A stretch of DNA of 64,000 bases. Source: Acidobacteriota bacterium (GTDB taxonomy: Bacteria; Acidobacteriota; UBA6911; RPQK01; JAJDTT01). Location of the stretch: NCBI GenBank assembly GCA_965217775.1, contig CBDCJH010000002.1, forward strand, positions 1,600,001-1,664,000, written 5' to 3'. The notes under the pieces are model-generated. The model had not been told where the DNA came from, made no database searches, and worked only from the letters and a program-made list of their open reading frames with translations. Below, piece by piece: positions 1 to 64,000 of this stretch (its first letter is position 1; the number at the start of each line of letters is the position of its first letter). The position numbers and the translations under genes are program-made.

Positions 1-1
1 G

Positions 2-598
2 ATGGAGCCTGGACAGGTCTACGAGCTGGAAGTCGATCTGAAGTATATTTCCTACCTGTTCGAAAAGGGCCACTGCATTCGGGTGAGTGTTGCCAGCGCC
101 GATTTCCAGAACGCCTGGCCCACGGCCAAGCCGGCGGTCAATCAGCTTCACCGCGACCAGCGGTATCCATCTCATATCGTTCTGCCGGTCACTCCTTCTC
201 AGAATCCACGGCTGAGTGCACCGGACTTGAAGCCGTCTCCCCGACCGGCTGCGACGATGGCGGACATCAGCGCGAGCACGCGGCACGAGATCACCCACGA
301 TCTGGTCGATGAAACGGTGACGGCGACTCTGGAGAGAGTCTCGGAGACGGGCCCCGCCCCCGGACTGGCGCATTCCACCTATACGGTTTCGCGGCGCAAT
401 CCCGCGGAAACGGTTCTCAAGGCCCGTTACGTCTACGAAGTCCCGCCTGCGGGGTCCGGAATGACCGTGGAAGCCAATGAATTCCTGACCAGCGATCCGG
501 AGTCTTTTCATTTTCTGAGCCAAGTGGAGGTGACCGTGGACGGCAAGCGCCACTTCCAAAAGGGTTGGAGGGTCAGCGTGCCCCGCAAGCTGAACTGA
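2..598 (+). CDS. CocE/NonD family hydrolase, C-terminal part (5' truncated by window)
   Basis: PepX_C-like motifs (GHCIRVSVASADFQNAWP, YPSHIVLPV); clearly paralogous to the C-terminus of the next gene. Confidence 0.85.
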   Translation: MEPGQVYELEVDLKYISYLFEKGHCIRVSVASADFQNAWPTAKPAVNQLHRDQRYPSHIVLPVTPSQNPRLSAPDLKPSPRPAATMADISASTRHEITHDLVDETVTATLERVSETGPAPGLAHSTYTVSRRNPAETVLKARYVYEVPPAGSGMTVEANEFLTSDPESFHFLSQVEVTVDGKRHFQKGWRVSVPRKLN

Positions 599-642
599 GC
601 GCGACCGGGCCTGAAGCATCCGGACTGCGAAGGAGAGTCATC

Positions 643-2745
643 ATGTGGATCCTGTTGTTCTTGGTCATGATCCTGCCCGCACCCCTGCTGGCAGAGTCCC
701 ACGGTCTGTCGGAACCGGTCTACGAGGGGCAGGTCAAGCTCATCTACCCCCGCGTCACCATGCGGGACGGGGTGGAGTTGGCGACCAAGATCACGATGCC
801 GGACGCCGTGGGCCGGTTTCCCGCAGTCATGATGTACCACCCCTACCGCGGGGTTACGGAACCCAAGCCGGACTATCGTGATGAAAGGCCCATGCTGGTT
901 CCGTATCTGGCGGAACGGGGCTATGCCATCGTCCAATACGACGTCCGCGGCACGGGAAACTCCGGGGGCTGGAGCAAGGACATCTACTCCGACGACGAGA
1001 GGCGGGACGGCTACGAGATGGTGGAGTGGATCGCGCGTCAGCCCTGGTCCAACGGAAACGTGGGCATGACCGGCATTTCCTACGGGGGGGTGGTGCAGTG
1101 GCAGGTGGCGGTCCAGAATCCGCCCAGCCTCAAGACCATCATCGTGCGCTCGGCCAACGACAGCGTCTATACCGAGTGGACCTATCCCGGCGGCTCTCTT
1201 CGGCCCTACATGTTCGACACGTATTCGCCCCTGATGACGGCTTACAACTTCGCTCCACCCGACCCTGAGATCGTCGGTGAGAAGTGGAGCGACATCTGGC
1301 AGACGCGTCTGGAGAACAACCAGCCCTGGGGAATCGGATATATCTCTCACCAACAGGAAGGACCCTACTGGCAGGACCGCTCCCTGTCGGCCGATTACAG
1401 CCGGGTCAAGTGCCCGGTCTTCGTCATCGCCGGTTGGGCCGACGTCTATCCGACGGCCCTGCTGCGAGCCTTCTCCAAGCTGGATGTCAAGCACAAGAAA
1501 GCCCTGGTGGGGCCCTGGAGGCATATCTGGGCCGAGAACGAGAAGGCGGTTCCCGGGCCTCGAATCGACGGCCGGCCCATCATGTTGAAGTGGTTCGACT
1601 ATTGGCTCAAGGGGATCGACAACGGGGTCCTGGACGAGCCTCCGGTGACGGTCTTCGTGCGGGAATACGATCCCCCCTCTCCCGTTATGCCCATCGAGGA
1701 GCCGGGTTTCTGGCGGTCCGAGCTGGAATGGCCTATTGCGCGGGAGCAGCCTACCAAGATGTATTTTCACCCGGACGGGAAGCTGAGCCGGACGACCCCC
1801 GAAGGTTCGGATGGGGAGGGAGACCGTCTTACGTATAAGCCCACCGTGGGGATCACCTCGGGAATTCATTGGGGGGGCGGGATTCTCCCTTGGGGCAATC
1901 CCATCGACCAGCGGGCCGACGAAGCCTACTCCCTGACCTACACCACGGCCCCGTTGGAGGAACCGTTGGAGGTATCGGGCACGCCCCGGGCCCTGCTGTA
2001 CGCCTCATCCACGGCCGAGGTCGCCTATTTCCGGGTGAAGCTGATCGACGTGGCGCCGGACGGAACCTCCAAGCTGGTCCGTTACGGCGGTCTGAACGCC
2101 GCGCACCGGAAGTCTCATTTCGATCCCGAACCGCTGCGGCCGGGAGAGGTGCACGAGGTGCCGGTGGAGGTGAAGGTGATGACCTACGTGTTCGCCCCCG
2201 GGCATCGGGTCCGGGTGGCCATCGCCAACGCGGACATCCAGAACGCCTGGCCCACGGCCCTGCCGGCGGAGAACACCGTCTACCGGAACCGCCGTTACCC
2301 GTCCCATATCGTCCTGCCGGTGATCCCGGAACAGAATCCCAAGCTTCCCGAGCCCGATTTCGTGACCCTGCCCAACGCCGACCCGAAGGTGGCGCTGGAC
2401 CAGACGCGGCCGCTGGAATATTCCATCACCCAGGACCTGGTCGCCGAAACCACAACGGTACGCCTGGGCAAGGAGAGAAAGGGCAAGCGGGGCGACGGCG
2501 AGCAGTACATGAAGCTGCTCTCCAGTTTCACCGTGTCCGAAAAGAATCCGGCGAACGCCGCGCTGAAGGCGGCGGCCACGTTATCGATCACCCGGCCCGA
2601 ATCGGAAGTCAAGATCGAGGCCAACGAGCTGACCTCCAGCAACAAGGCGGCTTTCCGTCATCTGGTGGAGATCGAGATCACGGTCAACGGAAGGAGACAC
2701 TTCAACCGGAGCTGGTCGGTCACTGTTCCACGAAGATTGAACTAG
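643..2745 (+). CDS. CocE/NonD family (peptidase S15) serine hydrolase, secreted
   Basis: Signal peptide after AGGAG RBS; MRDGVELA, DVRGTGNS, nucleophile motif GISYGG, GPWRH, PepX_C domain. Confidence 0.9.
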   Translation: MWILLFLVMILPAPLLAESHGLSEPVYEGQVKLIYPRVTMRDGVELATKITMPDAVGRFPAVMMYHPYRGVTEPKPDYRDERPMLVPYLAERGYAIVQYDVRGTGNSGGWSKDIYSDDERRDGYEMVEWIARQPWSNGNVGMTGISYGGVVQWQVAVQNPPSLKTIIVRSANDSVYTEWTYPGGSLRPYMFDTYSPLMTAYNFAPPDPEIVGEKWSDIWQTRLENNQPWGIGYISHQQEGPYWQDRSLSADYSRVKCPVFVIAGWADVYPTALLRAFSKLDVKHKKALVGPWRHIWAENEKAVPGPRIDGRPIMLKWFDYWLKGIDNGVLDEPPVTVFVREYDPPSPVMPIEEPGFWRSELEWPIAREQPTKMYFHPDGKLSRTTPEGSDGEGDRLTYKPTVGITSGIHWGGGILPWGNPIDQRADEAYSLTYTTAPLEEPLEVSGTPRALLYASSTAEVAYFRVKLIDVAPDGTSKLVRYGGLNAAHRKSHFDPEPLRPGEVHEVPVEVKVMTYVFAPGHRVRVAIANADIQNAWPTALPAENTVYRNRRYPSHIVLPVIPEQNPKLPEPDFVTLPNADPKVALDQTRPLEYSITQDLVAETTTVRLGKERKGKRGDGEQYMKLLSSFTVSEKNPANAALKAAATLSITRPESEVKIEANELTSSNKAAFRHLVEIEITVNGRRHFNRSWSVTVPRRLN

Positions 2746-2760
2746 CGAACCGCCGATCCT

Positions 2761-4671
2761 ATGTTCCACAGCCAGAGGGAGATGAGTTCCATGTCGTGTA
2801 GCCGTAAGATTCCCGTCGTTCCCGTTTCCGCTATTTTGCAAATCCTGATCTTCCTGGTGGGAACGGGCCTGGCGTCGGATACATGGTTCGTGCGGAACGA
2901 CTCCTCCTGGGTGGGCAAGCTCTCGCAGCCCCGATACGACATCCTTTTCGAGCACGACGTCAAGGTGCGCATGCGGGACGGCGTCCGGCTGTCGGCCAAC
3001 ATCTGGCGGCCCAAGGCCGAAGGGAAGTTCCCGGTCATCTTCGTCTACATGCCTTATGACAACACCCGGAAGTCCGAGTTCTTCCAGGGCGACATCATCG
3101 GCCACGCCCAATACTTCGTTCCCCGCGGTTACGTGTTCGCCTGTATCGACGTGAGGGGACGGTACGATTCCGAGGGGGAATCCTACCTGTATTGGGATCC
3201 GAAATGGCGGGAAGGGAAGTTTGATGGACAGGACGTCTACGATTGCCAGACTTGGCTGGGAGAACAGCCCTGGTCCTCGGGAAAAATCGGGATGTGCGGC
3301 GGCTCCTATCTGGGATTCGTTCAATGGATGGGCGCCACCGAGGCGAACCCGTATCTCACGGCCCTGATCCCCTACGTCACTCCCGACGACCATTGGGACA
3401 ACGTCTACCCCAACGGAGCGTTCCAACTCTCCAACAGCCTCAACCTGCTGGCGTTGCTGGGAAACCTGACGGCCAACAACAACGACGGCCTGCGGAACGA
3501 TTTCCTGGACTGGGACAAGTTGTACCGCTACCTTCCCATTCGGACCATGGACCAGGCCATGTTCGGGCAGACGGACATCCTGTGGCAGGACTTGGTGGAT
3601 CACCCGGACAACGACCATTACTGGCGGTTCAGCGTGGGCGATCGTCCCCGGGCCGGGGAGATGAGCGCCGGACAGTACAACAAGGTCCAGGTGCCGACCC
3701 TGAACATCACCGGCTGGTACGACCAAGTCTCCCAGGCCACGATCAACGGTTATCTGGGCATGGTGCGATACGGTCCCGAGGAGATTCGCGACCGGCATCG
3801 CCTGCTCGTCGGTCCCTGGAGGCACGGGGTCGGGCCCCGGGAGGTCGGCGACCTCGACTACGGTCCCGAGGCGGACGTGGACTTCCGCCCCATCGAGCTT
3901 CGCTGGTACGACTACTGGCTCAAGGGCATCGACAACGGGATGATGGACGAACCGCGGGTCGACATCTTCGTGATGGGGGACAACAAGTGGCGCGGCGAGC
4001 ACGAATGGCCGCTCAGCCGTGCCCGGGACACCAAATATTATTTGCACAGCGAAGGGCGGGCCAACAGCCGGTTCGGCAACGGCACCCTGAGCACTGGGCC
4101 CCCGTCGCAGGAACCGGCCGACGCCTTCGTCTACGATCCGGACGATCCGGTTCCGACCTTCGGCGGCAACGTGAGCATGTATCCCTCCACCGGCGGACCC
4201 CGGGACCAGAGGGCCATCCAGCGGCGGGACGACGTGCTCGTCTACACCGGTGAGGTCGTGGAAAGAGAGATCGAGGTCACGGGACGGGTCCTCACCAAGT
4301 TGCATGCCGCTTCCGACACGACCGATACCGACTTCACCGCCAAGCTGGTGGACGTTCACCCCAACGGCTACGCTCAGTTGCTGGCGGAAGGGATCATACG
4401 GGCCCGCTACCGGGACTCGTTCAAGAAACAGACCCTGCTGGAACCGGACAAGGTCCACGAGTACACCATCGACTTGTGGTCGATCAGCCACGTCTTCAAG
4501 CGCGGACACCGGATTCAACTGGAAATCTCGAGCAGCAATTTCCCCAAGTATGATCGCAATCCCAACACCGGGCACAAGTTCGGTGAAGACGCGGAGCTGA
4601 GGAAGGCGACCCAGACGGTTCGTCACGATGCCGGCTACCCGTCGCACATCGTGCTTCCGGTCATTCCCTGA
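2761..4671 (+). CDS. CocE/NonD family hydrolase
   Basis: MRDGVRLSA, DVRGRYDSEG, GGSYLG, GPWRH, SSSNFPKYDRNPNTG; exact start uncertain. Confidence 0.9.
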   Translation: MFHSQREMSSMSCSRKIPVVPVSAILQILIFLVGTGLASDTWFVRNDSSWVGKLSQPRYDILFEHDVKVRMRDGVRLSANIWRPKAEGKFPVIFVYMPYDNTRKSEFFQGDIIGHAQYFVPRGYVFACIDVRGRYDSEGESYLYWDPKWREGKFDGQDVYDCQTWLGEQPWSSGKIGMCGGSYLGFVQWMGATEANPYLTALIPYVTPDDHWDNVYPNGAFQLSNSLNLLALLGNLTANNNDGLRNDFLDWDKLYRYLPIRTMDQAMFGQTDILWQDLVDHPDNDHYWRFSVGDRPRAGEMSAGQYNKVQVPTLNITGWYDQVSQATINGYLGMVRYGPEEIRDRHRLLVGPWRHGVGPREVGDLDYGPEADVDFRPIELRWYDYWLKGIDNGMMDEPRVDIFVMGDNKWRGEHEWPLSRARDTKYYLHSEGRANSRFGNGTLSTGPPSQEPADAFVYDPDDPVPTFGGNVSMYPSTGGPRDQRAIQRRDDVLVYTGEVVEREIEVTGRVLTKLHAASDTTDTDFTAKLVDVHPNGYAQLLAEGIIRARYRDSFKKQTLLEPDKVHEYTIDLWSISHVFKRGHRIQLEISSSNFPKYDRNPNTGHKFGEDAELRKATQTVRHDAGYPSHIVLPVIP

Positions 4672-4722
4672 GAAATCGATTCCGAGAGCGGATATATTCT
4701 CCCTGAAGAGGAGGTCGGAGAA

Positions 4723-5892
4723 ATGCAGAAAACAGCGGATGCGGTAGTGATCGGAGGCGGAATCGCGGGCGCAAGCGTGGCCCATTTCCTGGCCCGGAAG
4801 GGATTCGGAAAGATCGTTCTGCTGGAGAAGGGCCGTCTGGCCGGTGTGAGCACGGGACGGTCAGCCGCCGTGGTCCGGACCTACTACTCCAACCCCATCA
4901 CGGTGAAATTGGCCTGGCGGGCGGTGCAGATGTTCGAGAACGATCGGGAGGCGCTGGGCGGCGATTCCGGGTTTCGGCAGATCGGTTTTCTGCTGCTGCT
5001 GGATGAGGGATGGAAGACGGCCGGTGACCAGATACTGGAAATGGAGAGCACCCACGGAGTCGAGGTCCGGGAACTGGCGCGGGAAGACATCCGGGAACTG
5101 GCGCCGCCGCTGAATCTCGAAGGGGTCGTCCGGGCGATCTTCGAGCCTCGCTCCGGCTGCGCGGATCCGATTCGGACGACGGAGAGTCTCGTGAACGGCG
5201 CCGCGAAATGGGGTCTCAAGGCTCACGTCGGAGTGGCGGCCACCGGCATCACGCTCGACGGCAGCCGCGTCCGATCCGTGGAGACGGAGCAGGGAAGCAT
5301 CGAGACCCCTGTGGTCGTGAATGCGGCCGGGCCCTGGGGCCGGCGGGTGGGACTCTGGAGCGGACTCAACTACTCCGTCCGTTGGAGCCGGGAGACGGAC
5401 CTGGTCGTGACTCAACCCGGCGATTTCGGCTCTCTTCCCGTCATTTCCGACCCCCCGCAGAGAGCGTATTACAAGCCTCACGCGGACAACACGATGCTGG
5501 CCGGACTCGGCTACCCCAAAGAGGTGGAGCCGTTGGACATCGATTCCTACAACGAGGATCTGGACGCGGATCAGCGTGGGCGGATCGAGGACTGCCTGTT
5601 CCGGCGGATTCCCGTGCTTCGGGAGATGGAATACCACCACGGATACGCGTCGATCTATACGATCATGGACGACTGGCATCCGGTGGTGGGACCGGAGCCC
5701 CACATCGATGGCTACTATGCATTCTTCGGCGGCAGCGGCCACGGCTTCAAGATCGGGCCGCCCCTGGGAGAAGCGCTGGCGGACGTCATCGCGGGTGAAG
5801 AACCCGAAATCGACATTCGCCAGTTCCGTCCGTCCCGCTTCCTGGAAGGGGAGATCTTCTCCTCGGCCTGGGGAGGCGGGAATCGAGGTTGA
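4723..5892 (+). CDS. FAD-dependent oxidoreductase, sarcosine oxidase beta / D-amino acid oxidase family
   Basis: GGGIAG dinucleotide motif, STGRSAA, VVNAAGPW, GGSGHGFK. Confidence 0.9.
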   Translation: MQKTADAVVIGGGIAGASVAHFLARKGFGKIVLLEKGRLAGVSTGRSAAVVRTYYSNPITVKLAWRAVQMFENDREALGGDSGFRQIGFLLLLDEGWKTAGDQILEMESTHGVEVRELAREDIRELAPPLNLEGVVRAIFEPRSGCADPIRTTESLVNGAAKWGLKAHVGVAATGITLDGSRVRSVETEQGSIETPVVVNAAGPWGRRVGLWSGLNYSVRWSRETDLVVTQPGDFGSLPVISDPPQRAYYKPHADNTMLAGLGYPKEVEPLDIDSYNEDLDADQRGRIEDCLFRRIPVLREMEYHHGYASIYTIMDDWHPVVGPEPHIDGYYAFFGGSGHGFKIGPPLGEALADVIAGEEPEIDIRQFRPSRFLEGEIFSSAWGGGNRG

Positions 5893-5920
5893 GCGGACCG
5901 AAATCATCTAAGGGGGAACG

Positions 5921-6103
5921 ATGGAACCCGCTAAGACCGAGCCCCGGGAAGAGAAGGGCGAATCCTATCGGTACGACAGCCGGGAGCTCGACCTGATGGA
6001 CCGGGTCGAACTGCCGCGCATGAACCCCTGGTTGAGCTTGGCGCTGCTGGTTCTGGCCGGCTTCGCCTACGTCTGGATCTGGGGAGTGATCCTGCGAGGA
6101 TAA
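5921..6103 (+). CDS. Small single-TM membrane protein, probable symporter accessory subunit
   Basis: RBS, C-terminal hydrophobic helix, ends 3 bp before the symporter start. Confidence 0.65.
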   Translation: MEPAKTEPREEKGESYRYDSRELDLMDRVELPRMNPWLSLALLVLAGFAYVWIWGVILRG

Positions 6104-6106
6104 GCG

Positions 6107-7528
6107 ATGGAAGAGTTCCAGCCCTCCTGGTGGCTGATCGTAACTTACCTCCTCCTGATGTTCGGCATCGGCATCTGGGCGGCTCGAACCAGGGTCGGCC
6201 GGATGGAGGACATGGCCGTCGCCGGCCGCAGTTCCGGGCCCTGGTTGATCGCCTTCTCGGTGGCCGCAACCTGGATCAACGGGACGACCCTGATCGGGAT
6301 CTCGGGCGTCGCCAAAGACTTCGGATTGAGCGCGTACTGGACGGGTGGTTCATTTGTTCTCGCCACCATCTGGATGTCCTACTACGTGGTCCCGCGTCTT
6401 CGGGCCACCCGGATCATCACCGTTCCACAGCTCTTCGAGCGCTTCTACGGCCCCCGGCATCGACTCGTGTCCCTTTCCCTCATCATCCTTCGAGATCTGG
6501 GGGCCACCGCGGGAGTCATGGGGTCCCTCGCCGTCGTCACCTCCAGCATTCTGAACATCTCGCTACTGCAATCCCTGGCGCTGGTGGGAGCGTTGACGTT
6601 GGTCTATGTGTTCCTGGGCGGGATGTGGGCCATCCTGGTGACGGATGCCATCCAGTTCTTCATCGTTTCCATAGGATCCGTAGCGCTGGTGGTGTTCGGC
6701 TTCCTGGGCTCCGGAGGGTTCTCCGTCCTGCAATCCATCGAGGAACCGGACTTTCTCGGCAGCTTCGGCACCGGTGGCCCCAGCCAGGTCATCGCCTGGG
6801 TCATCATCGGCATTTCCATCACCTTCGGCTACCAGAGCGTGATTCAGCGAGGGTTGGCGGCCTCCAGTACGGCAGCCGCCCACAAGGGATTCCTCTACGG
6901 AGGCATCATTTCCACGATCTGGTACATGGTTCCGCCGCTGATCGGCGTCTTGGGACGAGCCCTCTACGGAGCGGACATCTCCGGTGACGACGTGTTCCTC
7001 AGAATGACCTTCGGCGTGGCCGGCGGGCAACTGGGCAGCATCATCATCGTGGGAATTCTGGCCGCCAGCATGTCCACTCTCGATTCCACCATCAACACCA
7101 TCGCCTCCAACTTCACCATCGATATCTACAACCGCTTCCTGAACCCGAATGCGAGTCCCAGGAAGCAGCTCTGGCTCTACCGCCTGAACGTCATTCTGGT
7201 CGGTGTGCTGGCCGCCGCCATCTACTACGTCTTCCCCTTGATGATCGAGTTGTTCTGGCTGGGCGGACGGATCATGGGGGCTTCGGTCGCGCCCGTGGTG
7301 GCGGCGATGGTCCTGTTTCCCAGAGTCAGGCGAGCTCCCAAGACGGTGCTCGGCTCCATGTTGGCCGGGGCCAGCGTGATCATCCTCTACCAGATCCTGG
7401 GAAGCGTGCAGGAAGTGGGCACCATCGTGGTCGTCTGGACCATCGATCCCATTCTGATCGGGGTCCCGTTCACCGTCTCGCTGCTGGTGCTCGGCACCTG
7501 GTGGGAGACGCAACGTCCTAGTTCCTAG
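6107..7528 (+). CDS. Sodium:solute symporter family protein
   Basis: About 13 TM helices; AGRS, GGMWAILVTDAIQF, AASMSTLDS motifs. Confidence 0.92.
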   Translation: MEEFQPSWWLIVTYLLLMFGIGIWAARTRVGRMEDMAVAGRSSGPWLIAFSVAATWINGTTLIGISGVAKDFGLSAYWTGGSFVLATIWMSYYVVPRLRATRIITVPQLFERFYGPRHRLVSLSLIILRDLGATAGVMGSLAVVTSSILNISLLQSLALVGALTLVYVFLGGMWAILVTDAIQFFIVSIGSVALVVFGFLGSGGFSVLQSIEEPDFLGSFGTGGPSQVIAWVIIGISITFGYQSVIQRGLAASSTAAAHKGFLYGGIISTIWYMVPPLIGVLGRALYGADISGDDVFLRMTFGVAGGQLGSIIIVGILAASMSTLDSTINTIASNFTIDIYNRFLNPNASPRKQLWLYRLNVILVGVLAAAIYYVFPLMIELFWLGGRIMGASVAPVVAAMVLFPRVRRAPKTVLGSMLAGASVIILYQILGSVQEVGTIVVVWTIDPILIGVPFTVSLLVLGTWWETQRPSS

Positions 7529-7561
7529 ATCTCGAATTCGTGTGAAAATCGACGACGAATA

Positions 7562-7640
7562 TTCGGTAGGGGCGCCCCTTGTGGGTGCCCTCTTCGGTCC
7601 GATTGGTAGGGGCGCCCCTTGTGGGTACCCTCTTCGGTCC
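7562..7640 (+). repeat. Tandem pair of GTAG-type REP elements (40-bp period)
   Basis: GTAGGGGCGCCCCTTGTGGGT(G/A)CCCTCTTCGGTCC at 7566 and 7606; GTAG tetranucleotide followed by an imperfect palindrome. Confidence 0.85.
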
Positions 7641-7712
7641 AAAGCGGAGCAACACGGGCCCAGACGAAGAGCTCGGGCCTGGAATCAGCCTCACAAGCAA
7701 CGGAGTTCACTG

Positions 7713-8966
7713 TTGACCGCCAAGACCACGTTTCTCATTCTTGCGATGCCGTGGTGGATGATGATGCCTGGAGCGTCGTCGTGGGCGCAGCAGGCCACTG
7801 GCGGCAAGCCCGGACCAATGCTCGACGCCGAAATGCAGGTGGTCGCCGAGTCGCCCGATCCGGGGAAGCTGTTCGTTTACGAACCGGGACTGGTGAAGCT
7901 TCCCAGCGGCAGGCTGTTGGTGTCCTATGAGCACACGTTGATTGACGCGAACGCCGAGGTGCCTCACCGGTTTCGCATAGCCATCAGTGAAGATGCCGGT
8001 CGTACCTGGCGGCAGCTTCCTCCGCTCGATCTGCACTCCGCGCAGCCGTTTGTGCATAAGAGTGAGTTGTATCTTCTTGGAAACCTGGCCATCCGCCGCA
8101 ACATCGTGATCCTGCGTTCCGGCGACGAAGGACGATCCTGGACCGGACCGGTCACGTTGTTCGAGGGAAGCTATTGGAACGCGCCCACCGGAGTCTTGAT
8201 CAAGGAAGGGCGTCTCTACCGGTCCTTCAACCTGCACGAGAACGCCGACGGCACGCCGAATCTGCGGAATTACCAGGGGTGCGTGGTCATCGCCGGGGAC
8301 CTCTCCGGGAATCTCCTGGACCCGGCCGCCTGGAGAATGTCCGAGCGTCTGGACTACCCGGGGACCCCGCGGCTGTTGACCCGTGTGCCGGTTGCCGGAA
8401 GACGCGCGGACCACTGGCTGGAATCCAATCTGGTGGAGGTGAAGGGTGGGATTCTAGGTTTCCATCGGCTCCGCATTCCCGGCGGAGCAGCTCATGGTCT
8501 GACGCATCAATCAACCGCCGGACTGGCCGCGGTCACCAACCTCGTGGACGATGGGAAGACCTTGAAACACACCTTCAGGCAGTTCTATCCGATACCTGGA
8601 GCGCAGAACAAGTTTCACATCATCCGCGACGAACCTTCCGGGTTGTATTGGATGGCGGGCAACATCCCCGTCGACTCGCTGGGGCGCCCCCCGGGCGGCG
8701 ATGATCGGCGGATCCTGATCCTGATGTACAGTATCGATGCGCACAACTGGTTCCAGGCCGGCTGTGTGGCCATGAGCAAGAAGCCTCGCGAAGCTTACAA
8801 CTACGCGTCGCTGCTGCCGGATGGCGATGACCTGCTGCTGGCGGTGCGGACGGCGCTGGGAGGCCGGCATTCACAGGCCAAGAGTACGCACATCACGTTT
8901 CACCGGGTGCGCGGCTTCCGCTCGCTCGCCCTTGATCTTCCCGGCCGCCGTCAGGCCGGTGATTGA
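7713..8966 (+). CDS. BNR/Asp-box (sialidase-like) beta-propeller protein
   Basis: Asp boxes SEDAGRTW and SGDEGRSW; signal peptide; TTG start after GGAG (start uncertain). Confidence 0.75.
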   Translation: MTAKTTFLILAMPWWMMMPGASSWAQQATGGKPGPMLDAEMQVVAESPDPGKLFVYEPGLVKLPSGRLLVSYEHTLIDANAEVPHRFRIAISEDAGRTWRQLPPLDLHSAQPFVHKSELYLLGNLAIRRNIVILRSGDEGRSWTGPVTLFEGSYWNAPTGVLIKEGRLYRSFNLHENADGTPNLRNYQGCVVIAGDLSGNLLDPAAWRMSERLDYPGTPRLLTRVPVAGRRADHWLESNLVEVKGGILGFHRLRIPGGAAHGLTHQSTAGLAAVTNLVDDGKTLKHTFRQFYPIPGAQNKFHIIRDEPSGLYWMAGNIPVDSLGRPPGGDDRRILILMYSIDAHNWFQAGCVAMSKKPREAYNYASLLPDGDDLLLAVRTALGGRHSQAKSTHITFHRVRGFRSLALDLPGRRQAGD

Positions 8967-9116
8967 CACCTGCTCAACGGAGCTCAGACGCCTCTCGCCG
9001 AGCCGACAACATCTGGCCGGCCACGTATTCAAAGGGGTTCGCAGGGGACGCGACGGCCCCTTTTTGCGAGCGTACTACGAAAATCGAATATCGCACAGGA
9101 TCGGGGAGGAGGAGAC

Positions 9117-10220
9117 ATGTTTTCAATTCTGGATGAAGGTGTGCTGTCACACAATCCGGGCACCGGAGCCTTCATTCCCAGCGTGACGCCGCTGAATGAC
9201 GGGACTTTCATCGCGGCTCAACAGGTAGGTAGCGAATTGGGGTCGCGGGACCATCATATCGAGATCCTGCGCTCCGAGAACGGTCGGGATTGGACCAACC
9301 AGGGCAGATTGGACATGCGTGATGGTGAGCGGCCCTGGAGCTATCACAGCGCCCAGGTCTACGAGGTTCCTGATGGGAGATTGCTGCTCAGGGCCAGCCG
9401 GTTCTGGCATCGCGACGACCCGCGGCAGTTCGAGAAGCCCGATCCTGGCATGCCCAGGACCGGCCCCGTCATCCTCTGGACGCGCGACCAGGCCAGGACC
9501 TGGTCGGAACCGCGGTTTGTGGACATTCCTTTGCGCTTCGATGAATACACCCATCACGTGATGGGCAATCTGATCCGGATATCAGACGACCGTTGGATGT
9601 TTCCCATCCAGCTCAATAGCCCCAAGCATCATTACAACGGGCCCAGTCATCACGGGGCAGCACTATTGTTTACGACTGACCAGGGAAAGTCCTTCGGCGA
9701 ATTTACCGTTCTGGCACAAGATCCGGATGGCATTATCGAATATCACGATCAGTTCGGGATTCTGCTGGAGGATGGAAGCCTCTACACGATGCTCTGGACC
9801 ATCGACACGAGAGCCAACGCCGATCTCAACAACCACTGGGTGATTTCAAGGGATGGAGGCAGAACCTGGTCGAATCCCGAGCCGACGAATCTGCGCGGCC
9901 AAGTCTGTGCACCGATCCGACTACCCGACGGCAGAATCGCGGCGGTGTACAACTACCGGCATGAACCGCAAGGTATTCATCTTGCTCTCGGACGCGATCT
10001 GTCCACCTTCGACACGGAAAACGAGATTGCCATTTTTCTGGCCGGACGGGAATCCATGGTCGGCAAGCCGAAGGATGAACATTTTCTGTCCAGGAACGAA
10101 AAAATCGCCTTTGGACGGCCCAACGGCGTCCAACTGCCAGATGGCACGATCTTGATCTGGTTCTGGTGTACGACTGATGGGGTCACCCATACTCGATGGG
10201 CAAGGGTTCAACTCCCTTAG
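9117..10220 (+). CDS. Sialidase-like BNR-repeat protein
   Basis: Asp boxes SENGRDW, TDQGKSF, SRDGGRTW; GGAGG RBS; similar in layout to 26372..27520. Confidence 0.8.
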   Translation: MFSILDEGVLSHNPGTGAFIPSVTPLNDGTFIAAQQVGSELGSRDHHIEILRSENGRDWTNQGRLDMRDGERPWSYHSAQVYEVPDGRLLLRASRFWHRDDPRQFEKPDPGMPRTGPVILWTRDQARTWSEPRFVDIPLRFDEYTHHVMGNLIRISDDRWMFPIQLNSPKHHYNGPSHHGAALLFTTDQGKSFGEFTVLAQDPDGIIEYHDQFGILLEDGSLYTMLWTIDTRANADLNNHWVISRDGGRTWSNPEPTNLRGQVCAPIRLPDGRIAAVYNYRHEPQGIHLALGRDLSTFDTENEIAIFLAGRESMVGKPKDEHFLSRNEKIAFGRPNGVQLPDGTILIWFWCTTDGVTHTRWARVQLP

Positions 10221-10228
10221 CCAAAATG

Positions 10229-10310
10229 CTAGTACGACTTGGCGTTGCGGATCCGGATTCGCAGTTGAACAGGCGGGCCGGCCAACGCACTGACATCGCT
10301 CTTCCCGCGG
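10229..10310 (-). pseudogene. Orphan 3'-end fragment of the beta-propeller gene family
   Basis: About 80 bp closely matching 12145-12224; encodes RGKSDVSALAGPPVQLRIRIRNAKSY. Confidence 0.75.
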
Positions 10311-10531
10311 TCAGGTCTGCTCGCAAGACGGTGCTCGCGTCTACGCCGGACCCGATAGATCGAAGTCGCTCCTGATTGGAGGCTCGATCGTAGCGGGTCG
10401 GGCGGAAGTTGGAGCCCCCAAAGTCGGAGCAGAGAAGAACACCCCCAACTCCCGAATCGAGGTCGGATCCCTCGGTTCGATCGCCATCGAAGATCCGCCC
10501 ACTCTCGGTTCACATCGGGCGAAGGATCCGG

Positions 10532-12115
10532 TCAGTTCGGCGTCGACTCCGACCGGAAGGCGAAACTGAATAGCTGTGCATCAGTCAGATGGAATCGTAA
10601 AGAAATGGCTTTACCCTGAAGCGAGGATACATCGGATTGTCCATCAAAGGTCATCACGTGCCGGATCTCATCGCCGGAAAAGGGGTCCGATGATTCCCAG
10701 CCCCTCAGGGGACGGCCATCAGCGTCGAGCACCGCGACCGTAATTTTACCCCCTGATTTGGTCAAAGCATTGATCTCCAGGCGGCGGCCCTTGAATCTAA
10801 TCGGAATGGTCAACAACGATCCGCCCGCCTGCGGACCATCGACCGAGACGAATCGATCCAGTTTCCATTTGATTAATCCAATCGCCCCTTGCAGTTTTCT
10901 GGGTCCGTGCCCCGGGATGGTTACGATTCCGGTCTTCTTGGCGGTGCCCACCCCGTGAACCTGATTTCCACCTCGGTAGTAGAGCCAGATTTCATCCCCC
11001 AGCCGAATCGCCTCGGATGGAGTGCTTGTAATGTTCACGGAATCCCAAGCGTCCAGTTCTCCGAATTCGATCACCGGCGTTCGGAAGGGGCGTTCCCAAT
11101 GAATCAGATCACGCGAAACTGCGAGCTGTGTCTCCATCGGGCCCTGGTGATTGCGGTAGCGGGCATTGTTGTTGATCGTGAGAATCCACGGAAAGGCGAT
11201 GGTGCAACTCTCGGCCTGGTAGATCCCGACGCCGTAGAACTCGCTTCGCATCAAGCGCGGGTCGTCCGGTTCGTCCAGCAGTCCCCGTATTCTCTCAATC
11301 CTTGCCAACGCGCCCACATCATCTCTCAGGTCGTTGGTGAAAGACGGAACAGGTTCGGACCAATTCACAAAATCGTCGCTGATGATCGTGGAGAACGAGC
11401 GCCGTCTGAAACCCATGACCTTCTTGTGGATCTTTGGAAAAGCCACGAACTTGCCACGAGTTCGGTCAAAGTACGCCGATATCACGTCCCCTTCCGGAGC
11501 AATCGGTTTCTCGCTGGTGTAGGCCCAGTTCAGGCCATCCGGCGATACCATGGTTTGGTATCCCTTCGGCCTCCGGCTGTACCCCACCATCTTGTATCGC
11601 CGGCCAGGATCGGAATCCAGCAGATCCTTCATGACGCTGGCAGGATGAACTCCGGCAATAACCGCATTGTGCGGCTTGCCATTCCTGGCCTTGATGGTTC
11701 CCAGAAGCGGCTTCTCCCAGTGTATTCCGTCGCCACTCGAGGCGTAACAGATTACAGATTGATCGAAGTACGATTCGCTTCCGGACTGGAAGGAGGTGGA
11801 ATGATGGTAATTCGTGTACCACATCCTGAAGGTTTTTTCCCGAGCGTCGAAAATAACCGAGCCCGCCGCCACCAGCCAGCCCTCCCAGGGTTGGTCCGGC
11901 ACCAGCAGGGGATTTTCGTCGTGCTTCTGACCCGGGTGCTGAGTGAACCAGACTCCGTTGGTCTCACGAACCAGCAGTTTGTCCACGAACAACTGCGACC
12001 TGTCCGTCACATTGAAAGGAGATGGCGCGTCGCCGGCAGGTCTGGCCCCTGCCTCGGCCCAACCTTGTGCCCATACAGTCGAACCCGTCAGGAGCAGCAG
12101 AGACAGACAGATCAA
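10532..12115 (-). CDS. Secreted five-bladed beta-propeller glycoside hydrolase-like protein (GH32/43/130-like fold)
   Basis: QLFVD, ENPLL..DQPWE, CYASSGDGIHWEKP, SRDLIHWER; TTG start with GGGAG RBS. Confidence 0.75.
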   Translation of the reverse strand: MICLSLLLLTGSTVWAQGWAEAGARPAGDAPSPFNVTDRSQLFVDKLLVRETNGVWFTQHPGQKHDENPLLVPDQPWEGWLVAAGSVIFDAREKTFRMWYTNYHHSTSFQSGSESYFDQSVICYASSGDGIHWEKPLLGTIKARNGKPHNAVIAGVHPASVMKDLLDSDPGRRYKMVGYSRRPKGYQTMVSPDGLNWAYTSEKPIAPEGDVISAYFDRTRGKFVAFPKIHKKVMGFRRRSFSTIISDDFVNWSEPVPSFTNDLRDDVGALARIERIRGLLDEPDDPRLMRSEFYGVGIYQAESCTIAFPWILTINNNARYRNHQGPMETQLAVSRDLIHWERPFRTPVIEFGELDAWDSVNITSTPSEAIRLGDEIWLYYRGGNQVHGVGTAKKTGIVTIPGHGPRKLQGAIGLIKWKLDRFVSVDGPQAGGSLLTIPIRFKGRRLEINALTKSGGKITVAVLDADGRPLRGWESSDPFSGDEIRHVMTFDGQSDVSSLQGKAISLRFHLTDAQLFSFAFRSESTPN

Positions 12116-12119
12116 GGGT

Positions 12120-13703
12120 TCAACTCCCGAATCCAAACTGAAACGAGTACAGCTTGGCGTTGCGGATGTGGATTCGCAGTTGAACAGGCTGGCCGGCCAG
12201 GGCACTGACGTCGCTCTTGCCGCGCCAGCTCATGCGATGCCGGCCGGTGGTTCTCACCGGATCTGACTCAGCCAGGGTGAACCCGGCAATCGGTTCCAGG
12301 TCCGAATCCAATATCCCCACCTTCAGCTCGGGTTGTCCGGCTCCGGCGTTGTTCCAAGCCGCTTTCATATTGAGCGAAAGTTCGTTGCCCTCGAAGGAAA
12401 AAAAGTGGGTCACCAATTCACCGGGGAGCAGCTTGCCCGCGTCCACCGAGACGAATGCATCTTCCGCCAAGGTCGCCAGACCGGCGGCGTGAAGGGCTTC
12501 CTTCCCCTTCCTGTACAGGGCTTCCGGTCCCCTCCAGTTCCCGCCTTCATAGTAGATCCACACCTTTCCGTCATGGACGATAGGAGCCAGGACATAGACC
12601 GTCGTCTCATCGAAATCCCCATGGTCGCCCGGGCGGACGAAGGGTTCCCGGTAGTTCCTCTCGTAATGGATGCCGTCGCGGCTGACCACCAGTTCGGGGT
12701 AGTGCAAGGTGTTGGTGGTGCGAAAATTCCAAAGCATACCGATGTAGATTCCATGGTAGGTGATGGCCGGCATGTTGTAGAACTCGGTATCGGGGAAGTC
12801 CTTCTCGTCGGGGATCAGAATCGTCTGGTCCTGGCTCCACCGGATCATATCCGGGCTCTCGGCACGCCCGATCACCCTCTTCCCCAGCCGGCAGCGGCGG
12901 TGAAGGCAGCTTTCCACGTGGACCGCGTAGACCCCCCGGATCGGGTCCCAGCCCATGAAGACCGTGGGGCCCCAGCGTCCCCGGCGGGGTGAGGTGTCCA
13001 GCACCGGGTTGTTTTCATAGGGAGTCCATTCGAACCCGTCAGGCGAGTAGAACAGGTCCAGTTGCATACCGGGACCGGTGGTCGTTCCCGCCTTATGGAT
13101 CGTCTTGTAACGCTTGGCGGGATCGGTTTCGTGGTGGTCCTTGAACAGAGGGACCATATTCTCTTTCGGGAGGATGTTGTTTTCCTTGGAGTTGTTGAAC
13201 TCGGCCCGTCCCAGACTTGGCTTTTCCCAGTGCACCCCGTCACGGGAAACCGCATAACAGATCAGCCACTCATCGTCGGTCAGATCGTAGCTGTAGGGAA
13301 CCTCGACTGTGCGGCGGACGGTCCGGTCGCTCACCCAGTCGTAGGTCGTCATTTCACCGCCCTTCTTGGCGAAGTACCGCTTGGTGGTCCGGTACCACAT
13401 CCTGAAGAGGCCCTCGTCCTCGTCGTAAATCACGCGACTGGGACCGGTCAGCGCCCCCTCCCAGGGTCGATCGTTTCTCAGCACGGGGTTCTGCGGGTGC
13501 TTGTCAGCCGGATTCAGGACCTGCCGAGCGTTCTTGAGGCTTTGAATGATGTAGCTGTCGATGAACAGTTGTCTTTGGGTTCCTATCTGAAGGAGCGGCG
13601 GGGATTTACCCTCTGCTGAGACCATCGGCGCAGCCGTCCAGCATGAAGTGAGAAGAAAAACTGCGAAGAACAAACGCCGGCTCGTGTCCGGAATTTTCAT
13701 CAT
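12120..13703 (-). CDS. Secreted five-bladed beta-propeller glycoside hydrolase-like protein
   Basis: QLFID, NPVLRNDRPWE, CYAVSRDGVHWEKP; close paralog of 17937..19496. Confidence 0.8.
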   Translation of the reverse strand: MMKIPDTSRRLFFAVFLLTSCWTAAPMVSAEGKSPPLLQIGTQRQLFIDSYIIQSLKNARQVLNPADKHPQNPVLRNDRPWEGALTGPSRVIYDEDEGLFRMWYRTTKRYFAKKGGEMTTYDWVSDRTVRRTVEVPYSYDLTDDEWLICYAVSRDGVHWEKPSLGRAEFNNSKENNILPKENMVPLFKDHHETDPAKRYKTIHKAGTTTGPGMQLDLFYSPDGFEWTPYENNPVLDTSPRRGRWGPTVFMGWDPIRGVYAVHVESCLHRRCRLGKRVIGRAESPDMIRWSQDQTILIPDEKDFPDTEFYNMPAITYHGIYIGMLWNFRTTNTLHYPELVVSRDGIHYERNYREPFVRPGDHGDFDETTVYVLAPIVHDGKVWIYYEGGNWRGPEALYRKGKEALHAAGLATLAEDAFVSVDAGKLLPGELVTHFFSFEGNELSLNMKAAWNNAGAGQPELKVGILDSDLEPIAGFTLAESDPVRTTGRHRMSWRGKSDVSALAGQPVQLRIHIRNAKLYSFQFGFGS

Positions 13704-13758
13704 TTCAAAATTCCCTTTTTTTTCGAGTCTTGCTTTTGCCAACCAGGCGGACCTTCAT

Positions 13759-13916
13759 CAGTCCGTGGTGAAAGTCTCGCGAGCACCGAAACCGTTCCTG
13801 CGCCCGCCGGACAAGGCGCGATTCGGGAGCATACCGGGAGTATGTGACCGAATCGCAACGCAGTCCGCCGGGATGCAGGGACGGTCGAATGCCGTGACGA
13901 CTTTTGCCGCGGGCTG
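13759..13916 (+). mobile_element. MITE-A copy 1 (158 bp)
   Basis: Imperfect 17-bp TIRs CAGTCCGTGGTGAAAGT / ACTTTTGCCGCGGGCTG; TCAT duplicated on both sides. Confidence 0.93.
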
Positions 13917-13992
13917 TCATGCGCGACTTGCTTACTCATGCCCAAGTGGAGTCACCTTGACTTCCGCCTCAGGATGGCTCCCGCCTGCTCAC

Positions 13993-14031
13993 GATGGTGG
14001 GGTCGCATCAGCGGCACCCCCGACCCCATCA
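13993..14031 (-). terminator. Stem-loop downstream of the TonB receptor gene
   Basis: GATGGTGGGGTCG...CGACCCCATC inverted repeat about 20 bp after the stop; no clear U tract. Confidence 0.4.
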
Positions 14032-14052
14032 GGCCCGGAGGCGCCGCTTGGT

Positions 14053-17000
14053 TCAGAAGGCGTATTTGATGCCAAATTGGACCTGACGCGCGGCGGCGGC
14101 ATTCCTCACCCGACCCACGTCTCCTCTGTCGACGTTGGCGCTTGGCGCTGCAAAGTTGGCGTGGTTGAAGAAGTTGAAGAACTCGAAGCGGAGCTGGATA
14201 CGGTGGCTCTCGGCAAAGCTGAGGTTCCTGATGACCGAGAAATCCACGTTGGCGAGGCCGTCCTGGATGAGGATGTTCCGCCCGGCGTCACCCCAGGTGT
14301 AGCGCTCCGAAATGCCGAAGGCACCCGGGTTGAAGAACCGATCCACCGTCCGCTGGGATTCCGGCAGATTACCCCAATTTTCTCCCCGCAGATCCGGGCG
14401 CAAATGCGACCGTCCTCCCGTGTTGACATAGAAATTGCGGTTACTGACAAACGGGGTGTAGGGGAAACCGGTCTGAAGGGTCACGATGGTTCCCAGTTGC
14501 CACCCGTCCAGAACGTGGCGCGCGCCTCCGGACATTCCCTTGGCGAAGGGAAGTTCCCAGACCGTGTTGAAGGTGAACCGGTTGCGCACATCGTGGTCGG
14601 TCAGCGCGTGATCGGCATCGATGTCTCGGATGTTCTGGGGGTTGGACACCCAGATCCCCACCCGGTCTTGGGATTTGCTCAAGGTGTAGCCGGCGAGAAA
14701 AAAGAGACCTTCCGAGAATCGACGCTGCAATTTCACCTGCAGGGAATGGTACTTGCTGGTGGAATCGCTGAGCCAGCACTCGCAACTGGTGGCGATTTTC
14801 AGCGGCCGCCTCGACTGCACGTCACCCGGCCCGGGATCGGGACGATTGAGGTTGCGCGCCACCCACAAGTCCACCGCGCGGATCCCGACATAACCCACGT
14901 CCAGCGCCAGATCGCGGCTCAGTTCCCTTTGCAGGTTCAGACTCCATTGATAGGAGGTGGCGGAGGGCTGCATGTCCGCCACCACCGCCTTGAAATCAAG
15001 CCCGTTTGCAAGCAGGGTGTCCACGTTGATGGTGGGAACGTAGCCCATGAACGTGGTGGGTGTTGCCGCCGTGTTGTAAAACTCCCGCGTTCGAGCGAAC
15101 CAGGGAGGAGCCCATCCCACCGATCTGCCGACGGATCCGGTGGCCTGCCCGTAATAGATGCCCCCACCCAGGCGAAACACCGTCCTGTCGTTGGCGCGAA
15201 ACGCCACGCCGATTCGGGGAGCAAGGTATTTGTAATTGGGGTCGTAGAGTCGTTCGTTGGGCCGAAAACTGTGGGGAACCTTGGCCGCAAAACCGGGAAT
15301 CGAACCAGGTCCGGTCTCCAAAGGCGCACCGCGAGGATAAATCACCTGCTGATTGACGTAATCCGGATTCGCCATGGCTCGATTGTGAGCCACGGTGTGC
15401 GGAAGATTGATCTCCCAGCGGAGGCCCAGGTTCATGGTCAGCCTGGAACTCACCTGCCAGTCGTCCGCCGCGTATAAGTGGTACTGGGATTGGCGGCCCC
15501 GGAAAATGCCCAGGGGCAGACCGTTGTTGACCTGCTGCGGTGTGCCCAGGAGAAAGTCGGCGAAGGACTCGCCCCGGCTTGCCAAGCCGGTACGCGCGTC
15601 ATCGAGCGGCCCGGTAAACCCGCCGTCGAAGTTAGTCCCCACCCCTCCGGTGCTGGCCAGCAGATCGTTGATCCCCCAGTCGAACCACTGGAAGCCGAAC
15701 TTGAACAAATGATTCCCCCGGTGGATGGAAAAATTGTCGGTAGCGGTGTAGACGGTTGACGGATCGCCCCGGCGCGTACCGCCGAATCCGGCAAATCCCG
15801 TGACTCCTATGCTGGGAAATCCCTGTTGCTCGAGATCCAGAGTGGCTTCATTGGGAAAGCCCAGGTTGAAGACCTGCTCCGCGTGCTCAGGAACAGTCTT
15901 GGGAGAATTGTGCAGTCCCGAAACGTTGATCTCGTTGATGATGGTGGGCGAGAAGGTGCGGGTCCAACTCAACATCGCGTGAAAACTCTTTCGAGTGAGG
16001 TCGCTTCCGAATCCGGGAAGGGTTCCGGGCTCAAACCTCGGTCTATTCTGGTAGGAAAACCGGGCGAAGAAATCGTCCTGATCGGTCAAGCTGTGATCGA
16101 ACCGGCCAATGAACTGGTTTTCATCGTTGTTGGCACTCAGGGTACGCGTGAAATTGGGCAAGTCGGCCTGATTCGGATCCGGCCAGTACGACAGGATCTT
16201 CTGGGCGATAGGATGGACCCGGCTGCTGGGGATTCGGCCTCCTGCAAAGGCGATCCGCTGGCCTGTAGCGTCGTGGTTGAATGGATCATAGATGGCGGAA
16301 CCGGAGAAATCGCCCGCTTTCTGAGCCGCGTCCGGGACGATTGCACTGCGAATCCGCTGGTTCCGGATGCGGGTCCCATCAAAGGCGAAAAAGAAAAAGC
16401 TGCGGTCGCTCACGATGGGGCCTCCGAGCGTAGCCCCGAACTGGTTCTGGCGAAAGGGCGGCTTGCCCAGACCGGCCTTGTTGGCGAAGAAGTGCACCGC
16501 GTCGAATTTGTCATTGCGGACGAACTCAAAGAGGCTTCCATGAAACTCGTTGGTCCCCGTCTTCATGACCGCGTTGATCAAGCCTCCCATGGCTCGGCCA
16601 TATTGGGCGCCAAAGCCGGTGGTCATGATTTTGAATTCCTTGATGCTGTCCACGGAGGGTCGGGTCGCCGGCTGCAAATGGTAGAAGTCGGTGTTGTCCC
16701 CTCCGTCCAAGGTGTACCCTACGTCGAAGACCCGAGTGCCGTTGATGTTGGGTAGGGGCTCGCCATAGTTCGTTTTCCCCGACACCACGCCCACCGTCAG
16801 ATGTGCCAGTTGCAAGTAATCGCGCCCGTTGAGCGGCAGGTCCACGATCTGCCTTTCGACGATCACCTCGCCCCGCTCCTGGGTCTGGGTCTCCAGCAAG
16901 GGCGACCGGCCGGTGACCGTAACCCTCTCTGTCACCTCGCCCACCGCGAGCTTGATATCCAGACGGGCGTCCTGATCCACCTGCAAGAGGAGCTCCGTGT

Positions 17001-17331
17001 GCTCGTAGGTCATGAATCCGGGGAGCGAGGCCGTCACTGTGTAGACGCCGGGCGCCAGGTTGCGGATCAAATACAATCCCACGTCTCCACTGATCTGGCT
17101 TCTTTGTGCGTTGGTCTCCTGGTTGCGGGCCGTCACGGTGGCTCCGGGAAGGACACCACCGGTGTTATCCGTGACCAGACCGGTGATGCTCGCCTTGATG
17201 CCCTGCGCCCGCACCACTGTCAGTTCCGAATTGAGGAGGGTGAAAAAAAGGCAGATGAATGGCATCCACCTGGGAATCTGAGGTCTGGGCGCACGGGATT
17301 CTCGAACCCTGAAATGGGCTGCATTCGACAT
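14053..17331 (-). CDS. TonB-dependent receptor, Oar-like, with carboxypeptidase-regulatory-like N-terminal domain
   Basis: ITGLVTDNTGGVLPGATVT, LPLNGRDYLQL, KTGTNEFHGSLFEFVRN, C-terminal RQVQFGIKYAF. Confidence 0.93.
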   Translation of the reverse strand: MSNAAHFRVRESRAPRPQIPRWMPFICLFFTLLNSELTVVRAQGIKASITGLVTDNTGGVLPGATVTARNQETNAQRSQISGDVGLYLIRNLAPGVYTVTASLPGFMTYEHTELLLQVDQDARLDIKLAVGEVTERVTVTGRSPLLETQTQERGEVIVERQIVDLPLNGRDYLQLAHLTVGVVSGKTNYGEPLPNINGTRVFDVGYTLDGGDNTDFYHLQPATRPSVDSIKEFKIMTTGFGAQYGRAMGGLINAVMKTGTNEFHGSLFEFVRNDKFDAVHFFANKAGLGKPPFRQNQFGATLGGPIVSDRSFFFFAFDGTRIRNQRIRSAIVPDAAQKAGDFSGSAIYDPFNHDATGQRIAFAGGRIPSSRVHPIAQKILSYWPDPNQADLPNFTRTLSANNDENQFIGRFDHSLTDQDDFFARFSYQNRPRFEPGTLPGFGSDLTRKSFHAMLSWTRTFSPTIINEINVSGLHNSPKTVPEHAEQVFNLGFPNEATLDLEQQGFPSIGVTGFAGFGGTRRGDPSTVYTATDNFSIHRGNHLFKFGFQWFDWGINDLLASTGGVGTNFDGGFTGPLDDARTGLASRGESFADFLLGTPQQVNNGLPLGIFRGRQSQYHLYAADDWQVSSRLTMNLGLRWEINLPHTVAHNRAMANPDYVNQQVIYPRGAPLETGPGSIPGFAAKVPHSFRPNERLYDPNYKYLAPRIGVAFRANDRTVFRLGGGIYYGQATGSVGRSVGWAPPWFARTREFYNTAATPTTFMGYVPTINVDTLLANGLDFKAVVADMQPSATSYQWSLNLQRELSRDLALDVGYVGIRAVDLWVARNLNRPDPGPGDVQSRRPLKIATSCECWLSDSTSKYHSLQVKLQRRFSEGLFFLAGYTLSKSQDRVGIWVSNPQNIRDIDADHALTDHDVRNRFTFNTVWELPFAKGMSGGARHVLDGWQLGTIVTLQTGFPYTPFVSNRNFYVNTGGRSHLRPDLRGENWGNLPESQRTVDRFFNPGAFGISERYTWGDAGRNILIQDGLANVDFSVIRNLSFAESHRIQLRFEFFNFFNHANFAAPSANVDRGDVGRVRNAAAARQVQFGIKYAF

Positions 17332-17399
17332 GGTGGGCTCCTTCCGTAGTCGCCAGCCTTCTTTCAGACTGACTTGCCAAGTGCCGGCAGGTGCAAATG

Positions 17400-17490
17400 T
17401 CAGCAGGTGACTTGCGAAGTGTCGACAGGTGAGTTTGCAAACAGAATACCCGATTGAATCTAAATATCAAAATATAAATTTATTCCGTAG
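17400..17490 (-). promoter_or_regulatory. AT-rich putative promoter/regulatory region upstream of the TonB receptor
   Basis: AATCTAAATATCAAAATATAAATTTATT patch in a GC-rich background. Confidence 0.45.
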
Positions 17491-17716
17491 GAGGTGGACG
17501 GGAGGACCGGATACGTCACGGAAGAATTCGGATCAAGCCTGTGACTCCTCCGTTGTGCTCAGACCCTGCGGGTGACGCGACTCCCTCCGAGGCGAAGAGA
17601 GATGTTATGGGCGAACGAAAGGTTCCGGCCAAGACTGGCCGGAAGGGCCACAAACGGGCACCGGGCCACAAGACGAGGAGGTCACATTCTCACCGACCGG
17701 ACAGATCACGTGTTAA

Positions 17717-17874
17717 CAGCCCGTGGCAAAAGTCATCACGGCATTCGACCGTCCCTGCATCCCGGCGGACGGCGTTGCGATTCGGGCACATACTCCCGGT
17801 ATGCACCCGAATCGCGCCTTGTCCGGCGGGCGGAGGAACGGTCTCGGTGCTCGCGGGACTTTCACCACGGACTG
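17717..17874 (-). mobile_element. MITE-A copy 2 (158 bp)
   Basis: Reverse orientation; TTAA duplicated on both sides. Confidence 0.93.
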
Positions 17875-17936
17875 TTAAAAAACCGGTCAACGTGACGCGC
17901 TAATGACACCCCGGGCGGAGACGGCATGATCACACC

Positions 17937-19496
17937 CTACTTGAACTGGAAGGAATAGAGCTTGGCGTTCCGGATCCGGAAGCGCAGTTGAATGGGGCGG
18001 CCCGCCAGCTCGCCGAGGTCGCCTCGACCCTGCCAACTGGCTTGGTGCGTTCCCGTCCTGGTCAGGGGATCGGATTGATCCAAGGAGAAGCCGGACACGG
18101 GCTGGGCCTGATGATCCAGGATCTCCACCTTGACCTCCGCACGCCCCGCGCCATAGTTGTGACCGGCCGCTTCCAGGTTCACCGCCAGTGTCGTGCCTTC
18201 GAAGCTGAAGAGGTGGGTGAGCAGGATCCCCGGCCGGAGCTTTCCGGCGTCAATGGAAACGAAGCCGTCCTCCGGGAGTGTGGCCAGCCCGGGTGCCCGA
18301 ATCGCCGAGTCTCCGGCGAAAAAGAGCTGCTGGGGTCCCCTCCAGTTGGCACCCGTATAGTAGATCCGGACCTTGCCGTCACGCATGATCGGTGCCGAGC
18401 AGTAGATGCTCACTTCGTCGAAGCTTCCATGGTCCCCGTTACGGACCAGGGGCTCCCGGAATTCTCTCTCGTAATGCACTCCGTCGCGGCTGAAGGCCAG
18501 GGTGGGGTAGTGGAGGGTGTTGGTGGTCCGAAAGATCCAGGGCAGGGCGATATAGACTCCCTCGTAGGCGACGACGGGGAAGTTGTAGAATTCGGTATCC
18601 ACATAATCCCGTTCGTCCGGCAGCAGGATGTTCTGGGGCAGACCCCAGTTCTTCAGATCGGGGCTCTCGGCCCTTCCCACGATGCGTTTCCCCAGGGGAC
18701 AGCCACGGTGGAGGCAGTTCTCGATATGAGCCGCATACACCCTCCGGATGGGATCCCAGCCCATGTAGTGCGTGGGTCCCCAACGGCCCGGCTCCGGTGT
18801 GGTATCCATCACCGGATTCCCCGGGTCGGGCGTCCACTCGAAGCCGTCGCCGGAGTAGTACAGGTGGAGCTGCATGCCTGGGGGGTCGCTGGAGCGGGTT
18901 TGACCGATCGCCTTGTAGCGCCTCGCCGGATCCTTCTCATTGGTGTCGAAGAAGGTGGGAGCTCGGCTGTCTTCGGGCAGGATGTTGTTGGAACGGGAGC
19001 CGTTGAACTCCACCTTGCCCAGACTGGGTTTTTCCCAGTGGACTCCATCGCGGGAGGTCGCGTAGCAGAGACGGTAGGTGTAATGGCGATAGTCGCCCAC
19101 GTAGCGATAGGCCGCTTCCACCTGTTCCCGGACCGCGCCCTTGTCCGTCCATTGGTAATCGGTCAGCTCTCCGCCCCCGCGCTGGGCCTGGTATTGATCT
19201 GTGGTCCTGTACCACATCTTGAACAGGCCCTCCTCCTCGTCGTATAGAACCTTGGCGATGGGACTGAGACTGCCCTCCCAGGGGCGATCTGGCCTCACGA
19301 CAGGATTGTTGGCCGACTTGGTGGCCGGGTTGAGCACCCGTTGGGCGTCGCTGAGGCTCTGGATCATGTAGTCGTCGATGAAGAGCTGCTTGCGGTTCCC
19401 GATCTCCAGTAGGCTCGGAGGGTCCGATGCTCCGTGAAGCGTCAGGATGGTAAGCACAGATACACTGAGACTCGTTAGAGAAACCTGGCTTCTCAT
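17937..19496 (-). CDS. Secreted five-bladed beta-propeller glycoside hydrolase-like protein
   Basis: Shares WGPT..MGWDPIR, CLHR.C.LGKR..GRAESPD and FRTTNTLHYP with 12120..13703. Confidence 0.8.
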   Translation of the reverse strand: MRSQVSLTSLSVSVLTILTLHGASDPPSLLEIGNRKQLFIDDYMIQSLSDAQRVLNPATKSANNPVVRPDRPWEGSLSPIAKVLYDEEEGLFKMWYRTTDQYQAQRGGGELTDYQWTDKGAVREQVEAAYRYVGDYRHYTYRLCYATSRDGVHWEKPSLGKVEFNGSRSNNILPEDSRAPTFFDTNEKDPARRYKAIGQTRSSDPPGMQLHLYYSGDGFEWTPDPGNPVMDTTPEPGRWGPTHYMGWDPIRRVYAAHIENCLHRGCPLGKRIVGRAESPDLKNWGLPQNILLPDERDYVDTEFYNFPVVAYEGVYIALPWIFRTTNTLHYPTLAFSRDGVHYEREFREPLVRNGDHGSFDEVSIYCSAPIMRDGKVRIYYTGANWRGPQQLFFAGDSAIRAPGLATLPEDGFVSIDAGKLRPGILLTHLFSFEGTTLAVNLEAAGHNYGAGRAEVKVEILDHQAQPVSGFSLDQSDPLTRTGTHQASWQGRGDLGELAGRPIQLRFRIRNAKLYSFQFK

Positions 19497-19763
19497 TCCG
19501 TTCCTCCCTTGAAAGTCAGTACCTACAGCCTGGGAATCCAAGTGAGCCATAGGCTCTCAGGCGGCTGTTTCGTAGAGTTGATTGGAACGACTATACAACC
19601 GGCTCGATGTCCGGTCCAGGCGAGCCGGAGGAGCATCCCGTAACCGGGTGACTATACCTCTCTTCCGAGACGTACTCTTGGGCCGAGCTCAGCTGCTGAG
19701 GGTGTTACGATCACCGGTTGAGGATTGGGTGCGTGAGATTCGGAGCACTTCGGATGCTGGCTG

Positions 19764-20711
19764 TCAGTTGACATATCGGGTCTGGGTGATTGCCGAATCC
19801 CAGGAACGGCCTTCCATGACAAGGCCTTCATTTTCGGTACCTGGCTTGCCCCGAAAGGACTGTTCCATGGTTACTTCCTCTCTTCGGGTCACCGGACCGG
19901 TAGAGTAGTCGGCAGGGATCGTGATCTGCTGAGTGGCCTCCACCGTCAACTTCACCGGAATCACGCCTGGTTCCGGATGGCCGGTGGCCCGGACCGACAA
20001 GGCAAGCTCAATCTCCAGGTGGTGCACGCCCTTGATGGTCTTGACACCCAAAAGCCGGCCGGCGCCGGAGACACTCGAAGGATCGAGTCGAGGCGACATT
20101 CCACCAAACTTCCTCAGCAGTAGCCTCTTGTCGGCGAGCCAGCTTGCACCTACTTTTTGTGGTCGAGCGATCTTGAAAATCCGGTCGTCGATTTCCTTCC
20201 CGCCAGTGTCGGTGGTGACGATTCGGGGCAGACTTTCGAGGGCCAGATCTGACAGCGCTTCCCCAACCCGTTTCGCCCTGTAAACGGTCTCGTCATCCTC
20301 AGTCTGGGCGATGACCAAGGTGTCCGGCGAGCAGATCTCCTGGGGCCGACCCTTGTCCGGTGTAAGGACGTACTTGACGACCGTGATCAGGAGCTTGCTT
20401 TCTGCCCCGCGACGATTGACTTCGAGGACTTCGATCGTGCCCTCGAACTCGAAGCTTTGGATGGATTGTTCTTCCCACGCGACTTTTCCCTCTTTCTTGA
20501 CGACGCGTTCTACACTCTGTGTGCCTCTCTTGCGCACGCTCCGTCTACTTCCCACCTGGCTTGGTACAAAGGTCCGTACCCTGTAGCTTTTCTCTGAGGC
20601 ATCAGCCTGCTCTGCCGTGTGCGAGGAGAATAGGACCAGTCCCGCCAGAGCCAGAACCGGGAAGCGCCAGGTTCGCCCAATGGGCACCCCGACGGCCTTT
20701 CCACGCTTCAT
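19764..20711 (-). CDS. Hypothetical exported protein (beta-rich)
   Basis: 315-aa ORF with signal-like N-terminus and GGAG RBS; no family recognised. Confidence 0.65.
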   Translation of the reverse strand: MKRGKAVGVPIGRTWRFPVLALAGLVLFSSHTAEQADASEKSYRVRTFVPSQVGSRRSVRKRGTQSVERVVKKEGKVAWEEQSIQSFEFEGTIEVLEVNRRGAESKLLITVVKYVLTPDKGRPQEICSPDTLVIAQTEDDETVYRAKRVGEALSDLALESLPRIVTTDTGGKEIDDRIFKIARPQKVGASWLADKRLLLRKFGGMSPRLDPSSVSGAGRLLGVKTIKGVHHLEIELALSVRATGHPEPGVIPVKLTVEATQQITIPADYSTGPVTRREEVTMEQSFRGKPGTENEGLVMEGRSWDSAITQTRYVN

Positions 20712-20930
20712 CCACGGATCTCCCAGCCTGCGGATTTCCTAAACCGAACCATCAGTGTGACGAACTGTCAGTAAATCGTTCCGGAACCAGCGACAGTCGA
20801 CAGACCCGCACGCAGTACTGCTGATCGCGCCGTCGTCGGACATTCCCGGTAATGCCAATGTCTCTATTTGCGAATGGGGCAGCGCAGTCGGCGGCCACTG
20901 GTCTGAGACCGTGTTCTCCTCCGACCTTTC

Positions 20931-22895
20931 TCATTCGTTCAAATGCATGCGTCGATCATCCCTCTGTTCCAGGAGTCGGCGGAAGGCGCTCTCTTTCAGG
21001 ACCCCTCGTGCCTCGACGAGCATTTCTGTTGCAAAATGCTCCTGGCCGGCAGGTTTTGTACTCCCCCAGATCTCAAAAGCCCGCTCTCGGACCGTACGCC
21101 GATGGTCCGGGCTCCCCACGAAACTGTAATGGAATTCGGAATCTCGGCCGGCGGTCTCTGAAAACTCCGGTAGCTGCCGCAGGGACCGATAGGCCGCAAA
21201 CCGCACCGCATCGTAAGGATCCTCCAATAACTGGGCAAGATACGGTCCCATCCAGTGTGACCCGGAGACCTGCTGCGCTGCGTGCCAACCCATGCTCCAA
21301 GCGACCAGCGCACGCTGACCCGCATCTCCACTCAGAATCCAGAGGACAGAGGCGGCGATGGAGCGCTGATCGGCTGTCAGCCGGGGGCCGGGTATCAGAT
21401 GCCATGCCTCGAGATGATCGGAAGTCCATGCCAGCGTCTTGTCCAGATGACATAGGTTGCATGCATTGGGTCGACCGGTCTGAAGGCTGCTGGTCACGGT
21501 CGGACTGTCGATCTGGTGGCTGCGGATGGCCTTGAGGAGTCCCCACGTCGTGTGAGGCATATGGCAGTTGTAACAGCTGCTCCCGGTGGAGTCCGGCTGG
21601 TGGTGGGTGTGATCAGTCAGCCGCTTGTGACCTTCGAATTGCGGATGACACTGCAAACATGCCTGGTTGCTGTCCATGCCCAGAGTCAACTGATCGTCGG
21701 CCCACTGTTTCAGTGACCTGGGATCGTCTGTGGGCCTGTGCATAGTGTGACAGGAAAGGCAAGAGAAATCGCCGCCTCGATAGCAGGGTGACTCGATCAG
21801 TCCATTGTGCTCTCTTCCGGACACGCGAATCATTCCGTCCGCCCAGAAGCTCGTCCCCGGACATTCCGTACTCGAGTTGCACCGGCTCTGTGCCGCGAGC
21901 TCTTGAGCGTCCGGCCGCAGGCGCCGGGTCTCTTCCAGGTCCCGGCCCGGCCGGTACCGCCAGCCGTCCTTGGCGTATTCCCGTTCGTAATCTCTGGTGA
22001 TGAAGCTCAGGCCATGGCACTGACCACATACATGGGAGGAGAGACGCGCCGAAAGACGTCTGGGATTGACGATGGTTCGGTCCGGCCTGCTGCCCCCATA
22101 GAACTCATACCGGCGTCGCGGATCGCGGTTGGCACGTACATGCCTTTCACCTGGACCGTGACACGCCTCGCAGGCAATGCCAAATTCTCCCACGGTGGTG
22201 TCAACCTGCGCCGGCCCATGGATGCGCGGCCGGCCTCGCGTCACATGGCACTGGGTACAATTCTTGTGCCAATTCCCAAATGGAATCGGCGAATCCGGCG
22301 GGGTCAGCAATACCGAAACGTCGGGGATCCATTGTTGCTCAGGAATGCGGTAGACGAAGGGCAATCTGCCAATCCTGCGTCCCTGGCCGGTCTCGAACCA
22401 GTAGTCCTGCTCATGGTGGGAACCGGTTGTCAGGACGATCCGTCTGCGTACGGGTCCTCTACCGGCGCCGTTTTCCGGGTCGTCCATCTCTACCCAGAAT
22501 TCATCCTCTGCGTGGCCGAGACGGTACTTCTTTCCCCGGCTCTCGAGCTCAACTCCAGCGAAAGGGGCGACCACTGCCTGGGGAGTGGCCACCTGCGTCA
22601 TTCTGGGGTGGTAGGAGCCCTTCCAGCTGGCGTACTGTTCCGGATGGCAAGATTGGCACGTCCCTGAAGAGACATACCCTTCGCCAGCGAGTTGGATGGG
22701 ACGGTTTCTTACATCTTGCTCTTCTACGATCCGGTCCAGGTTCCGGACAATGGTCCAGCCGACCGCGACCGAGCCAACCAGACCTGCAGCTACGATGACG
22801 AGGACCGCGCGAGACCTCCCCAACTGGGGGTGGTGCCTCAGGGGAAACAGAGCGAGCAGCAGCAGCGCCGCTGCCACCAACGCTTCAAAGCTCAT
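20931..22895 (-). CDS. Membrane-anchored multiheme (8 CxxCH) cytochrome c with C-terminal HEAT-like repeat
   Basis: CQSCH, CTQCH, CEACH, CGQCH, CLSCH, CLQCH, CYNCH, CNLCH; two N-terminal TM segments; LLEDPYDAVRFAA. Confidence 0.9.
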   Translation of the reverse strand: MSFEALVAAALLLLALFPLRHHPQLGRSRAVLVIVAAGLVGSVAVGWTIVRNLDRIVEEQDVRNRPIQLAGEGYVSSGTCQSCHPEQYASWKGSYHPRMTQVATPQAVVAPFAGVELESRGKKYRLGHAEDEFWVEMDDPENGAGRGPVRRRIVLTTGSHHEQDYWFETGQGRRIGRLPFVYRIPEQQWIPDVSVLLTPPDSPIPFGNWHKNCTQCHVTRGRPRIHGPAQVDTTVGEFGIACEACHGPGERHVRANRDPRRRYEFYGGSRPDRTIVNPRRLSARLSSHVCGQCHGLSFITRDYEREYAKDGWRYRPGRDLEETRRLRPDAQELAAQSRCNSSTECPGTSFWADGMIRVSGREHNGLIESPCYRGGDFSCLSCHTMHRPTDDPRSLKQWADDQLTLGMDSNQACLQCHPQFEGHKRLTDHTHHQPDSTGSSCYNCHMPHTTWGLLKAIRSHQIDSPTVTSSLQTGRPNACNLCHLDKTLAWTSDHLEAWHLIPGPRLTADQRSIAASVLWILSGDAGQRALVAWSMGWHAAQQVSGSHWMGPYLAQLLEDPYDAVRFAAYRSLRQLPEFSETAGRDSEFHYSFVGSPDHRRTVRERAFEIWGSTKPAGQEHFATEMLVEARGVLKESAFRRLLEQRDDRRMHLNE

Positions 22896-22988
22896 CGGTC
22901 TCGATCGTGTGAGATGATTCGCCCGCCGACCGGTACCTGGTGCTGGAATGGGCCGATCCAGGTACCCGTCTGTGCTCCCGGGCCTTTA

Positions 22989-23143
22989 CAGTCCGTGGTG
23001 AAAGTCCCGCGAGCACCGAGACCGTTCCTGCGCCCGCCGGACAAGGCGCAACGGAGGGGACCGGGAGTATGTGAGCCGATAGCAACGCAGTCCGCCGGGA
23101 TGCAGGGACGGTCGAATGCCGTGACGACGTTTGCCACGGGCTG
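22989..23143 (+). mobile_element. MITE-A copy 3 (155 bp, altered centre)
   Basis: Same TIRs; TTTA duplicated on both sides; centre diverged and 3 bp shorter. Confidence 0.9.
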
Positions 23144-23312
23144 TTTATTCGCCCAATGCCCGAATCCTACTAGAAAGGGACGGTTGAGTGAAAGCTGATA
23201 GGGGTTGGTGCCGGATCGTCTCTCAGTTCGCTTCTGCTACAATTCATGGGTTGCGTTTCCAGCAACGAGTCGTCCGTGACCTCACAGGGCTTCAGGAGAT
23301 GAGCCCGCTTTC

Positions 23313-23786
23313 ATGAGGCGGAGAGTCAAGAGTAGATCGATCAAGCGCAGATCCTCGGACTGCGTTCGCAGACACCTGAGGATCGGGTGGTGGTCGCTTC
23401 TGGCATTCTTGACTCTGGGGCTGGGACTGGAGGCCCTGCACGGCTGGAAGGCCGGTTGGTATCTGGACGCGTCCCAAGAAGCTCGACGACTGATGTGGAC
23501 TCTAGCCCACGCCCACGGCACCCTGCTGTCGCTGGTTCATGTCGGCTTTGCCCTGACGGTTCATCTGATTCCGGCCTGGGATGCGGGTCGCCGCGATCTC
23601 GCTTCACGCTGTCTGGTAGCAGCGATTGTGCTCATCCCACTCGGATTCTTCCTGGGAGGGATCTTCATTCACGGGGGTGATCCAGGCTTGGGCACCCTCC
23701 TGGTCCCCCCGGGAGCTGTTCTGCTCTTTGTGGCGGTTTTCCTGACGGCTCGGGCAGTGAGGTCTTTCGACAGCGCGGCTCGGTAG
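23313..23786 (+). CDS. Hypothetical four-TM membrane protein
   Basis: Four hydrophobic helices; LAHAHGTL motif. Confidence 0.75.
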   Translation: MRRRVKSRSIKRRSSDCVRRHLRIGWWSLLAFLTLGLGLEALHGWKAGWYLDASQEARRLMWTLAHAHGTLLSLVHVGFALTVHLIPAWDAGRRDLASRCLVAAIVLIPLGFFLGGIFIHGGDPGLGTLLVPPGAVLLFVAVFLTARAVRSFDSAAR

Positions 23787-23910
23787 GTTTGCAGGAACCT
23801 CCATCGTTTCACTTCAGAGCCACAGACGGAACCATCGGGAATAAACAGACCAAACAAGATTCGTCGCCATCCACTGGGATTGCCTTGCCCGATCCGAAGA
23901 GCCGGCCTGG

Positions 23911-24960
23911 ATGCCCCACGATGATAAAATCGTCAGATTGAGTGATCGTAGGGCAGACCACATCGGGGCCGCGCTGACGACCTGCGAATGGGCAAGAAAA
24001 CTCCTTGGGCCCGATGGCAGCTTCGCCGGGAGCGAGGGCAGCATCGCCGGTTTCTACAAGGCGCCACGTGCCTTTGCGACAGCGGGCCTCGTCCGTGAGG
24101 CTGAGGCCGTAACCGGGTATGTCCGTCGGCATTTTTTTGCCAACGGGGACTTCAATCGAGGCCGGGACGAAGCCGCGCTCGATGGCGCCAACTACTTCAA
24201 CGCCTGGTTGTGTTGGGGGACCCATACGATTGGCGCTTACGATCTCTCCTACCCTGGAGGTGACCACCTGGAAAGGGTGCAGCATCCTGCCCTGGGGGGT
24301 ATCCCGGAATGCCCCAAACCGTCTCCGGCCGAACAGGAAATCGAATGGGGAGCAACCGCCTCAGCCATCGTCGCTTTCATCGCAATGGGACGCCTGTCAC
24401 AGGCGGTTCGAGTAGGCGAGTGTCTGCTGAACCGATTCCTCCGCGGTCAGCCGCAGCCTGGAGCCTCGCTCTACCTCAGAATGGACTGGGAAGGCAGTTG
24501 GAAGACACGGTTCATTGCCGACGATGCGCCCAGGCACGTCATCGAATTTGGGAAGCCAGGTCAGCTTTACTGGTACTTTGGGATCGGCATGGCGGCCTTG
24601 GGACACCTGTACCTGGCAACCGGCGAGGACCGGTTCCTCGAAGGCGGCCTTACCCTGTTCCGGTGGGCACAGAAGTGTCGTCCCTGGGCGTTTGAAGCGC
24701 TGACAGCGGCCAAAGTTGGTTGGGGGGCATCGGTACTCTACCGTTGTACAGGTGACGTTCGCCTCGCACAGGCGTCCAGGAAGGTGGGAAGCATGCTGCT
24801 GCAAACGCAGGAGGCCAACGGCGTCTGGCTGCGCCGCCCGGAATACTCGAGCTATGACGAACAGCCCATCGATCGATCCTTGGACACGAGTCTGGAACGC
24901 GTCTGCTGGCTGTACGAAATCGCCCGGGCCCTAAGCTCCAAATCACTCGAAGAAATATAG
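23911..24960 (+). CDS. Hypothetical protein, probable alpha/alpha-barrel fold
   Basis: 349-aa ORF; LGPDGSF and LQTQEANGVW resemble prenyltransferase/terpene-cyclase-like repeats. Confidence 0.6.
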   Translation: MPHDDKIVRLSDRRADHIGAALTTCEWARKLLGPDGSFAGSEGSIAGFYKAPRAFATAGLVREAEAVTGYVRRHFFANGDFNRGRDEAALDGANYFNAWLCWGTHTIGAYDLSYPGGDHLERVQHPALGGIPECPKPSPAEQEIEWGATASAIVAFIAMGRLSQAVRVGECLLNRFLRGQPQPGASLYLRMDWEGSWKTRFIADDAPRHVIEFGKPGQLYWYFGIGMAALGHLYLATGEDRFLEGGLTLFRWAQKCRPWAFEALTAAKVGWGASVLYRCTGDVRLAQASRKVGSMLLQTQEANGVWLRRPEYSSYDEQPIDRSLDTSLERVCWLYEIARALSSKSLEEI

Positions 24961-25118
24961 CAGTCCGTGGTGAAAGTCCCGCGAGCACCGAGACCGTTCC
25001 TGCGCCCGCCGGACAAGGCGCGATTCGGGTGCATACCGGGAGTATGTGCCCGAATCGCAACGCCGTCCGCCGGGATGCAGGGACGGTCGAATGCCGTGAT
25101 GACTTTTGCCACGGGCTG
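24961..25118 (+). mobile_element. MITE-A copy 4 (158 bp)
   Basis: ATAG duplicated on both sides; the left copy contains the upstream gene's TAG stop. Confidence 0.93.
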
Positions 25119-25168
25119 ATAGCAGCAAGGGGAAGCCTGATTCCGGGGAATAAGAGGACGTAGCAATC

Positions 25169-26317
25169 ATGCGCGGGTTTCAACCGTTCCAGATGGAACG
25201 CATGCTGTCCAGGTTCGAGAAAGAGGTGGAATACAATCTTTCCGAAAGCGGCGTCCATCCGGTCTTGCTCCGGGAACTCGTGGATCGGGAGAACGGCTAT
25301 CTGCAAAGCTTGCTGGACACCGATCTGAACTACCCCCACACCAATGGAATCCCCCAGCTTCGGCAGAACATCGCGCGGCTCTATCAGGGCGGCACACCGG
25401 AGAACGTCCTGGTAACGGTCGGGGCGATTGAAGCCAACTACCTGGTGCTGAAGACCCTTCTGGCCGCCGGTGACGAGATCGTCGTGATGCTCCCGAATTA
25501 CATGCAGATCTGGGGACTGGCCAAGAACCATGGCCTGGCGTTGAAGACCTTTCATCCGCGGGAGGAAACGGGCTGGACGCCCGACTTGGCGGAACTGGAG
25601 TCGGTGGTGACGGCCAGCACCCGGCTGATAGCGGTGTGCAATCCCAACAATCCGACCGGGAGCGTTCTTTCCGAATCCGAGATGGACGCCATCATCAACA
25701 TCGCTGACCGGGTCGGAAGCTGGATCCTTGCCGATGAAGTCTATGCTGGGGCCGAGCGCCTCACCGACGAGGAGACGCCTTCCTTTTATGGGCGGTACGA
25801 CAAGGCCCTCGTGACGGGGAGCCTGAGCAAGGCCTACGGACTACCGGGCCTCAGGATCGGCTGGGTAGTGGCACCGGCCGGCATCGTGGATGATATCTGG
25901 GCACGCCATGAATACACGACGATCAGTGCGACAATGCTCTCAAACCAACTGGCAGCCCTGGCGCTGTCTCCCGAAGTTCGCCCCTGGCTGTTACGCCGCA
26001 CTCGTTCCTACATCCGTCGAGGTTATCCCGTACTCCGGAGCTGGATGGATCTGCATCCGGGCAGCTTCAGCCTGAGGCCGCCGGACGCTGGGGCGATCGC
26101 CTTCATTCGCTACCATTTCGACGTCAACTCGACTCGGCTCGTGGAACGAATCGCCTTGGAGAAGAGTGTCCTGATCGTACCGGGGGATCACTTTGGCATC
26201 GATCACTTCGTGCGGGTGAGTTTCGGCCTGCCGCACAGTTACCTACGGTCTGTCTTGGACAGATTTCACGATATGATCGAGGAACTATCTTTGAGATCGA
26301 TACCCCGGAACGACTGA
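25169..26317 (+). CDS. PLP-dependent aminotransferase class I/II
   Basis: CNPNNPTG, ADEVY, GSLSKAYGLPGLRIGW (PLP lysine). Confidence 0.93.
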   Translation: MRGFQPFQMERMLSRFEKEVEYNLSESGVHPVLLRELVDRENGYLQSLLDTDLNYPHTNGIPQLRQNIARLYQGGTPENVLVTVGAIEANYLVLKTLLAAGDEIVVMLPNYMQIWGLAKNHGLALKTFHPREETGWTPDLAELESVVTASTRLIAVCNPNNPTGSVLSESEMDAIINIADRVGSWILADEVYAGAERLTDEETPSFYGRYDKALVTGSLSKAYGLPGLRIGWVVAPAGIVDDIWARHEYTTISATMLSNQLAALALSPEVRPWLLRRTRSYIRRGYPVLRSWMDLHPGSFSLRPPDAGAIAFIRYHFDVNSTRLVERIALEKSVLIVPGDHFGIDHFVRVSFGLPHSYLRSVLDRFHDMIEELSLRSIPRND

Positions 26318-26371
26318 CCGCCGCCAACCCAAACGGTCAATCCTGCCGACGAATCAGAATTGGAGGTCCGG

Positions 26372-27520
26372 ATGAGATTACAAATTGTCGATGAAGGCGT
26401 TGTCTGGAAGAACAGGCACGCTTCTGTGCGCTCGCTGTTTGCCTGGCACGGACACACCGTGAACCTGGGTGGCGGAGAGTTGCTGCATGCCATGCGCGTG
26501 GGACAGGCCAGGTCGAGCCTCGACTGCCGCTGCCTGATCGTCCGCTCCACCGACAGCGGGAGGACCTGGAACGAAACCACTCCGCTCCTGGCTGATGAGG
26601 ACCGCGATCCTGACTACAGCTACTTCACGGCTCGGCTCGGGATGACCAGCGATGGGAGGTTGTGGGCGAGTTCGATCCGATTCCACCAGATCGAACCGGA
26701 AGACGCACGCTGGACGGCCGCAAACGGAGGATGGATCGACTGCGAGAATTTTATTTGCACCTCTTCGGACCGGGGCCAGAGCTGGTCCAGTCCTCTGTAT
26801 GTCGGTCCGGAACGTCCTGAGGGCGGTTTTCCCACACTGGCTTCACCCATCTACGAGTTGGCTTCGGGGGAGTTGATGCTGGTGTTCGAAGCTTACTTCA
26901 CCCGGACCATGGAGCAGATGCGTCACCGCGTGACCGCCCTGTACAGTCGCGACGGCGGAGACAGTTGGGGGGAGCAAACGGTCATCGCCCAGGACCCGAA
27001 GCATCAGCTGATCTATTTTGACCCGAGGCTGACACGCTTGGCTGACGGCAGGTGGATCTGCTTCTTCTGGACCCACGACAAGCAGACCGACGAGGCGTTG
27101 AATACCACAGTCGCCTATTCCGAGGATGGCCACGACTGGACGTCTCCCCGGTCCACTCAACTGTGGGGATTCCCCACGCTGCCCTTGACGCTCCCCGACG
27201 GGAGACTGTTTGCGGTCTACAACTATCGACGGATGCCCCAGGGAGTCCGCTGCGCCGTCAGTGAGGACCACGGAAAGAACTGGGACATGCGTCAGGAGTA
27301 CGTCCTCTGGGACCAGATGGAACGACGCGCTACCGGAGAAACAGCCTCCAGCGGTCAGGCCAGGGATTGGGAGGGAAGTTGCCTGGCTGAAATGTTCACC
27401 TGGGATTTCGGCGTTCCGGAACCGACCTTGATGGACGACGGCACCGTCCTGGTCACCTTCTACGCAACCGAGTTAGATCACGTCACCCATCAGCGCTACG
27501 TCAGGATTCAGATTGATTGA
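26372..27520 (+). CDS. Sialidase-like BNR-repeat protein
   Basis: Asp boxes STDSGRTW, SSDRGQSW, SRDGGDSW, SEDHGKNW. Confidence 0.85.
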   Translation: MRLQIVDEGVVWKNRHASVRSLFAWHGHTVNLGGGELLHAMRVGQARSSLDCRCLIVRSTDSGRTWNETTPLLADEDRDPDYSYFTARLGMTSDGRLWASSIRFHQIEPEDARWTAANGGWIDCENFICTSSDRGQSWSSPLYVGPERPEGGFPTLASPIYELASGELMLVFEAYFTRTMEQMRHRVTALYSRDGGDSWGEQTVIAQDPKHQLIYFDPRLTRLADGRWICFFWTHDKQTDEALNTTVAYSEDGHDWTSPRSTQLWGFPTLPLTLPDGRLFAVYNYRRMPQGVRCAVSEDHGKNWDMRQEYVLWDQMERRATGETASSGQARDWEGSCLAEMFTWDFGVPEPTLMDDGTVLVTFYATELDHVTHQRYVRIQID

Positions 27521-27670
27521 TGGTGAGGCGTCGCTTTCCTTGCCCTTGCCTACGGCCCCCCGGTTAGGAATTCGTGTTAGCGATGAGCCTGGGTGAGAAA
27601 GATGAAGTCGGGCTCGGCTGAGAAGACGACTCAGAACATACAAACCTCCACGGCGGTTTGAGGCCGCTCC

Positions 27671-30532
27671 CTACTCATAGCGGACTGCAACTTCCGTCAG
27701 AACAGGATAGTCCGCTCCGTTCTGGGAGCGAAAGAGGGCCCGGTACTGGAGCCATTCGTTCCCTTCCTGAATTCCTTCGAGAGCTACCATCGAGCTCGCA
27801 TAGAAACTTCCCGAGCCGTTCGGCCCCCGCCAAGGTGAGGACTTCAGTCCCTCTTCGGAGTCGCTGCTGCGGACCTGAAAGAGCAAGCTCGTTCCTGGAG
27901 GCACTTCCGCCTTCCAACTGAGCCGGGTGAACCGTCTACCAGCCGGCACGTCGATAGCCGGGGACAGATATTCCTCCTCAAACTCCCGGCTGTACAGATT
28001 GCCCGGATCCGTCAACTGGGAATGGTGGGGTCCGAAGGTGGGCAGATGGGTCCGCCGGGCTACGGACAAACCTTCCGCGCCGCCCCAATAGATGTAGGAA
28101 TCCAGGTCATGATTTCCATCCCTGATGTGGTTGTGCACCACCAGGTCGCGATACCCATCCCGGTTCAAGTCCAGAATCTGTAAACCGCTGGAAGATTCGG
28201 CCGGCAAGGCCGTCCGCTTCGATTTTCCATAGCGGCGCCGGCCGTCTCCCCAGTAAATGAGAACCGGCAGGGTCCGGGTGTGATTCGACAGGTAACTGAC
28301 CAGAACCAGATCCAGATTGCCGTCGTGATTCAGATCGGCGATGGCCATTTCGGGGGTGTGGAAACTCTCCAATTCCTGCGCCTGGTCGCGCTGGAAACCA
28401 CCAGGACCACCCCAGTAGATGATGGTGCGCGTGTCGTAACTTCGCGTTTCCGGGATCTGCCGGCCGGCGAAAACCAGGTCCAACCAGCCATCCGCATCCA
28501 GGTCCGCTACCTCGATACTCGCTGCGGGCGTTTCGATCACCGTACTCTTCTCCAGCCCTGCCGGGCTTCCCCATAGAAACTGAGCGCGATTGGCCGAGGC
28601 GTCCGGAAAAACCACGTCCAGGTATCCATCCTTGTTCAGATCCGCAACGCTGTGGGTCAAAGAGGTCTTGATTTCCAACTCGAGCTGCTTCCGCTCTCCC
28701 TTCACGAACCCATCGGACCCTCCCCACAGGATCGTCGACCGCGCCTTCCCGTTGCCACGGTGGGAAAAAAGCAGGTCCAGGTAGCCATCCCGGTTGAAAT
28801 CGGCCGCACTGGCGTTATAAGCACCCGACACCTCCACCTCTTGACGCCGGTCGACGGAGTAGCCGTCGGGTCCACCCCAGTAGAGATAGGCGGGGCCGCT
28901 ATTACAGATCACGACGTCCGTCCAGCCGTCGTCGTTGAGATCGGCGGTAATGGATCCGTAGGCCCCGACGCTGGGCAGTGTCGTCACGGAAGCTGTGGAA
29001 TAGTAGTGGTGTGGGTTTCCCCAATAGATGAGGCTGTCAACCTCCGCTTCGTTGGTGCCGCTGGTCTGGTTGATCAAGAGGACGTCTGGCCTCTCGTCCC
29101 GATTGAAGTCGCCGGCCCTTACGCTTACGGCTCCAAAGCCCGTGAGGTCGCTACGCAGGTAAGAAGCGTAACCGGTAGCACTCCCCCAGTAGATGTAGGA
29201 TGGAACATCTGCCGTCTCGGCATCCCCGGAGTTGGCGAACACCAGATCGACATGGCCGTCGGAGTTGAGGTCGGCGGCGTCCACGCCTCTCGCTCGCAGT
29301 GTAGGCAGCACCGTGGAGGGCGCTTTGGCAAAACCCTCCGGGGAGGCGTAGAAAACCGACGAGGCCGCCGCATCCGGATTGGCAAAGGCAAGGTCGACCA
29401 GAGCATCGCCGTTCAAGTCCTGAATCACACAATCCTCAGCAGCTTCCACAGCGAGCATCTGCTTGCGGCTCACGTCGATCCGGCTGCCGTCTCCCGGGAA
29501 AATCCAGGCATGGGATGCCCCGGTCGTTATCACCAGATCGGGACGGCCGTCACGGTTCAGGTCTCCGGAGACGAGACTGGTTGCGCCTTCGACCGAAAAA
29601 CGCTGAACCTCCTCTCGTGAGAAGCCCTCAGGAGCTCCCCAGTAGATGACACAACTCTGCTCCTGTTGACTGTTGTTGACGAAGGCGATGTCGGGTCGGC
29701 CGTCACGGTTCCAGTCGTCGATCGCAACATCTCGGGCTCCAAACGAGGGAAGGGGAGTGCGATTGGCCTCCAGAAAGCCCTCCGGATGGCCCCAGTAAAC
29801 GTAGGACGGGTATCGATCCCGCTCGCTCTCCTGGAGTCCCCGGGCTCCCTCCAGCCCCTGGTTGGCGAAGACCAGATCGGTGAACCCGTCCTGGTTGAGG
29901 TCGGCTGCCGCCACTCCACTTGCCCAGAGTGTCGGCAGCTCTTTTCTGCGGTGGGGTCGGTAGCCGTCCGGTCCTCCCTGATAGACGTAGGCGGTGCGTT
30001 GGCCGGGATAGTTGTGGATGTAGTTGGTGAAGACGATTTCCGGATAGCCATCGTTGGTCAGATCGGTGACCAGCGAGCGCCCGCCCCCGAAGGCGGGCAG
30101 GCTGGTGATCCCAGGACTCCCTTGGGACAACCGTCTGACCAGGGCCAGGCGAGGCTGCAATTCGGGCAAGGGGGGCAGCATTGATTCGAATCCGTGGGCT
30201 GTCCCCCAATAGATCAACGCCTCCGGGTTTTCGATGACGTCATGACTGCTGGTAAAGAGCAGATCCGGATAACCATCCCGGTTCAGGTCCCAGCGGTTGA
30301 TCACCTGAATCCGCGCGGAACGGGAGACGTACAGGTTTTGTCCGCTGTTGCCGGTTTGTCCGCGACGGAAATCTTCGAAGGAGGCATGACGTACCCACGT
30401 CCCCGAGTCGGATCGTTCGGGTCCAGGTGCGGCTGGATGGCTCTCCCCGAGGCCCAGATTGAGGCTCACTCCCAAGCAGAGGAGCAGACCTGCTGTCTGC
30501 CCGGCCGTTGCGCGGCGCCTGATTCTCCTCAT
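27671..30532 (-). CDS. FG-GAP/VCBS repeat protein, secreted
   Basis: Many DLNxDGxxDL...(I/L)YWG repeats. Confidence 0.88.
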   Translation of the reverse strand: MRRIRRRATAGQTAGLLLCLGVSLNLGLGESHPAAPGPERSDSGTWVRHASFEDFRRGQTGNSGQNLYVSRSARIQVINRWDLNRDGYPDLLFTSSHDVIENPEALIYWGTAHGFESMLPPLPELQPRLALVRRLSQGSPGITSLPAFGGGRSLVTDLTNDGYPEIVFTNYIHNYPGQRTAYVYQGGPDGYRPHRRKELPTLWASGVAAADLNQDGFTDLVFANQGLEGARGLQESERDRYPSYVYWGHPEGFLEANRTPLPSFGARDVAIDDWNRDGRPDIAFVNNSQQEQSCVIYWGAPEGFSREEVQRFSVEGATSLVSGDLNRDGRPDLVITTGASHAWIFPGDGSRIDVSRKQMLAVEAAEDCVIQDLNGDALVDLAFANPDAAASSVFYASPEGFAKAPSTVLPTLRARGVDAADLNSDGHVDLVFANSGDAETADVPSYIYWGSATGYASYLRSDLTGFGAVSVRAGDFNRDERPDVLLINQTSGTNEAEVDSLIYWGNPHHYYSTASVTTLPSVGAYGSITADLNDDGWTDVVICNSGPAYLYWGGPDGYSVDRRQEVEVSGAYNASAADFNRDGYLDLLFSHRGNGKARSTILWGGSDGFVKGERKQLELEIKTSLTHSVADLNKDGYLDVVFPDASANRAQFLWGSPAGLEKSTVIETPAASIEVADLDADGWLDLVFAGRQIPETRSYDTRTIIYWGGPGGFQRDQAQELESFHTPEMAIADLNHDGNLDLVLVSYLSNHTRTLPVLIYWGDGRRRYGKSKRTALPAESSSGLQILDLNRDGYRDLVVHNHIRDGNHDLDSYIYWGGAEGLSVARRTHLPTFGPHHSQLTDPGNLYSREFEEEYLSPAIDVPAGRRFTRLSWKAEVPPGTSLLFQVRSSDSEEGLKSSPWRGPNGSGSFYASSMVALEGIQEGNEWLQYRALFRSQNGADYPVLTEVAVRYE

Positions 30533-30706
30533 TGTTTCAGTCGAAACGAGCACAGTTTCGCATTCTTGATCAGAATACGGAGCCTGATGCTGCGTCCCTG
30601 CAGCGAATGAAGGCCAGCGTGATCTTCCCAGGTCACCAGCCGCCAAAACGAAGTTTCAGCTTAATCCTGCCTGGCAGCAGGCGATCATTCAGCGGAGCAC
30701 TCCGTG

Positions 30707-32085
30707 TCATTGTTGTTTGAGTTCAGGCGCTTGCAGTGCCGACAGTTTCTCTCCCCGACCGTGGTTCCGCCACCAACGGAATTCCCGGTTGGGGCGATCG
30801 GCCACGGAGGCGACGTCGAGGTCCTGATCCCCGTCCAGGTCCGCCAGAATCAGCTGCGAGCTGCGGCGCCAATTGTCCTTCAGGATGTGCATGGTCCAGG
30901 CACCGGTGGGATCGCCGTGGTGTTCGAACCAGGCGATTCGCCCGGTATCGTACGCGCTGGCCACCACTTCCACGGCTCCATCGCCATCCAGATCTGCTGC
31001 CAGCGCCGAGAACGCGTCCTTGAAGGGTTGCTGAATGACGTGACTTCGCCAAGTAATGCCGCCATCGGCCGCCTGGTTCTCGTACCAGGCGACCTGGCTC
31101 CCGGTTTCGTCGCCACCGCGTAGCCCATGACCATCACGACATCCAGGTCACCGTCTCCGTCCATATCCACTGGATTTCCATGGACCGGGCTACGGACAGT
31201 GTCGATGACATGGGGCTTCCAGGGCTCGGAAGCCGGCGTTCCACTGTTCTCGAACCACAGAACCAGGCCGCCCTTGCCCATCACGGTTCCCAGCAGATCC
31301 GCGTCTCCGTCCTGGTCAAAGTCGGCCGCGCGGATGGTGCGGGTCTCGCCGCCACCACCGATCACGCGCTTGGTCCACTCTTCCCCCTGGTTTTCAAACC
31401 AGGCAAACTCGTTGCCTTTCCAGGAGGAAGCGCCCACATCCAGGTCTCCATCCCCGTCCAGGTCTGCCAGCGTCACGTCGTAGGCGTACTGCAGCTTGCT
31501 GGCACAGTCGGGGGCGGTGGTGATCAGATGGCGCTTCCAGACCTTCCCATCACTGGGGCTCCCGCTGTTCTCGAACCAGAGCAGTTCCCCATACTTGTTC
31601 ATGACGGTCACCACGTCGGCATGGCCGTCTCCATTGATGTCGCCCATGCTGTGGCGCTCGAAGTCATGGCCCATGTTAGAGGGAACCTCGGGCTCGTTCT
31701 TCTGGACGAAGTGGCGGGTGAAGTTGCCTGAGCCGTCGTTCTCGAACCAGTAGATGTTGTTGTGCTGGTCGCAGCAGTGCTCCTTGCCCGGCGCCAAGTG
31801 GAAAGGGTGCTTCGCTCCCGATCCCGTCGGCTGATCGCGCATATCTCCGGGAGAACAGGAATCGGTGCTGGTCAGGTCGATGTCTCCGTCGCCGTCGACG
31901 TCCCCTGACCAGATCCCATAAGCATAGACATAGTTTTCCATGATCAGGTGTTCGGTGAACCGGATCTCGGGGAGGGTGGGGGCGGAGGGCGGCTTCCGCA
32001 CTGGAGAATCTCCCGAGCCACAACCTGCCAGGAGAACACCAGCCAGGCAAAGGACGAAGAGGAACTTGATTTTCTTAGTTTCCAT
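30707..32085 (-). pseudogene. FG-GAP/VCBS repeat lipoprotein with frameshift near 31115
   Basis: Lipobox LAGC; DxDGDGD.D/WFEN repeats continue in another frame after VMVMGY (…SQVAWYENQ…DLDGDGAVEVVAS…). Confidence 0.75.
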
Positions 32086-33658
32086 GGTTGCTCCTTTCCA
32101 CTCTGAAAGAGATTGCGGGCTCGAGCCTGCTACCGGATATCCGATCGCTGATCCGGAGTTGGAAACGATATCTTCCCGGCGACAGATCCAGGCGCGACCA
32201 CAACTTCGCGATCGAGATCCGTTGCCCCTGAAACGCCGCGTTGAGAGCGGTAATATTCTCCTCTTTGACGGGTCGATCCTCTGGGTCGAGAATTCGATAG
32301 GCAACATCGACGTCGGGCTTCGAAGTGGCCTGGTCGATCTGCATATTGTAGATCTCCGCGTAGACTCCAAAGGGTGAATTCCGCGAGAAGACGCCGCGGA
32401 CGTTCGGGTAGACCTTCAAGCCTCCGCTGGTGACGAAGGGATGGGGGTAGATCTCGCCCGCCTGGGACGCACCGATCCGCTCAGCCAGGATGATGCTGCT
32501 GGCGCTCAACGCCTCGGAGCCGATCGCGGGGACCACGATGCCGGCTTGCCGGGAACCGATGTTCTCGCTTTCCAGGTTCTTTAAAACCAGTTCCAACTTG
32601 TACCGTCCCGGTCTCAATGGAACGTAACGTTGATAGAGAGATTTGCTCGGCGTCTCACCTGCAGACAACGAAGTCCGAATGACATCCTCGAACTCATAAA
32701 CGACGCGCTGTCCCAGGTTGGATACCCTGCCGTAAAGGTTGAGGTTGGCCTGCCTGTTTCTCGCCTCGGGGACCGGAGCAAAGGTCAAATCCCGATGGGC
32801 GACTTCAACGGTTACCGGTGTCAGGGTCAGCTCCGGCGAGAGCCGCAGGACGTGATAGGACATCTCGAAAGGAAGCTGCTGGTAGCGGATCTGCGTCTCC
32901 ACTGCCGTCTTCAGGTCTTCGAATTCAATCGAAGGCGGGCGCGTCAGCTTGACGTACTCCTCGACCCGCAGAAAGGGATTGGCCGCTTCGCTCACGAAGG
33001 AGTCTCCGGGCAAACCCAGGGAACGCATGGCGTCGGCGCTTCGAATTCGCCCCGCCCTCGTTTCCAGACCCAAGTATTCATAGAGTGTCTGGCCGTGCCC
33101 CGACACGTACAGCATGGCGTCTTTCTCGGTATCTCGCAGGGCGAGCCGGTACTCTCCGGTGCTCGTCGGGTCCACGAATTCGATGGAGATCCCCTGGCCC
33201 AATTCTCCCAGATCCTGGTAGTACCAGACCTCGTACGGATAGGTCGTGGTCGAACCGCCTCCTTCCCCTAGAGTCCGAAAGTAAGGTCCTCCAGTGGGGT
33301 AGCGTTGGATGCTGGTCGGAGGCCCAAAGGTGATATAGGTTCGCCCCCTATCGGTCCGCCATCCTTGCAGCCCCGATCGGAAGTTGTCGTTGGCGTAGGC
33401 GATGCGACGATAGTGCTCCTCCTTGAACTCGTTGATGGAAGTGCGCGGGTCGGTGTCGCGCCGCAGCCAGAACTGCTCGATGAACCGATCCTTTTCTTCG
33501 GGGGCGGTAAGCTGACTGAAGACGGTCCGCTCTTCGGGCGTGATGATGTAAACCACATCTCCATTCAGCCATTTCTGGTAGTAGTCCGCCGGTTCCTTCT
33601 GCGGAAACCCGGAAATGGGTGGGAACAGAATGGCCAGCAGAATCAGGGTCTTTTTCAC
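32075..33658 (-). CDS. GWxTD domain-containing protein
   Basis: KWLNGDVVYIITPEE, FIEQFWLRRD, EEHYRRIAYAN, GWRTDRGR; start could instead be 33721. Confidence 0.9.
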   Translation of the reverse strand: MKKTLILLAILFPPISGFPQKEPADYYQKWLNGDVVYIITPEERTVFSQLTAPEEKDRFIEQFWLRRDTDPRTSINEFKEEHYRRIAYANDNFRSGLQGWRTDRGRTYITFGPPTSIQRYPTGGPYFRTLGEGGGSTTTYPYEVWYYQDLGELGQGISIEFVDPTSTGEYRLALRDTEKDAMLYVSGHGQTLYEYLGLETRAGRIRSADAMRSLGLPGDSFVSEAANPFLRVEEYVKLTRPPSIEFEDLKTAVETQIRYQQLPFEMSYHVLRLSPELTLTPVTVEVAHRDLTFAPVPEARNRQANLNLYGRVSNLGQRVVYEFEDVIRTSLSAGETPSKSLYQRYVPLRPGRYKLELVLKNLESENIGSRQAGIVVPAIGSEALSASSIILAERIGASQAGEIYPHPFVTSGGLKVYPNVRGVFSRNSPFGVYAEIYNMQIDQATSKPDVDVAYRILDPEDRPVKEENITALNAAFQGQRISIAKLWSRLDLSPGRYRFQLRISDRISGSRLEPAISFRVERSNHGN

Positions 33659-33749
33659 CCGATCGCTCTGTCGCCCATTCGCTTTTGAACTTCGGGGTCC
33701 GGATGGCAGTGGCGGGACCATCTTTTGAGTTATCGTTTCAGATCCCATG

Positions 33750-33805
33750 CCGAAACACAAACGAGTCCAGCTTGATGTTGCGGATGTGGATTCGCAGTTG
33801 AATAG
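33750..33805 (-). pseudogene. Second orphan 3'-end fragment of the beta-propeller gene family
   Basis: AAACGAGTCCAGCTTGATGTTGCGGATGTGGATTCGCAGTTGAA matches 12141-12184; encodes IQLRIHIRNIKLDSFVF. Confidence 0.7.
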
Positions 33806-33829
33806 TCTGAGACGTGAGGAGGATCTCCA

Positions 33830-35680
33830 ATGATCGTACGCTTGAGGACACGGGTTGCAGTTCTGTCCCTCGTGGGCTTTCTGGCTGCAGGAGCCGGGTT
33901 TGTGGCAGCCGCCTCTTCGAGTGTGGAAGATCCGCCGATCCTTCTTCCCGACGGGACGGAATTCCGGACCTGGGAGGATAGGACCGAGTACCGGCGCGTC
34001 TACTATGTGGATCAGAACCACCCTGCGGCTGCGGACGACAACCCGGGCACGGAAGAGGCACCTTTTCTGACGATTCAACGTGCGGCGGACGTCGTCCAGC
34101 CCGCCGAAAAGGTCTTGATCAAGTCGGGCATCTACCGTGAGTGGGTCCGGCCTCGGCGAGGGGGCACCGGCCCGGACGGGATGATCAGCTTCGAGGCGGC
34201 GCCGGGCGCGGAGGCCGTCATCAGCGGGTCCGACGTCCTGAGGGCCAATTGGACCAATTCGGGCCGTTCAAGATCGGCGAACGTCTGGAAGGCGGATCTG
34301 CCGGCCGAGTTCTTCGGTGACGATCACCCGATTGCCACCATCAACACCTCCGACGATGACTTTGCGGTCATGCGCTGGGCCAGGGCGGAGCAGGGACGGA
34401 TCCCCCACACCCTGCCGCGAGCCATGGTGTTCCAGGAGGGGCGGCGAGTGACCCAGTTGGCCAGGATCGATGAGCTGCACCGGGTCGCCGGCACCTTCTG
34501 GATCGATCGGGAGAACCGGCAGCTTCACCTCAACCCGTTCGATCGCAGGGACCCCAACACCCGGCAGATCGAGGTGACCACGCGACAGTTCCTGTTCAAC
34601 CCGCTGGCGAAGGAGATGGGATACATCCGGATTAGGGGGCTTACGTTCGAGCATGCCGGCAACGGCTTCATTCGCTCCGGAAACGGCGCCATCACGACCT
34701 GGGGTGGCCACCATTGGATCATCGAGGAGAACACCGTCCGGCACCTCAACGCGGTGGGTATCGAGATCGGAGCGTTCACCGAAGAGGGCCCCAAGGCAGG
34801 GAACCGGAACGAGCTGGCGATGACGACGGGAGACCATCTGGTGCGCCGCAACCATGTGTACGATTGCGGCACGGGCGGAATTCAGGGAACCGTCGTCTCC
34901 CGGAGCCTGGTGTCCGACAATCACATACACGACTGCGGTTGGCAGGACGTCGAGCGTTACTGGGAGGTCGCCGGCATCAAGCTCCTGATCATGCTGAATT
35001 CCGTCGTCACGCGCAATCACGTTCACGATTGCTATGCTTCGGCCGGAATTTGGATCGATTTCGCGAACCGGAACACGCGGGTCACCCGGAATCTGATTCA
35101 CGACATCTCGAGCTATGCCGGGGCGCTCTTCTTCGAGGCCTCGAACGTCCTCAACCTGATCGACCACAATGTCGTCTACAACGTCCAGGGCTCCGGGTTC
35201 TACCTGCACGACTCCGATCGGCTCCTGGTGACTCACAACCTGCTGGTGAACTGCGCGCCGTTCGGGATCCGCATGACGAAGACCAAGACCCGGGACCGGG
35301 TGGGCGTTTCCAAACACAACCGGGTGATCAACAACGTGGTCGCGCAGTGTCCGGTGCCATTCGAATACGCCAATACGGAGAACGTCTCGGATTACAACGT
35401 CGTCTCCGGTTCGGGAACGGATTTCAACTTGGCCGAGTGGCAGGCGTCCGGCCTGGACGTCCACAGCCGAACGGCCGAGCTCGACATTACGATCGGTCCC
35501 GAGGACGGGATCCTGTCCTGGTCGGCTCGGAGAGACGAGGTCCTGACGGTGACCCGCGACGAGCGGATGGGATTCGACTACTTCGGCCGTACGTATCCCG
35601 GAAATGCGATTGCGGTGGGACCCTTCAAGGAAGGTTGGAACCCGGTCCACCGCCGGTTGAAGCTCATTCTCAATAAATGA
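33830..35680 (+). CDS. Right-handed parallel beta-helix protein (DUF1565/pectate-lyase-like)
   Basis: YYVDQNHPAAADDNPGTEEAPFLTIQRAA, GIYRE, repeated NHVHD strands; signal peptide. Confidence 0.85.
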   Translation: MIVRLRTRVAVLSLVGFLAAGAGFVAAASSSVEDPPILLPDGTEFRTWEDRTEYRRVYYVDQNHPAAADDNPGTEEAPFLTIQRAADVVQPAEKVLIKSGIYREWVRPRRGGTGPDGMISFEAAPGAEAVISGSDVLRANWTNSGRSRSANVWKADLPAEFFGDDHPIATINTSDDDFAVMRWARAEQGRIPHTLPRAMVFQEGRRVTQLARIDELHRVAGTFWIDRENRQLHLNPFDRRDPNTRQIEVTTRQFLFNPLAKEMGYIRIRGLTFEHAGNGFIRSGNGAITTWGGHHWIIEENTVRHLNAVGIEIGAFTEEGPKAGNRNELAMTTGDHLVRRNHVYDCGTGGIQGTVVSRSLVSDNHIHDCGWQDVERYWEVAGIKLLIMLNSVVTRNHVHDCYASAGIWIDFANRNTRVTRNLIHDISSYAGALFFEASNVLNLIDHNVVYNVQGSGFYLHDSDRLLVTHNLLVNCAPFGIRMTKTKTRDRVGVSKHNRVINNVVAQCPVPFEYANTENVSDYNVVSGSGTDFNLAEWQASGLDVHSRTAELDITIGPEDGILSWSARRDEVLTVTRDERMGFDYFGRTYPGNAIAVGPFKEGWNPVHRRLKLILNK

Positions 35681-35783
35681 AAGCCGTTCGGGGCAGGGAA
35701 GACCGGCTGCGGCAGAATCTCCGACCTCGATTGCCGAACGACGGGCCGGGGGTGAATAACGCGCAACACCCGGGCCGGTGGGG

Positions 35784-37562
35784 TCAGCCGCCGCGTTCGG
35801 GGGTCCCGGAAAGACGGGCCCGCTCCGTCCGGGTGGCCTGGAGATCCACTGCCTTGCCCGACGCGTCCAGGACGACGCCGTAGGTGTCACGGGCTCTTTC
35901 CGGCGTCACCTTGCCTTGGGTCACGTCTTGCAGCACCCGTTCCGGATCCCGCTCCAGGGACGGACCGTAGCCTCCTCCTCCGGGCGTCCGATAGCTGATG
36001 ACGGAATCGGGCTGGAGGTGCAACGTGATCTTGGACGGGAGTTCTTTCGCTTCTCCATCCGGATTGAGAATGTATTTGGAGCTGGCTCCGCTGCCACCTC
36101 CGAACAACCCCCAGGGCGCAAACTTCCGATTGTCGGAAAAGATGGTGAGCGTGGCCTCGTGACCGGGGAACTTCCAGTCCCGCCTCAGACCCAATCCTCC
36201 CCGGTAGCGGCCGGCCCCTTCCGAGTCCGGGATCAACTCGTAGCGGGTGATCAGGAACGGCAGGTTGTTCTCGGTCTCCTCGATGGCCGAGTTCTCCGTG
36301 TTCTGGACATGGGACTGGACGGCGTCCATTCCGTCCTTGGTGGGAAGGCCTCCCCAGCCGCCGGCCATGGTCTCGATGAAGGTGTAATACTCTCCGGTTC
36401 GCGGATCGATGCCCCCACAGGCCATGTGACAGTTTATGCTCTTGGTGCTGGCCATGACCTTGTCCGGCATGGCGTCCGAAAGGGCGCGGAAACCCAGGCA
36501 GCAAAGGCGCATGACCACCTCCCAGCCACCGACCACGCCCACCGGAGGAACCGCGTTCACCACGGTCCCCGGCGGCGCCTCGACGTCGATGAGCCGGTAG
36601 AAGCCTTCGTTGGTGGGGATATCGGAATCGATCAGGCACTTGACGACGTAGGCCAGGGGCGAATAGGTCTGAGTCAGCGTGGCGTTCATGGGAGAGCTGC
36701 GCTGGGCGTCCGTACCGGTCAGGTCGAATGAAACCCGGCCCTCTCTGATCTCCACCTTCAGCACCAGCCGAATCGGGCGATCCGACACCCCGTCATCGTC
36801 CAGCAGGGCCTCCGCTTCGTAGACCCCGTCCGGCAGTTTCGAAATCTCGGCGCGGGCCCATCGCTCCGTGTACTCGATCAGCTCATCGACGAAGACCTCC
36901 ACCGATTCGGCACCGAATCTGGTCAGGATCTCCGCCATCCGTTTCTGGCCCAGCAGGGAAGCGGCGATCTGGGCCCGAAAATCTCCTGTGGACTGGCGGG
37001 GCGAGCGGATGTTGGCCAGGATGAGGCGGAAGACGTCGTCGACGATCTCACCTTCGGAGACCAGTTTGGCCGGCGGGATGATGATCCCCTCCTGGTAGAG
37101 CTCCGTGGAAATGCAGTAGCCGCCCGGCGCATAGCCGCCGATGTCGACGTGATGCGCAATGGTGGCCGCGTATCCCTGGATCTTCCCGCCGCTGAAAAAG
37201 GGCGCCATGATGGCCACGTCGTTGAGGTGGACGCCGCCCCGGTAGGGGTGGTTCATCACCAACGCGTCGCCCGGATGGAGCTTCTCGATCCCGTATTGCC
37301 GGATCGTGTTGGGAATCATTCTGGACATGGAGGCCAAGTGCACCGGCTGGGAGAAGGACTGGGCGATGATGCGGAGCTTGGAGTCGAAGAGGGCACAGGA
37401 GAAGTCGGAACGGGTCTTGATGTTGGTCGAGTACGCCGCCTTTCTCAGGGCGGCTCCCATCTCGTCGGCCGCGGCTTCGAAGGCGCTGCGCATCACTTCG
37501 AACCGGATGGGGTCCATTTTCAGGGCCGCGGTCGTCTTCTCGGTCCCGTTGGTCTTGCTCAT
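35784..37562 (-). CDS. hyuB: Hydantoinase B / oxoprolinase family protein
   Basis: EMGAAL..AYSTNIK..DFSCA, NHPYRGGVHLND, AHHVDIGG, TPGGGGYG. Confidence 0.9.
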   Translation of the reverse strand: MSKTNGTEKTTAALKMDPIRFEVMRSAFEAAADEMGAALRKAAYSTNIKTRSDFSCALFDSKLRIIAQSFSQPVHLASMSRMIPNTIRQYGIEKLHPGDALVMNHPYRGGVHLNDVAIMAPFFSGGKIQGYAATIAHHVDIGGYAPGGYCISTELYQEGIIIPPAKLVSEGEIVDDVFRLILANIRSPRQSTGDFRAQIAASLLGQKRMAEILTRFGAESVEVFVDELIEYTERWARAEISKLPDGVYEAEALLDDDGVSDRPIRLVLKVEIREGRVSFDLTGTDAQRSSPMNATLTQTYSPLAYVVKCLIDSDIPTNEGFYRLIDVEAPPGTVVNAVPPVGVVGGWEVVMRLCCLGFRALSDAMPDKVMASTKSINCHMACGGIDPRTGEYYTFIETMAGGWGGLPTKDGMDAVQSHVQNTENSAIEETENNLPFLITRYELIPDSEGAGRYRGGLGLRRDWKFPGHEATLTIFSDNRKFAPWGLFGGGSGASSKYILNPDGEAKELPSKITLHLQPDSVISYRTPGGGGYGPSLERDPERVLQDVTQGKVTPERARDTYGVVLDASGKAVDLQATRTERARLSGTPERGG

Positions 37563-39649
37563 ACTTCAGTTTCCTGGATCCGAATGTTGCCATGGAGGTC
37601 CACGTCTGCCCGGTAGTCCGGATGAAGGACAATCGTTGAATCGACTTCCTCCACGATGGCGGGTCCCGTGATGCAGTCTCCCGACTTGAGCCGATAGCGA
37701 TCGTAGACCTTGCACGGAACCGCTCCGCCGCATTCGGAAAAGTGGACGGGACGCTCGTTCTTGACGGCATCGCCGGCGTCCCCGATCCCCTCTTCGAGCC
37801 GGCGTAAACGAGGCTGCCGGATCTTACCGATTGCCGTCAGCCTCAGAGCGACCGCTTCCGTCGGTTCCGTGTCGTCGGCATAGCCGTAAGCCCGCTCATG
37901 CTCCCGATAGAACGCCGCATTCACGGTTCTTTTGTCACCCTCGGTCAGATCGCGGTTCGGAATCTCGATCTTCAACTCGTATCCCTGACCCACGTATCTC
38001 ATGTCCAGATAGTGAGCATAGTTGACGTCTTCCTCGGAAATTCCTTCGGAGAACAAAATCTCCCTGCCACGTTCGGCCAATTCGGCGAAGGACCGGTTGA
38101 GGCGTTCGAGATCGAGCTCAGCGATCTGTTGATGAAATGCCCGGACGTAGTCGTGCTTGATGTCGCTCACCAGCAATCCCAGGGCGGAGGTCACTCCGGG
38201 ACTCATGGGAATGAGCACCTTGGGAATCCCCAGCTCCCGGGCCAAGCCGTTGGCGTGCATGGGTCCGGCGCCTCCGAAGCCGACCAGCACGAAGTCCCGT
38301 GGATCGAAGCCTCTCTGAACCGAGATGGTGCGGACGGCGCCGATCATGTTGGCATTGGCGATCTCGATGATCCCGTTGGCCGTCTCCACGACACCCAATC
38401 GCAGCCGGCCGGCCAGTTTCCGGACCGCCGCTTCCGCCAGCTCCGGGTCGAGCTTCTGCGCCCCCCCGATGAAATAGTCCGGATTGAGTCGTCCCAGCAC
38501 CAGATTGGCGTCGGTGATGCACGGCTCCTCCTGGCCCTTTCCGTAACAGGCTGGACCCGGATCCGCCCCGCCGCTTCGAGGACCGACCCGCAACGCGCCA
38601 CCGGGATCGATCCAGGCGATGCTGCCGCCGCCGGCTCCGATCTCCACCAGGTCGACGACGGGAGTTCTGACCGGGTAGCCTGCCCCCTTGCTCTCCGCCA
38701 CGGCGGCGCTGCCGACTTCGAAGTGCGGCGCGATCTTGACGGTTCCTCCTTCCACCAGGCCGACCTTGGCGGTGGTGCCGCCCATGTCGAAACTGATGAC
38801 GTCCCGGGTTCCCACCAGGTTTCCCAGGTAACGGGTCGCGATGACGCCCGCCGCTGGTCCCGATTCGATCAGATGCACCGGTTCCCGCTTGGCGACGTCG
38901 GAGGCCATGACTCCGCCCGCCGAGGTCATGAGGTGCAATCCCACGCCGACTCCCAGTCGGGCCAACCGGTTCTCCAGGTTTTCCAGGTAGCGGGTCACGA
39001 TGGGCATGACCACCGCGTTGATGGCGGTGGTGCTGGCGCGAAAGTACTCCCTCATTTCCGGGCAGAGGTCGGAGGAGATGGACAGAAACACTCCCGGCAA
39101 TTCATTCCGGAGGAGGTCGCGGACTCGTTTTTCGTGTGCCGGGTTGACGTACGAATGCAGCAGGCAGACCGCCACCGACTCGACGGCGGCCTCTTTCAAC
39201 CGGCGGGCGACGTCCCGAACGGCATCTTCATCCAGAGGAGCAAGGGTCTGGCCGGCATAGTCGAGGCGCTCCGGAACCCCGTAGCATCGATTCCGGGGAA
39301 TCACGGGCTTCGGCTTCTCGCAGAAGATGTCGTACAGTCTGGGCCGAATCTGGCGGGCGATTTCCAGGACGTCCCGGAATCCCTCGGTAGCTACCAAGCC
39401 CGTCCGGGCTCCTTTGCCCTCGATCAGGGTATTGGTCGCCACGGTGGTCCCATGGACGTTGTAGGTAACGTCCGCGGCAGCCACCCTCGATTCTCTCAAG
39501 GCGCGTTCCACCGTGTTCAGAAACCCGACCGAGGGGTCGCTCGGAGTGCTGGCCATTTTCACGAGCCGCAGCTCTCCGGTGGACTCGTCCATCATGACCA
39601 GATCCGTGAACGTTCCCCCGATGTCCACACCGATTCGATAGCTGTTCAT
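37559..39649 (-). CDS. hyuA: Hydantoinase A / oxoprolinase family protein
   Basis: IGVDIGGTFTD, HGTTVATN, ESGPAAG, DMGGTT, GAGGGSIA; 4-bp overlap with hyuB. Confidence 0.9.
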   Translation of the reverse strand: MNSYRIGVDIGGTFTDLVMMDESTGELRLVKMASTPSDPSVGFLNTVERALRESRVAAADVTYNVHGTTVATNTLIEGKGARTGLVATEGFRDVLEIARQIRPRLYDIFCEKPKPVIPRNRCYGVPERLDYAGQTLAPLDEDAVRDVARRLKEAAVESVAVCLLHSYVNPAHEKRVRDLLRNELPGVFLSISSDLCPEMREYFRASTTAINAVVMPIVTRYLENLENRLARLGVGVGLHLMTSAGGVMASDVAKREPVHLIESGPAAGVIATRYLGNLVGTRDVISFDMGGTTAKVGLVEGGTVKIAPHFEVGSAAVAESKGAGYPVRTPVVDLVEIGAGGGSIAWIDPGGALRVGPRSGGADPGPACYGKGQEEPCITDANLVLGRLNPDYFIGGAQKLDPELAEAAVRKLAGRLRLGVVETANGIIEIANANMIGAVRTISVQRGFDPRDFVLVGFGGAGPMHANGLARELGIPKVLIPMSPGVTSALGLLVSDIKHDYVRAFHQQIAELDLERLNRSFAELAERGREILFSEGISEEDVNYAHYLDMRYVGQGYELKIEIPNRDLTEGDKRTVNAAFYREHERAYGYADDTEPTEAVALRLTAIGKIRQPRLRRLEEGIGDAGDAVKNERPVHFSECGGAVPCKVYDRYRLKSGDCITGPAIVEEVDSTIVLHPDYRADVDLHGNIRIQETEV

Positions 39650-39976
39650 ATTCCTGACCTTGACCCGGCGTGAATCCTGCCCGGGGCCGGTATTGATGCT
39701 TTCGTAGCCAGCCCACTACGATACCGCAATCAACCGCCATGATCCCCTCATGCCGGGCTCCTTGGATTGCGTTCCGGGCTCCGAACACTCTCCGACGGCA
39801 CCGCGACAGGCCATTGGAAATCTTGTCATCGCCCGGATCCGTTCCCTACAATCTACTGGATTTTGGCAACGGCACCAGGAAGGAGGAACCCCACGAGAAG
39901 AGGGATCCGTCGGGAACCGGCTCAACGCGGAAGCGCTCGTGCCTCTTGTCTCCAACCCTTCCGCCTGGTCTCGCCG

Positions 39977-41182
39977 TTGCGAATCACCTGGTGGACCTGC
40001 CCCTTTCTTCTATTGATAACGATTTGGGCCACCCACGCATTGATCCGTGGCCAGGGAGAGATCCGCCAGCTGATCGAGACCGGCCGGCTCCTCGAAGCCA
40101 AGGAGCTGGTCCAGCAGAAACTGGAAGCAGACCCGTCCAGTCCCGACTGGCTGTACTGGAAAGCGGTCATCGCCTTCGCCTCAGGAGACTTTTCCGAGGC
40201 GGAGAGGACGCTACAACCCGTGGTCCGGAGCCATGCTGCGTCGGGAACACATTTGTTGTTGTTGGGGGAGATCCATGACCGGAAACAGCAATGGAAGGAA
40301 GCCGCTGGAGCTTACCGGCGCGCGTTGTCTTTTCCGCACGGGTCCGACCTACTGATTCGATTGGCGCGATCCGAATTTCGCGCGGGGAATCCGCCGGCCG
40401 TCATCGAGACACTCCGGCCCCTCGCAGAGTCACCCGAAGCCACCGGCGAGGCGCACTTTCTGCTGGCGCTCTCCTATGGCCGGCAGCGAGACCTGGAACA
40501 ATCCGTCGCGCACCTGTCGAAGGCCGTCGCAAAGCAACCGGACGCCGCCTCCTATCGATTCCAGTATGCGCTCGCCCTGGCCGAGAATGGGCAGTTGGAG
40601 AACGCGGTGAAGGAACTCCGCAGAACCCTCGCACTGGAGCCCAATCTGGCCATGGCCCATTTCTACCTGGGGCAGATCCTGCACAATATGAACCTCCGCG
40701 ACGACGCCTTGGCGGCGCTGCAGCGGGCCGAGCGTCTGCAACCCGGGATTCCTCATCTGGCCTTCAGCCTGGGACTGCTCTACAAGCTCCAAGGGGACTT
40801 TGATCAGGCGATCCCGAAGTTTGAGAAGGAAATCGCCGCCGGAACCGATCACCCACCAGCTCATTTCCATCTGGCGGAGATTCTCTTTCGGAGGAACCAG
40901 ACCCACCGGAGCGAGGAGCTGATCAAACGGGCCATCGCACTCCAACCGGGAATGGCCGACTATCATCTGCTGGCGACGGAGATCGCCCTCGCGGCCGATC
41001 GGCTGGAAGAAGCCGAAGAGCAGGTCAAGACGGCCATCGGTTCGGACCCCAACTCCGGCCGTGCCCATTACCTCCGGGGGAGAGTCCTGCAGGCCATGGG
41101 CCGGACCCAGGAGGCGGGAAGCGCCTTCGAGCTCTCCCGAAAGCTGATGGACGGACGGAGGGAAGGCGCTCCCGCACCATGA
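39977..41182 (+). CDS. Tetratricopeptide repeat protein
   Basis: Multiple TPR motifs (AHFYLGQIL, AHFHLAEIL, AHYLRGRVL); start uncertain. Confidence 0.85.
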   Translation: MRITWWTCPFLLLITIWATHALIRGQGEIRQLIETGRLLEAKELVQQKLEADPSSPDWLYWKAVIAFASGDFSEAERTLQPVVRSHAASGTHLLLLGEIHDRKQQWKEAAGAYRRALSFPHGSDLLIRLARSEFRAGNPPAVIETLRPLAESPEATGEAHFLLALSYGRQRDLEQSVAHLSKAVAKQPDAASYRFQYALALAENGQLENAVKELRRTLALEPNLAMAHFYLGQILHNMNLRDDALAALQRAERLQPGIPHLAFSLGLLYKLQGDFDQAIPKFEKEIAAGTDHPPAHFHLAEILFRRNQTHRSEELIKRAIALQPGMADYHLLATEIALAADRLEEAEEQVKTAIGSDPNSGRAHYLRGRVLQAMGRTQEAGSAFELSRKLMDGRREGAPAP

Positions 41183-42828
41183 GAAAGGCGGTCCTCCTCC
41201 TGTCGCTGTCCGTGGTCCAGGCCTCGAGCCAGACAGGCTCGCTTCAGTTCAGAGAGAGCGCGGCCGAGGCGGGGATCGAATTCCATTTCGTGAGTGGTTC
41301 GCCCGACAAACCATTCATTATCGAATCGATCAGCGGCGGGGTCGCCCTGTTCGACTATGACAACGACGGATGGCTGGACATCTATCTGGTCAACGGGAAC
41401 ACCGTCGAGGAGTTTCTGAAAGCAAAACGCACCGTCCGGAACGCCCTCTACCGGAACCGGGGAGACGGCACATTCCTTGACGTCACGCTCCAGGCCGGCG
41501 TCTCGGGAGGCCCGTGGGACATGGGAGCGGTGGCGGCCGATGTGGACAACGACGGCTTCAAGGATCTCTTTCTCACCGGGTTCGATCGAAACACGTTGTT
41601 CCGAAACAACGGCGACGGCAGCTTCAGCGACATTACGGCCTCGTCGGGTCTGGCCGACAAGCGGTGGGGTGCCGGCGCCGCTTTCGGCGACTATGACGCG
41701 GACGGCTTGCTCGACCTGTACGTGGCCCGTTACGTGGAGTTCGAACCGCGCCATCCTCCCCCTCCCACGCCTAAGTTTTGCAGTTACCGGGGGATCTCTG
41801 TCCAATGCGGGCCCCGCGGCATGCCGGGAGCGGAAGATTCGCTCTACAAGAACCTGGGTGGCGGCCGGTTCCGGGACGTGAGCCGAGAGGCCGGCATTTT
41901 GACCGGTTCCACCTACTACGGCTTGGGTTGCATATGGTTCGACTACGACGATGATGGCGATCAGGACATTTTCGTGGCCAACGATTCCTGTCCCAACTTC
42001 CTGTTCCGGAACGAGAAGGGCCGATTCGTCGAGGTGGCGATGGAGTCCGGGGTTGCACTGGGCGAAAACGGAAATGAACAGGACGGCATGGGGATCGCGG
42101 TGGGAGACGTGAACCGCGACGGACGGCTCGATCTGGTGCAAACCAACTTCTCGGAGGACAACAACACGCTGTACGTGAACCGGGGATCCTTCTTCACGGA
42201 CTCCAGTTACCGGTGGGGACTGGGGGAGACCACCTGGCAATACCTGGGCTGGGGGACCTTCCTCTTCGATGCGGACCTGGACGGGTGGCTCGACCTCTTC
42301 ATCGCCAACGGGCACGTCTATCCCCAAGTGGACAAACATCAGATTGGGACCTCTCTCCGGCAGCGCGATCTTCTCTTCCGAAACGAAGAGGGACGGCGGC
42401 TGGTCGAGGTGGGCCGGCAGGCGGGTCTGGTCAAGCTGGAGAACACCCGTGGAGCGGCGGTGGGGGACCTGAACAATGACGGCAAAGCGGACATCGTCGT
42501 CAACCACATGGATTCGTCCGCCGGCCTGTACTGGAACCGGACCCAGACCGGAAGGCGGCACTGGATCGGCTTCAAGTTGACCGGATCGGTCTCCAACCGC
42601 GACGCGGTGGGCGCCCGCGTGACGGTTACCGCAGGGGGTCTCCGGCAAGTAGCCGTTGTGCGGAGCGGCTCCAGCTACCTCTCCCACAACGATCACCGGC
42701 TTCTGTTCGGGACCGGGAATCACGAGATCGATGAAGTGACGATTCGCTGGCCCAGCGGCAGGATGCAGACTCTGAGAGATTGGAAGCTCGACACCTACAA
42801 CCAAGTGCCTGAGCCGCGTGGCCCCTGA
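41179..42828 (+). CDS. CRTAC1 family protein (FG-GAP repeats + ASPIC/UnbV)
   Basis: DYDNDGWLDIY repeats, SNRDAVGARV, GSSYLSHND.RLLFG. Confidence 0.9.
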   Translation: MRKAVLLLSLSVVQASSQTGSLQFRESAAEAGIEFHFVSGSPDKPFIIESISGGVALFDYDNDGWLDIYLVNGNTVEEFLKAKRTVRNALYRNRGDGTFLDVTLQAGVSGGPWDMGAVAADVDNDGFKDLFLTGFDRNTLFRNNGDGSFSDITASSGLADKRWGAGAAFGDYDADGLLDLYVARYVEFEPRHPPPPTPKFCSYRGISVQCGPRGMPGAEDSLYKNLGGGRFRDVSREAGILTGSTYYGLGCIWFDYDDDGDQDIFVANDSCPNFLFRNEKGRFVEVAMESGVALGENGNEQDGMGIAVGDVNRDGRLDLVQTNFSEDNNTLYVNRGSFFTDSSYRWGLGETTWQYLGWGTFLFDADLDGWLDLFIANGHVYPQVDKHQIGTSLRQRDLLFRNEEGRRLVEVGRQAGLVKLENTRGAAVGDLNNDGKADIVVNHMDSSAGLYWNRTQTGRRHWIGFKLTGSVSNRDAVGARVTVTAGGLRQVAVVRSGSSYLSHNDHRLLFGTGNHEIDEVTIRWPSGRMQTLRDWKLDTYNQVPEPRGP

Positions 42829-42851
42829 ACTGGCGGCATGCCATTTTCGCC

Positions 42852-42880
42852 TTGCAACGTGACACGGTGCACGTTATATT
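42852..42880 (+). promoter_or_regulatory. Sigma70-type promoter with palindromic operator for the higBA operon
   Basis: TTGCAA-17 bp-TATATT, overlapped by the palindrome AACGTG-N8-CACGTT. Confidence 0.7.
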
Positions 42881-42886
42881 TCTGGC

Positions 42887-43321
42887 ATCCGGTTCGCACA
42901 CAGAGGGCTGCGGAGATTCTACCAGCCCGTGGCAAAAGTCGTCACGGCATTCGACCGTCCCTGCATCCCGGCGGACTGCGTTGCGATTCGGTCACATACA
43001 CCCGGTATGCTCCCGAATCGCGCCTTGTCCGGCGGGCGCAGGAACGGTCTCGGTGCTCGCGAGACTTTCACCACGGACTGCTACGAGCGGGACGATGCTC
43101 GCGGGCTGAACGCCGAACATGTACCCCGAATCAGACGTGCGCTGACCGCTCTGCAAGATGCACGCTCGCCTCGGAACCTGGACCTTCCTGGTTGGCGGCT
43201 TCACCGGCTCAAAGGGAATCGTCGCGGGCAATGGAGCGTGCGCATATCTGGAAATTGGAGAATTGTGTTCCGCTTCGAATACGGCGAGGCGGTCGATATC
43301 GAATTGATCGACTACCACTGA
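42887..43321 (+). pseudogene. higB: HigB/RelE-like toxin carrying an in-frame MITE insertion; no canonical start codon seen
   Basis: IRFAHRGLRRFY-[54-codon insertion]-ERDDARG…LHRLKGNRRGQWSVRISGNWRIVFRF…IDYH. Confidence 0.85.
42923..43080 (-). mobile_element. MITE-A copy 5 (158 bp), inside higB
   Basis: CTAC duplicated on both sides. Confidence 0.93.
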
Positions 43322-43332
43322 GGAGGCGTGAA

Positions 43333-43593
43333 ATGGCCATGCGCAACCCATCGCACCCTGGAGAACTGATCCGTGAGAGCATGGAGGCAAAAGGCTGGAC
43401 AGTGACACAGTGCGCCCAGCACCTTGGCGTGGCCCGAAATACTTTGTCACGAACGCTGAACGGACGCGCTGGTGTTTCGCCCAGAATGGCTCTGGCCTTG
43501 GAGCGCATCGGTTGGAGCGATGCCGAACATTGGGTGCGGATGCAAGGGAGCTACGATCTGGCGCAGGCTCGACTGAGAGACGCAGCGGCGTGA
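43333..43593 (+). CDS. higA: HigA family antitoxin (XRE HTH)
   Basis: MRNPSHPGELIRE, LGVARNTLSRTLNGRAGVSPRMALAL, WVRMQGSYDL; AGGAGG RBS. Confidence 0.93.
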   Translation: MAMRNPSHPGELIRESMEAKGWTVTQCAQHLGVARNTLSRTLNGRAGVSPRMALALERIGWSDAEHWVRMQGSYDLAQARLRDAAA

Positions 43594-43652
43594 GTCCAGC
43601 TTCAACTCCGGGTTTCAGTCTATTGTTTGCAGCGTTGACGTGGGGGAGGGAA

Positions 43653-44723
43653 ATGCGAATTCGGACTCTCTTGAGCGTTGTCTTGATCGCTTCCGTTGTC
43701 TGGCTACCCGGATGCCAGGCTGAGGAACCGGCGCCTCAGCTGCCTTTCTACAGAATTCCGCGAGACATCCAGGCCTTCTCACCGCAACCGATACGGGGGG
43801 AGGGAGTTCGGCCCAAGCTCATGGAGTTGTTGGGACTGGAGAGTCTGCCGACGATAGTAGCGGTCAATCGGGAAGAAACCGTTCCCGGTGACGACGGCGT
43901 CGATTCGACCCGCATCAGCTTCCTCAATTCACTGGGGGAGACCGTTCCCGGTCTTCTGATGATTCCCCAGGGGGCGGGACCGGAGACACTTCCCGGTATC
44001 GTCTGCATGCCCGGCACCAGCGGCAGCGTGGACCAGATCAGCGACGAACGTCTTTACCGGGAGGCCGATGGCCAGGGCCCGTTGAGGGGTTGGGCCCGGG
44101 AGCTGGCCCGAAGGGGATTCGCCACGCTCGCCATCAACGAGAAGGGAACCGTGATTCGGCGCCGGGTGTTCGAGGACTGGGAAAGAGAAGCCAAGATGCT
44201 GATCCCCTACGGACGGACCCAGATGGGCGTCCTGGTGGAGGAGGCCCTGAAAGCGGCGCGGGTGCTGGCGGCCGAGCCGGCGGTCGACCCGTCACGGGTC
44301 GGGCTCACGGGATTCTCGCTGGGCAGCTACGCGACCTGGATGGCCGCGGCCTGCGATCCCTCGATCCCCACGGTGGCGGTACTCTGCGGCGGTCTGGGTA
44401 CCCTCGCCGCCGTGATCCATGAGGGGGACCCGGACCGGTCCAGCTCCTTCAGCTACATCCCCCACATGTTGCGGTATTTCGACCATCCGGAGATCGTCGC
44501 CGCCGCCATCGCTCCCCGGCCCCTGATGATGCTGGCGCCCTTGCGGGACCCCGACATGCCCCGGTCGGGCGTGGACCGGCTCATCGAAGTGGTTCGCCCC
44601 GTCTACGAGGCACAGGGAATGGCGGACCGTTTTATGGTCTACCGCCCCGACGACGGCCACAACTTTCGCATCGAGTACTTCGAGTGGGTCGTCGAGTGGT
44701 TCAAAGCTCAGCTCGGAGAATGA
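43653..44723 (+). CDS. Alpha/beta hydrolase (dienelactone hydrolase / acetyl xylan esterase-like), probable lipoprotein
   Basis: VDPSRVGLTGFSLG nucleophile motif, IAPRPL, DGHNF. Confidence 0.85.
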   Translation: MRIRTLLSVVLIASVVWLPGCQAEEPAPQLPFYRIPRDIQAFSPQPIRGEGVRPKLMELLGLESLPTIVAVNREETVPGDDGVDSTRISFLNSLGETVPGLLMIPQGAGPETLPGIVCMPGTSGSVDQISDERLYREADGQGPLRGWARELARRGFATLAINEKGTVIRRRVFEDWEREAKMLIPYGRTQMGVLVEEALKAARVLAAEPAVDPSRVGLTGFSLGSYATWMAAACDPSIPTVAVLCGGLGTLAAVIHEGDPDRSSSFSYIPHMLRYFDHPEIVAAAIAPRPLMMLAPLRDPDMPRSGVDRLIEVVRPVYEAQGMADRFMVYRPDDGHNFRIEYFEWVVEWFKAQLGE

Positions 44724-44736
44724 CTCTCCGGGGAGA

Positions 44737-45522
44737 TCAATACCACCACCGTTCGTAGGCCAGGAACCCTCCGTCGACGACGATGGCCGTCCCGTTGACG
44801 TAGGTGCATTCGTCCGACGCCAGAAAGACCGCGGCCGACGCCACCTCCTCGGGCTTGCCCGGCCGCCTCAGCGGCACCGACTTCTCGATCCCGGTGCGCC
44901 TTCGCTCCTCGCTGAAAATGGGCAGGGCGCCTTCCGTCGCCGTCATTCCCGGCGCGATGGCATTGACGACGATCTTATGGTCGCCCAGCTCCACGGCCAT
45001 GGACCGGGTCAGGCCCATGACTCCGTGCTTGGCCGCGACGTAGTTGGCGCCCCCCAGATCGGCGCCGAAGCTGGCGGTGGACGCGATGTTGATGATCCGC
45101 CCCTCGATGCCACGCTGGACCATGTAGCGGGCCACGGCCTGGCTGCAGATGAAGAGACTGGTGAGGTTGATGTCGATGACCCGTCTCCAACTCTCCAAAT
45201 CGAGTTCCAGACATTGTGCAAACAGCTGCGGGTGATGCACCGCGGTCACGCCGGCATTGTTGACCAGGACGTCGATGCGCCCAAACTTCTCGGCGCAGGT
45301 CTCGACCAGATTCAGCACCTGGTCCGGAACGGTCACATCGGTGGGAATGGAAACGGCCTCACCCCCCTGGGCGGAGATTTCCTGACAGGTTCGGTCCCCG
45401 GCTTCGGGTCGGATCTCGCCGATCGCGACCCTGGCCCCCTCGGCAGCAAAGCGGAGTGCGATGCCACGGCCCAAACCGGTGCCGCCGCCGGTGACGATGG
45501 CCACCTTTCCGTCAAGTCGCAT
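44737..45522 (-). CDS. SDR family NAD(P)-dependent oxidoreductase
   Basis: TGGGTGLG, NNAG, YVAAK, VNAIAPG, VDGG. Confidence 0.93.
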   Translation of the reverse strand: MRLDGKVAIVTGGGTGLGRGIALRFAAEGARVAIGEIRPEAGDRTCQEISAQGGEAVSIPTDVTVPDQVLNLVETCAEKFGRIDVLVNNAGVTAVHHPQLFAQCLELDLESWRRVIDINLTSLFICSQAVARYMVQRGIEGRIINIASTASFGADLGGANYVAAKHGVMGLTRSMAVELGDHKIVVNAIAPGMTATEGALPIFSEERRRTGIEKSVPLRRPGKPEEVASAAVFLASDECTYVNGTAIVVDGGFLAYERWWY

Positions 45523-45764
45523 GGGGAGTGATTCCTCCAATCTCGAAGCTGGGAGACTGACGGGCCGGCCTTGGCCTCTTGATCCCGGCCGGACGCTCTC
45601 CGAGACTTCTAAAACGCCTTGGAGACTAGCACCCACCGGCACCGGAGACCAGTGAATCGGCCCTTGCGAGGTTGACAGCGTCCCAGTCCTTGCCAGTATG
45701 GACGCGCCGGAATACTCTTGACCGCTCCGGCGGCGAGACTGCACGCGAAAGAAGGAGATTTCGG

Positions 45765-47519
45765 ATGCGATCGGAGGGAAGAGAAGTGTCCTTGTTTGAA
45801 GCTCCGATCGCAAAATCCACATGGCGGCGTCTGCTGCTGGCAGGGTCTCTGAGCTTGTCGAGCTTATGCGTTGTCCGGCCGGCGTTGGGATCGGAGAACC
45901 CCGGATCCGGGATCGTCGACCTGTCCCTGATGGTGGCTCCCAACCTGCCGGCCACTTGGCCTCACCCCAAGGTCCCCAATTTCCAGATCAGTCACTACCT
46001 GAAGATCGGTCCCGGGGGAGCTTACAACAGCGATATTCTGACCATCGACGGCAACACCGGCACGCAACTGGACGTGCCGCCCCATTCGGTGGCGCGTCCC
46101 GAACTGGGTTTCCCCAACTCGGGGCCGTACGGACACATGTTCATCGACCGGGTCCCCCCCTGGCAGTTCGGCGGCGAGGCCTGTGTCGTGGATCTGAGAT
46201 CCCTTCGCGACGCCGCTCCAAAGGGGCACAGCGCCCTCATCGAAAGGAAGCATATCGAGGCCTGGGAGAGGGAACACCGGCCTCTACGGCCGGGCGATGT
46301 CGTCCTCTTCTACTCGGGCTACAGCGACCACTACTACAAGCCGTTACCAAGAGGCCGCCGCTTCATCGCCGCGGCCCTCGACGGCGACACTCCGGGTTGG
46401 CCCGATCCCAGCCCCGATTGCATGGAGTACCTGGCCGGCCGCGGCGTCAGAGCCCTGGGTACCGACAGTCCCAGCATGGGCCCGTTGCCGGATCTGGCCG
46501 AGCCCACGCACTACGCCGGCCTCAAGCACGGAATGATCTGGACCGAAGGCGTTATCGGGCTCGGGAAGCTACCCTCGACCGGCGCGTTCTATTGCATGTT
46601 GGGACCCAAACATTCCGGCGCGCCCTTTGGAGAAGGAAGAGCCTTCGCCATCGTGGAGAAACCGCTCGCGGCCCGGCTCGTCGATTCGGTGCGAAAGATG
46701 CGGGTGGTTGACCTTTCGGTGACCCTGGCGCCCGAGCTGCCCGTGACCTGGCCTGGAACCGCCACCGGGGAGCACCGCCATCCGTATCACCGGCTGGATT
46801 TCTGGTACATACCGCACCTCGATCTCCACAACCACACCCACATGTTGGACAGCCATGCCGGGACCCATCTGGTGCCGCCCTCGTATGCCCTGCCTCCCCC
46901 GGGATTCGACAACTCCAGCTATCCGCCGCGGGTTCAAGGATGGCTCGCCGAGTACGAGCGAGAGTACGGAACTCGAGGCACCAGCCAAGTCACCACCGAG
47001 CAGGTCCCCCTGTCCCAGACCATGGGCCCGGCCCGAGTCATCGACGTCCGGCATCTGCTGGGCTCGGTGGATTCGGATCGTTGGCCCGATTCCCCGAAAA
47101 TCACGGTCGCAGACATACGCAGATATGAAGCGGAGCGGGGCACCCTGAATCCAGGCGATATCGTCCTCTTTCACAGCGGCCACGTCCCTCGAACGTTCAA
47201 GCCCCACGCCGAAGGGGAGGCCTGCATGAGCGCTCCTCTGCAGGGAAAGAGTGAAGGCTGGCCGGCGCCAGGTCCCGAGGCCATCGCCTACCTGGCAGAG
47301 AAGGGAATCCGTTGCGTCGGCACCGACGGCCCGTCGCTGGGGGGTGTGAACCCCCAAAAGGCGCTGGCGACCTACTGGGCCTTGGGAACTCGGGGAATGG
47401 TCGGTGTCGAGTTTCTGACCCACGTGGGGGAAGTCCCGGAGGGAGCTTTTTTTCTCTTCGCCCCGGTAAAAATTCGAGGCTGTCACGGGGGACCGGGACG
47501 AGCCATCGCCCTATATTGA
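45765..47519 (+). CDS. Cyclase family (kynurenine formamidase-like) protein with two tandem domains
   Basis: Two repeats of VDLS…GT(Q/H)L…PGD(V/I)VLF…GTD(S/G)PS. Confidence 0.85.
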   Translation: MRSEGREVSLFEAPIAKSTWRRLLLAGSLSLSSLCVVRPALGSENPGSGIVDLSLMVAPNLPATWPHPKVPNFQISHYLKIGPGGAYNSDILTIDGNTGTQLDVPPHSVARPELGFPNSGPYGHMFIDRVPPWQFGGEACVVDLRSLRDAAPKGHSALIERKHIEAWEREHRPLRPGDVVLFYSGYSDHYYKPLPRGRRFIAAALDGDTPGWPDPSPDCMEYLAGRGVRALGTDSPSMGPLPDLAEPTHYAGLKHGMIWTEGVIGLGKLPSTGAFYCMLGPKHSGAPFGEGRAFAIVEKPLAARLVDSVRKMRVVDLSVTLAPELPVTWPGTATGEHRHPYHRLDFWYIPHLDLHNHTHMLDSHAGTHLVPPSYALPPPGFDNSSYPPRVQGWLAEYEREYGTRGTSQVTTEQVPLSQTMGPARVIDVRHLLGSVDSDRWPDSPKITVADIRRYEAERGTLNPGDIVLFHSGHVPRTFKPHAEGEACMSAPLQGKSEGWPAPGPEAIAYLAEKGIRCVGTDGPSLGGVNPQKALATYWALGTRGMVGVEFLTHVGEVPEGAFFLFAPVKIRGCHGGPGRAIALY

Positions 47520-47550
47520 GTTGGACAGGTAGAATCCCCACGAGTTGTCG

Positions 47551-48453
47551 ATGCGTTGCGTTCGTTTCATCTCTGTCCTGGGTTTCGGACTGACTCTGGG
47601 ATGCGGAGAGGCGCCGCCTCCGGAGACGTCGGAGCCGTACGAATTCACCTACGACTGGTTCACCAGCGCCGTTCCCGTCTGGACCCGGGTGTTGGCTCCC
47701 TACGCCGGACGGCCGGACATCCACTATTTGGAGGTGGGCGTCTTCGAGGGCCGATCCGCCATCTGGATGTTGAACAATATTCTGACCCATCCTACTTCAA
47801 AACTCACTGGAATAGATCTTTTTCCTGGGGACTTGAAGGAACGCTACTGGGCCAACCTCCAACTCTCCGGCGCCGCCGAGAAGGCCATCACCATCACCGG
47901 GCGGTCACAGGTCGAGCTCCGAAACCTGAAGCCCGATTCCTACGACATCATCTATATCGACGGTGGACACACGGGCGACATGGTCCTCGCGGATGCCGTG
48001 TTGTCCTGGGATCTGCTCAAGGTGGGGGGGCTCCTGATCTTCGACGACTACCGGTGGAAGAGAGAGGAATACCCGGCCGAAGTCCGGCCGGGCGTGAGTA
48101 TCGAGGCGTTCATCACAGCCTATCGGAACTTTCTGGAGTTGGTGCACCTGGACTACCAGGCCATCGTCCGCAAGCAGAAAGGTCCTGATCTGGCCGATCC
48201 GTACCTGACCATCCTCGGGGACTACGCCTACGCGTGGGAGGCTCGGGAACTCCGCCGCCGGGATGACGGGGAGCGGGTGGACCTTTCCGAAGCCGAGCGG
48301 GACCTCCTGGAGGACCTGATCCGGTCCCGCCCATTCGGAGAGACGGCCTTCGTGGCCGGTCCGGCTCAGGCTCTGGACAACGAACTCAGGGCCCTGGTCC
48401 ATCGTCTGGACCTGGAGCTGGACCTGAGGTGGATGGCAGGCGAAAACCCTTGA
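47551..48453 (+). CDS. Class I SAM-dependent methyltransferase (Methyltransf_24-like) with lipoprotein-like N-terminus
   Basis: LEVGVFEGRS, IYIDGGH, LKVGGLLIFDDY. Confidence 0.85.
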   Translation: MRCVRFISVLGFGLTLGCGEAPPPETSEPYEFTYDWFTSAVPVWTRVLAPYAGRPDIHYLEVGVFEGRSAIWMLNNILTHPTSKLTGIDLFPGDLKERYWANLQLSGAAEKAITITGRSQVELRNLKPDSYDIIYIDGGHTGDMVLADAVLSWDLLKVGGLLIFDDYRWKREEYPAEVRPGVSIEAFITAYRNFLELVHLDYQAIVRKQKGPDLADPYLTILGDYAYAWEARELRRRDDGERVDLSEAERDLLEDLIRSRPFGETAFVAGPAQALDNELRALVHRLDLELDLRWMAGENP

Positions 48454-48510
48454 AACAGGCAGTCCGTGGTTCACTTGCGAGCACGCGCTGAAGACAACAT
48501 TCCTGCGTGA

Positions 48511-49689
48511 TTATCGCGTCCTCCGGTGAAAAACGCGGACCAGATTTCGGCCCAACCCCAGCAGGAACAGGGCGCCAGCCAAAAGGCTGATTCCCATGCA
48601 TGCGTGGAGCATTGCCGGGACCCCGACACTCTCTGCCACCGGGCCCAGAAGCCATCCCGCCACCGAGTTTCCCAAATCCAGGGCGCTGAAGTAGACGGCG
48701 ATGATCCGTGCACGATTCTCGTGGCCGGTGTGGTCCGAGACGAACGTGGTCATGGCGGTCATGTAGGCGCCGAAACCGGCTCCGTAGACGAATCCAGCGG
48801 CAGCCAGCGTGCCCATGGACTCGACTTCTCCGATCAGGAAAACACCGGCGATCAGTAGGATCTGGGCCATGAATCCGGCCGGGAGACGGCCGAAGCGGTC
48901 GGAAACTTGTCCCGAGACCAAGCGGCCCGAAAGAGCGGCCAGGGCAAAGCAGGTGAAGAAAACACCGCTGTTCCCGGTCAGGGTCCGACTCACGTGCAGG
49001 GGCAGAAAATAGAACGCTCCGCCGTGCACCAGCGCGTTCAGAAAGAGCAGCGTCGTCGCGACCAGAACGGGTCGGCCGACGCCGTGAACCCGTTCCCGGC
49101 CCGTCGGAGGATGGAGACTCTCGGGATGGACCTCTTCCACCACCCGCGAGAGTAGAGCGAGGCCGATCAGCGTCACGCCGGCAACGGTGGCAAAGAGGAC
49201 GTCGGCTCCCGCCCGCTCCAAAAGGATCACGGCCAACAACGGACCCGCCGACAGCACCGATGTGTGGCTCATCCCCAGGTAGGACAGGGACCGGCCTCGA
49301 CGCCGCTTGGGAGTCTGATCGATGGCCATGGTCGTGGTTGCCGTGATCAGCAGGGAGGACCCGATCCCTTGAAGAAACCGAAAAAGGACGTACCACGAGA
49401 CCTGCGGAACCCACGAGTAGAAGAGGACGGAGCCGCAGATGAGCAACGCTCCCAGGATGGCCACCCGTTTGCGGGACCGGGAGCCAAGCAGCCATGTCGC
49501 CAATGGTCGTCCCGCCAACACGCCGGCGGCGTAGCTTCCCATCACGAACCCGATCCGGCTCACCTCCACGTTCCGGCCGGCCAAGACCAAGGGGAGCCCG
49601 ATCAGGAGCAGGGCATGACAACAGGAGAAACAGACCCGGGCGGCCAGAAGGCGTCCGAAAGAAGTCAAAAACACTTTACTGGACGTCAT
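48511..49689 (-). CDS. MFS transporter
   Basis: About 12 TM helices; GQVSDRFGR, RFLQGIG. Confidence 0.88.
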   Translation of the reverse strand: MTSSKVFLTSFGRLLAARVCFSCCHALLLIGLPLVLAGRNVEVSRIGFVMGSYAAGVLAGRPLATWLLGSRSRKRVAILGALLICGSVLFYSWVPQVSWYVLFRFLQGIGSSLLITATTTMAIDQTPKRRRGRSLSYLGMSHTSVLSAGPLLAVILLERAGADVLFATVAGVTLIGLALLSRVVEEVHPESLHPPTGRERVHGVGRPVLVATTLLFLNALVHGGAFYFLPLHVSRTLTGNSGVFFTCFALAALSGRLVSGQVSDRFGRLPAGFMAQILLIAGVFLIGEVESMGTLAAAGFVYGAGFGAYMTAMTTFVSDHTGHENRARIIAVYFSALDLGNSVAGWLLGPVAESVGVPAMLHACMGISLLAGALFLLGLGRNLVRVFHRRTR

Positions 49690-49731
49690 ATCCGAGACGT
49701 TATCTAAAGCTCTACCTAAGCACTATCCCGG

Positions 49732-50949
49732 TCAACCGGAAAGCCGTATCCCGAAACAGGTGAGTAGCGGAGCGAGAACGGTATGGATCTCGAACGCCTT
49801 TCCGGCGGCACGGTTCTGGGATGCGATCCTTTGGTACCGGATCTCATCCCGGAACAGACCCCGGATCGCCTCAGACCAGTATTCGTGGCTGGTCAGGGAT
49901 TCGCACCAGAGCCGGTTTTCCTCCCCGACGGCCTCCCGGATTCCCCCGGAACGGGGTCCCGCACAATAAAGCACCGGCGTGCCTCTGGAGGCGAAGGTGA
50001 CGGAGGAGCTGCTGATGGCCTCGGTAAAGGGCTCCTTCCGCTCCAGACCGGATCCCATGAGCATGAGGTCCGTCCGGGCCGCCAGGGCCAGGACTTCCGG
50101 AAAGGAAAGGGGGCCGACCCAGGCGCGGCCTTCCGAGATCCGGTCGCCCAGGACTTGGCGGATCCGGCTCCGTTCGGCGCCGGAACCCGCCATCACCGCC
50201 CGGACGGACAGTTCCCGTTTCAACAGCGAGTCCAGGACCTCGGCAACCTTGAGAGCTCCTTTTTCCGCCGCCATCCGCCCGGCAAAAGCCACCAGCCGCC
50301 CCTCGACTGGCGGATCTCCGGGGAACAGTCTCTGCTCCAGACCCCGGGCTGCCGCCTCGAGAGTCTCCGGGGAAAAAGGATGGAATGTCACCGGCGCCAC
50401 GACTCCCGTCACAGGCAGGCCGATCTTCTTGGCCAGATCTTCAAGCCAGCCGGAGACGGTGAAGATGGCGTCGCACTGTTCCAGGGCCCGGCGGTATCGG
50501 CGGCCCGAATAAGTCTCTCCCCACGTTCTGCCCAACTCCAATGTATCGGTTCCCCGGAGCAGGCTCACCACCGGGATCGGCGGATCGAGACAGACGTTGA
50601 GGACATCCGCCATATAGCTCAGCGGAGAGATGGCCAGGACTCCCCGCACCCCGTCCGGGTACTCGCGAAGGATGCCGTCCACGGAATCGGCCACCACGCA
50701 GGAGCTCAGGCTGTGGGGCACTTTGGCCATGGGCTCGTACTGAACCTCGACGCGCCGGTAGCGGGAAGCGGCGACCGGGGGCGTGATCCGGACACTGTGG
50801 CGGGAGCCCTCCCGGGAGGAATGGGTGACGTGGACGACGGGAATTCCGGCCCGTCCCGCCAGAAATTCCGACAGTTGCCAGGAGAAAATGCTGTGTCCCG
50901 ACAGATAGGAATCAGGATTGCGGGAGATGATGACCAGCGGTTTGCTCAT
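49732..50949 (-). CDS. Glycosyltransferase family 4 (GT-B), divergent
   Basis: RGTD, FTVSGWL, FAGRMAAEKG, AGSG, GGIREAV. Confidence 0.75.
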   Translation of the reverse strand: MSKPLVIISRNPDSYLSGHSIFSWQLSEFLAGRAGIPVVHVTHSSREGSRHSVRITPPVAASRYRRVEVQYEPMAKVPHSLSSCVVADSVDGILREYPDGVRGVLAISPLSYMADVLNVCLDPPIPVVSLLRGTDTLELGRTWGETYSGRRYRRALEQCDAIFTVSGWLEDLAKKIGLPVTGVVAPVTFHPFSPETLEAAARGLEQRLFPGDPPVEGRLVAFAGRMAAEKGALKVAEVLDSLLKRELSVRAVMAGSGAERSRIRQVLGDRISEGRAWVGPLSFPEVLALAARTDLMLMGSGLERKEPFTEAISSSSVTFASRGTPVLYCAGPRSGGIREAVGEENRLWCESLTSHEYWSEAIRGLFRDEIRYQRIASQNRAAGKAFEIHTVLAPLLTCFGIRLSG

Positions 50950-52172
50950 GCCCGTGTCTCTTCGATCAGAGCCCGATACAGGGTCAAATGGTCGCTTGCG
51001 TACCGGTCCAGCGTCAAGCCGGCCGCGGTCTCCCGGGCCGCGGCAGCCAAGCTCAGCCGGCGGTCATCCGAGAGGAGAATCGACTCGACACCGCGGACCA
51101 GATCATGGATCCGATCTGGGGCAAAGACGATCCCGTTGACCCGATGGCGAACGTACTCCACGAGGCCTCCGTCGCCGGATACGGCGGGGCAACAGCCCAG
51201 GAGCATCCCTTCCAGGTGGCTGCGTCCCGCTCCCTCGTTTCGAGCCGGATAGACCACGATCTCTGCCGCGGCATAGAGCGCGCGCAGTTCGGCCGGGGAA
51301 AGCGTGTCCAGGAAGGTGACGTGGCCGTCGAGATCCAGGTCTGAGACCATCTGCTCCAAGCTGGTTTTGTAGGGAAGTCCTTCAGGAAGGGTCGGACCCG
51401 GCAGAGCCAGCCTTACCCCCAGGCCGGCCTGCCGGACGGCCCGGCTTCGAACCACGCCGTTCAGGCCCCGGATCAGAAACTCGTGGTTCTTCCGCGGTAT
51501 GAACCGCGCCGGGTACACCAGAAGCCGATCCATCGTTCCCGGCGCCAGCCGTCGCCGCCAGGCTTTGCGATCGCCGTCCGTGACGGCGTCCGGATTCCAG
51601 AAGTCGGGATCCACGAAGAACCCGCGATAGTCGACGCGGGGAACGCCGAAAGCAGCAGCCGAAAAACGGGTCACGGCGCAGACACGATCCGCCAGACGGC
51701 AAGACTCCCGTAGGATTTCGGCCATCTCCGTTGTCGCGGGCCGTCCCTCATGGTGGGTGATCACGGTGGGGATTCCTGCGTCTTTGGCGGTCTCCAGAGC
51801 CACGACCTGGATTCGGTGCCGAACCAGGTGGACGTGCAGGAGATCGGGCCGTTCCCGCCGCAACAGCTCCACCAGGTGACGCCGGAACGCGGTGCAGGCC
51901 GTGTCGGAGTCCATGTCGGTGCGTCCGGGGGTACGCATGGGAACGAGGCAGGGAAAGACCCGGATCGGGGTTTGCGCCTCGAACCAACGGCCGTGCCTAT
52001 GCCTGACTTGTCCTGCGGATTCGAGCGCCTCCATCTGCGACTCTCCTACCAGGAAGGTCTGGAGTACCTCGACCCGGCCGGTCCGGACCAGCGCCCGGTT
52101 CAGCGCGCGGAGATGACCCATCAGGCCTCCGGTGTTGACCAGGTAGTCGTGAGAGAAGCGAAGGACCTTCAC
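50946..52172 (-). CDS. Glycosyltransferase family 4 (GT-B)
   Basis: PARFIPRKNH, YPARNEGAGRSHLEGM (EX7E), GGLVEYVRHRVNG. Confidence 0.85.
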   Translation of the reverse strand: MKVLRFSHDYLVNTGGLMGHLRALNRALVRTGRVEVLQTFLVGESQMEALESAGQVRHRHGRWFEAQTPIRVFPCLVPMRTPGRTDMDSDTACTAFRRHLVELLRRERPDLLHVHLVRHRIQVVALETAKDAGIPTVITHHEGRPATTEMAEILRESCRLADRVCAVTRFSAAAFGVPRVDYRGFFVDPDFWNPDAVTDGDRKAWRRRLAPGTMDRLLVYPARFIPRKNHEFLIRGLNGVVRSRAVRQAGLGVRLALPGPTLPEGLPYKTSLEQMVSDLDLDGHVTFLDTLSPAELRALYAAAEIVVYPARNEGAGRSHLEGMLLGCCPAVSGDGGLVEYVRHRVNGIVFAPDRIHDLVRGVESILLSDDRRLSLAAAARETAAGLTLDRYASDHLTLYRALIEETRA

Positions 52173-52184
52173 CGGGACGCGGCG

Positions 52185-53582
52185 TCAGGCCCTCGACCAG
52201 GGGCCGGTGATGGCCACCGTCAGGCCCTTTTGCTGGATGTTGACCAGGAGCGTGGAACCATCAGGGGTGAAGACGGCCCCGGCAAACTCGGTCCGGAGCC
52301 GATTGTTGGCCAGAACGTAGCACCGGCCCTCTGGTGTGACCCCGATGAGCCGAACGACCTCGGTGGATCGATCTTCGCAAAGGACCAGGTCGCCCCAAGG
52401 GCTCAGCGTCAGGTTGTCGGCACTCTTGAGGAGATCCACGTCGTCCGGTTCGATGAAGAGCTCGACGGTCCCGGGCGCTTGAAGCTCTTCGGGGGTCCCT
52501 TCCGCCGGACTTGGCCGGTACTTCCAGATCTGGCCGTTTCTGCGGTATCCCCCGTTGGTGCAGGCGAAATAGACCGTTTCATCGCCATACCACATGCCTT
52601 CTCCCCGGGCGAAGCGGGCGGCTCCGGCATCGTGTCCACGGTATCGCAGGTTGTCCTCACGGGGTTCCGGGTCCTCGAGATCGATCCACTCGACGGCCAC
52701 GGGTTCTCCGACGGGGATGGATCTCCAGAGGTTCCAGTTGCGGGTGTCCACGCCGCTCTGGTCCCGGATCTTGAGGGCCTGAAGCCGCCCTCCCGCCTGC
52801 AACTTCCCGGGGGACTCGGGCAGGAACCGGTAGAGGAGTCCGTCGCCCCGGTCTTCCGTCTGGTAGACGATTCCGGTCTCCTCAGCCACGGCGACGGCTT
52901 CGTGATTGAAACGGCCCATGGCGCGAAGAGGGACGGGGTCCGCGATCTCCATGCGCGTCGTGGCGGGAACCTCGAAATTGTAGCCATGGTCCTGGTCGGT
53001 CCGGATCCCGGCCTCCTGGTCGTGCCCGGCCGTCCGCACGGTCTCCTCGCAACTGATCCAGCTATTCCAGGGCGTCGCTCCGCCGGCACAGTTGCGTATG
53101 GTTCCCACCAGGCTCATGAACTGGGAGACGATCTCCTGGCGGGCCGGGTCGAAGAGGAACGTAGTGGTGCCGCCGCAGGACGGGGTCTTGCCTTCACCGT
53201 AGTCATAGATCTTGCCGCGATCCAGAAGCTCCAGCCGGCGGTTGTCCCTGCCGAACGGGCCGCGGTCCGATTGAACCGTCAACTCATGATTGCGGATCAC
53301 GACGGCGAGACCATCCGGTCCCGGAAAGGCGGCCATGCCGTCGGGCGCCCCGGGCAGGAACAGGCCGTCCGACATGGTCTGCCCGGCCCAGGACACGATC
53401 CGGTAACGGAACCCCTCGGGGAGATCCAGGATGCCCCTGGGGTCACGTTGCAACGGCCCGTACCCCGGATCCACCAGGTCGGCATCGGTGTAGAGGGGAC
53501 GGTCGCTCATCAAGTGCCGCAAGCCCAGGAAACCGGCGGGAACCAAGCCTCCCGCGATCAGAAAACGGCGGCGATCCAGCAT
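52185..53582 (-). CDS. phoX: PhoX/DUF839 family alkaline phosphatase, Tat-exported
   Basis: DRRRFL Tat motif, NCAGGATPWNSWISCEE, MGRFNHEA, RGEGMW, ADNL, EFAG. Confidence 0.88.
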   Translation of the reverse strand: MLDRRRFLIAGGLVPAGFLGLRHLMSDRPLYTDADLVDPGYGPLQRDPRGILDLPEGFRYRIVSWAGQTMSDGLFLPGAPDGMAAFPGPDGLAVVIRNHELTVQSDRGPFGRDNRRLELLDRGKIYDYGEGKTPSCGGTTTFLFDPARQEIVSQFMSLVGTIRNCAGGATPWNSWISCEETVRTAGHDQEAGIRTDQDHGYNFEVPATTRMEIADPVPLRAMGRFNHEAVAVAEETGIVYQTEDRGDGLLYRFLPESPGKLQAGGRLQALKIRDQSGVDTRNWNLWRSIPVGEPVAVEWIDLEDPEPREDNLRYRGHDAGAARFARGEGMWYGDETVYFACTNGGYRRNGQIWKYRPSPAEGTPEELQAPGTVELFIEPDDVDLLKSADNLTLSPWGDLVLCEDRSTEVVRLIGVTPEGRCYVLANNRLRTEFAGAVFTPDGSTLLVNIQQKGLTVAITGPWSRA

Positions 53583-53742
53583 CTTGTCTTCTCCCAATGA
53601 ACGCGGCGCGGCCGCGCCGTGCGAACTCCAAGTCTGACAGCGACTCAATGATTCTACAAGCGTCCGGCTCCGCCCGCGCCCGGCGAACTCGTCTATAATC
53701 GCTTCCAACAAACACGTTTGCGAGCATATTCCCCGAGGTCGA

Positions 53743-55008
53743 ATGTTCCTTACCTACAGAGGCCATCGCTGTCTTTCAATTCTCTTCAGCCTGTTCATCT
53801 GGACCAGCATCTCCCAGAGCCGGGCTGAGGTCCTGGGAGTGACGTTCCCCTACCGGGCTCCCAAGGGAGATTACGTCACCCAGCAGGACCGATACCATAC
53901 CTTCCGGATCCCGGGGATGGTCGTCACCGGCGACGGGTCGATTCTGGCCTTCGCGGAAGGCCGCCGGGGCCGGGGAAGGGATCCCACAATCGACGAGAAC
54001 GCCCCTCTCGATATGGTCCTGCGCCGGAGCACCGATCAAGGCAGGACCTGGGAACCGATGCAGGTCATCGATTCCGGTTTCCGGCCGGACGGCAGTCTGG
54101 TCGATTTCGCCGACCCGACTCCCGTTCTCGACGTCGTGACCCAGACCGTGCACCTGTTCTACGGACAGTGGCCCGACCGGGGCCCGCTGGTGATGAAGCC
54201 CGGTCAGAGCCCGGACGCCGACGCCGTCAATCATGTGACCTGGGTCCGCTCCAGCAGCGACCACGGCCGGAGCTGGTCCCGGCGCCGTCAGATCGACTAT
54301 CCGGATGAGCCGTCCGAAACCAACGACGGATTTTATTGGAGGCAGGCCGAACCGGGTCCCGGCCATGGAATCCAGCTCCAATGGCAGGATCCGCAGGTGG
54401 CCCCCAACGGCCGTCTCGTGGTTCCGGCAAAACGGTACCGTTCCCGGACTCCGGACGGACCGGCCACGGCGGAGCCGTTCGTCTACTATTCGGACGACCA
54501 CGGAAGAACCTGGAAGGTCGGAGGCGCCACCGCTGGACCCGCAGCCAACGAGGACGAGATCGTGGAGCTGACCGACGGCCGGTTGCTGCTGGACGCGCGG
54601 CAGACCCACGGCGATTTTCGTCGGCGCCACATCAGCGCCGACGGCGGCCTCACTTGGGGCCCCGACCTGTCGGACACCATAGCCCTCACCCGGGTGGACG
54701 GTTCCATGGTCCGCTATTCGGCGACCCGGGCCGGCCACGACAAGGACCGGATCCTGTTCTCGGCTCCCCAAGGCCGAGACGGTCTCAACCGGACGAGGAT
54801 CACCGTCTGGACCAGCTACGACGAGGGGAAGACGTTCGTCAATCCGGTCAAGTTCAACCATGGGTTCGCCGCCTATTCGGTTCTGCAACGGTTGTCGGAC
54901 GGGACCATCGGCCTCTTGGCGGAGACCTCCCGGAAGGAGGGCGTGAGATACGGTGAGATCAGCTTCCATCGTTTTGACATCGGCGAGTTGGAAAAGGGTT
55001 CCCGGTAG
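53743..55008 (+). CDS. Exo-alpha-sialidase (GH33)
   Basis: FRIP motif, five Asp boxes, AAYS. Confidence 0.88.
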   Translation: MFLTYRGHRCLSILFSLFIWTSISQSRAEVLGVTFPYRAPKGDYVTQQDRYHTFRIPGMVVTGDGSILAFAEGRRGRGRDPTIDENAPLDMVLRRSTDQGRTWEPMQVIDSGFRPDGSLVDFADPTPVLDVVTQTVHLFYGQWPDRGPLVMKPGQSPDADAVNHVTWVRSSSDHGRSWSRRRQIDYPDEPSETNDGFYWRQAEPGPGHGIQLQWQDPQVAPNGRLVVPAKRYRSRTPDGPATAEPFVYYSDDHGRTWKVGGATAGPAANEDEIVELTDGRLLLDARQTHGDFRRRHISADGGLTWGPDLSDTIALTRVDGSMVRYSATRAGHDKDRILFSAPQGRDGLNRTRITVWTSYDEGKTFVNPVKFNHGFAAYSVLQRLSDGTIGLLAETSRKEGVRYGEISFHRFDIGELEKGSR

Positions 55009-55029
55009 GCACCCGGGGAGGTCGAAACC

Positions 55030-56289
55030 ATGCAATCCGGGGCATGCAATTCAATCGCCGGCGTCTTCCTGCTCCTCCTGAGCGCTTTCGTGGGAGGTTC
55101 CGTACTGGCGGAAGCGCCGCCGGCCGCAGAAGCCGTGCAGGGCAAGGAACTGCTGATGGCCGCCTTCGTTGGGCGGACCGAAGTCACCATCTCTTTGGAA
55201 ATAAACTCGGACTATGAACAACCACCCTCGGTGGGATACTTGGATCTGGAGAACGGCAAAAAGCTGGAGCCCCGGTATGTCTTCGCCGACATGGTCGGCC
55301 TCGCGCCTGGCAATACGATAGTTACGCTCCGCAAGTCTCCCGAACAAGAATCCCGGTACCTGGTTCGGGTCGACTCGGACGGAGATGGAAACCTGCTGGA
55401 AGAAACGGAGCAGACCCTCGATCCGGAAACACCGGCTCGGGTACAAGTCTTGCGCCGTTGGCCGCGCGGATCGCGGGAACTGCAATACATCCTGTCCTAT
55501 CAGGTCTGGACTGATCGGAACGGGCAGGCCGCGCATTTGTTCTGGTGGAAACCACGTTATCGCGCGGAGGGTCGATTCCGATTCAAGAGCTGCGAGGGAC
55601 TCTTTGCGGTTGCGGACTTCGATGGAGACGGCGACTTCGATTTGACTGATTCGGCCCGCGGCACAACGATCCAATCCGACCGGAACGGGGATGGGAGAAT
55701 CTGGAGACAAGACGAAAGGTTGGGATCTGATCATGTCATTGAATTCTGTGGAGAAACTTTCTGGATCAGCGAACTCTCACCAGACGCCTCCTTCGTCAAG
55801 CTCGTGAAGACACTGGTTCGAATCCCGAAGGTCGGCGCTCAAGTGCCTTCATTCAAGGCCCAGACCACGGCTGGTGTAACGGTCACTTCGGACGACCTGA
55901 AGGGAGAGACCTACTTGATGGATTTCTGGGCATCGTGGTGCAAACCCTGTTTGGCAGGTTTTCCGAAACTCCAGGAACTCGACCTGAAATACGACGGCGG
56001 AGTGAAGGTGATCGCCGTCAACGTCGACCCAGAGACGAGTGCGGCAAACGCGGTCAAGATCATCAAGAAATACGATCTGAAATGGACTCACATCATGAGC
56101 GGAAGAGGCGATTCGGATCCCCTCTGGAGGACATTCGGCAGCATGGAGGGGATCCGGATGGCGATTCCCCTGTACGTGCTGGTGGACCCTCTGGGCGACA
56201 TTCGATATGCGGGCAACGGGGGGTGGAAGCTGGAAGATCTTGCCTCGAAAATCGAGTCCGTTCTGGTTCGACAAGACACCCAAAAGTGA
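55030..56289 (+). CDS. TlpA-like thioredoxin/redoxin with long N-terminal extension
   Basis: DFWASWCKPC active site, AIPLYVLVD; signal peptide. Confidence 0.85.
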   Translation: MQSGACNSIAGVFLLLLSAFVGGSVLAEAPPAAEAVQGKELLMAAFVGRTEVTISLEINSDYEQPPSVGYLDLENGKKLEPRYVFADMVGLAPGNTIVTLRKSPEQESRYLVRVDSDGDGNLLEETEQTLDPETPARVQVLRRWPRGSRELQYILSYQVWTDRNGQAAHLFWWKPRYRAEGRFRFKSCEGLFAVADFDGDGDFDLTDSARGTTIQSDRNGDGRIWRQDERLGSDHVIEFCGETFWISELSPDASFVKLVKTLVRIPKVGAQVPSFKAQTTAGVTVTSDDLKGETYLMDFWASWCKPCLAGFPKLQELDLKYDGGVKVIAVNVDPETSAANAVKIIKKYDLKWTHIMSGRGDSDPLWRTFGSMEGIRMAIPLYVLVDPLGDIRYAGNGGWKLEDLASKIESVLVRQDTQK

Positions 56290-56693
56290 ACGAAGGTCGC
56301 TTCATTATCGTCAGATATTCAGCGACCCGGTGAAAAATCCGGGCCACGAAAGCAATTCCGGCTGTTGTTTGATTATCTGACTGCGGTGAGAAATTCGGTG
56401 GAGTTTCGAGAGCGACCGGAATTTCGTCGTGGCCAATCCCTGCGGCCTGTCTTCCGGACTGCGTGCATTGGCGCCGTTCTGATTCCGATCCTGCTTACAG
56501 CCTGCAGTCACAAGCGGCCGATTCTGACCCGAACGGATCCGTCCGGTCCCTCGGCGCACCGAGGTAACAGCCCGTGGTGAAAGTCTCGCGAGCACCGAGA
56601 CCGTTCCTGCGCCCGCCGGACAAGGCGCGATGAGGGAGTATCCATGTTGCAAATCTTCCGATTTTCCAGGGATTGTTTCCTCCCTGGTTAGAC

Positions 56694-57647
56694 TCATCCG
56701 ACCGCCCTGACTGGCCGCGGTGTCCACACCCGATCCTGGCTCAGCAGGACGTTGGCCAAAATCACCATCTTGCGCATGATCGCCGTGAGCGCCACCTTCG
56801 GCGCCTTGCCCCGCTCACGCAGCTGGCGATACTTCTGGATGTAGTCCGGATTGTGTCGAATGGCGGTGAGGGCGGCCATATACAGCATCCGCCGCACCCG
56901 ATGCCGGCCCCCGCGGATGAAGCGACGTCCCTTCCAGGTCCCCGACTCCCGAGCCACCGGCGCCAGACCGGCCAAGCTGGCCACCGCCTTGGAGTCGATC
57001 TGTCCCAGTTCCGGCATCAGAGAGAGCAGGCCCGCGACCGTGACCGGACCCATTCCCGGAATCGAAGTCAGCACTTCGGCTTTGCGCGCCAGCGCCGGAT
57101 CGGCTTTCAGCAACTTGCGGAACTCGCCGTCCAGGGCCCGGATCTGGCGCTCAATCTGAGCCAGCCGCTGTCGCAAATGCCGCTTCACCATCGGGTGGCG
57201 CGCGTGGTGGCTCCGGTTGCGAGCCGCCGTCCGATCCTTCACCAGCCCGTCCCGCGCCGAGATCAGTTCCTCCAACTGGCGCTGCGTGGGCGAGGACACG
57301 TCCACACGCCGCAACGGGAGCGCCTCCCCCATCCGGGCCAGGATCCGGGCATCCACCGCGTCGGTCTTGGCCTCCTGGCCCAGCGCCTGCGCGAACCGCC
57401 GCGCCCGCATCGCGTTGACCCGAGCCAGTGGCAACCGAGCGGCCAGAGCTTCCTCCATCGCCCGGTGCCAGGGGCCCGTGGACTCATACACCACGCACCG
57501 GACCTCCGGTCCGATCCAGCGGGCCAGGGCCTGGAACCCTGCCGTGTCGTTGGGGAACCGCTTCGACCGTCCCGAAGGCCACTCGTGCACGTCCAAATGC
57601 GCCTTCGAGATGTCCACACCCACCGTCTTTGAGGTATCCTGAGTCAT
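56694..57647 (-). CDS. IS110 family transposase / bridge recombinase
   Basis: DEDD RuvC residues (GVDISK, YESTG, KTDAVDA), SIPGMG, LAGLAPVARESG with catalytic Ser, GGR..VRRMLYMAA. Confidence 0.96.
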   Translation of the reverse strand: MTQDTSKTVGVDISKAHLDVHEWPSGRSKRFPNDTAGFQALARWIGPEVRCVVYESTGPWHRAMEEALAARLPLARVNAMRARRFAQALGQEAKTDAVDARILARMGEALPLRRVDVSSPTQRQLEELISARDGLVKDRTAARNRSHHARHPMVKRHLRQRLAQIERQIRALDGEFRKLLKADPALARKAEVLTSIPGMGPVTVAGLLSLMPELGQIDSKAVASLAGLAPVARESGTWKGRRFIRGGRHRVRRMLYMAALTAIRHNPDYIQKYRQLRERGKAPKVALTAIMRKMVILANVLLSQDRVWTPRPVRAVG

Positions 57648-57654
57648 CTTTCCT

Positions 57655-57815
57655 TCCTCCTGTGCTTGTCGTGCGAGCCTTGACGCTCACGTATCCATTC
57701 AGGACGTTGGGAAAGACGGTGGCGGCCCCACTCCCTCCCGGCCCTTGACGGCCGGCATACATAACGGCCCGACCACCGCCGCCGAGGCGCCTCTGGCCAG
57801 AGGCGCCTCGGATGG
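57655..57815 (-). ncRNA. Predicted IS110 bridge RNA
   Basis: 5' hairpin at 57782-57811; target loop GTATGC-hairpin-GAGGGAG; donor loop ATGGATAC-hairpin-GACAAG; guides match the target and donor junctions; boundaries approximate. Confidence 0.85.
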
Positions 57816-58332
57816 ATCCTCCCAAAAGATCCCAACCCGTATCGGAATAACCCACCAGAAATCATGCCGGCGCCACCGAGCCAAGCCTGGACGATGGCTG
57901 GGTCACGGCCCTGCGCCTGCTGTCGCCACTGGCGGCGTTGACGGGGGCAGGGGGGGCCGGCCCCCCCTGAGACCCCCCGGATGCAAAGAGACACATACCC
58001 ACTTGAAATCCCTGAAACGAGAGCCCCGAGGCCCCCTCGTCACCCGGAACCCCCCTGTGGAAAATCAAAGATTTCCCACAGGGTGCTCCCTTTTTGCTGA
58101 CACCACAATCTGTACCCCCCCAAGAAGAAAGACAGACAAGAAATAACAGACAAGCATACCGGGAGTATGTGACCGAGTCGCAACGCAGTCCGCCGGGATG
58201 CAGGGACGGTCGAATGCCGTGACGACTTTTGCCACGGGCTGGTAAGGGTGCCGCAACCGAATCGGTTCCGGACTCCGCGCAACATCTTCACGGTTGGCGA
58301 AGGGCCGAAGCGGTCTACCAGAAAGCCTATAG

Positions 58333-58572
58333 CCCGCATTTCTCACCAGGCCGCTACGCGTATGATGAAAAATAATCTGTTTTTGAGCATTTACGCGGAT
58401 TTTTCCAAGGTTTCTCCGGGACAGACTGCGCTGGGCGCGCGCTCGCTGGTCTTTTTGCCCTCAGCGCGCACATGCTCCCTCAAACGTAGTTACCACTACG
58501 CTCTCGGTCGCGAGCGCGCGCTGAGGGCGAAAATCCTGCGCGATCGTCACGCCCCCTGGTGAGAAATGCGGG
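58333..58572. mobile_element. MITE-B (240 bp)
   Basis: Perfect 18-bp TIR CCCGCATTTCTCACCAGG / CCTGGTGAGAAATGCGGG; ATAG duplicated; internal hairpin TTTTGCCCTCAGCGCGC…GCGCGCTGAGGGCGAAAA. Confidence 0.9.
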
Positions 58573-59975
58573 ATAGGGACTCGGCGGACCCAGCGGTCCT
58601 GGACAAGTTGCTCACCACGCAATTTCTGATTCTGACGCGCCAGGCCGAGGAGGGAATCTACGGGCCCTTCCAGGTCATGAAGCTCTCTTCGCTCTGCTCC
58701 CGAGGAACCTCGTCCTTTCATGAGGCACTTTGCCGATCGGCACGGGAGCGGCTGCGGCAGCACCATCCGATACCCGCGGAGACGGCCCCAAATCCGTATT
58801 CAATCGGGGACGGTGACATGCCAATAGAGAATCCTCTGCTCGCGGCCTATCTCCGATTCCTCCTCACGGGCGAGCACCAAGAGTCCGAACCGTCCGGCAA
58901 GAATCCTCTTGAGGTCCTGGATCCGGACAGGACCTCACCGCTGACGCTCTACCTGGCCTGGAAAAACGGACGGCTCGAGAAGACCGCGGGTCATGTCGAA
59001 CGACATCCCGGTTTCGCCGAGCTGTTGCTCTACCGGGGAAACCGGCTGCTGGAGGAGACCAGATATGCGGAAGCCATCGACTCGATGACGGAAACCATTC
59101 GCCTCGTGCCCGAGTACACGAGAGCCACGGTCGCACTCGGTGAATTTCACCTTCGATCTCTGTATCTATACGAACGGGCTCTCCACTATTTCGAGGACAC
59201 GCTGACCTGGGATCCCCGGAACATTTCCGCCTTGTTCGGCCAGGGAGTGGCCCTTCATCTTTTGGGACGGTACGAACCATCCCAGCACTCCCTGGACCGC
59301 CTGCTGGAGCTGGAGCCGACGGTGTGGAAGACCATTCCCCAGGTATCACGCGAAAGTTTTCAGGCCCGGACCTGCTACTGGAAGGCCAAGAACTATTACG
59401 CGACTGGGTCATCGGAAAAGGCACGGGAATGGGTCGACCGAGCCTTGGCCGACTTGCCGCGCTCCGAACCGGTCCTGTATCTGTCTGGTCTGCTCCACCT
59501 GGAGAAATGGGATCTCGCCTCGGCTCGTTCCGAATTTCTCAAAGTCGTGGAAGGCGGCACCGAGTGGTGCGATGCGTACTATCAACTGGGAGTCATCAAC
59601 CAATCCCAGCCCGGACGAGACATCTTGTTCAACTTCATGAACAATGCCTATTGTCGACAGCGAAAGCTGACCAATCTGAAAGAGGGGTTGAAGCGAGTCG
59701 AAGACCTGGATCTGGACTCGACCAGAAAGGAAGAGGTGTTGCACGTCCTTCAGACTCGCCGGGACCGGCTCCGGGAAGAGACTTTTGCTTCGCTCTTCAA
59801 TATGACGGAAAGAGTAGGTTCGATTGGAGAACTGGACGCGACCGTATTCCATCAAGCGATGGAGGAGTTGTGGGATCGACTCTCCAATCCCGAGTAGTAG
59901 GGAAAATACTGTGCATGAACTGAATCGAGTCTTGGCAGATGTGCTCCGGCCAACTTCAGGCTCAAGGAGGATGAG

Positions 59976-61718
59976 ATGAGTCTCACGCGAAGGGAAGCCC
60001 TTGCCGCCATGATCGGCGGAGCGGCCGGGTGGGCCGCCGGTTGCGGAGCCGGCGAGACCCCCGTCCCGTCCCAAGCCAAGCTGGACCGGCTGGAAGCTGT
60101 TCGCCGGCGGCGGCGAATCATCTTCGTGGACGACAACTACGGTCTCTCCCACGCAGGAAGCGACACACCCGAGGGATTCCTGGCACCCCGGCTCAAGCCT
60201 CTGATCGGAACCCAGGTCGACGCCATCACCTACGCCGTCTACGCCCACAGTCCGGCCTACATCAGCAAGACTCGTCGCAGGCTCTACGCCGCAGCCGGAG
60301 GGACCTCGGTCACCGACCAGGCCTGGGCCCAAAACCACAAGGCGCTGGTGGACTCGGGAAACGACCCGTTGCGGCTGGTCGTCGACTTCGCCCACGAGAA
60401 TGGGATGGAAGCCTTCGCCCACATGAGCATGAACGACTGCCACGACAGCATCATGAGAAACCTCATGCACCCCTTCAAGAGCCAGCATCCGGAGCTGCTG
60501 GTGGACTCGCAGGGGACCCTCTCGAATCTGCAGTTGTACGTGACCGCCTACGACTTCTCCCACCAAGCCGCCCGGGACCGCCAGTTCACCATCGTCCGGG
60601 AGGTCTGTGAGGGGTTCGACGTGGATGGCTTCGAGATGGACTACATCCGCCACCCCATGTTTTTCAGCCGCTGCATGCGCGGCGAGCCGGCGACTCCGGA
60701 AGAAACGGCGATCATGACCGGCTTCATGGCCCGGATTCGAAAGATGGCCGATGCCGCCGCCGCTCGTCGAGGAAGACCCCTGCTGCTGTCGGCCCGGGTC
60801 CCCGATACTTTCGGGCAGGCGATTCATCTGGGCATGGATGTGGAGGCCTGGATGGCACAGGACCTGGTGGACCTGATTATCGCCGGCGGCGGCTACGCCT
60901 CCAGCACCTTGGATGTCGAGCACTTCGTCCAAACGGCCCATGAACACGACGTGCGGGTCTACCCCTGCATCAACCAGAAGCCCTGGAGCTGCGACCCGGC
61001 CTGGTGCCGGGAAGGGAACCGGGCGCTGGCGGCCCGCTGGCACCGGACCGGCGCCGACGGCATCCATTTCTGGAATCTGGCGACGCCGTTCGATCCCTAC
61101 TCCGCGGACACCCCGGAGGAGCTCGCCACGATCCGAAAGCGGGTCTATGCCTGTCTGAACGACGTGGGCGAGGCCGGGACGCTGGAAGGCGAGGACAAGC
61201 TCTACTGTGTAGACAGCTCGGTGTTCATCCACTACAAGCACGTTACGGTCGAGCCCCCTCTCCCGCTGCACCTGACGCCCGGTCGCAGAGCGAGTTTTCC
61301 GCTACCGCTGGGAGACGACGTCCAGGCCGCAGCTATTAACGGCACTCTTCAGGAACTACGGCTGGAACTAACGGTGCACGGGCACCTGCAGGAAGGCGGG
61401 TTGGAGCTGACCGTCAACGGGGAATCTGCGGGATCAGGAGACGCGGTCCGGATCGGCTACGCTCATACCCACGAGCATCGCCACGAAGCGGACGGAAATG
61501 TATCTCCCCACAGCCACTATCACTTCCAGGCTCACCAGGTGACCTATCTCCTGGACGCCCAACCGCTGAACCTGGGGGACAACGAACTGGAGTTGCTGGT
61601 CGCGTCCAGCAGCGATCCATTCAAGACCGGGGGTCCGCTCCAAGTCGTGAATGCCCAGCTCTGGGTGCGATTTTCCAATAGTACTTCTGTCAACAGCACC
61701 GTTGAGAGAAGTGGATGA
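59976..61718 (+). CDS. Tat-exported TIM-barrel glycoside hydrolase-like protein (GHL10-like)
   Basis: LTRREAL Tat signal, DFAHENGMEAF..MSMNDCHD, FDVDGFEMDYIRHP, GADGIHFWN. Confidence 0.75.
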   Translation: MSLTRREALAAMIGGAAGWAAGCGAGETPVPSQAKLDRLEAVRRRRRIIFVDDNYGLSHAGSDTPEGFLAPRLKPLIGTQVDAITYAVYAHSPAYISKTRRRLYAAAGGTSVTDQAWAQNHKALVDSGNDPLRLVVDFAHENGMEAFAHMSMNDCHDSIMRNLMHPFKSQHPELLVDSQGTLSNLQLYVTAYDFSHQAARDRQFTIVREVCEGFDVDGFEMDYIRHPMFFSRCMRGEPATPEETAIMTGFMARIRKMADAAAARRGRPLLLSARVPDTFGQAIHLGMDVEAWMAQDLVDLIIAGGGYASSTLDVEHFVQTAHEHDVRVYPCINQKPWSCDPAWCREGNRALAARWHRTGADGIHFWNLATPFDPYSADTPEELATIRKRVYACLNDVGEAGTLEGEDKLYCVDSSVFIHYKHVTVEPPLPLHLTPGRRASFPLPLGDDVQAAAINGTLQELRLELTVHGHLQEGGLELTVNGESAGSGDAVRIGYAHTHEHRHEADGNVSPHSHYHFQAHQVTYLLDAQPLNLGDNELELLVASSSDPFKTGGPLQVVNAQLWVRFSNSTSVNSTVERSG

Positions 61719-62533
61719 TCATAGAATTACCCCAATAGCTGGAAGACCTCCGACACGCGGAAGTCGTTCAGCAAGTTCGCGACGATCCCCGATCCGTCTG
61801 CGGAACGGTGCTCGGTGTCTCCTTCGATGTCGCACGAAGTGAGGCTGTGGGTGGAGGACAGGCAAACTTCGATGAACCTTGGCGTGATCTCACCCCGGAT
61901 GACCGCGTCCTCCTCTACGCCTATTGCATCCAGAAGGGGCATTTGGAGGAACTTTCGGCGGCGTTCCGCAGGCTGTTCGCCAATAAACCCGTGGACGCGT
62001 CCATCGTTGTGGACTTGGGGTGCGGCCCGTGTACGGGTGGTCTCGCCATCGCCAACGAGCTAGGAGATCAGCCCCGTTTCGACTACATCGGCGTGGACCG
62101 ATCAATCGCGATGCGCAAGCTCGGCGAACGACTGGCAGCCGCTACGACCCAGATGGACAACGTTCGATGCCAGTGGGCAGGAGACATCGCCTCTGTATGC
62201 TGGCAACCGGCGCCCGGATGGCGACCCGTAATCGTCATTGTCTCCTACCTTCTCGCGAGTCCGACTCTGGACGTGACGATTCTCGTAGAGCAACTCGACT
62301 GCCTGCTGGCGAGGTTTGGCCGCGGTCCCGTGACGGTTCTGTACACAAACTCAGTGCAGACTGACGCCAATCGTAACTTTCCAATATTCAATGAAGAGCT
62401 GCATCGAATTGGCTTGATGTCGTCTGTTGACGACACCGGAACGATCAAGATCGAGAGATCGAGTGGCGTAACGGATCGCGCGCTCCGATATGCGCTGTTC
62501 CATCGCCCGTCGCGACGCACTCTTGCGCTCTGA
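61715..62533 (+). CDS. SAM-dependent methyltransferase-like protein with an in-frame TAG at codon 8 (or a GTG start at 61808)
   Basis: VVDLGCGPCTG motif I, YIGVDRS; ATG at 61715 overlaps the previous stop (ATGA); TAG at 61736-38. Confidence 0.7.
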
Positions 62534-62541
62534 GATTAGAC

Positions 62542-63648
62542 GTGCGGCTGCCCACGTACGAGGAACTTGCCCGTGTGGCGGAACAACTTGAAGTCTTGGA
62601 GCATCCACTCGACAAATCACTTTTCGTCGCCGGGCCACCGGGATCGGGCAAAACGGTGCTGGCGGTGCAGCGTGCAGATATGGCGTCGGAGTGGACAGAA
62701 GATGAGTCCGTTTTGATCGTCACCTACAACCGAATGCTTCGACGACTGCTGTATTTGCTGAACGAAGGGGCGGTGGATACACGGACCATGCACAGCTTCG
62801 TTTGGGCGGACTATCAAAGGCGGACTGGAATGCCTGTGCCAACAGAGCCAAATGACTCCTATGCCTACATGTGGACTGAGATGCTTGCTCGCCTTCGGCA
62901 AGCTTGGGTCGTTCCAGACAGTTCACATTTGGTGGTGGACGAGGGGCAAGACCTGCCGAAAGGATTCTTCGCATACGTCTCACACCACGTCGCCCGGGCA
63001 CTCACTGTCTTCGCAGATGACGATCAGGCGCTGAGCCGACAACGTACGACTCTTGAACAGATCAAGCGAGCAGCAAACCTGGACGATCCAATCATCCTCA
63101 AGCGAAATCACCGGAACACGCCGGAGGTGGCCGCTGTGGCGGAGCACTTCCACAGCGGGCGTCTGCCTACCGCAGAAGTCACTCGCGAGTCTAACGGCGA
63201 GTTACCGCGCCTGATCCGATCAAGAAACATCGACTACACGGCCGCTCTCGTGTCGAATTGGCGACAAACGAGAGGTGGTGCCATTGGCGTAGTCGTCTAC
63301 AGCAATCAGCAAACAGGCGTAGAATTGCACCGAAAGCTCAAGGAACGGCTGCCGGAATCGCGGGTCGACATCTACCAGCATGACGAAAAAAACGAGGATT
63401 CGACGAACGTCTTGACGGACGGCGTAACGGTGTTGAATAAGAAGTCGGTCAAAGGCCAAGAGTTCGACGCGTTGTTCATTCTCGAACTCCGACGCTTCAT
63501 TCCGTGCACGAACGACGCGGAACGCAGGGCGATGTACATGATGTGCTCTCGCGCTCGCGACAACCTGTTTCTCGTGTACGGGCCCGAAAACCTCTCAGCC
63601 CGAGCTTGGCAAGCGCTACCCGGCCCGGAGATCTTGGAACGACAATGA
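62542..63648 (+). CDS. Compact SF1 UvrD/Rep-like helicase/ATPase
   Basis: GPPGSGKT, VTYNRML, VVDEGQD, FADDDQ, RNHRNT, SVKGQEFD, YMMCSRAR. Confidence 0.88.
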   Translation: MRLPTYEELARVAEQLEVLEHPLDKSLFVAGPPGSGKTVLAVQRADMASEWTEDESVLIVTYNRMLRRLLYLLNEGAVDTRTMHSFVWADYQRRTGMPVPTEPNDSYAYMWTEMLARLRQAWVVPDSSHLVVDEGQDLPKGFFAYVSHHVARALTVFADDDQALSRQRTTLEQIKRAANLDDPIILKRNHRNTPEVAAVAEHFHSGRLPTAEVTRESNGELPRLIRSRNIDYTAALVSNWRQTRGGAIGVVVYSNQQTGVELHRKLKERLPESRVDIYQHDEKNEDSTNVLTDGVTVLNKKSVKGQEFDALFILELRRFIPCTNDAERRAMYMMCSRARDNLFLVYGPENLSARAWQALPGPEILERQ

Positions 63649-64000
63649 CGAACACCGGTGGCCAGCAGGCTTTGTTTTCGGGTAAGTCCGGCAGGGGAGA
63701 TGTTTCTCGGAGCGACCCTGGTCCAGCAGAGGGTTGTTGGCTGGGGCTGAACACGAACCAACGTCGATTGTTCTCCGCCCTTCAAGACGGTTGGCTCCGC
63801 CCGCTGCCGCCGAATGCCGGCATGCTGCTTGGCGCCGGAACCTTTGTCCCGGAACAATGTGATGGTGGGAAGCAGCCTATCTCGGTTCGTGTGAAGTTCG
63901 ACGTACGGAAGCTGCCGAGACTGGATGCTCTCGCCTTCGGGGACAAACGGTGGGTGCGTTGGGACCCAAATGAAGTCGAACTGACCGATTTCAGCGCGTT
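63645..64000 (+). CDS. Hypothetical protein, 3' truncated by window (not in the ORF track)
   Basis: ATGA overlap with the helicase stop; open to the window end (MTNTGGQQALF…WLGLNTNQRRLFSALQDGWLRP…). Confidence 0.7.
   Translation, partial: MTNTGGQQALFSGKSGRGDVSRSDPGPAEGCWLGLNTNQRRLFSALQDGWLRPLPPNAGMLLGAGTFVPEQCDGGKQPISVRVKFDVRKLPRLDALAFGDKRWVRWDPNEVELTDFSA

What the first reader, a model, noticed from the sequence alone, without database searches (positions are those of the whole stretch)
56568..58241. IS110 bridge-recombinase element whose bridge RNA appears programmed to target a multicopy MITE
Seen in sequence (minus strand): the IS sits in MITE-A at CGGTATG-CT-CCCTC with the CT core duplicated. 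Joining its two ends gives the donor ATGGATA-CT-TGTC. Upstream of the transposase lie a perfect 30-bp palindrome (57782-57811) and two loops. Loop 1 reads atGTATGC-CGGCC gtcaag GGCCG-gGAGGGAG (57762-57731): the left guide matches 6 of 8 left-target bases and the right guide is the exact reverse complement of CTCCCTC. Loop 2 reads ATGGATAC-gtgagc gtcaag gctcgcac-GACAAG (57698-57665) and matches both donor halves exactly. Both inner hairpins share the loop GTCAAG. Established: this is the target-loop/donor-loop layout of IS621-type bridge RNAs. Inference: this ortholog uses another transposon as a self-multiplying safe target, and because the MITE's TIRs and TSD are intact it could also be carried along by the MITE's transposase. 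It is a complete recombinase + guide + donor + target set.
Basis: partly seen in the sequence, partly recalled or inferred. Interest (0 to 1): 0.9.

Follow-up and report, generated by a model that had tools for sequence, protein, structure and literature searches.

The report
Bridge-RNA insertion sequence targeting a MITE
This is an intact IS110-family "bridge RNA" jumping gene whose guide loops match one spot at the tip of a small, roughly 270-copy transposon (a MITE), and every copy found sits at exactly that spot; it is a clear natural example of a known mechanism, not a new one.

Summary
Window 56637-58154 (- strand) is a 1518-bp IS110-family element. It encodes a 317-aa DEDD/Tnp recombinase with all five catalytic residues. 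Upstream lies a predicted bridge RNA: a perfect 5' hairpin, a target loop and a donor loop. The element sits between CT cores in a 158-bp MITE.

All 4 copies in this genome, and all 3 full copies of an 89%-identical relative in a sister species, lie at the same CT. They lie in the same orientation, at 7 different loci, in MITE copies that differ from one another. All 89 genomic copies of the 12-bp guide-specified target lie in this MITE.

Sibling IS110 elements in the genus keep the donor loop. They carry other left target guides that match their own flanks, which are REP-like hairpins. This covariation is the strongest support for RNA guidance.

The MITE is real: it has TIRs, a 4-bp duplication in 145 of 188 copies, and three intact IS1182/IS5-like elements with the same ends.

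Hitch-hiking on the MITE is plausible but not supported, because the MITE arms differ between IS-bearing copies. No circle junction, promoter or activity was shown.

IS110 elements are already known to target repeats, so this is a new member of a known kind, of moderate interest.

The parts
58242..58245 (-). Target-site duplication of MITE-A (TTAC on the minus strand), left copy
   Evidence: A 4-bp TSD is identical on both sides in 145 of 188 MITE copies with recognisable ends.
58155..58241 (-). MITE-A left arm (87 bp). It starts with the TIR CAGCCCGTGGCAAAAGTC and ends with the left target CGGTATG.
   Evidence: 100% match to bases 1-89 of the empty MITE. TIR comparison.
56637..58154 (-). IS110-family element 'IS-A', 1518 bp including the CT core at each end (58153-58154 and 56637-56638)
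   Evidence: Four copies at 99.7% identity or better in the genome. Empty sites define the ends.
57938..58132 (-). Segment of the left end (IS positions 23-217) that is 77-83% identical to the sub-terminal region of a multicopy IS3-family element in sister genomes. It separates the IS terminus from the bridge RNA.
   Evidence: The adjacent ORF in L033 has rve + HTH_21 domains.
57782..57811 (-). 5' stem-loop of the predicted bridge RNA (perfect 30-nt palindrome)
   Evidence: Relatives have a different sequence here that also forms a perfect hairpin.
57717..57780 (-). Target-binding loop module: outer stem, internal loop with left guide GTATGC (57760-57755), inner hairpin with loop GTCAAG, right guide GAGGGAG (57737-57731)
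   Evidence: Fold. Guide matches. Guide/flank table.
57658..57704 (-). Donor-binding loop module: left donor guide ATGGATAC (57698-57691), inner hairpin with loop GTCAAG, right donor guide GACAAG (57670-57665). The 3' side of the outer stem overlaps the ribosome-binding site GGAGG (57656-57660).
   Evidence: The guide bases are conserved in all 9 aligned relatives.
56694..57647 (-). Recombinase gene, 317 aa: DEDD RuvC-like domain (D12, E55, D96, D99) and Tnp domain (S235)
56639..56693 (-). Right end. It holds the left donor half ATGGATA (56639-56645) and a conserved TTGCAA (56647-56652) that could act as a -35 box after circularisation (inference).
   Evidence: The same right-end word occurs in all IS-A and IS-B copies.
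56568..56636 (-). MITE-A right arm (69 bp). It starts with the right target CCCTC and ends with the TIR.
56564..56567 (-). Target-site duplication of MITE-A, right copy
   Evidence: DNA contigs of runs X2 and X1 join 56562 to 58241 (5 ambiguous letters), which is this site with one TSD and neither the MITE nor the IS.

Best explanation
Window 56637-58154 is an intact, recently active IS110-group insertion sequence, called IS-A here.

Proposed mechanism:
- Its 5' non-coding end encodes a bridge RNA.
- The donor loop pairs with the joined ends of the element (ATGGATA / CT / TGTC).
- The target loop pairs with GTATG / CT / CCCTC. In this genome that 12-bp word occurs only at the apex of the long hairpin formed by a 158-bp MITE, MITE-A.
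- The DEDD/Ser recombinase, guided by this RNA, inserts the excised element at that CT without any other change.
- The element therefore lands only in copies of another transposon. Insertion there should cost the host little, and the MITE's own IS1182/IS5-like transposase multiplies the sites.

Shown here: anatomy, site specificity, exclusivity of the target, guide/flank covariation among relatives, and independence of the insertions from the MITE arms.

Inferred from the family's published mechanism: RNA guidance itself, the circular intermediate, and the strand-exchange chemistry.
For: 1. Protein. It matches PF01548 and PF02371 and NF033542 at 217 bits against a cut-off of 140. It aligns to IS621 and ISCro4 structures at E about 1e-27, with D12, E55, D96, D99 and S235 on the catalytic positions (residue roles from passages of PMC11208158).

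2. RNA. The predicted fold is a 5' hairpin plus two internal-loop modules, with z = -4.6. The same architecture is predicted for 9 relatives. The consensus has 39 pairs, 5 of them with compensatory changes, and the 5' hairpin has a different sequence in IS-A and IS-B yet is perfect in both.

3. Guides. The left guides read like the top strand and the right guides are its complement, as published for IS621. The matches are 6 nt and 7 nt for the target, and 8 nt and 6 nt for the donor.

4. Site specificity. 4 of 4 copies in G000 and 3 of 3 full copies in G007 are at the same CT in the same orientation. The three G007 loci are not shared with G000. The orthologous G000 sites hold no MITE, a 97-bp MITE deletion form, and an empty MITE.

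5. Exclusivity. The 14-mer target occurs 83 times, all 83 in MITE-A. The 12-mer occurs 89 times, all 89 in MITE-A.

6. Independence from the MITE arms.
- IS copies differ at 1-4 of 1518 bases while their MITE arms differ at 3-4 of 156.
- In G007 the IS copies differ at 0-2 of 1518 and sit in different MITE sub-families. Those sub-families share only 5 bp to the right of the core.

7. Covariation. Sibling elements IS-B and IS-C (55-58% aa identity) keep the donor guides. Their left target guides are ACCGCCGC, GTCGCCGCT and CACGCCGCT. Each equals its own flank at 7-9 positions, in REP-like hairpins of the form GGCGRY-N5-7-RYCGCCG-CT-CC, of which G000 has 214.

8. Recent activity. DNA contigs of two runs carry this locus without the MITE and the IS.

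9. Weak support. Contigs of two RNA libraries from one study cover 57479-57965 and 57663-57818, the second being the predicted bridge RNA span. They also cover most of the gene, with 0-1 differences.
Against: - No experiment or read shows the RNA's ends, the circle junction or recombination. No 'goes back' joint was reported, and contigs cannot show one reliably.
- The left target guide matches only 6 contiguous bases, against 8-9 in the siblings.
- Single k-mer matches of this length are common by chance.
- No sigma-70-like promoter was found in 56500-58300.
- The bridge RNA lies about 340 nt from the left terminus, because of an IS3-like insert. A junction promoter such as IS621 uses would therefore be far from it.
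- Rfam 15 gave no bridge RNA match, so RNA membership rests on architecture alone.
- DNA can be present in RNA libraries, and the RNA runs come from one study.
Confidence: 0.85

Rival explanations
1. The IS is spread passively. The MITE::IS composite (1674 bp, intact TIRs) is moved by the MITE's IS1182/IS5-like transposase, and the constant position in the MITE only reflects one ancestral insertion.
For: - Three intact 1475-bp elements with the MITE's 16-18-nt TIRs, 4-bp TSDs and a 451-aa DUF772 / IS1182-like ORF exist in G000.
- The composite is about the size of that IS.
- This locus occurs without the MITE and without the IS in runs X2 and X1, with 0 differences over 255 flanking bases in X2. 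One composite insertion would explain that allele in a single step.
Against: - No two of the 4 IS-bearing MITEs in G000 share arms: 3-4 of 156 differences, against 1-4 of 1518 in the IS.
- In G007 near-identical IS copies sit in MITE sub-families that differ right next to the core.
- The arms of the window copy are 100% identical to two empty MITEs.
Confidence: 0.05
2. The IS spreads among MITE copies by homologous recombination or gene conversion, using the MITE arms as homology, without site-specific recombination.
For: In G000 the arms next to the IS are identical for about 50-70 bp in 3 of the 4 copies. Most differences lie in the distal TIR parts, but copy 3 differs 15 nt from the left junction.
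Against: - In G007 the right arms of IS-bearing MITEs share only CCCTC before diverging (CGAAGC versus AGAGCG). That is too short for homologous exchange.
- The exact single-CT junctions and the guide complementarity have no role in this model.
- Sibling elements show the same precision in unrelated hairpin repeats.
Confidence: 0.03
3. Site choice is made by the protein alone, and the loop complementarity is coincidental.
For: Single 6-8-nt matches are frequent by chance. No RNA or activity data exist for this element.
Against: - Four matches fall at the expected loop positions and on the expected strands.
- Left guides co-vary with flanks in four guide classes across IS-A, IS-B and IS-C, while the donor guides and the donor stay constant.
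- RNA guidance is established for the family (PMC11208160 and PMC11208158, passages seen).
Confidence: 0.03

Closest known systems
IS621 (E. coli; IS110 group; structures 8wt6-8wt9)
   Same: - Same two Pfam domains and the same catalytic D, E, D, D and S residues.
- CT core.
- Bridge RNA in the left end, directly upstream of the gene, with a 5' stem-loop, a target loop and a donor loop.
- Left guides pair with the bottom strand and right guides with the top strand.
- The natural target is a dispersed genomic repeat (REP).
   Different: - The proteins align over about 300 residues at E = 8e-28; percent identity was not computed.
- The target is the apex of a TIR/TSD-type MITE, not a REP unit.
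- The right target guide pairs with 7 nt (4 in IS621) and the left guide with 6 contiguous nt (9 in IS621).
- The left end is lengthened by about 330 nt, including an IS3-like fragment.
ISPpu9 / ISPpu10 (Pseudomonas putida, IS110 family)
   Same: - Multicopy, and inserted at one site in a repeated intergenic palindrome.
- For ISPpu10 a stem-loop immediately 5' of the target is reported as a second specificity determinant (abstract of 10.64898/2026.03.19.712850).
- Here the left target is likewise the 3' arm of a small stem-loop (CATAC / GTATG, -2.8 kcal/mol as DNA). In IS-B and IS-C it is the 3' arm of a GC-rich hairpin.
   Different: Their targets are REP-type sequences. The role of the hairpin here is only an inference. 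For these papers only the abstract, outline or search listing was seen.
IS4321 / IS5075 (IS1111 group)
   Same: [quoted passage not shown]
   Different: - They belong to a different subgroup. That the IS1111 group carries its guide RNA in the right end is recalled, not taken from any call.
- The target is a TIR of a large transposon, not the centre of a MITE.
- The paper was seen only as an entry in the reference list of PMC11208160.
IS-B / IS-C, sibling IS110 elements of the same genus (for example C2:1161107-1162660 and C2:2744277-2745829)
   Same: - 66% nt and 55-58% aa identity.
- Same donor halves, same donor loop, same scaffold and the same TTGCAA in the right end.
   Different: - The target loops are set to REP-like hairpins ending in ..CGCCG-CT-CC.
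- The left end is short, with the 5' hairpin about 16 nt from the terminus.
- Two copies are 3.4 kb long and carry extra DNA.

Membership tests
IS110 family (IS110 group) bridge-recombinase elements | N-terminal RuvC-like DEDD domain (PF01548) with the four acidic residues | tested here: met
   PF01548 at E = 1.5e-19. D12, E55, D96 and D99 align with the IS621 DEDD positions (roles).
IS110 family (IS110 group) bridge-recombinase elements | C-terminal Tnp domain (PF02371) with the conserved catalytic serine | tested here: met
   PF02371 at E = 8.1e-21. S235 in the motif ESG aligns with the IS621 ESG.
IS110 family (IS110 group) bridge-recombinase elements | Curated family model above its cut-off | tested here: met
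   NF033542 'IS110 family RNA-guided transposase', 217.4 bits against a cut-off of 140.
IS110 family (IS110 group) bridge-recombinase elements | No terminal inverted repeats; a short core (CT) at both junctions; scarless insertion | tested here: met
   Empty MITEs equal left arm + one CT + right arm at 158 of 158 bases. CT is present at both junctions of all 7 copies.
IS110 family (IS110 group) bridge-recombinase elements | Bridge RNA in the left end: 5' stem-loop, target-binding loop and donor-binding loop | tested here: met
   Predicted folds only. There is no Rfam model to score against, and no bridge RNA family matched.
IS110 family (IS110 group) bridge-recombinase elements | Left guides identical to the top strand, and right guides complementary to it, for both target and donor | tested here: met
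   Target guides GTATGC and GAGGGAG; donor guides ATGGATAC and GACAAG. The rule is from passages of PMC11208160.
IS110 family (IS110 group) bridge-recombinase elements | Guides co-vary with the insertion site among relatives | tested here: met
   Four left-guide classes each match their own flanks at 6-9 positions in the copies tabulated (15 with a flank read) and read off (L032, L048, L038).
IS110 family (IS110 group) bridge-recombinase elements | Sequence-specific insertion | tested here: met
   7 of 7 full copies (4 in G000, 3 in G007) are at one CT in one orientation.
IS110 family (IS110 group) bridge-recombinase elements | Circular intermediate with a joined right-end / left-end donor | tested here: inconclusive
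   No such joint appeared among the contigs of 4 runs. Contigs drop rare forms. The joined donor word is absent from the assembled genome (0 hits), as expected for a transient circle.
IS110 family (IS110 group) bridge-recombinase elements | The bridge RNA is transcribed | tested here: inconclusive
   Contigs of two RNA libraries from one study cover the region with 0 differences. Strand and ends are unknown, and DNA carry-over is not excluded.
MITE (the target element) | Short, non-coding, multicopy, with terminal inverted repeats and target-site duplications | tested here: met
   - 158 bp, with 276 BLAST hits, 211 of them full length.
- TIR of about 18 nt.
- 4-bp TSD identical in 145 of 188 copies.
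- Present in 8 of 8 other genomes of the genus and in 0 of 12 outside it.
MITE (the target element) | An autonomous element with the same ends that could supply the transposase | tested here: met
   - Three 1475/1476-bp elements share the 16-18-nt TIRs and have 4-bp TSDs.
- Each has an intact 451/452-aa ORF with PF05598.
- The best NCBIfam match is IS1182, at 158 bits, below its cut-off of 270.
- Mobilisation itself was not tested.
REP elements (alternative label for the target) | Palindromic units of about 20-40 bp without TIR/TSD structure | tested here: not met
   MITE-A is 158 bp with TIRs and TSDs. The REP-like hairpins of this genome are a different repeat, used by IS-B. The REP size range and its lack of TIR/TSD structure are recalled, not taken from any call.

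The most novel reading that the evidence does not exclude
A three-level chain of mobile elements in which the top parasite also hitch-hikes.

The chain:
- An IS1182/IS5-like element multiplies MITE-A.
- IS-A is RNA-programmed to the MITE's apex.
- MITE-A::IS-A composites, with intact TIRs and about the size of the autonomous IS, are themselves moved by the MITE's transposase. This would give an IS110 element a second, RNA-independent route to new loci.

Evidence that fits one-step arrival of the composite: in public runs, the allele of this very locus that lacks both the MITE and the IS has identical flanks.

A related possibility is escape by the MITE.
- The youngest and largest MITE sub-family (87 copies, 1.8% mean pairwise difference, against 4.0% in the sub-family that hosts the IS) has lost the CT core and two right-target bases.
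- That sub-family makes up 51% and 61% of the counted sites in the two genomes with intact IS-A, against 6% in G006, which has none.

Both ideas have mundane alternatives.
- For hitch-hiking: two successive insertions.
- For escape: the changes also lengthen the MITE's own stem, and G000 and G007 are close kin.
Probability: 0.15. Interest if true: 0.6.

Novelty: new member of a known kind. Interest (0 to 1): 0.35.

Why it matters
- One genus provides a compact natural demonstration of bridge RNA modularity. Sibling elements share the donor loop, the scaffold and the donor. They differ in the target loop, which has been reset from REP-like hairpins to the apex of a MITE.
- The locus offers a complete native set for bench work from a little-studied lineage, probably Acidobacteriota, found in sponge metagenome runs. 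The set comprises recombinase, RNA, donor and about 83 free genomic targets. The three natural target variants have graded mismatches: T is a full match, M has 2 right-target mismatches, and N has lost the core.
- It is also a clean case of one mobile element living inside another. This bears on how site-specific elements limit damage to the host.
- It does not change the understanding of the mechanism.

Tried and rejected
- Rfam 15: only weak chance matches (Xoo5, miRNA models), all below their gathering scores, and no bridge RNA family matched. This gives no information on membership.

- Unbiased k-mer scan: single guide-length matches are not significant on their own (194 of 200 and 45 of 200 shuffles), so I did not use them as statistics.

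- First search for the MITE's autonomous partner: a strict TIR pattern gave TIR pairs of 2.0-6.2 kb. These turned out to be separate partial or whole MITE copies flanking ordinary genes (RraA-like, RecG, DnaB, an integrase island), not transposons. A looser pattern then found the real candidates.

- Promoter scan: 0 sigma-70-like sites. The junction promoter idea (TTGCAA in the right end plus a weak -10 in the left end) is by eye only and scores poorly for IS-A. It scores better for IS-B.

- Circle junction: no joint from the right end back to the left end was listed among the contigs of X1, X2, X10 and X11. Contigs drop rare forms, so this says nothing.

- Parts without RNA-library cover: 57966-58141 and the unique flank 56400-56533 have no RNA-library contigs.

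- The many 'skips about 1516' joints are simply the about 80 empty MITE copies elsewhere in the genome, not excision at this locus.

- A thirteen-base match to the left junction at C2:869976 lies outside any MITE and diverges at once. About 0.2 such matches are expected by chance, so I treat it as chance.

- Pararhizobium relative (33% aa identity; L024, L025, L027): I located its approximate ends but did not work out its core or guides, so it is not used.

- Tandem duplication of the left end in copies 3 and 4: I looked for a target-like or half-match site at the duplication point and found none convincing (abstracts only of the two half-match preprints). It is left unexplained.

- Escape reading of the MITE sub-families: the diagnostic changes also extend the MITE stem, and the two IS-bearing genomes are close kin (93-97% identical flanks). 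The correlation is therefore only a hint.

- Literature: two full-text searches for IS110 together with MITE found no report of an IS110 element specific for a MITE (8 papers, 1 paper). Subscription journals and supplementary files are not covered.

Full report
**What is there**

Read on the minus strand, the region has nested parts.
- A 4-bp duplication, TTAC, lies at both ends.
- Inside it is a 158-bp element with about 18-nt inverted ends, called MITE-A here (arms 58155-58241 and 56568-56636).
- A 1518-bp element, IS-A, splits MITE-A at one CT (56637-58154, counting a CT at each junction).

IS-A encodes a 317-aa protein (56694-57647).
- It matches PF01548 (DEDD_Tnp_IS110) and PF02371.
- It scores 217 bits on NCBIfam NF033542, 'IS110 family RNA-guided transposase', against a cut-off of 140.
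- It aligns over about 300 residues with the solved IS621 and ISCro4 recombinases at E about 1e-27.
- D12, E55, D96, D99 and S235 fall on the positions that the IS621 structure paper names as catalytic.

**The RNA**

The 183 nt upstream of the start codon fold at -93.9 kcal/mol (z = -4.6; 0 of 200 shuffles fold as well). The fold has three parts: a perfect hairpin (57782-57811) and two modules, each made of an outer stem, an internal loop and an inner hairpin with loop GTCAAG.
- In the first internal loop, the 5' side carries GTATGC and the 3' side GAGGGAG.
- In the second, the 5' side carries ATGGATAC and the 3' side GACAAG.
- The flanks read CGGTATG / CT / CCCTC. The element ends read ATGGATA / CT and CT / TGTC.
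- So each left guide repeats the top strand and each right guide is its complement. This is the rule published for IS621, seen in passages of PMC11208160.

That paper also says IS621 uses a nine-base left and a four-base right target guide, and that the right guide is longer in some orthologues. Here the target is read by 6 + 7 bases, which specify the 12 bp GTATG-CT-CCCTC.

Rfam 15 gave no bridge RNA match. A blind k-mer scan showed that single matches of this length are common. The loops alone therefore prove little.

**Site specificity**

The genome (6.43 Mb, 2 contigs) holds four IS-A copies that differ at 1-4 of 1518 bases.
- All four split MITE-A at the same CT, in the same orientation.
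- Unoccupied MITE copies equal left arm + CT + right arm at 158 of 158 bases.
- MITE-A gives 276 BLAST hits, 211 of them full length.
- The 14-mer target occurs 83 times, all in MITE-A. The 12-mer occurs 89 times, all in MITE-A.

A sister genome (G007; a public record names it an uncultured Acidobacteriota MAG) has an 89%-identical IS-A.
- Its three full copies sit at the same CT of MITE-A.
- Its flanking genes map to three G000 places that hold no MITE, a 97-bp MITE deletion form, and an empty MITE.

This gives seven insertions at seven different loci.

**Spread by the IS's own machinery, not through the MITE**

- In G000 the MITE arms of IS-bearing copies differ at 3-4 of 156 bases, which is 10-30 times the divergence of the IS itself.
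- In G007 near-identical IS copies lie in MITE sub-families that share only CCCTC to the right of the core. This rules out homology-driven conversion.
- It also argues against composite transposition as the general route.

**Covariation**

The genus holds sibling IS110 elements, IS-B and IS-C (66% nt and 55-58% aa identity).
- They have the same donor halves, the same donor guides and the same scaffold.
- Their left target guides differ (ACCGCCGC, GTCGCCGCT, CACGCCGCT). Each equals its own left flank at 7-9 positions.
- Those flanks are the 3' arms of REP-like hairpins of the form GGCGRY-N5-7-RYCGCCG-CT-CC, of which G000 has 214.
- The right guides always cover CTCC, and in several copies 5-7 bases.
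- The nine aligned RNAs give a consensus of 39 pairs, 5 of them with compensatory changes. The 5' hairpin has an unrelated sequence in IS-A and IS-B but is perfect in both.

Within one genus, then, the target loop changes with the target while the donor loop and the donor stay fixed. This is the best evidence here for RNA guidance.

In both target classes the left target is the 3' arm of a stem-loop directly 5' of CT-CC. This recalls the target stem-loop reported for ISPpu10 (abstract only).

**The target is a true MITE**

- It has a 4-bp duplication identical in 145 of 188 copies, mostly NTAN words.
- It folds into one long imperfect hairpin (-81 kcal/mol). Arm changes between sub-families are compensatory, and the IS target lies at the apex.
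- It occurs in 8 of 8 other genomes of the genus and in 0 of 12 searched outside it.
- Three 1475/1476-bp elements with the same 16-18-nt ends, 4-bp duplications and intact 451/452-aa ORFs are candidate sources of its transposase. The ORFs match PF05598. The best NCBIfam match is IS1182, at 158 bits, below its cut-off.

**Recent activity and expression**

- DNA contigs of runs X2 and X1 join 56562 to 58241. This is the locus with one TTAC and neither the MITE nor the IS. X2 shows 0 differences over 255 flanking bases.
- Contigs of two sponge metatranscriptome libraries from one study cover 57479-57965, 57663-57818 and most of the gene, with 0-1 differences.
- This is compatible with transcription but shows neither strand nor ends.

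**What remains open**

- No circle junction, promoter or activity has been shown.
- The bridge RNA lies about 340 nt from the left terminus. IS positions 23-217 are 77-83% identical to the sub-terminal part of a multicopy IS3-family element of sister genomes. A junction promoter would therefore be distant.
It could explain the allele lacking both elements in one step, but the arm comparisons do not support it.

**Comparison and verdict**

IS110 elements 'often' target repeats, and IS621 targets REP elements (passages). ISPpu9 and ISPpu10 do the same (search listing or abstract). IS4321 and IS5075 target the ends of Tn21-type transposons (seen only in a reference list).

Two full-text searches found no IS110 element reported as MITE-specific. 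Supplements were closed.

I file this as a new member of a known kind. The anatomy is unusually complete and well supported by internal controls, but the mechanism is not new.

Noticed in passing
G000 C2:5761734-5761805 and C2:6041129-6041200 (outside the window; loci L003, L004, L009, L010): Two of the four IS-A copies carry an extra tandem copy of IS bases 1-74 (left terminus) between the MITE arm and the full element. They also share two SNPs (positions 102 and 516). The variant has therefore transposed as a unit using its outermost left end. How the duplication arose is unexplained, and no target-like or half-match site was evident at the duplication point.
   Followed up: partly
window 57938-58132 (IS-A positions 23-217): This part of the IS-A left end is 77-83% identical to a repeat present in many copies in sister genomes (G003, G006, G007, G002, G004). 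In G002 locus L033 it is the sub-terminal region next to an IS3-family transposase (rve, HTH_21). IS-A seems to have captured a piece of another IS between its terminus and its bridge RNA.
   Followed up: partly
G000 C2:310455-311929, C2:316892-318366, C2:2325898-2327373 (loci L058, L059): Three intact 1475/1476-bp insertion sequences have the same terminal 16-18 nt as MITE-A, 4-bp duplications and a 451/452-aa DUF772 / IS1182-like transposase. Two copies are identical and the third differs at 232 of 1479 aligned positions. They are the likely drivers of MITE-A.
   Followed up: yes
whole genome G000. Further MITE-A copies in the window include window 13759-13916 and 42923-43080, and CA-core copies containing window 17797-17810 and 25025-25038.: MITE-A has sub-families.
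- T has the IS target: 81 full-length copies, 7.4% mean pairwise difference. The ATCGCG sub-type that hosts the IS has 39 copies at 4.0%.
- M has a CT core but CCCGA: 19 copies at 3.5%.
- N has a CA core: 87 copies at 1.8%, the youngest burst.
N cannot be a target. Its diagnostic changes also lengthen the MITE's own stem.
   Followed up: partly
G000 C2:2676741-2680150 and C2:4662165-4665567: Two copies of the sibling element IS-B are 3.4 kb instead of 1.55 kb, with about 1.9 kb of extra DNA between the recombinase gene and the right end. The content was not examined. Compare the preprint on expanded IS110 elements (abstract only).
   Followed up: no
locus L005, upstream of C2:4662165: A long tandem array of about 100-bp units, each containing the REP-like hairpin GGCGGC-TGGAAA-CCGCCG followed by CTCC, lies directly upstream of an IS-B copy. 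It offers many IS-B target sites in a row.
   Followed up: no
G001 C1:1399388-1400921 and C1:3983215-3984818; G003 C1:4517817-4519413 (loci L029, L030, L037, L038, L045, L047): Chimeric elements. Each has an IS-A-type left end (85-87% identity to positions 1-290), a decayed IS-A donor loop and about 40 codons of its gene. A complete IS-C bridge RNA and recombinase follow. In G001 the whole 1803-bp unit sits in a REP-like array at a site matching the IS-C guides.
   Followed up: partly
window 56563-58245: In public DNA runs X2 and X1 a contig carries this locus without the MITE and the IS (joint 56562 to 58241). The insertion is therefore polymorphic in natural populations.
   Followed up: partly
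G008 contigs C250 and C537 (loci L034, L042): IS-A left-end pieces (bases 1-89, 90-92% identity) lie at contig ends of a fragmented sister genome. This suggests unassembled IS-A copies there.
   Followed up: no
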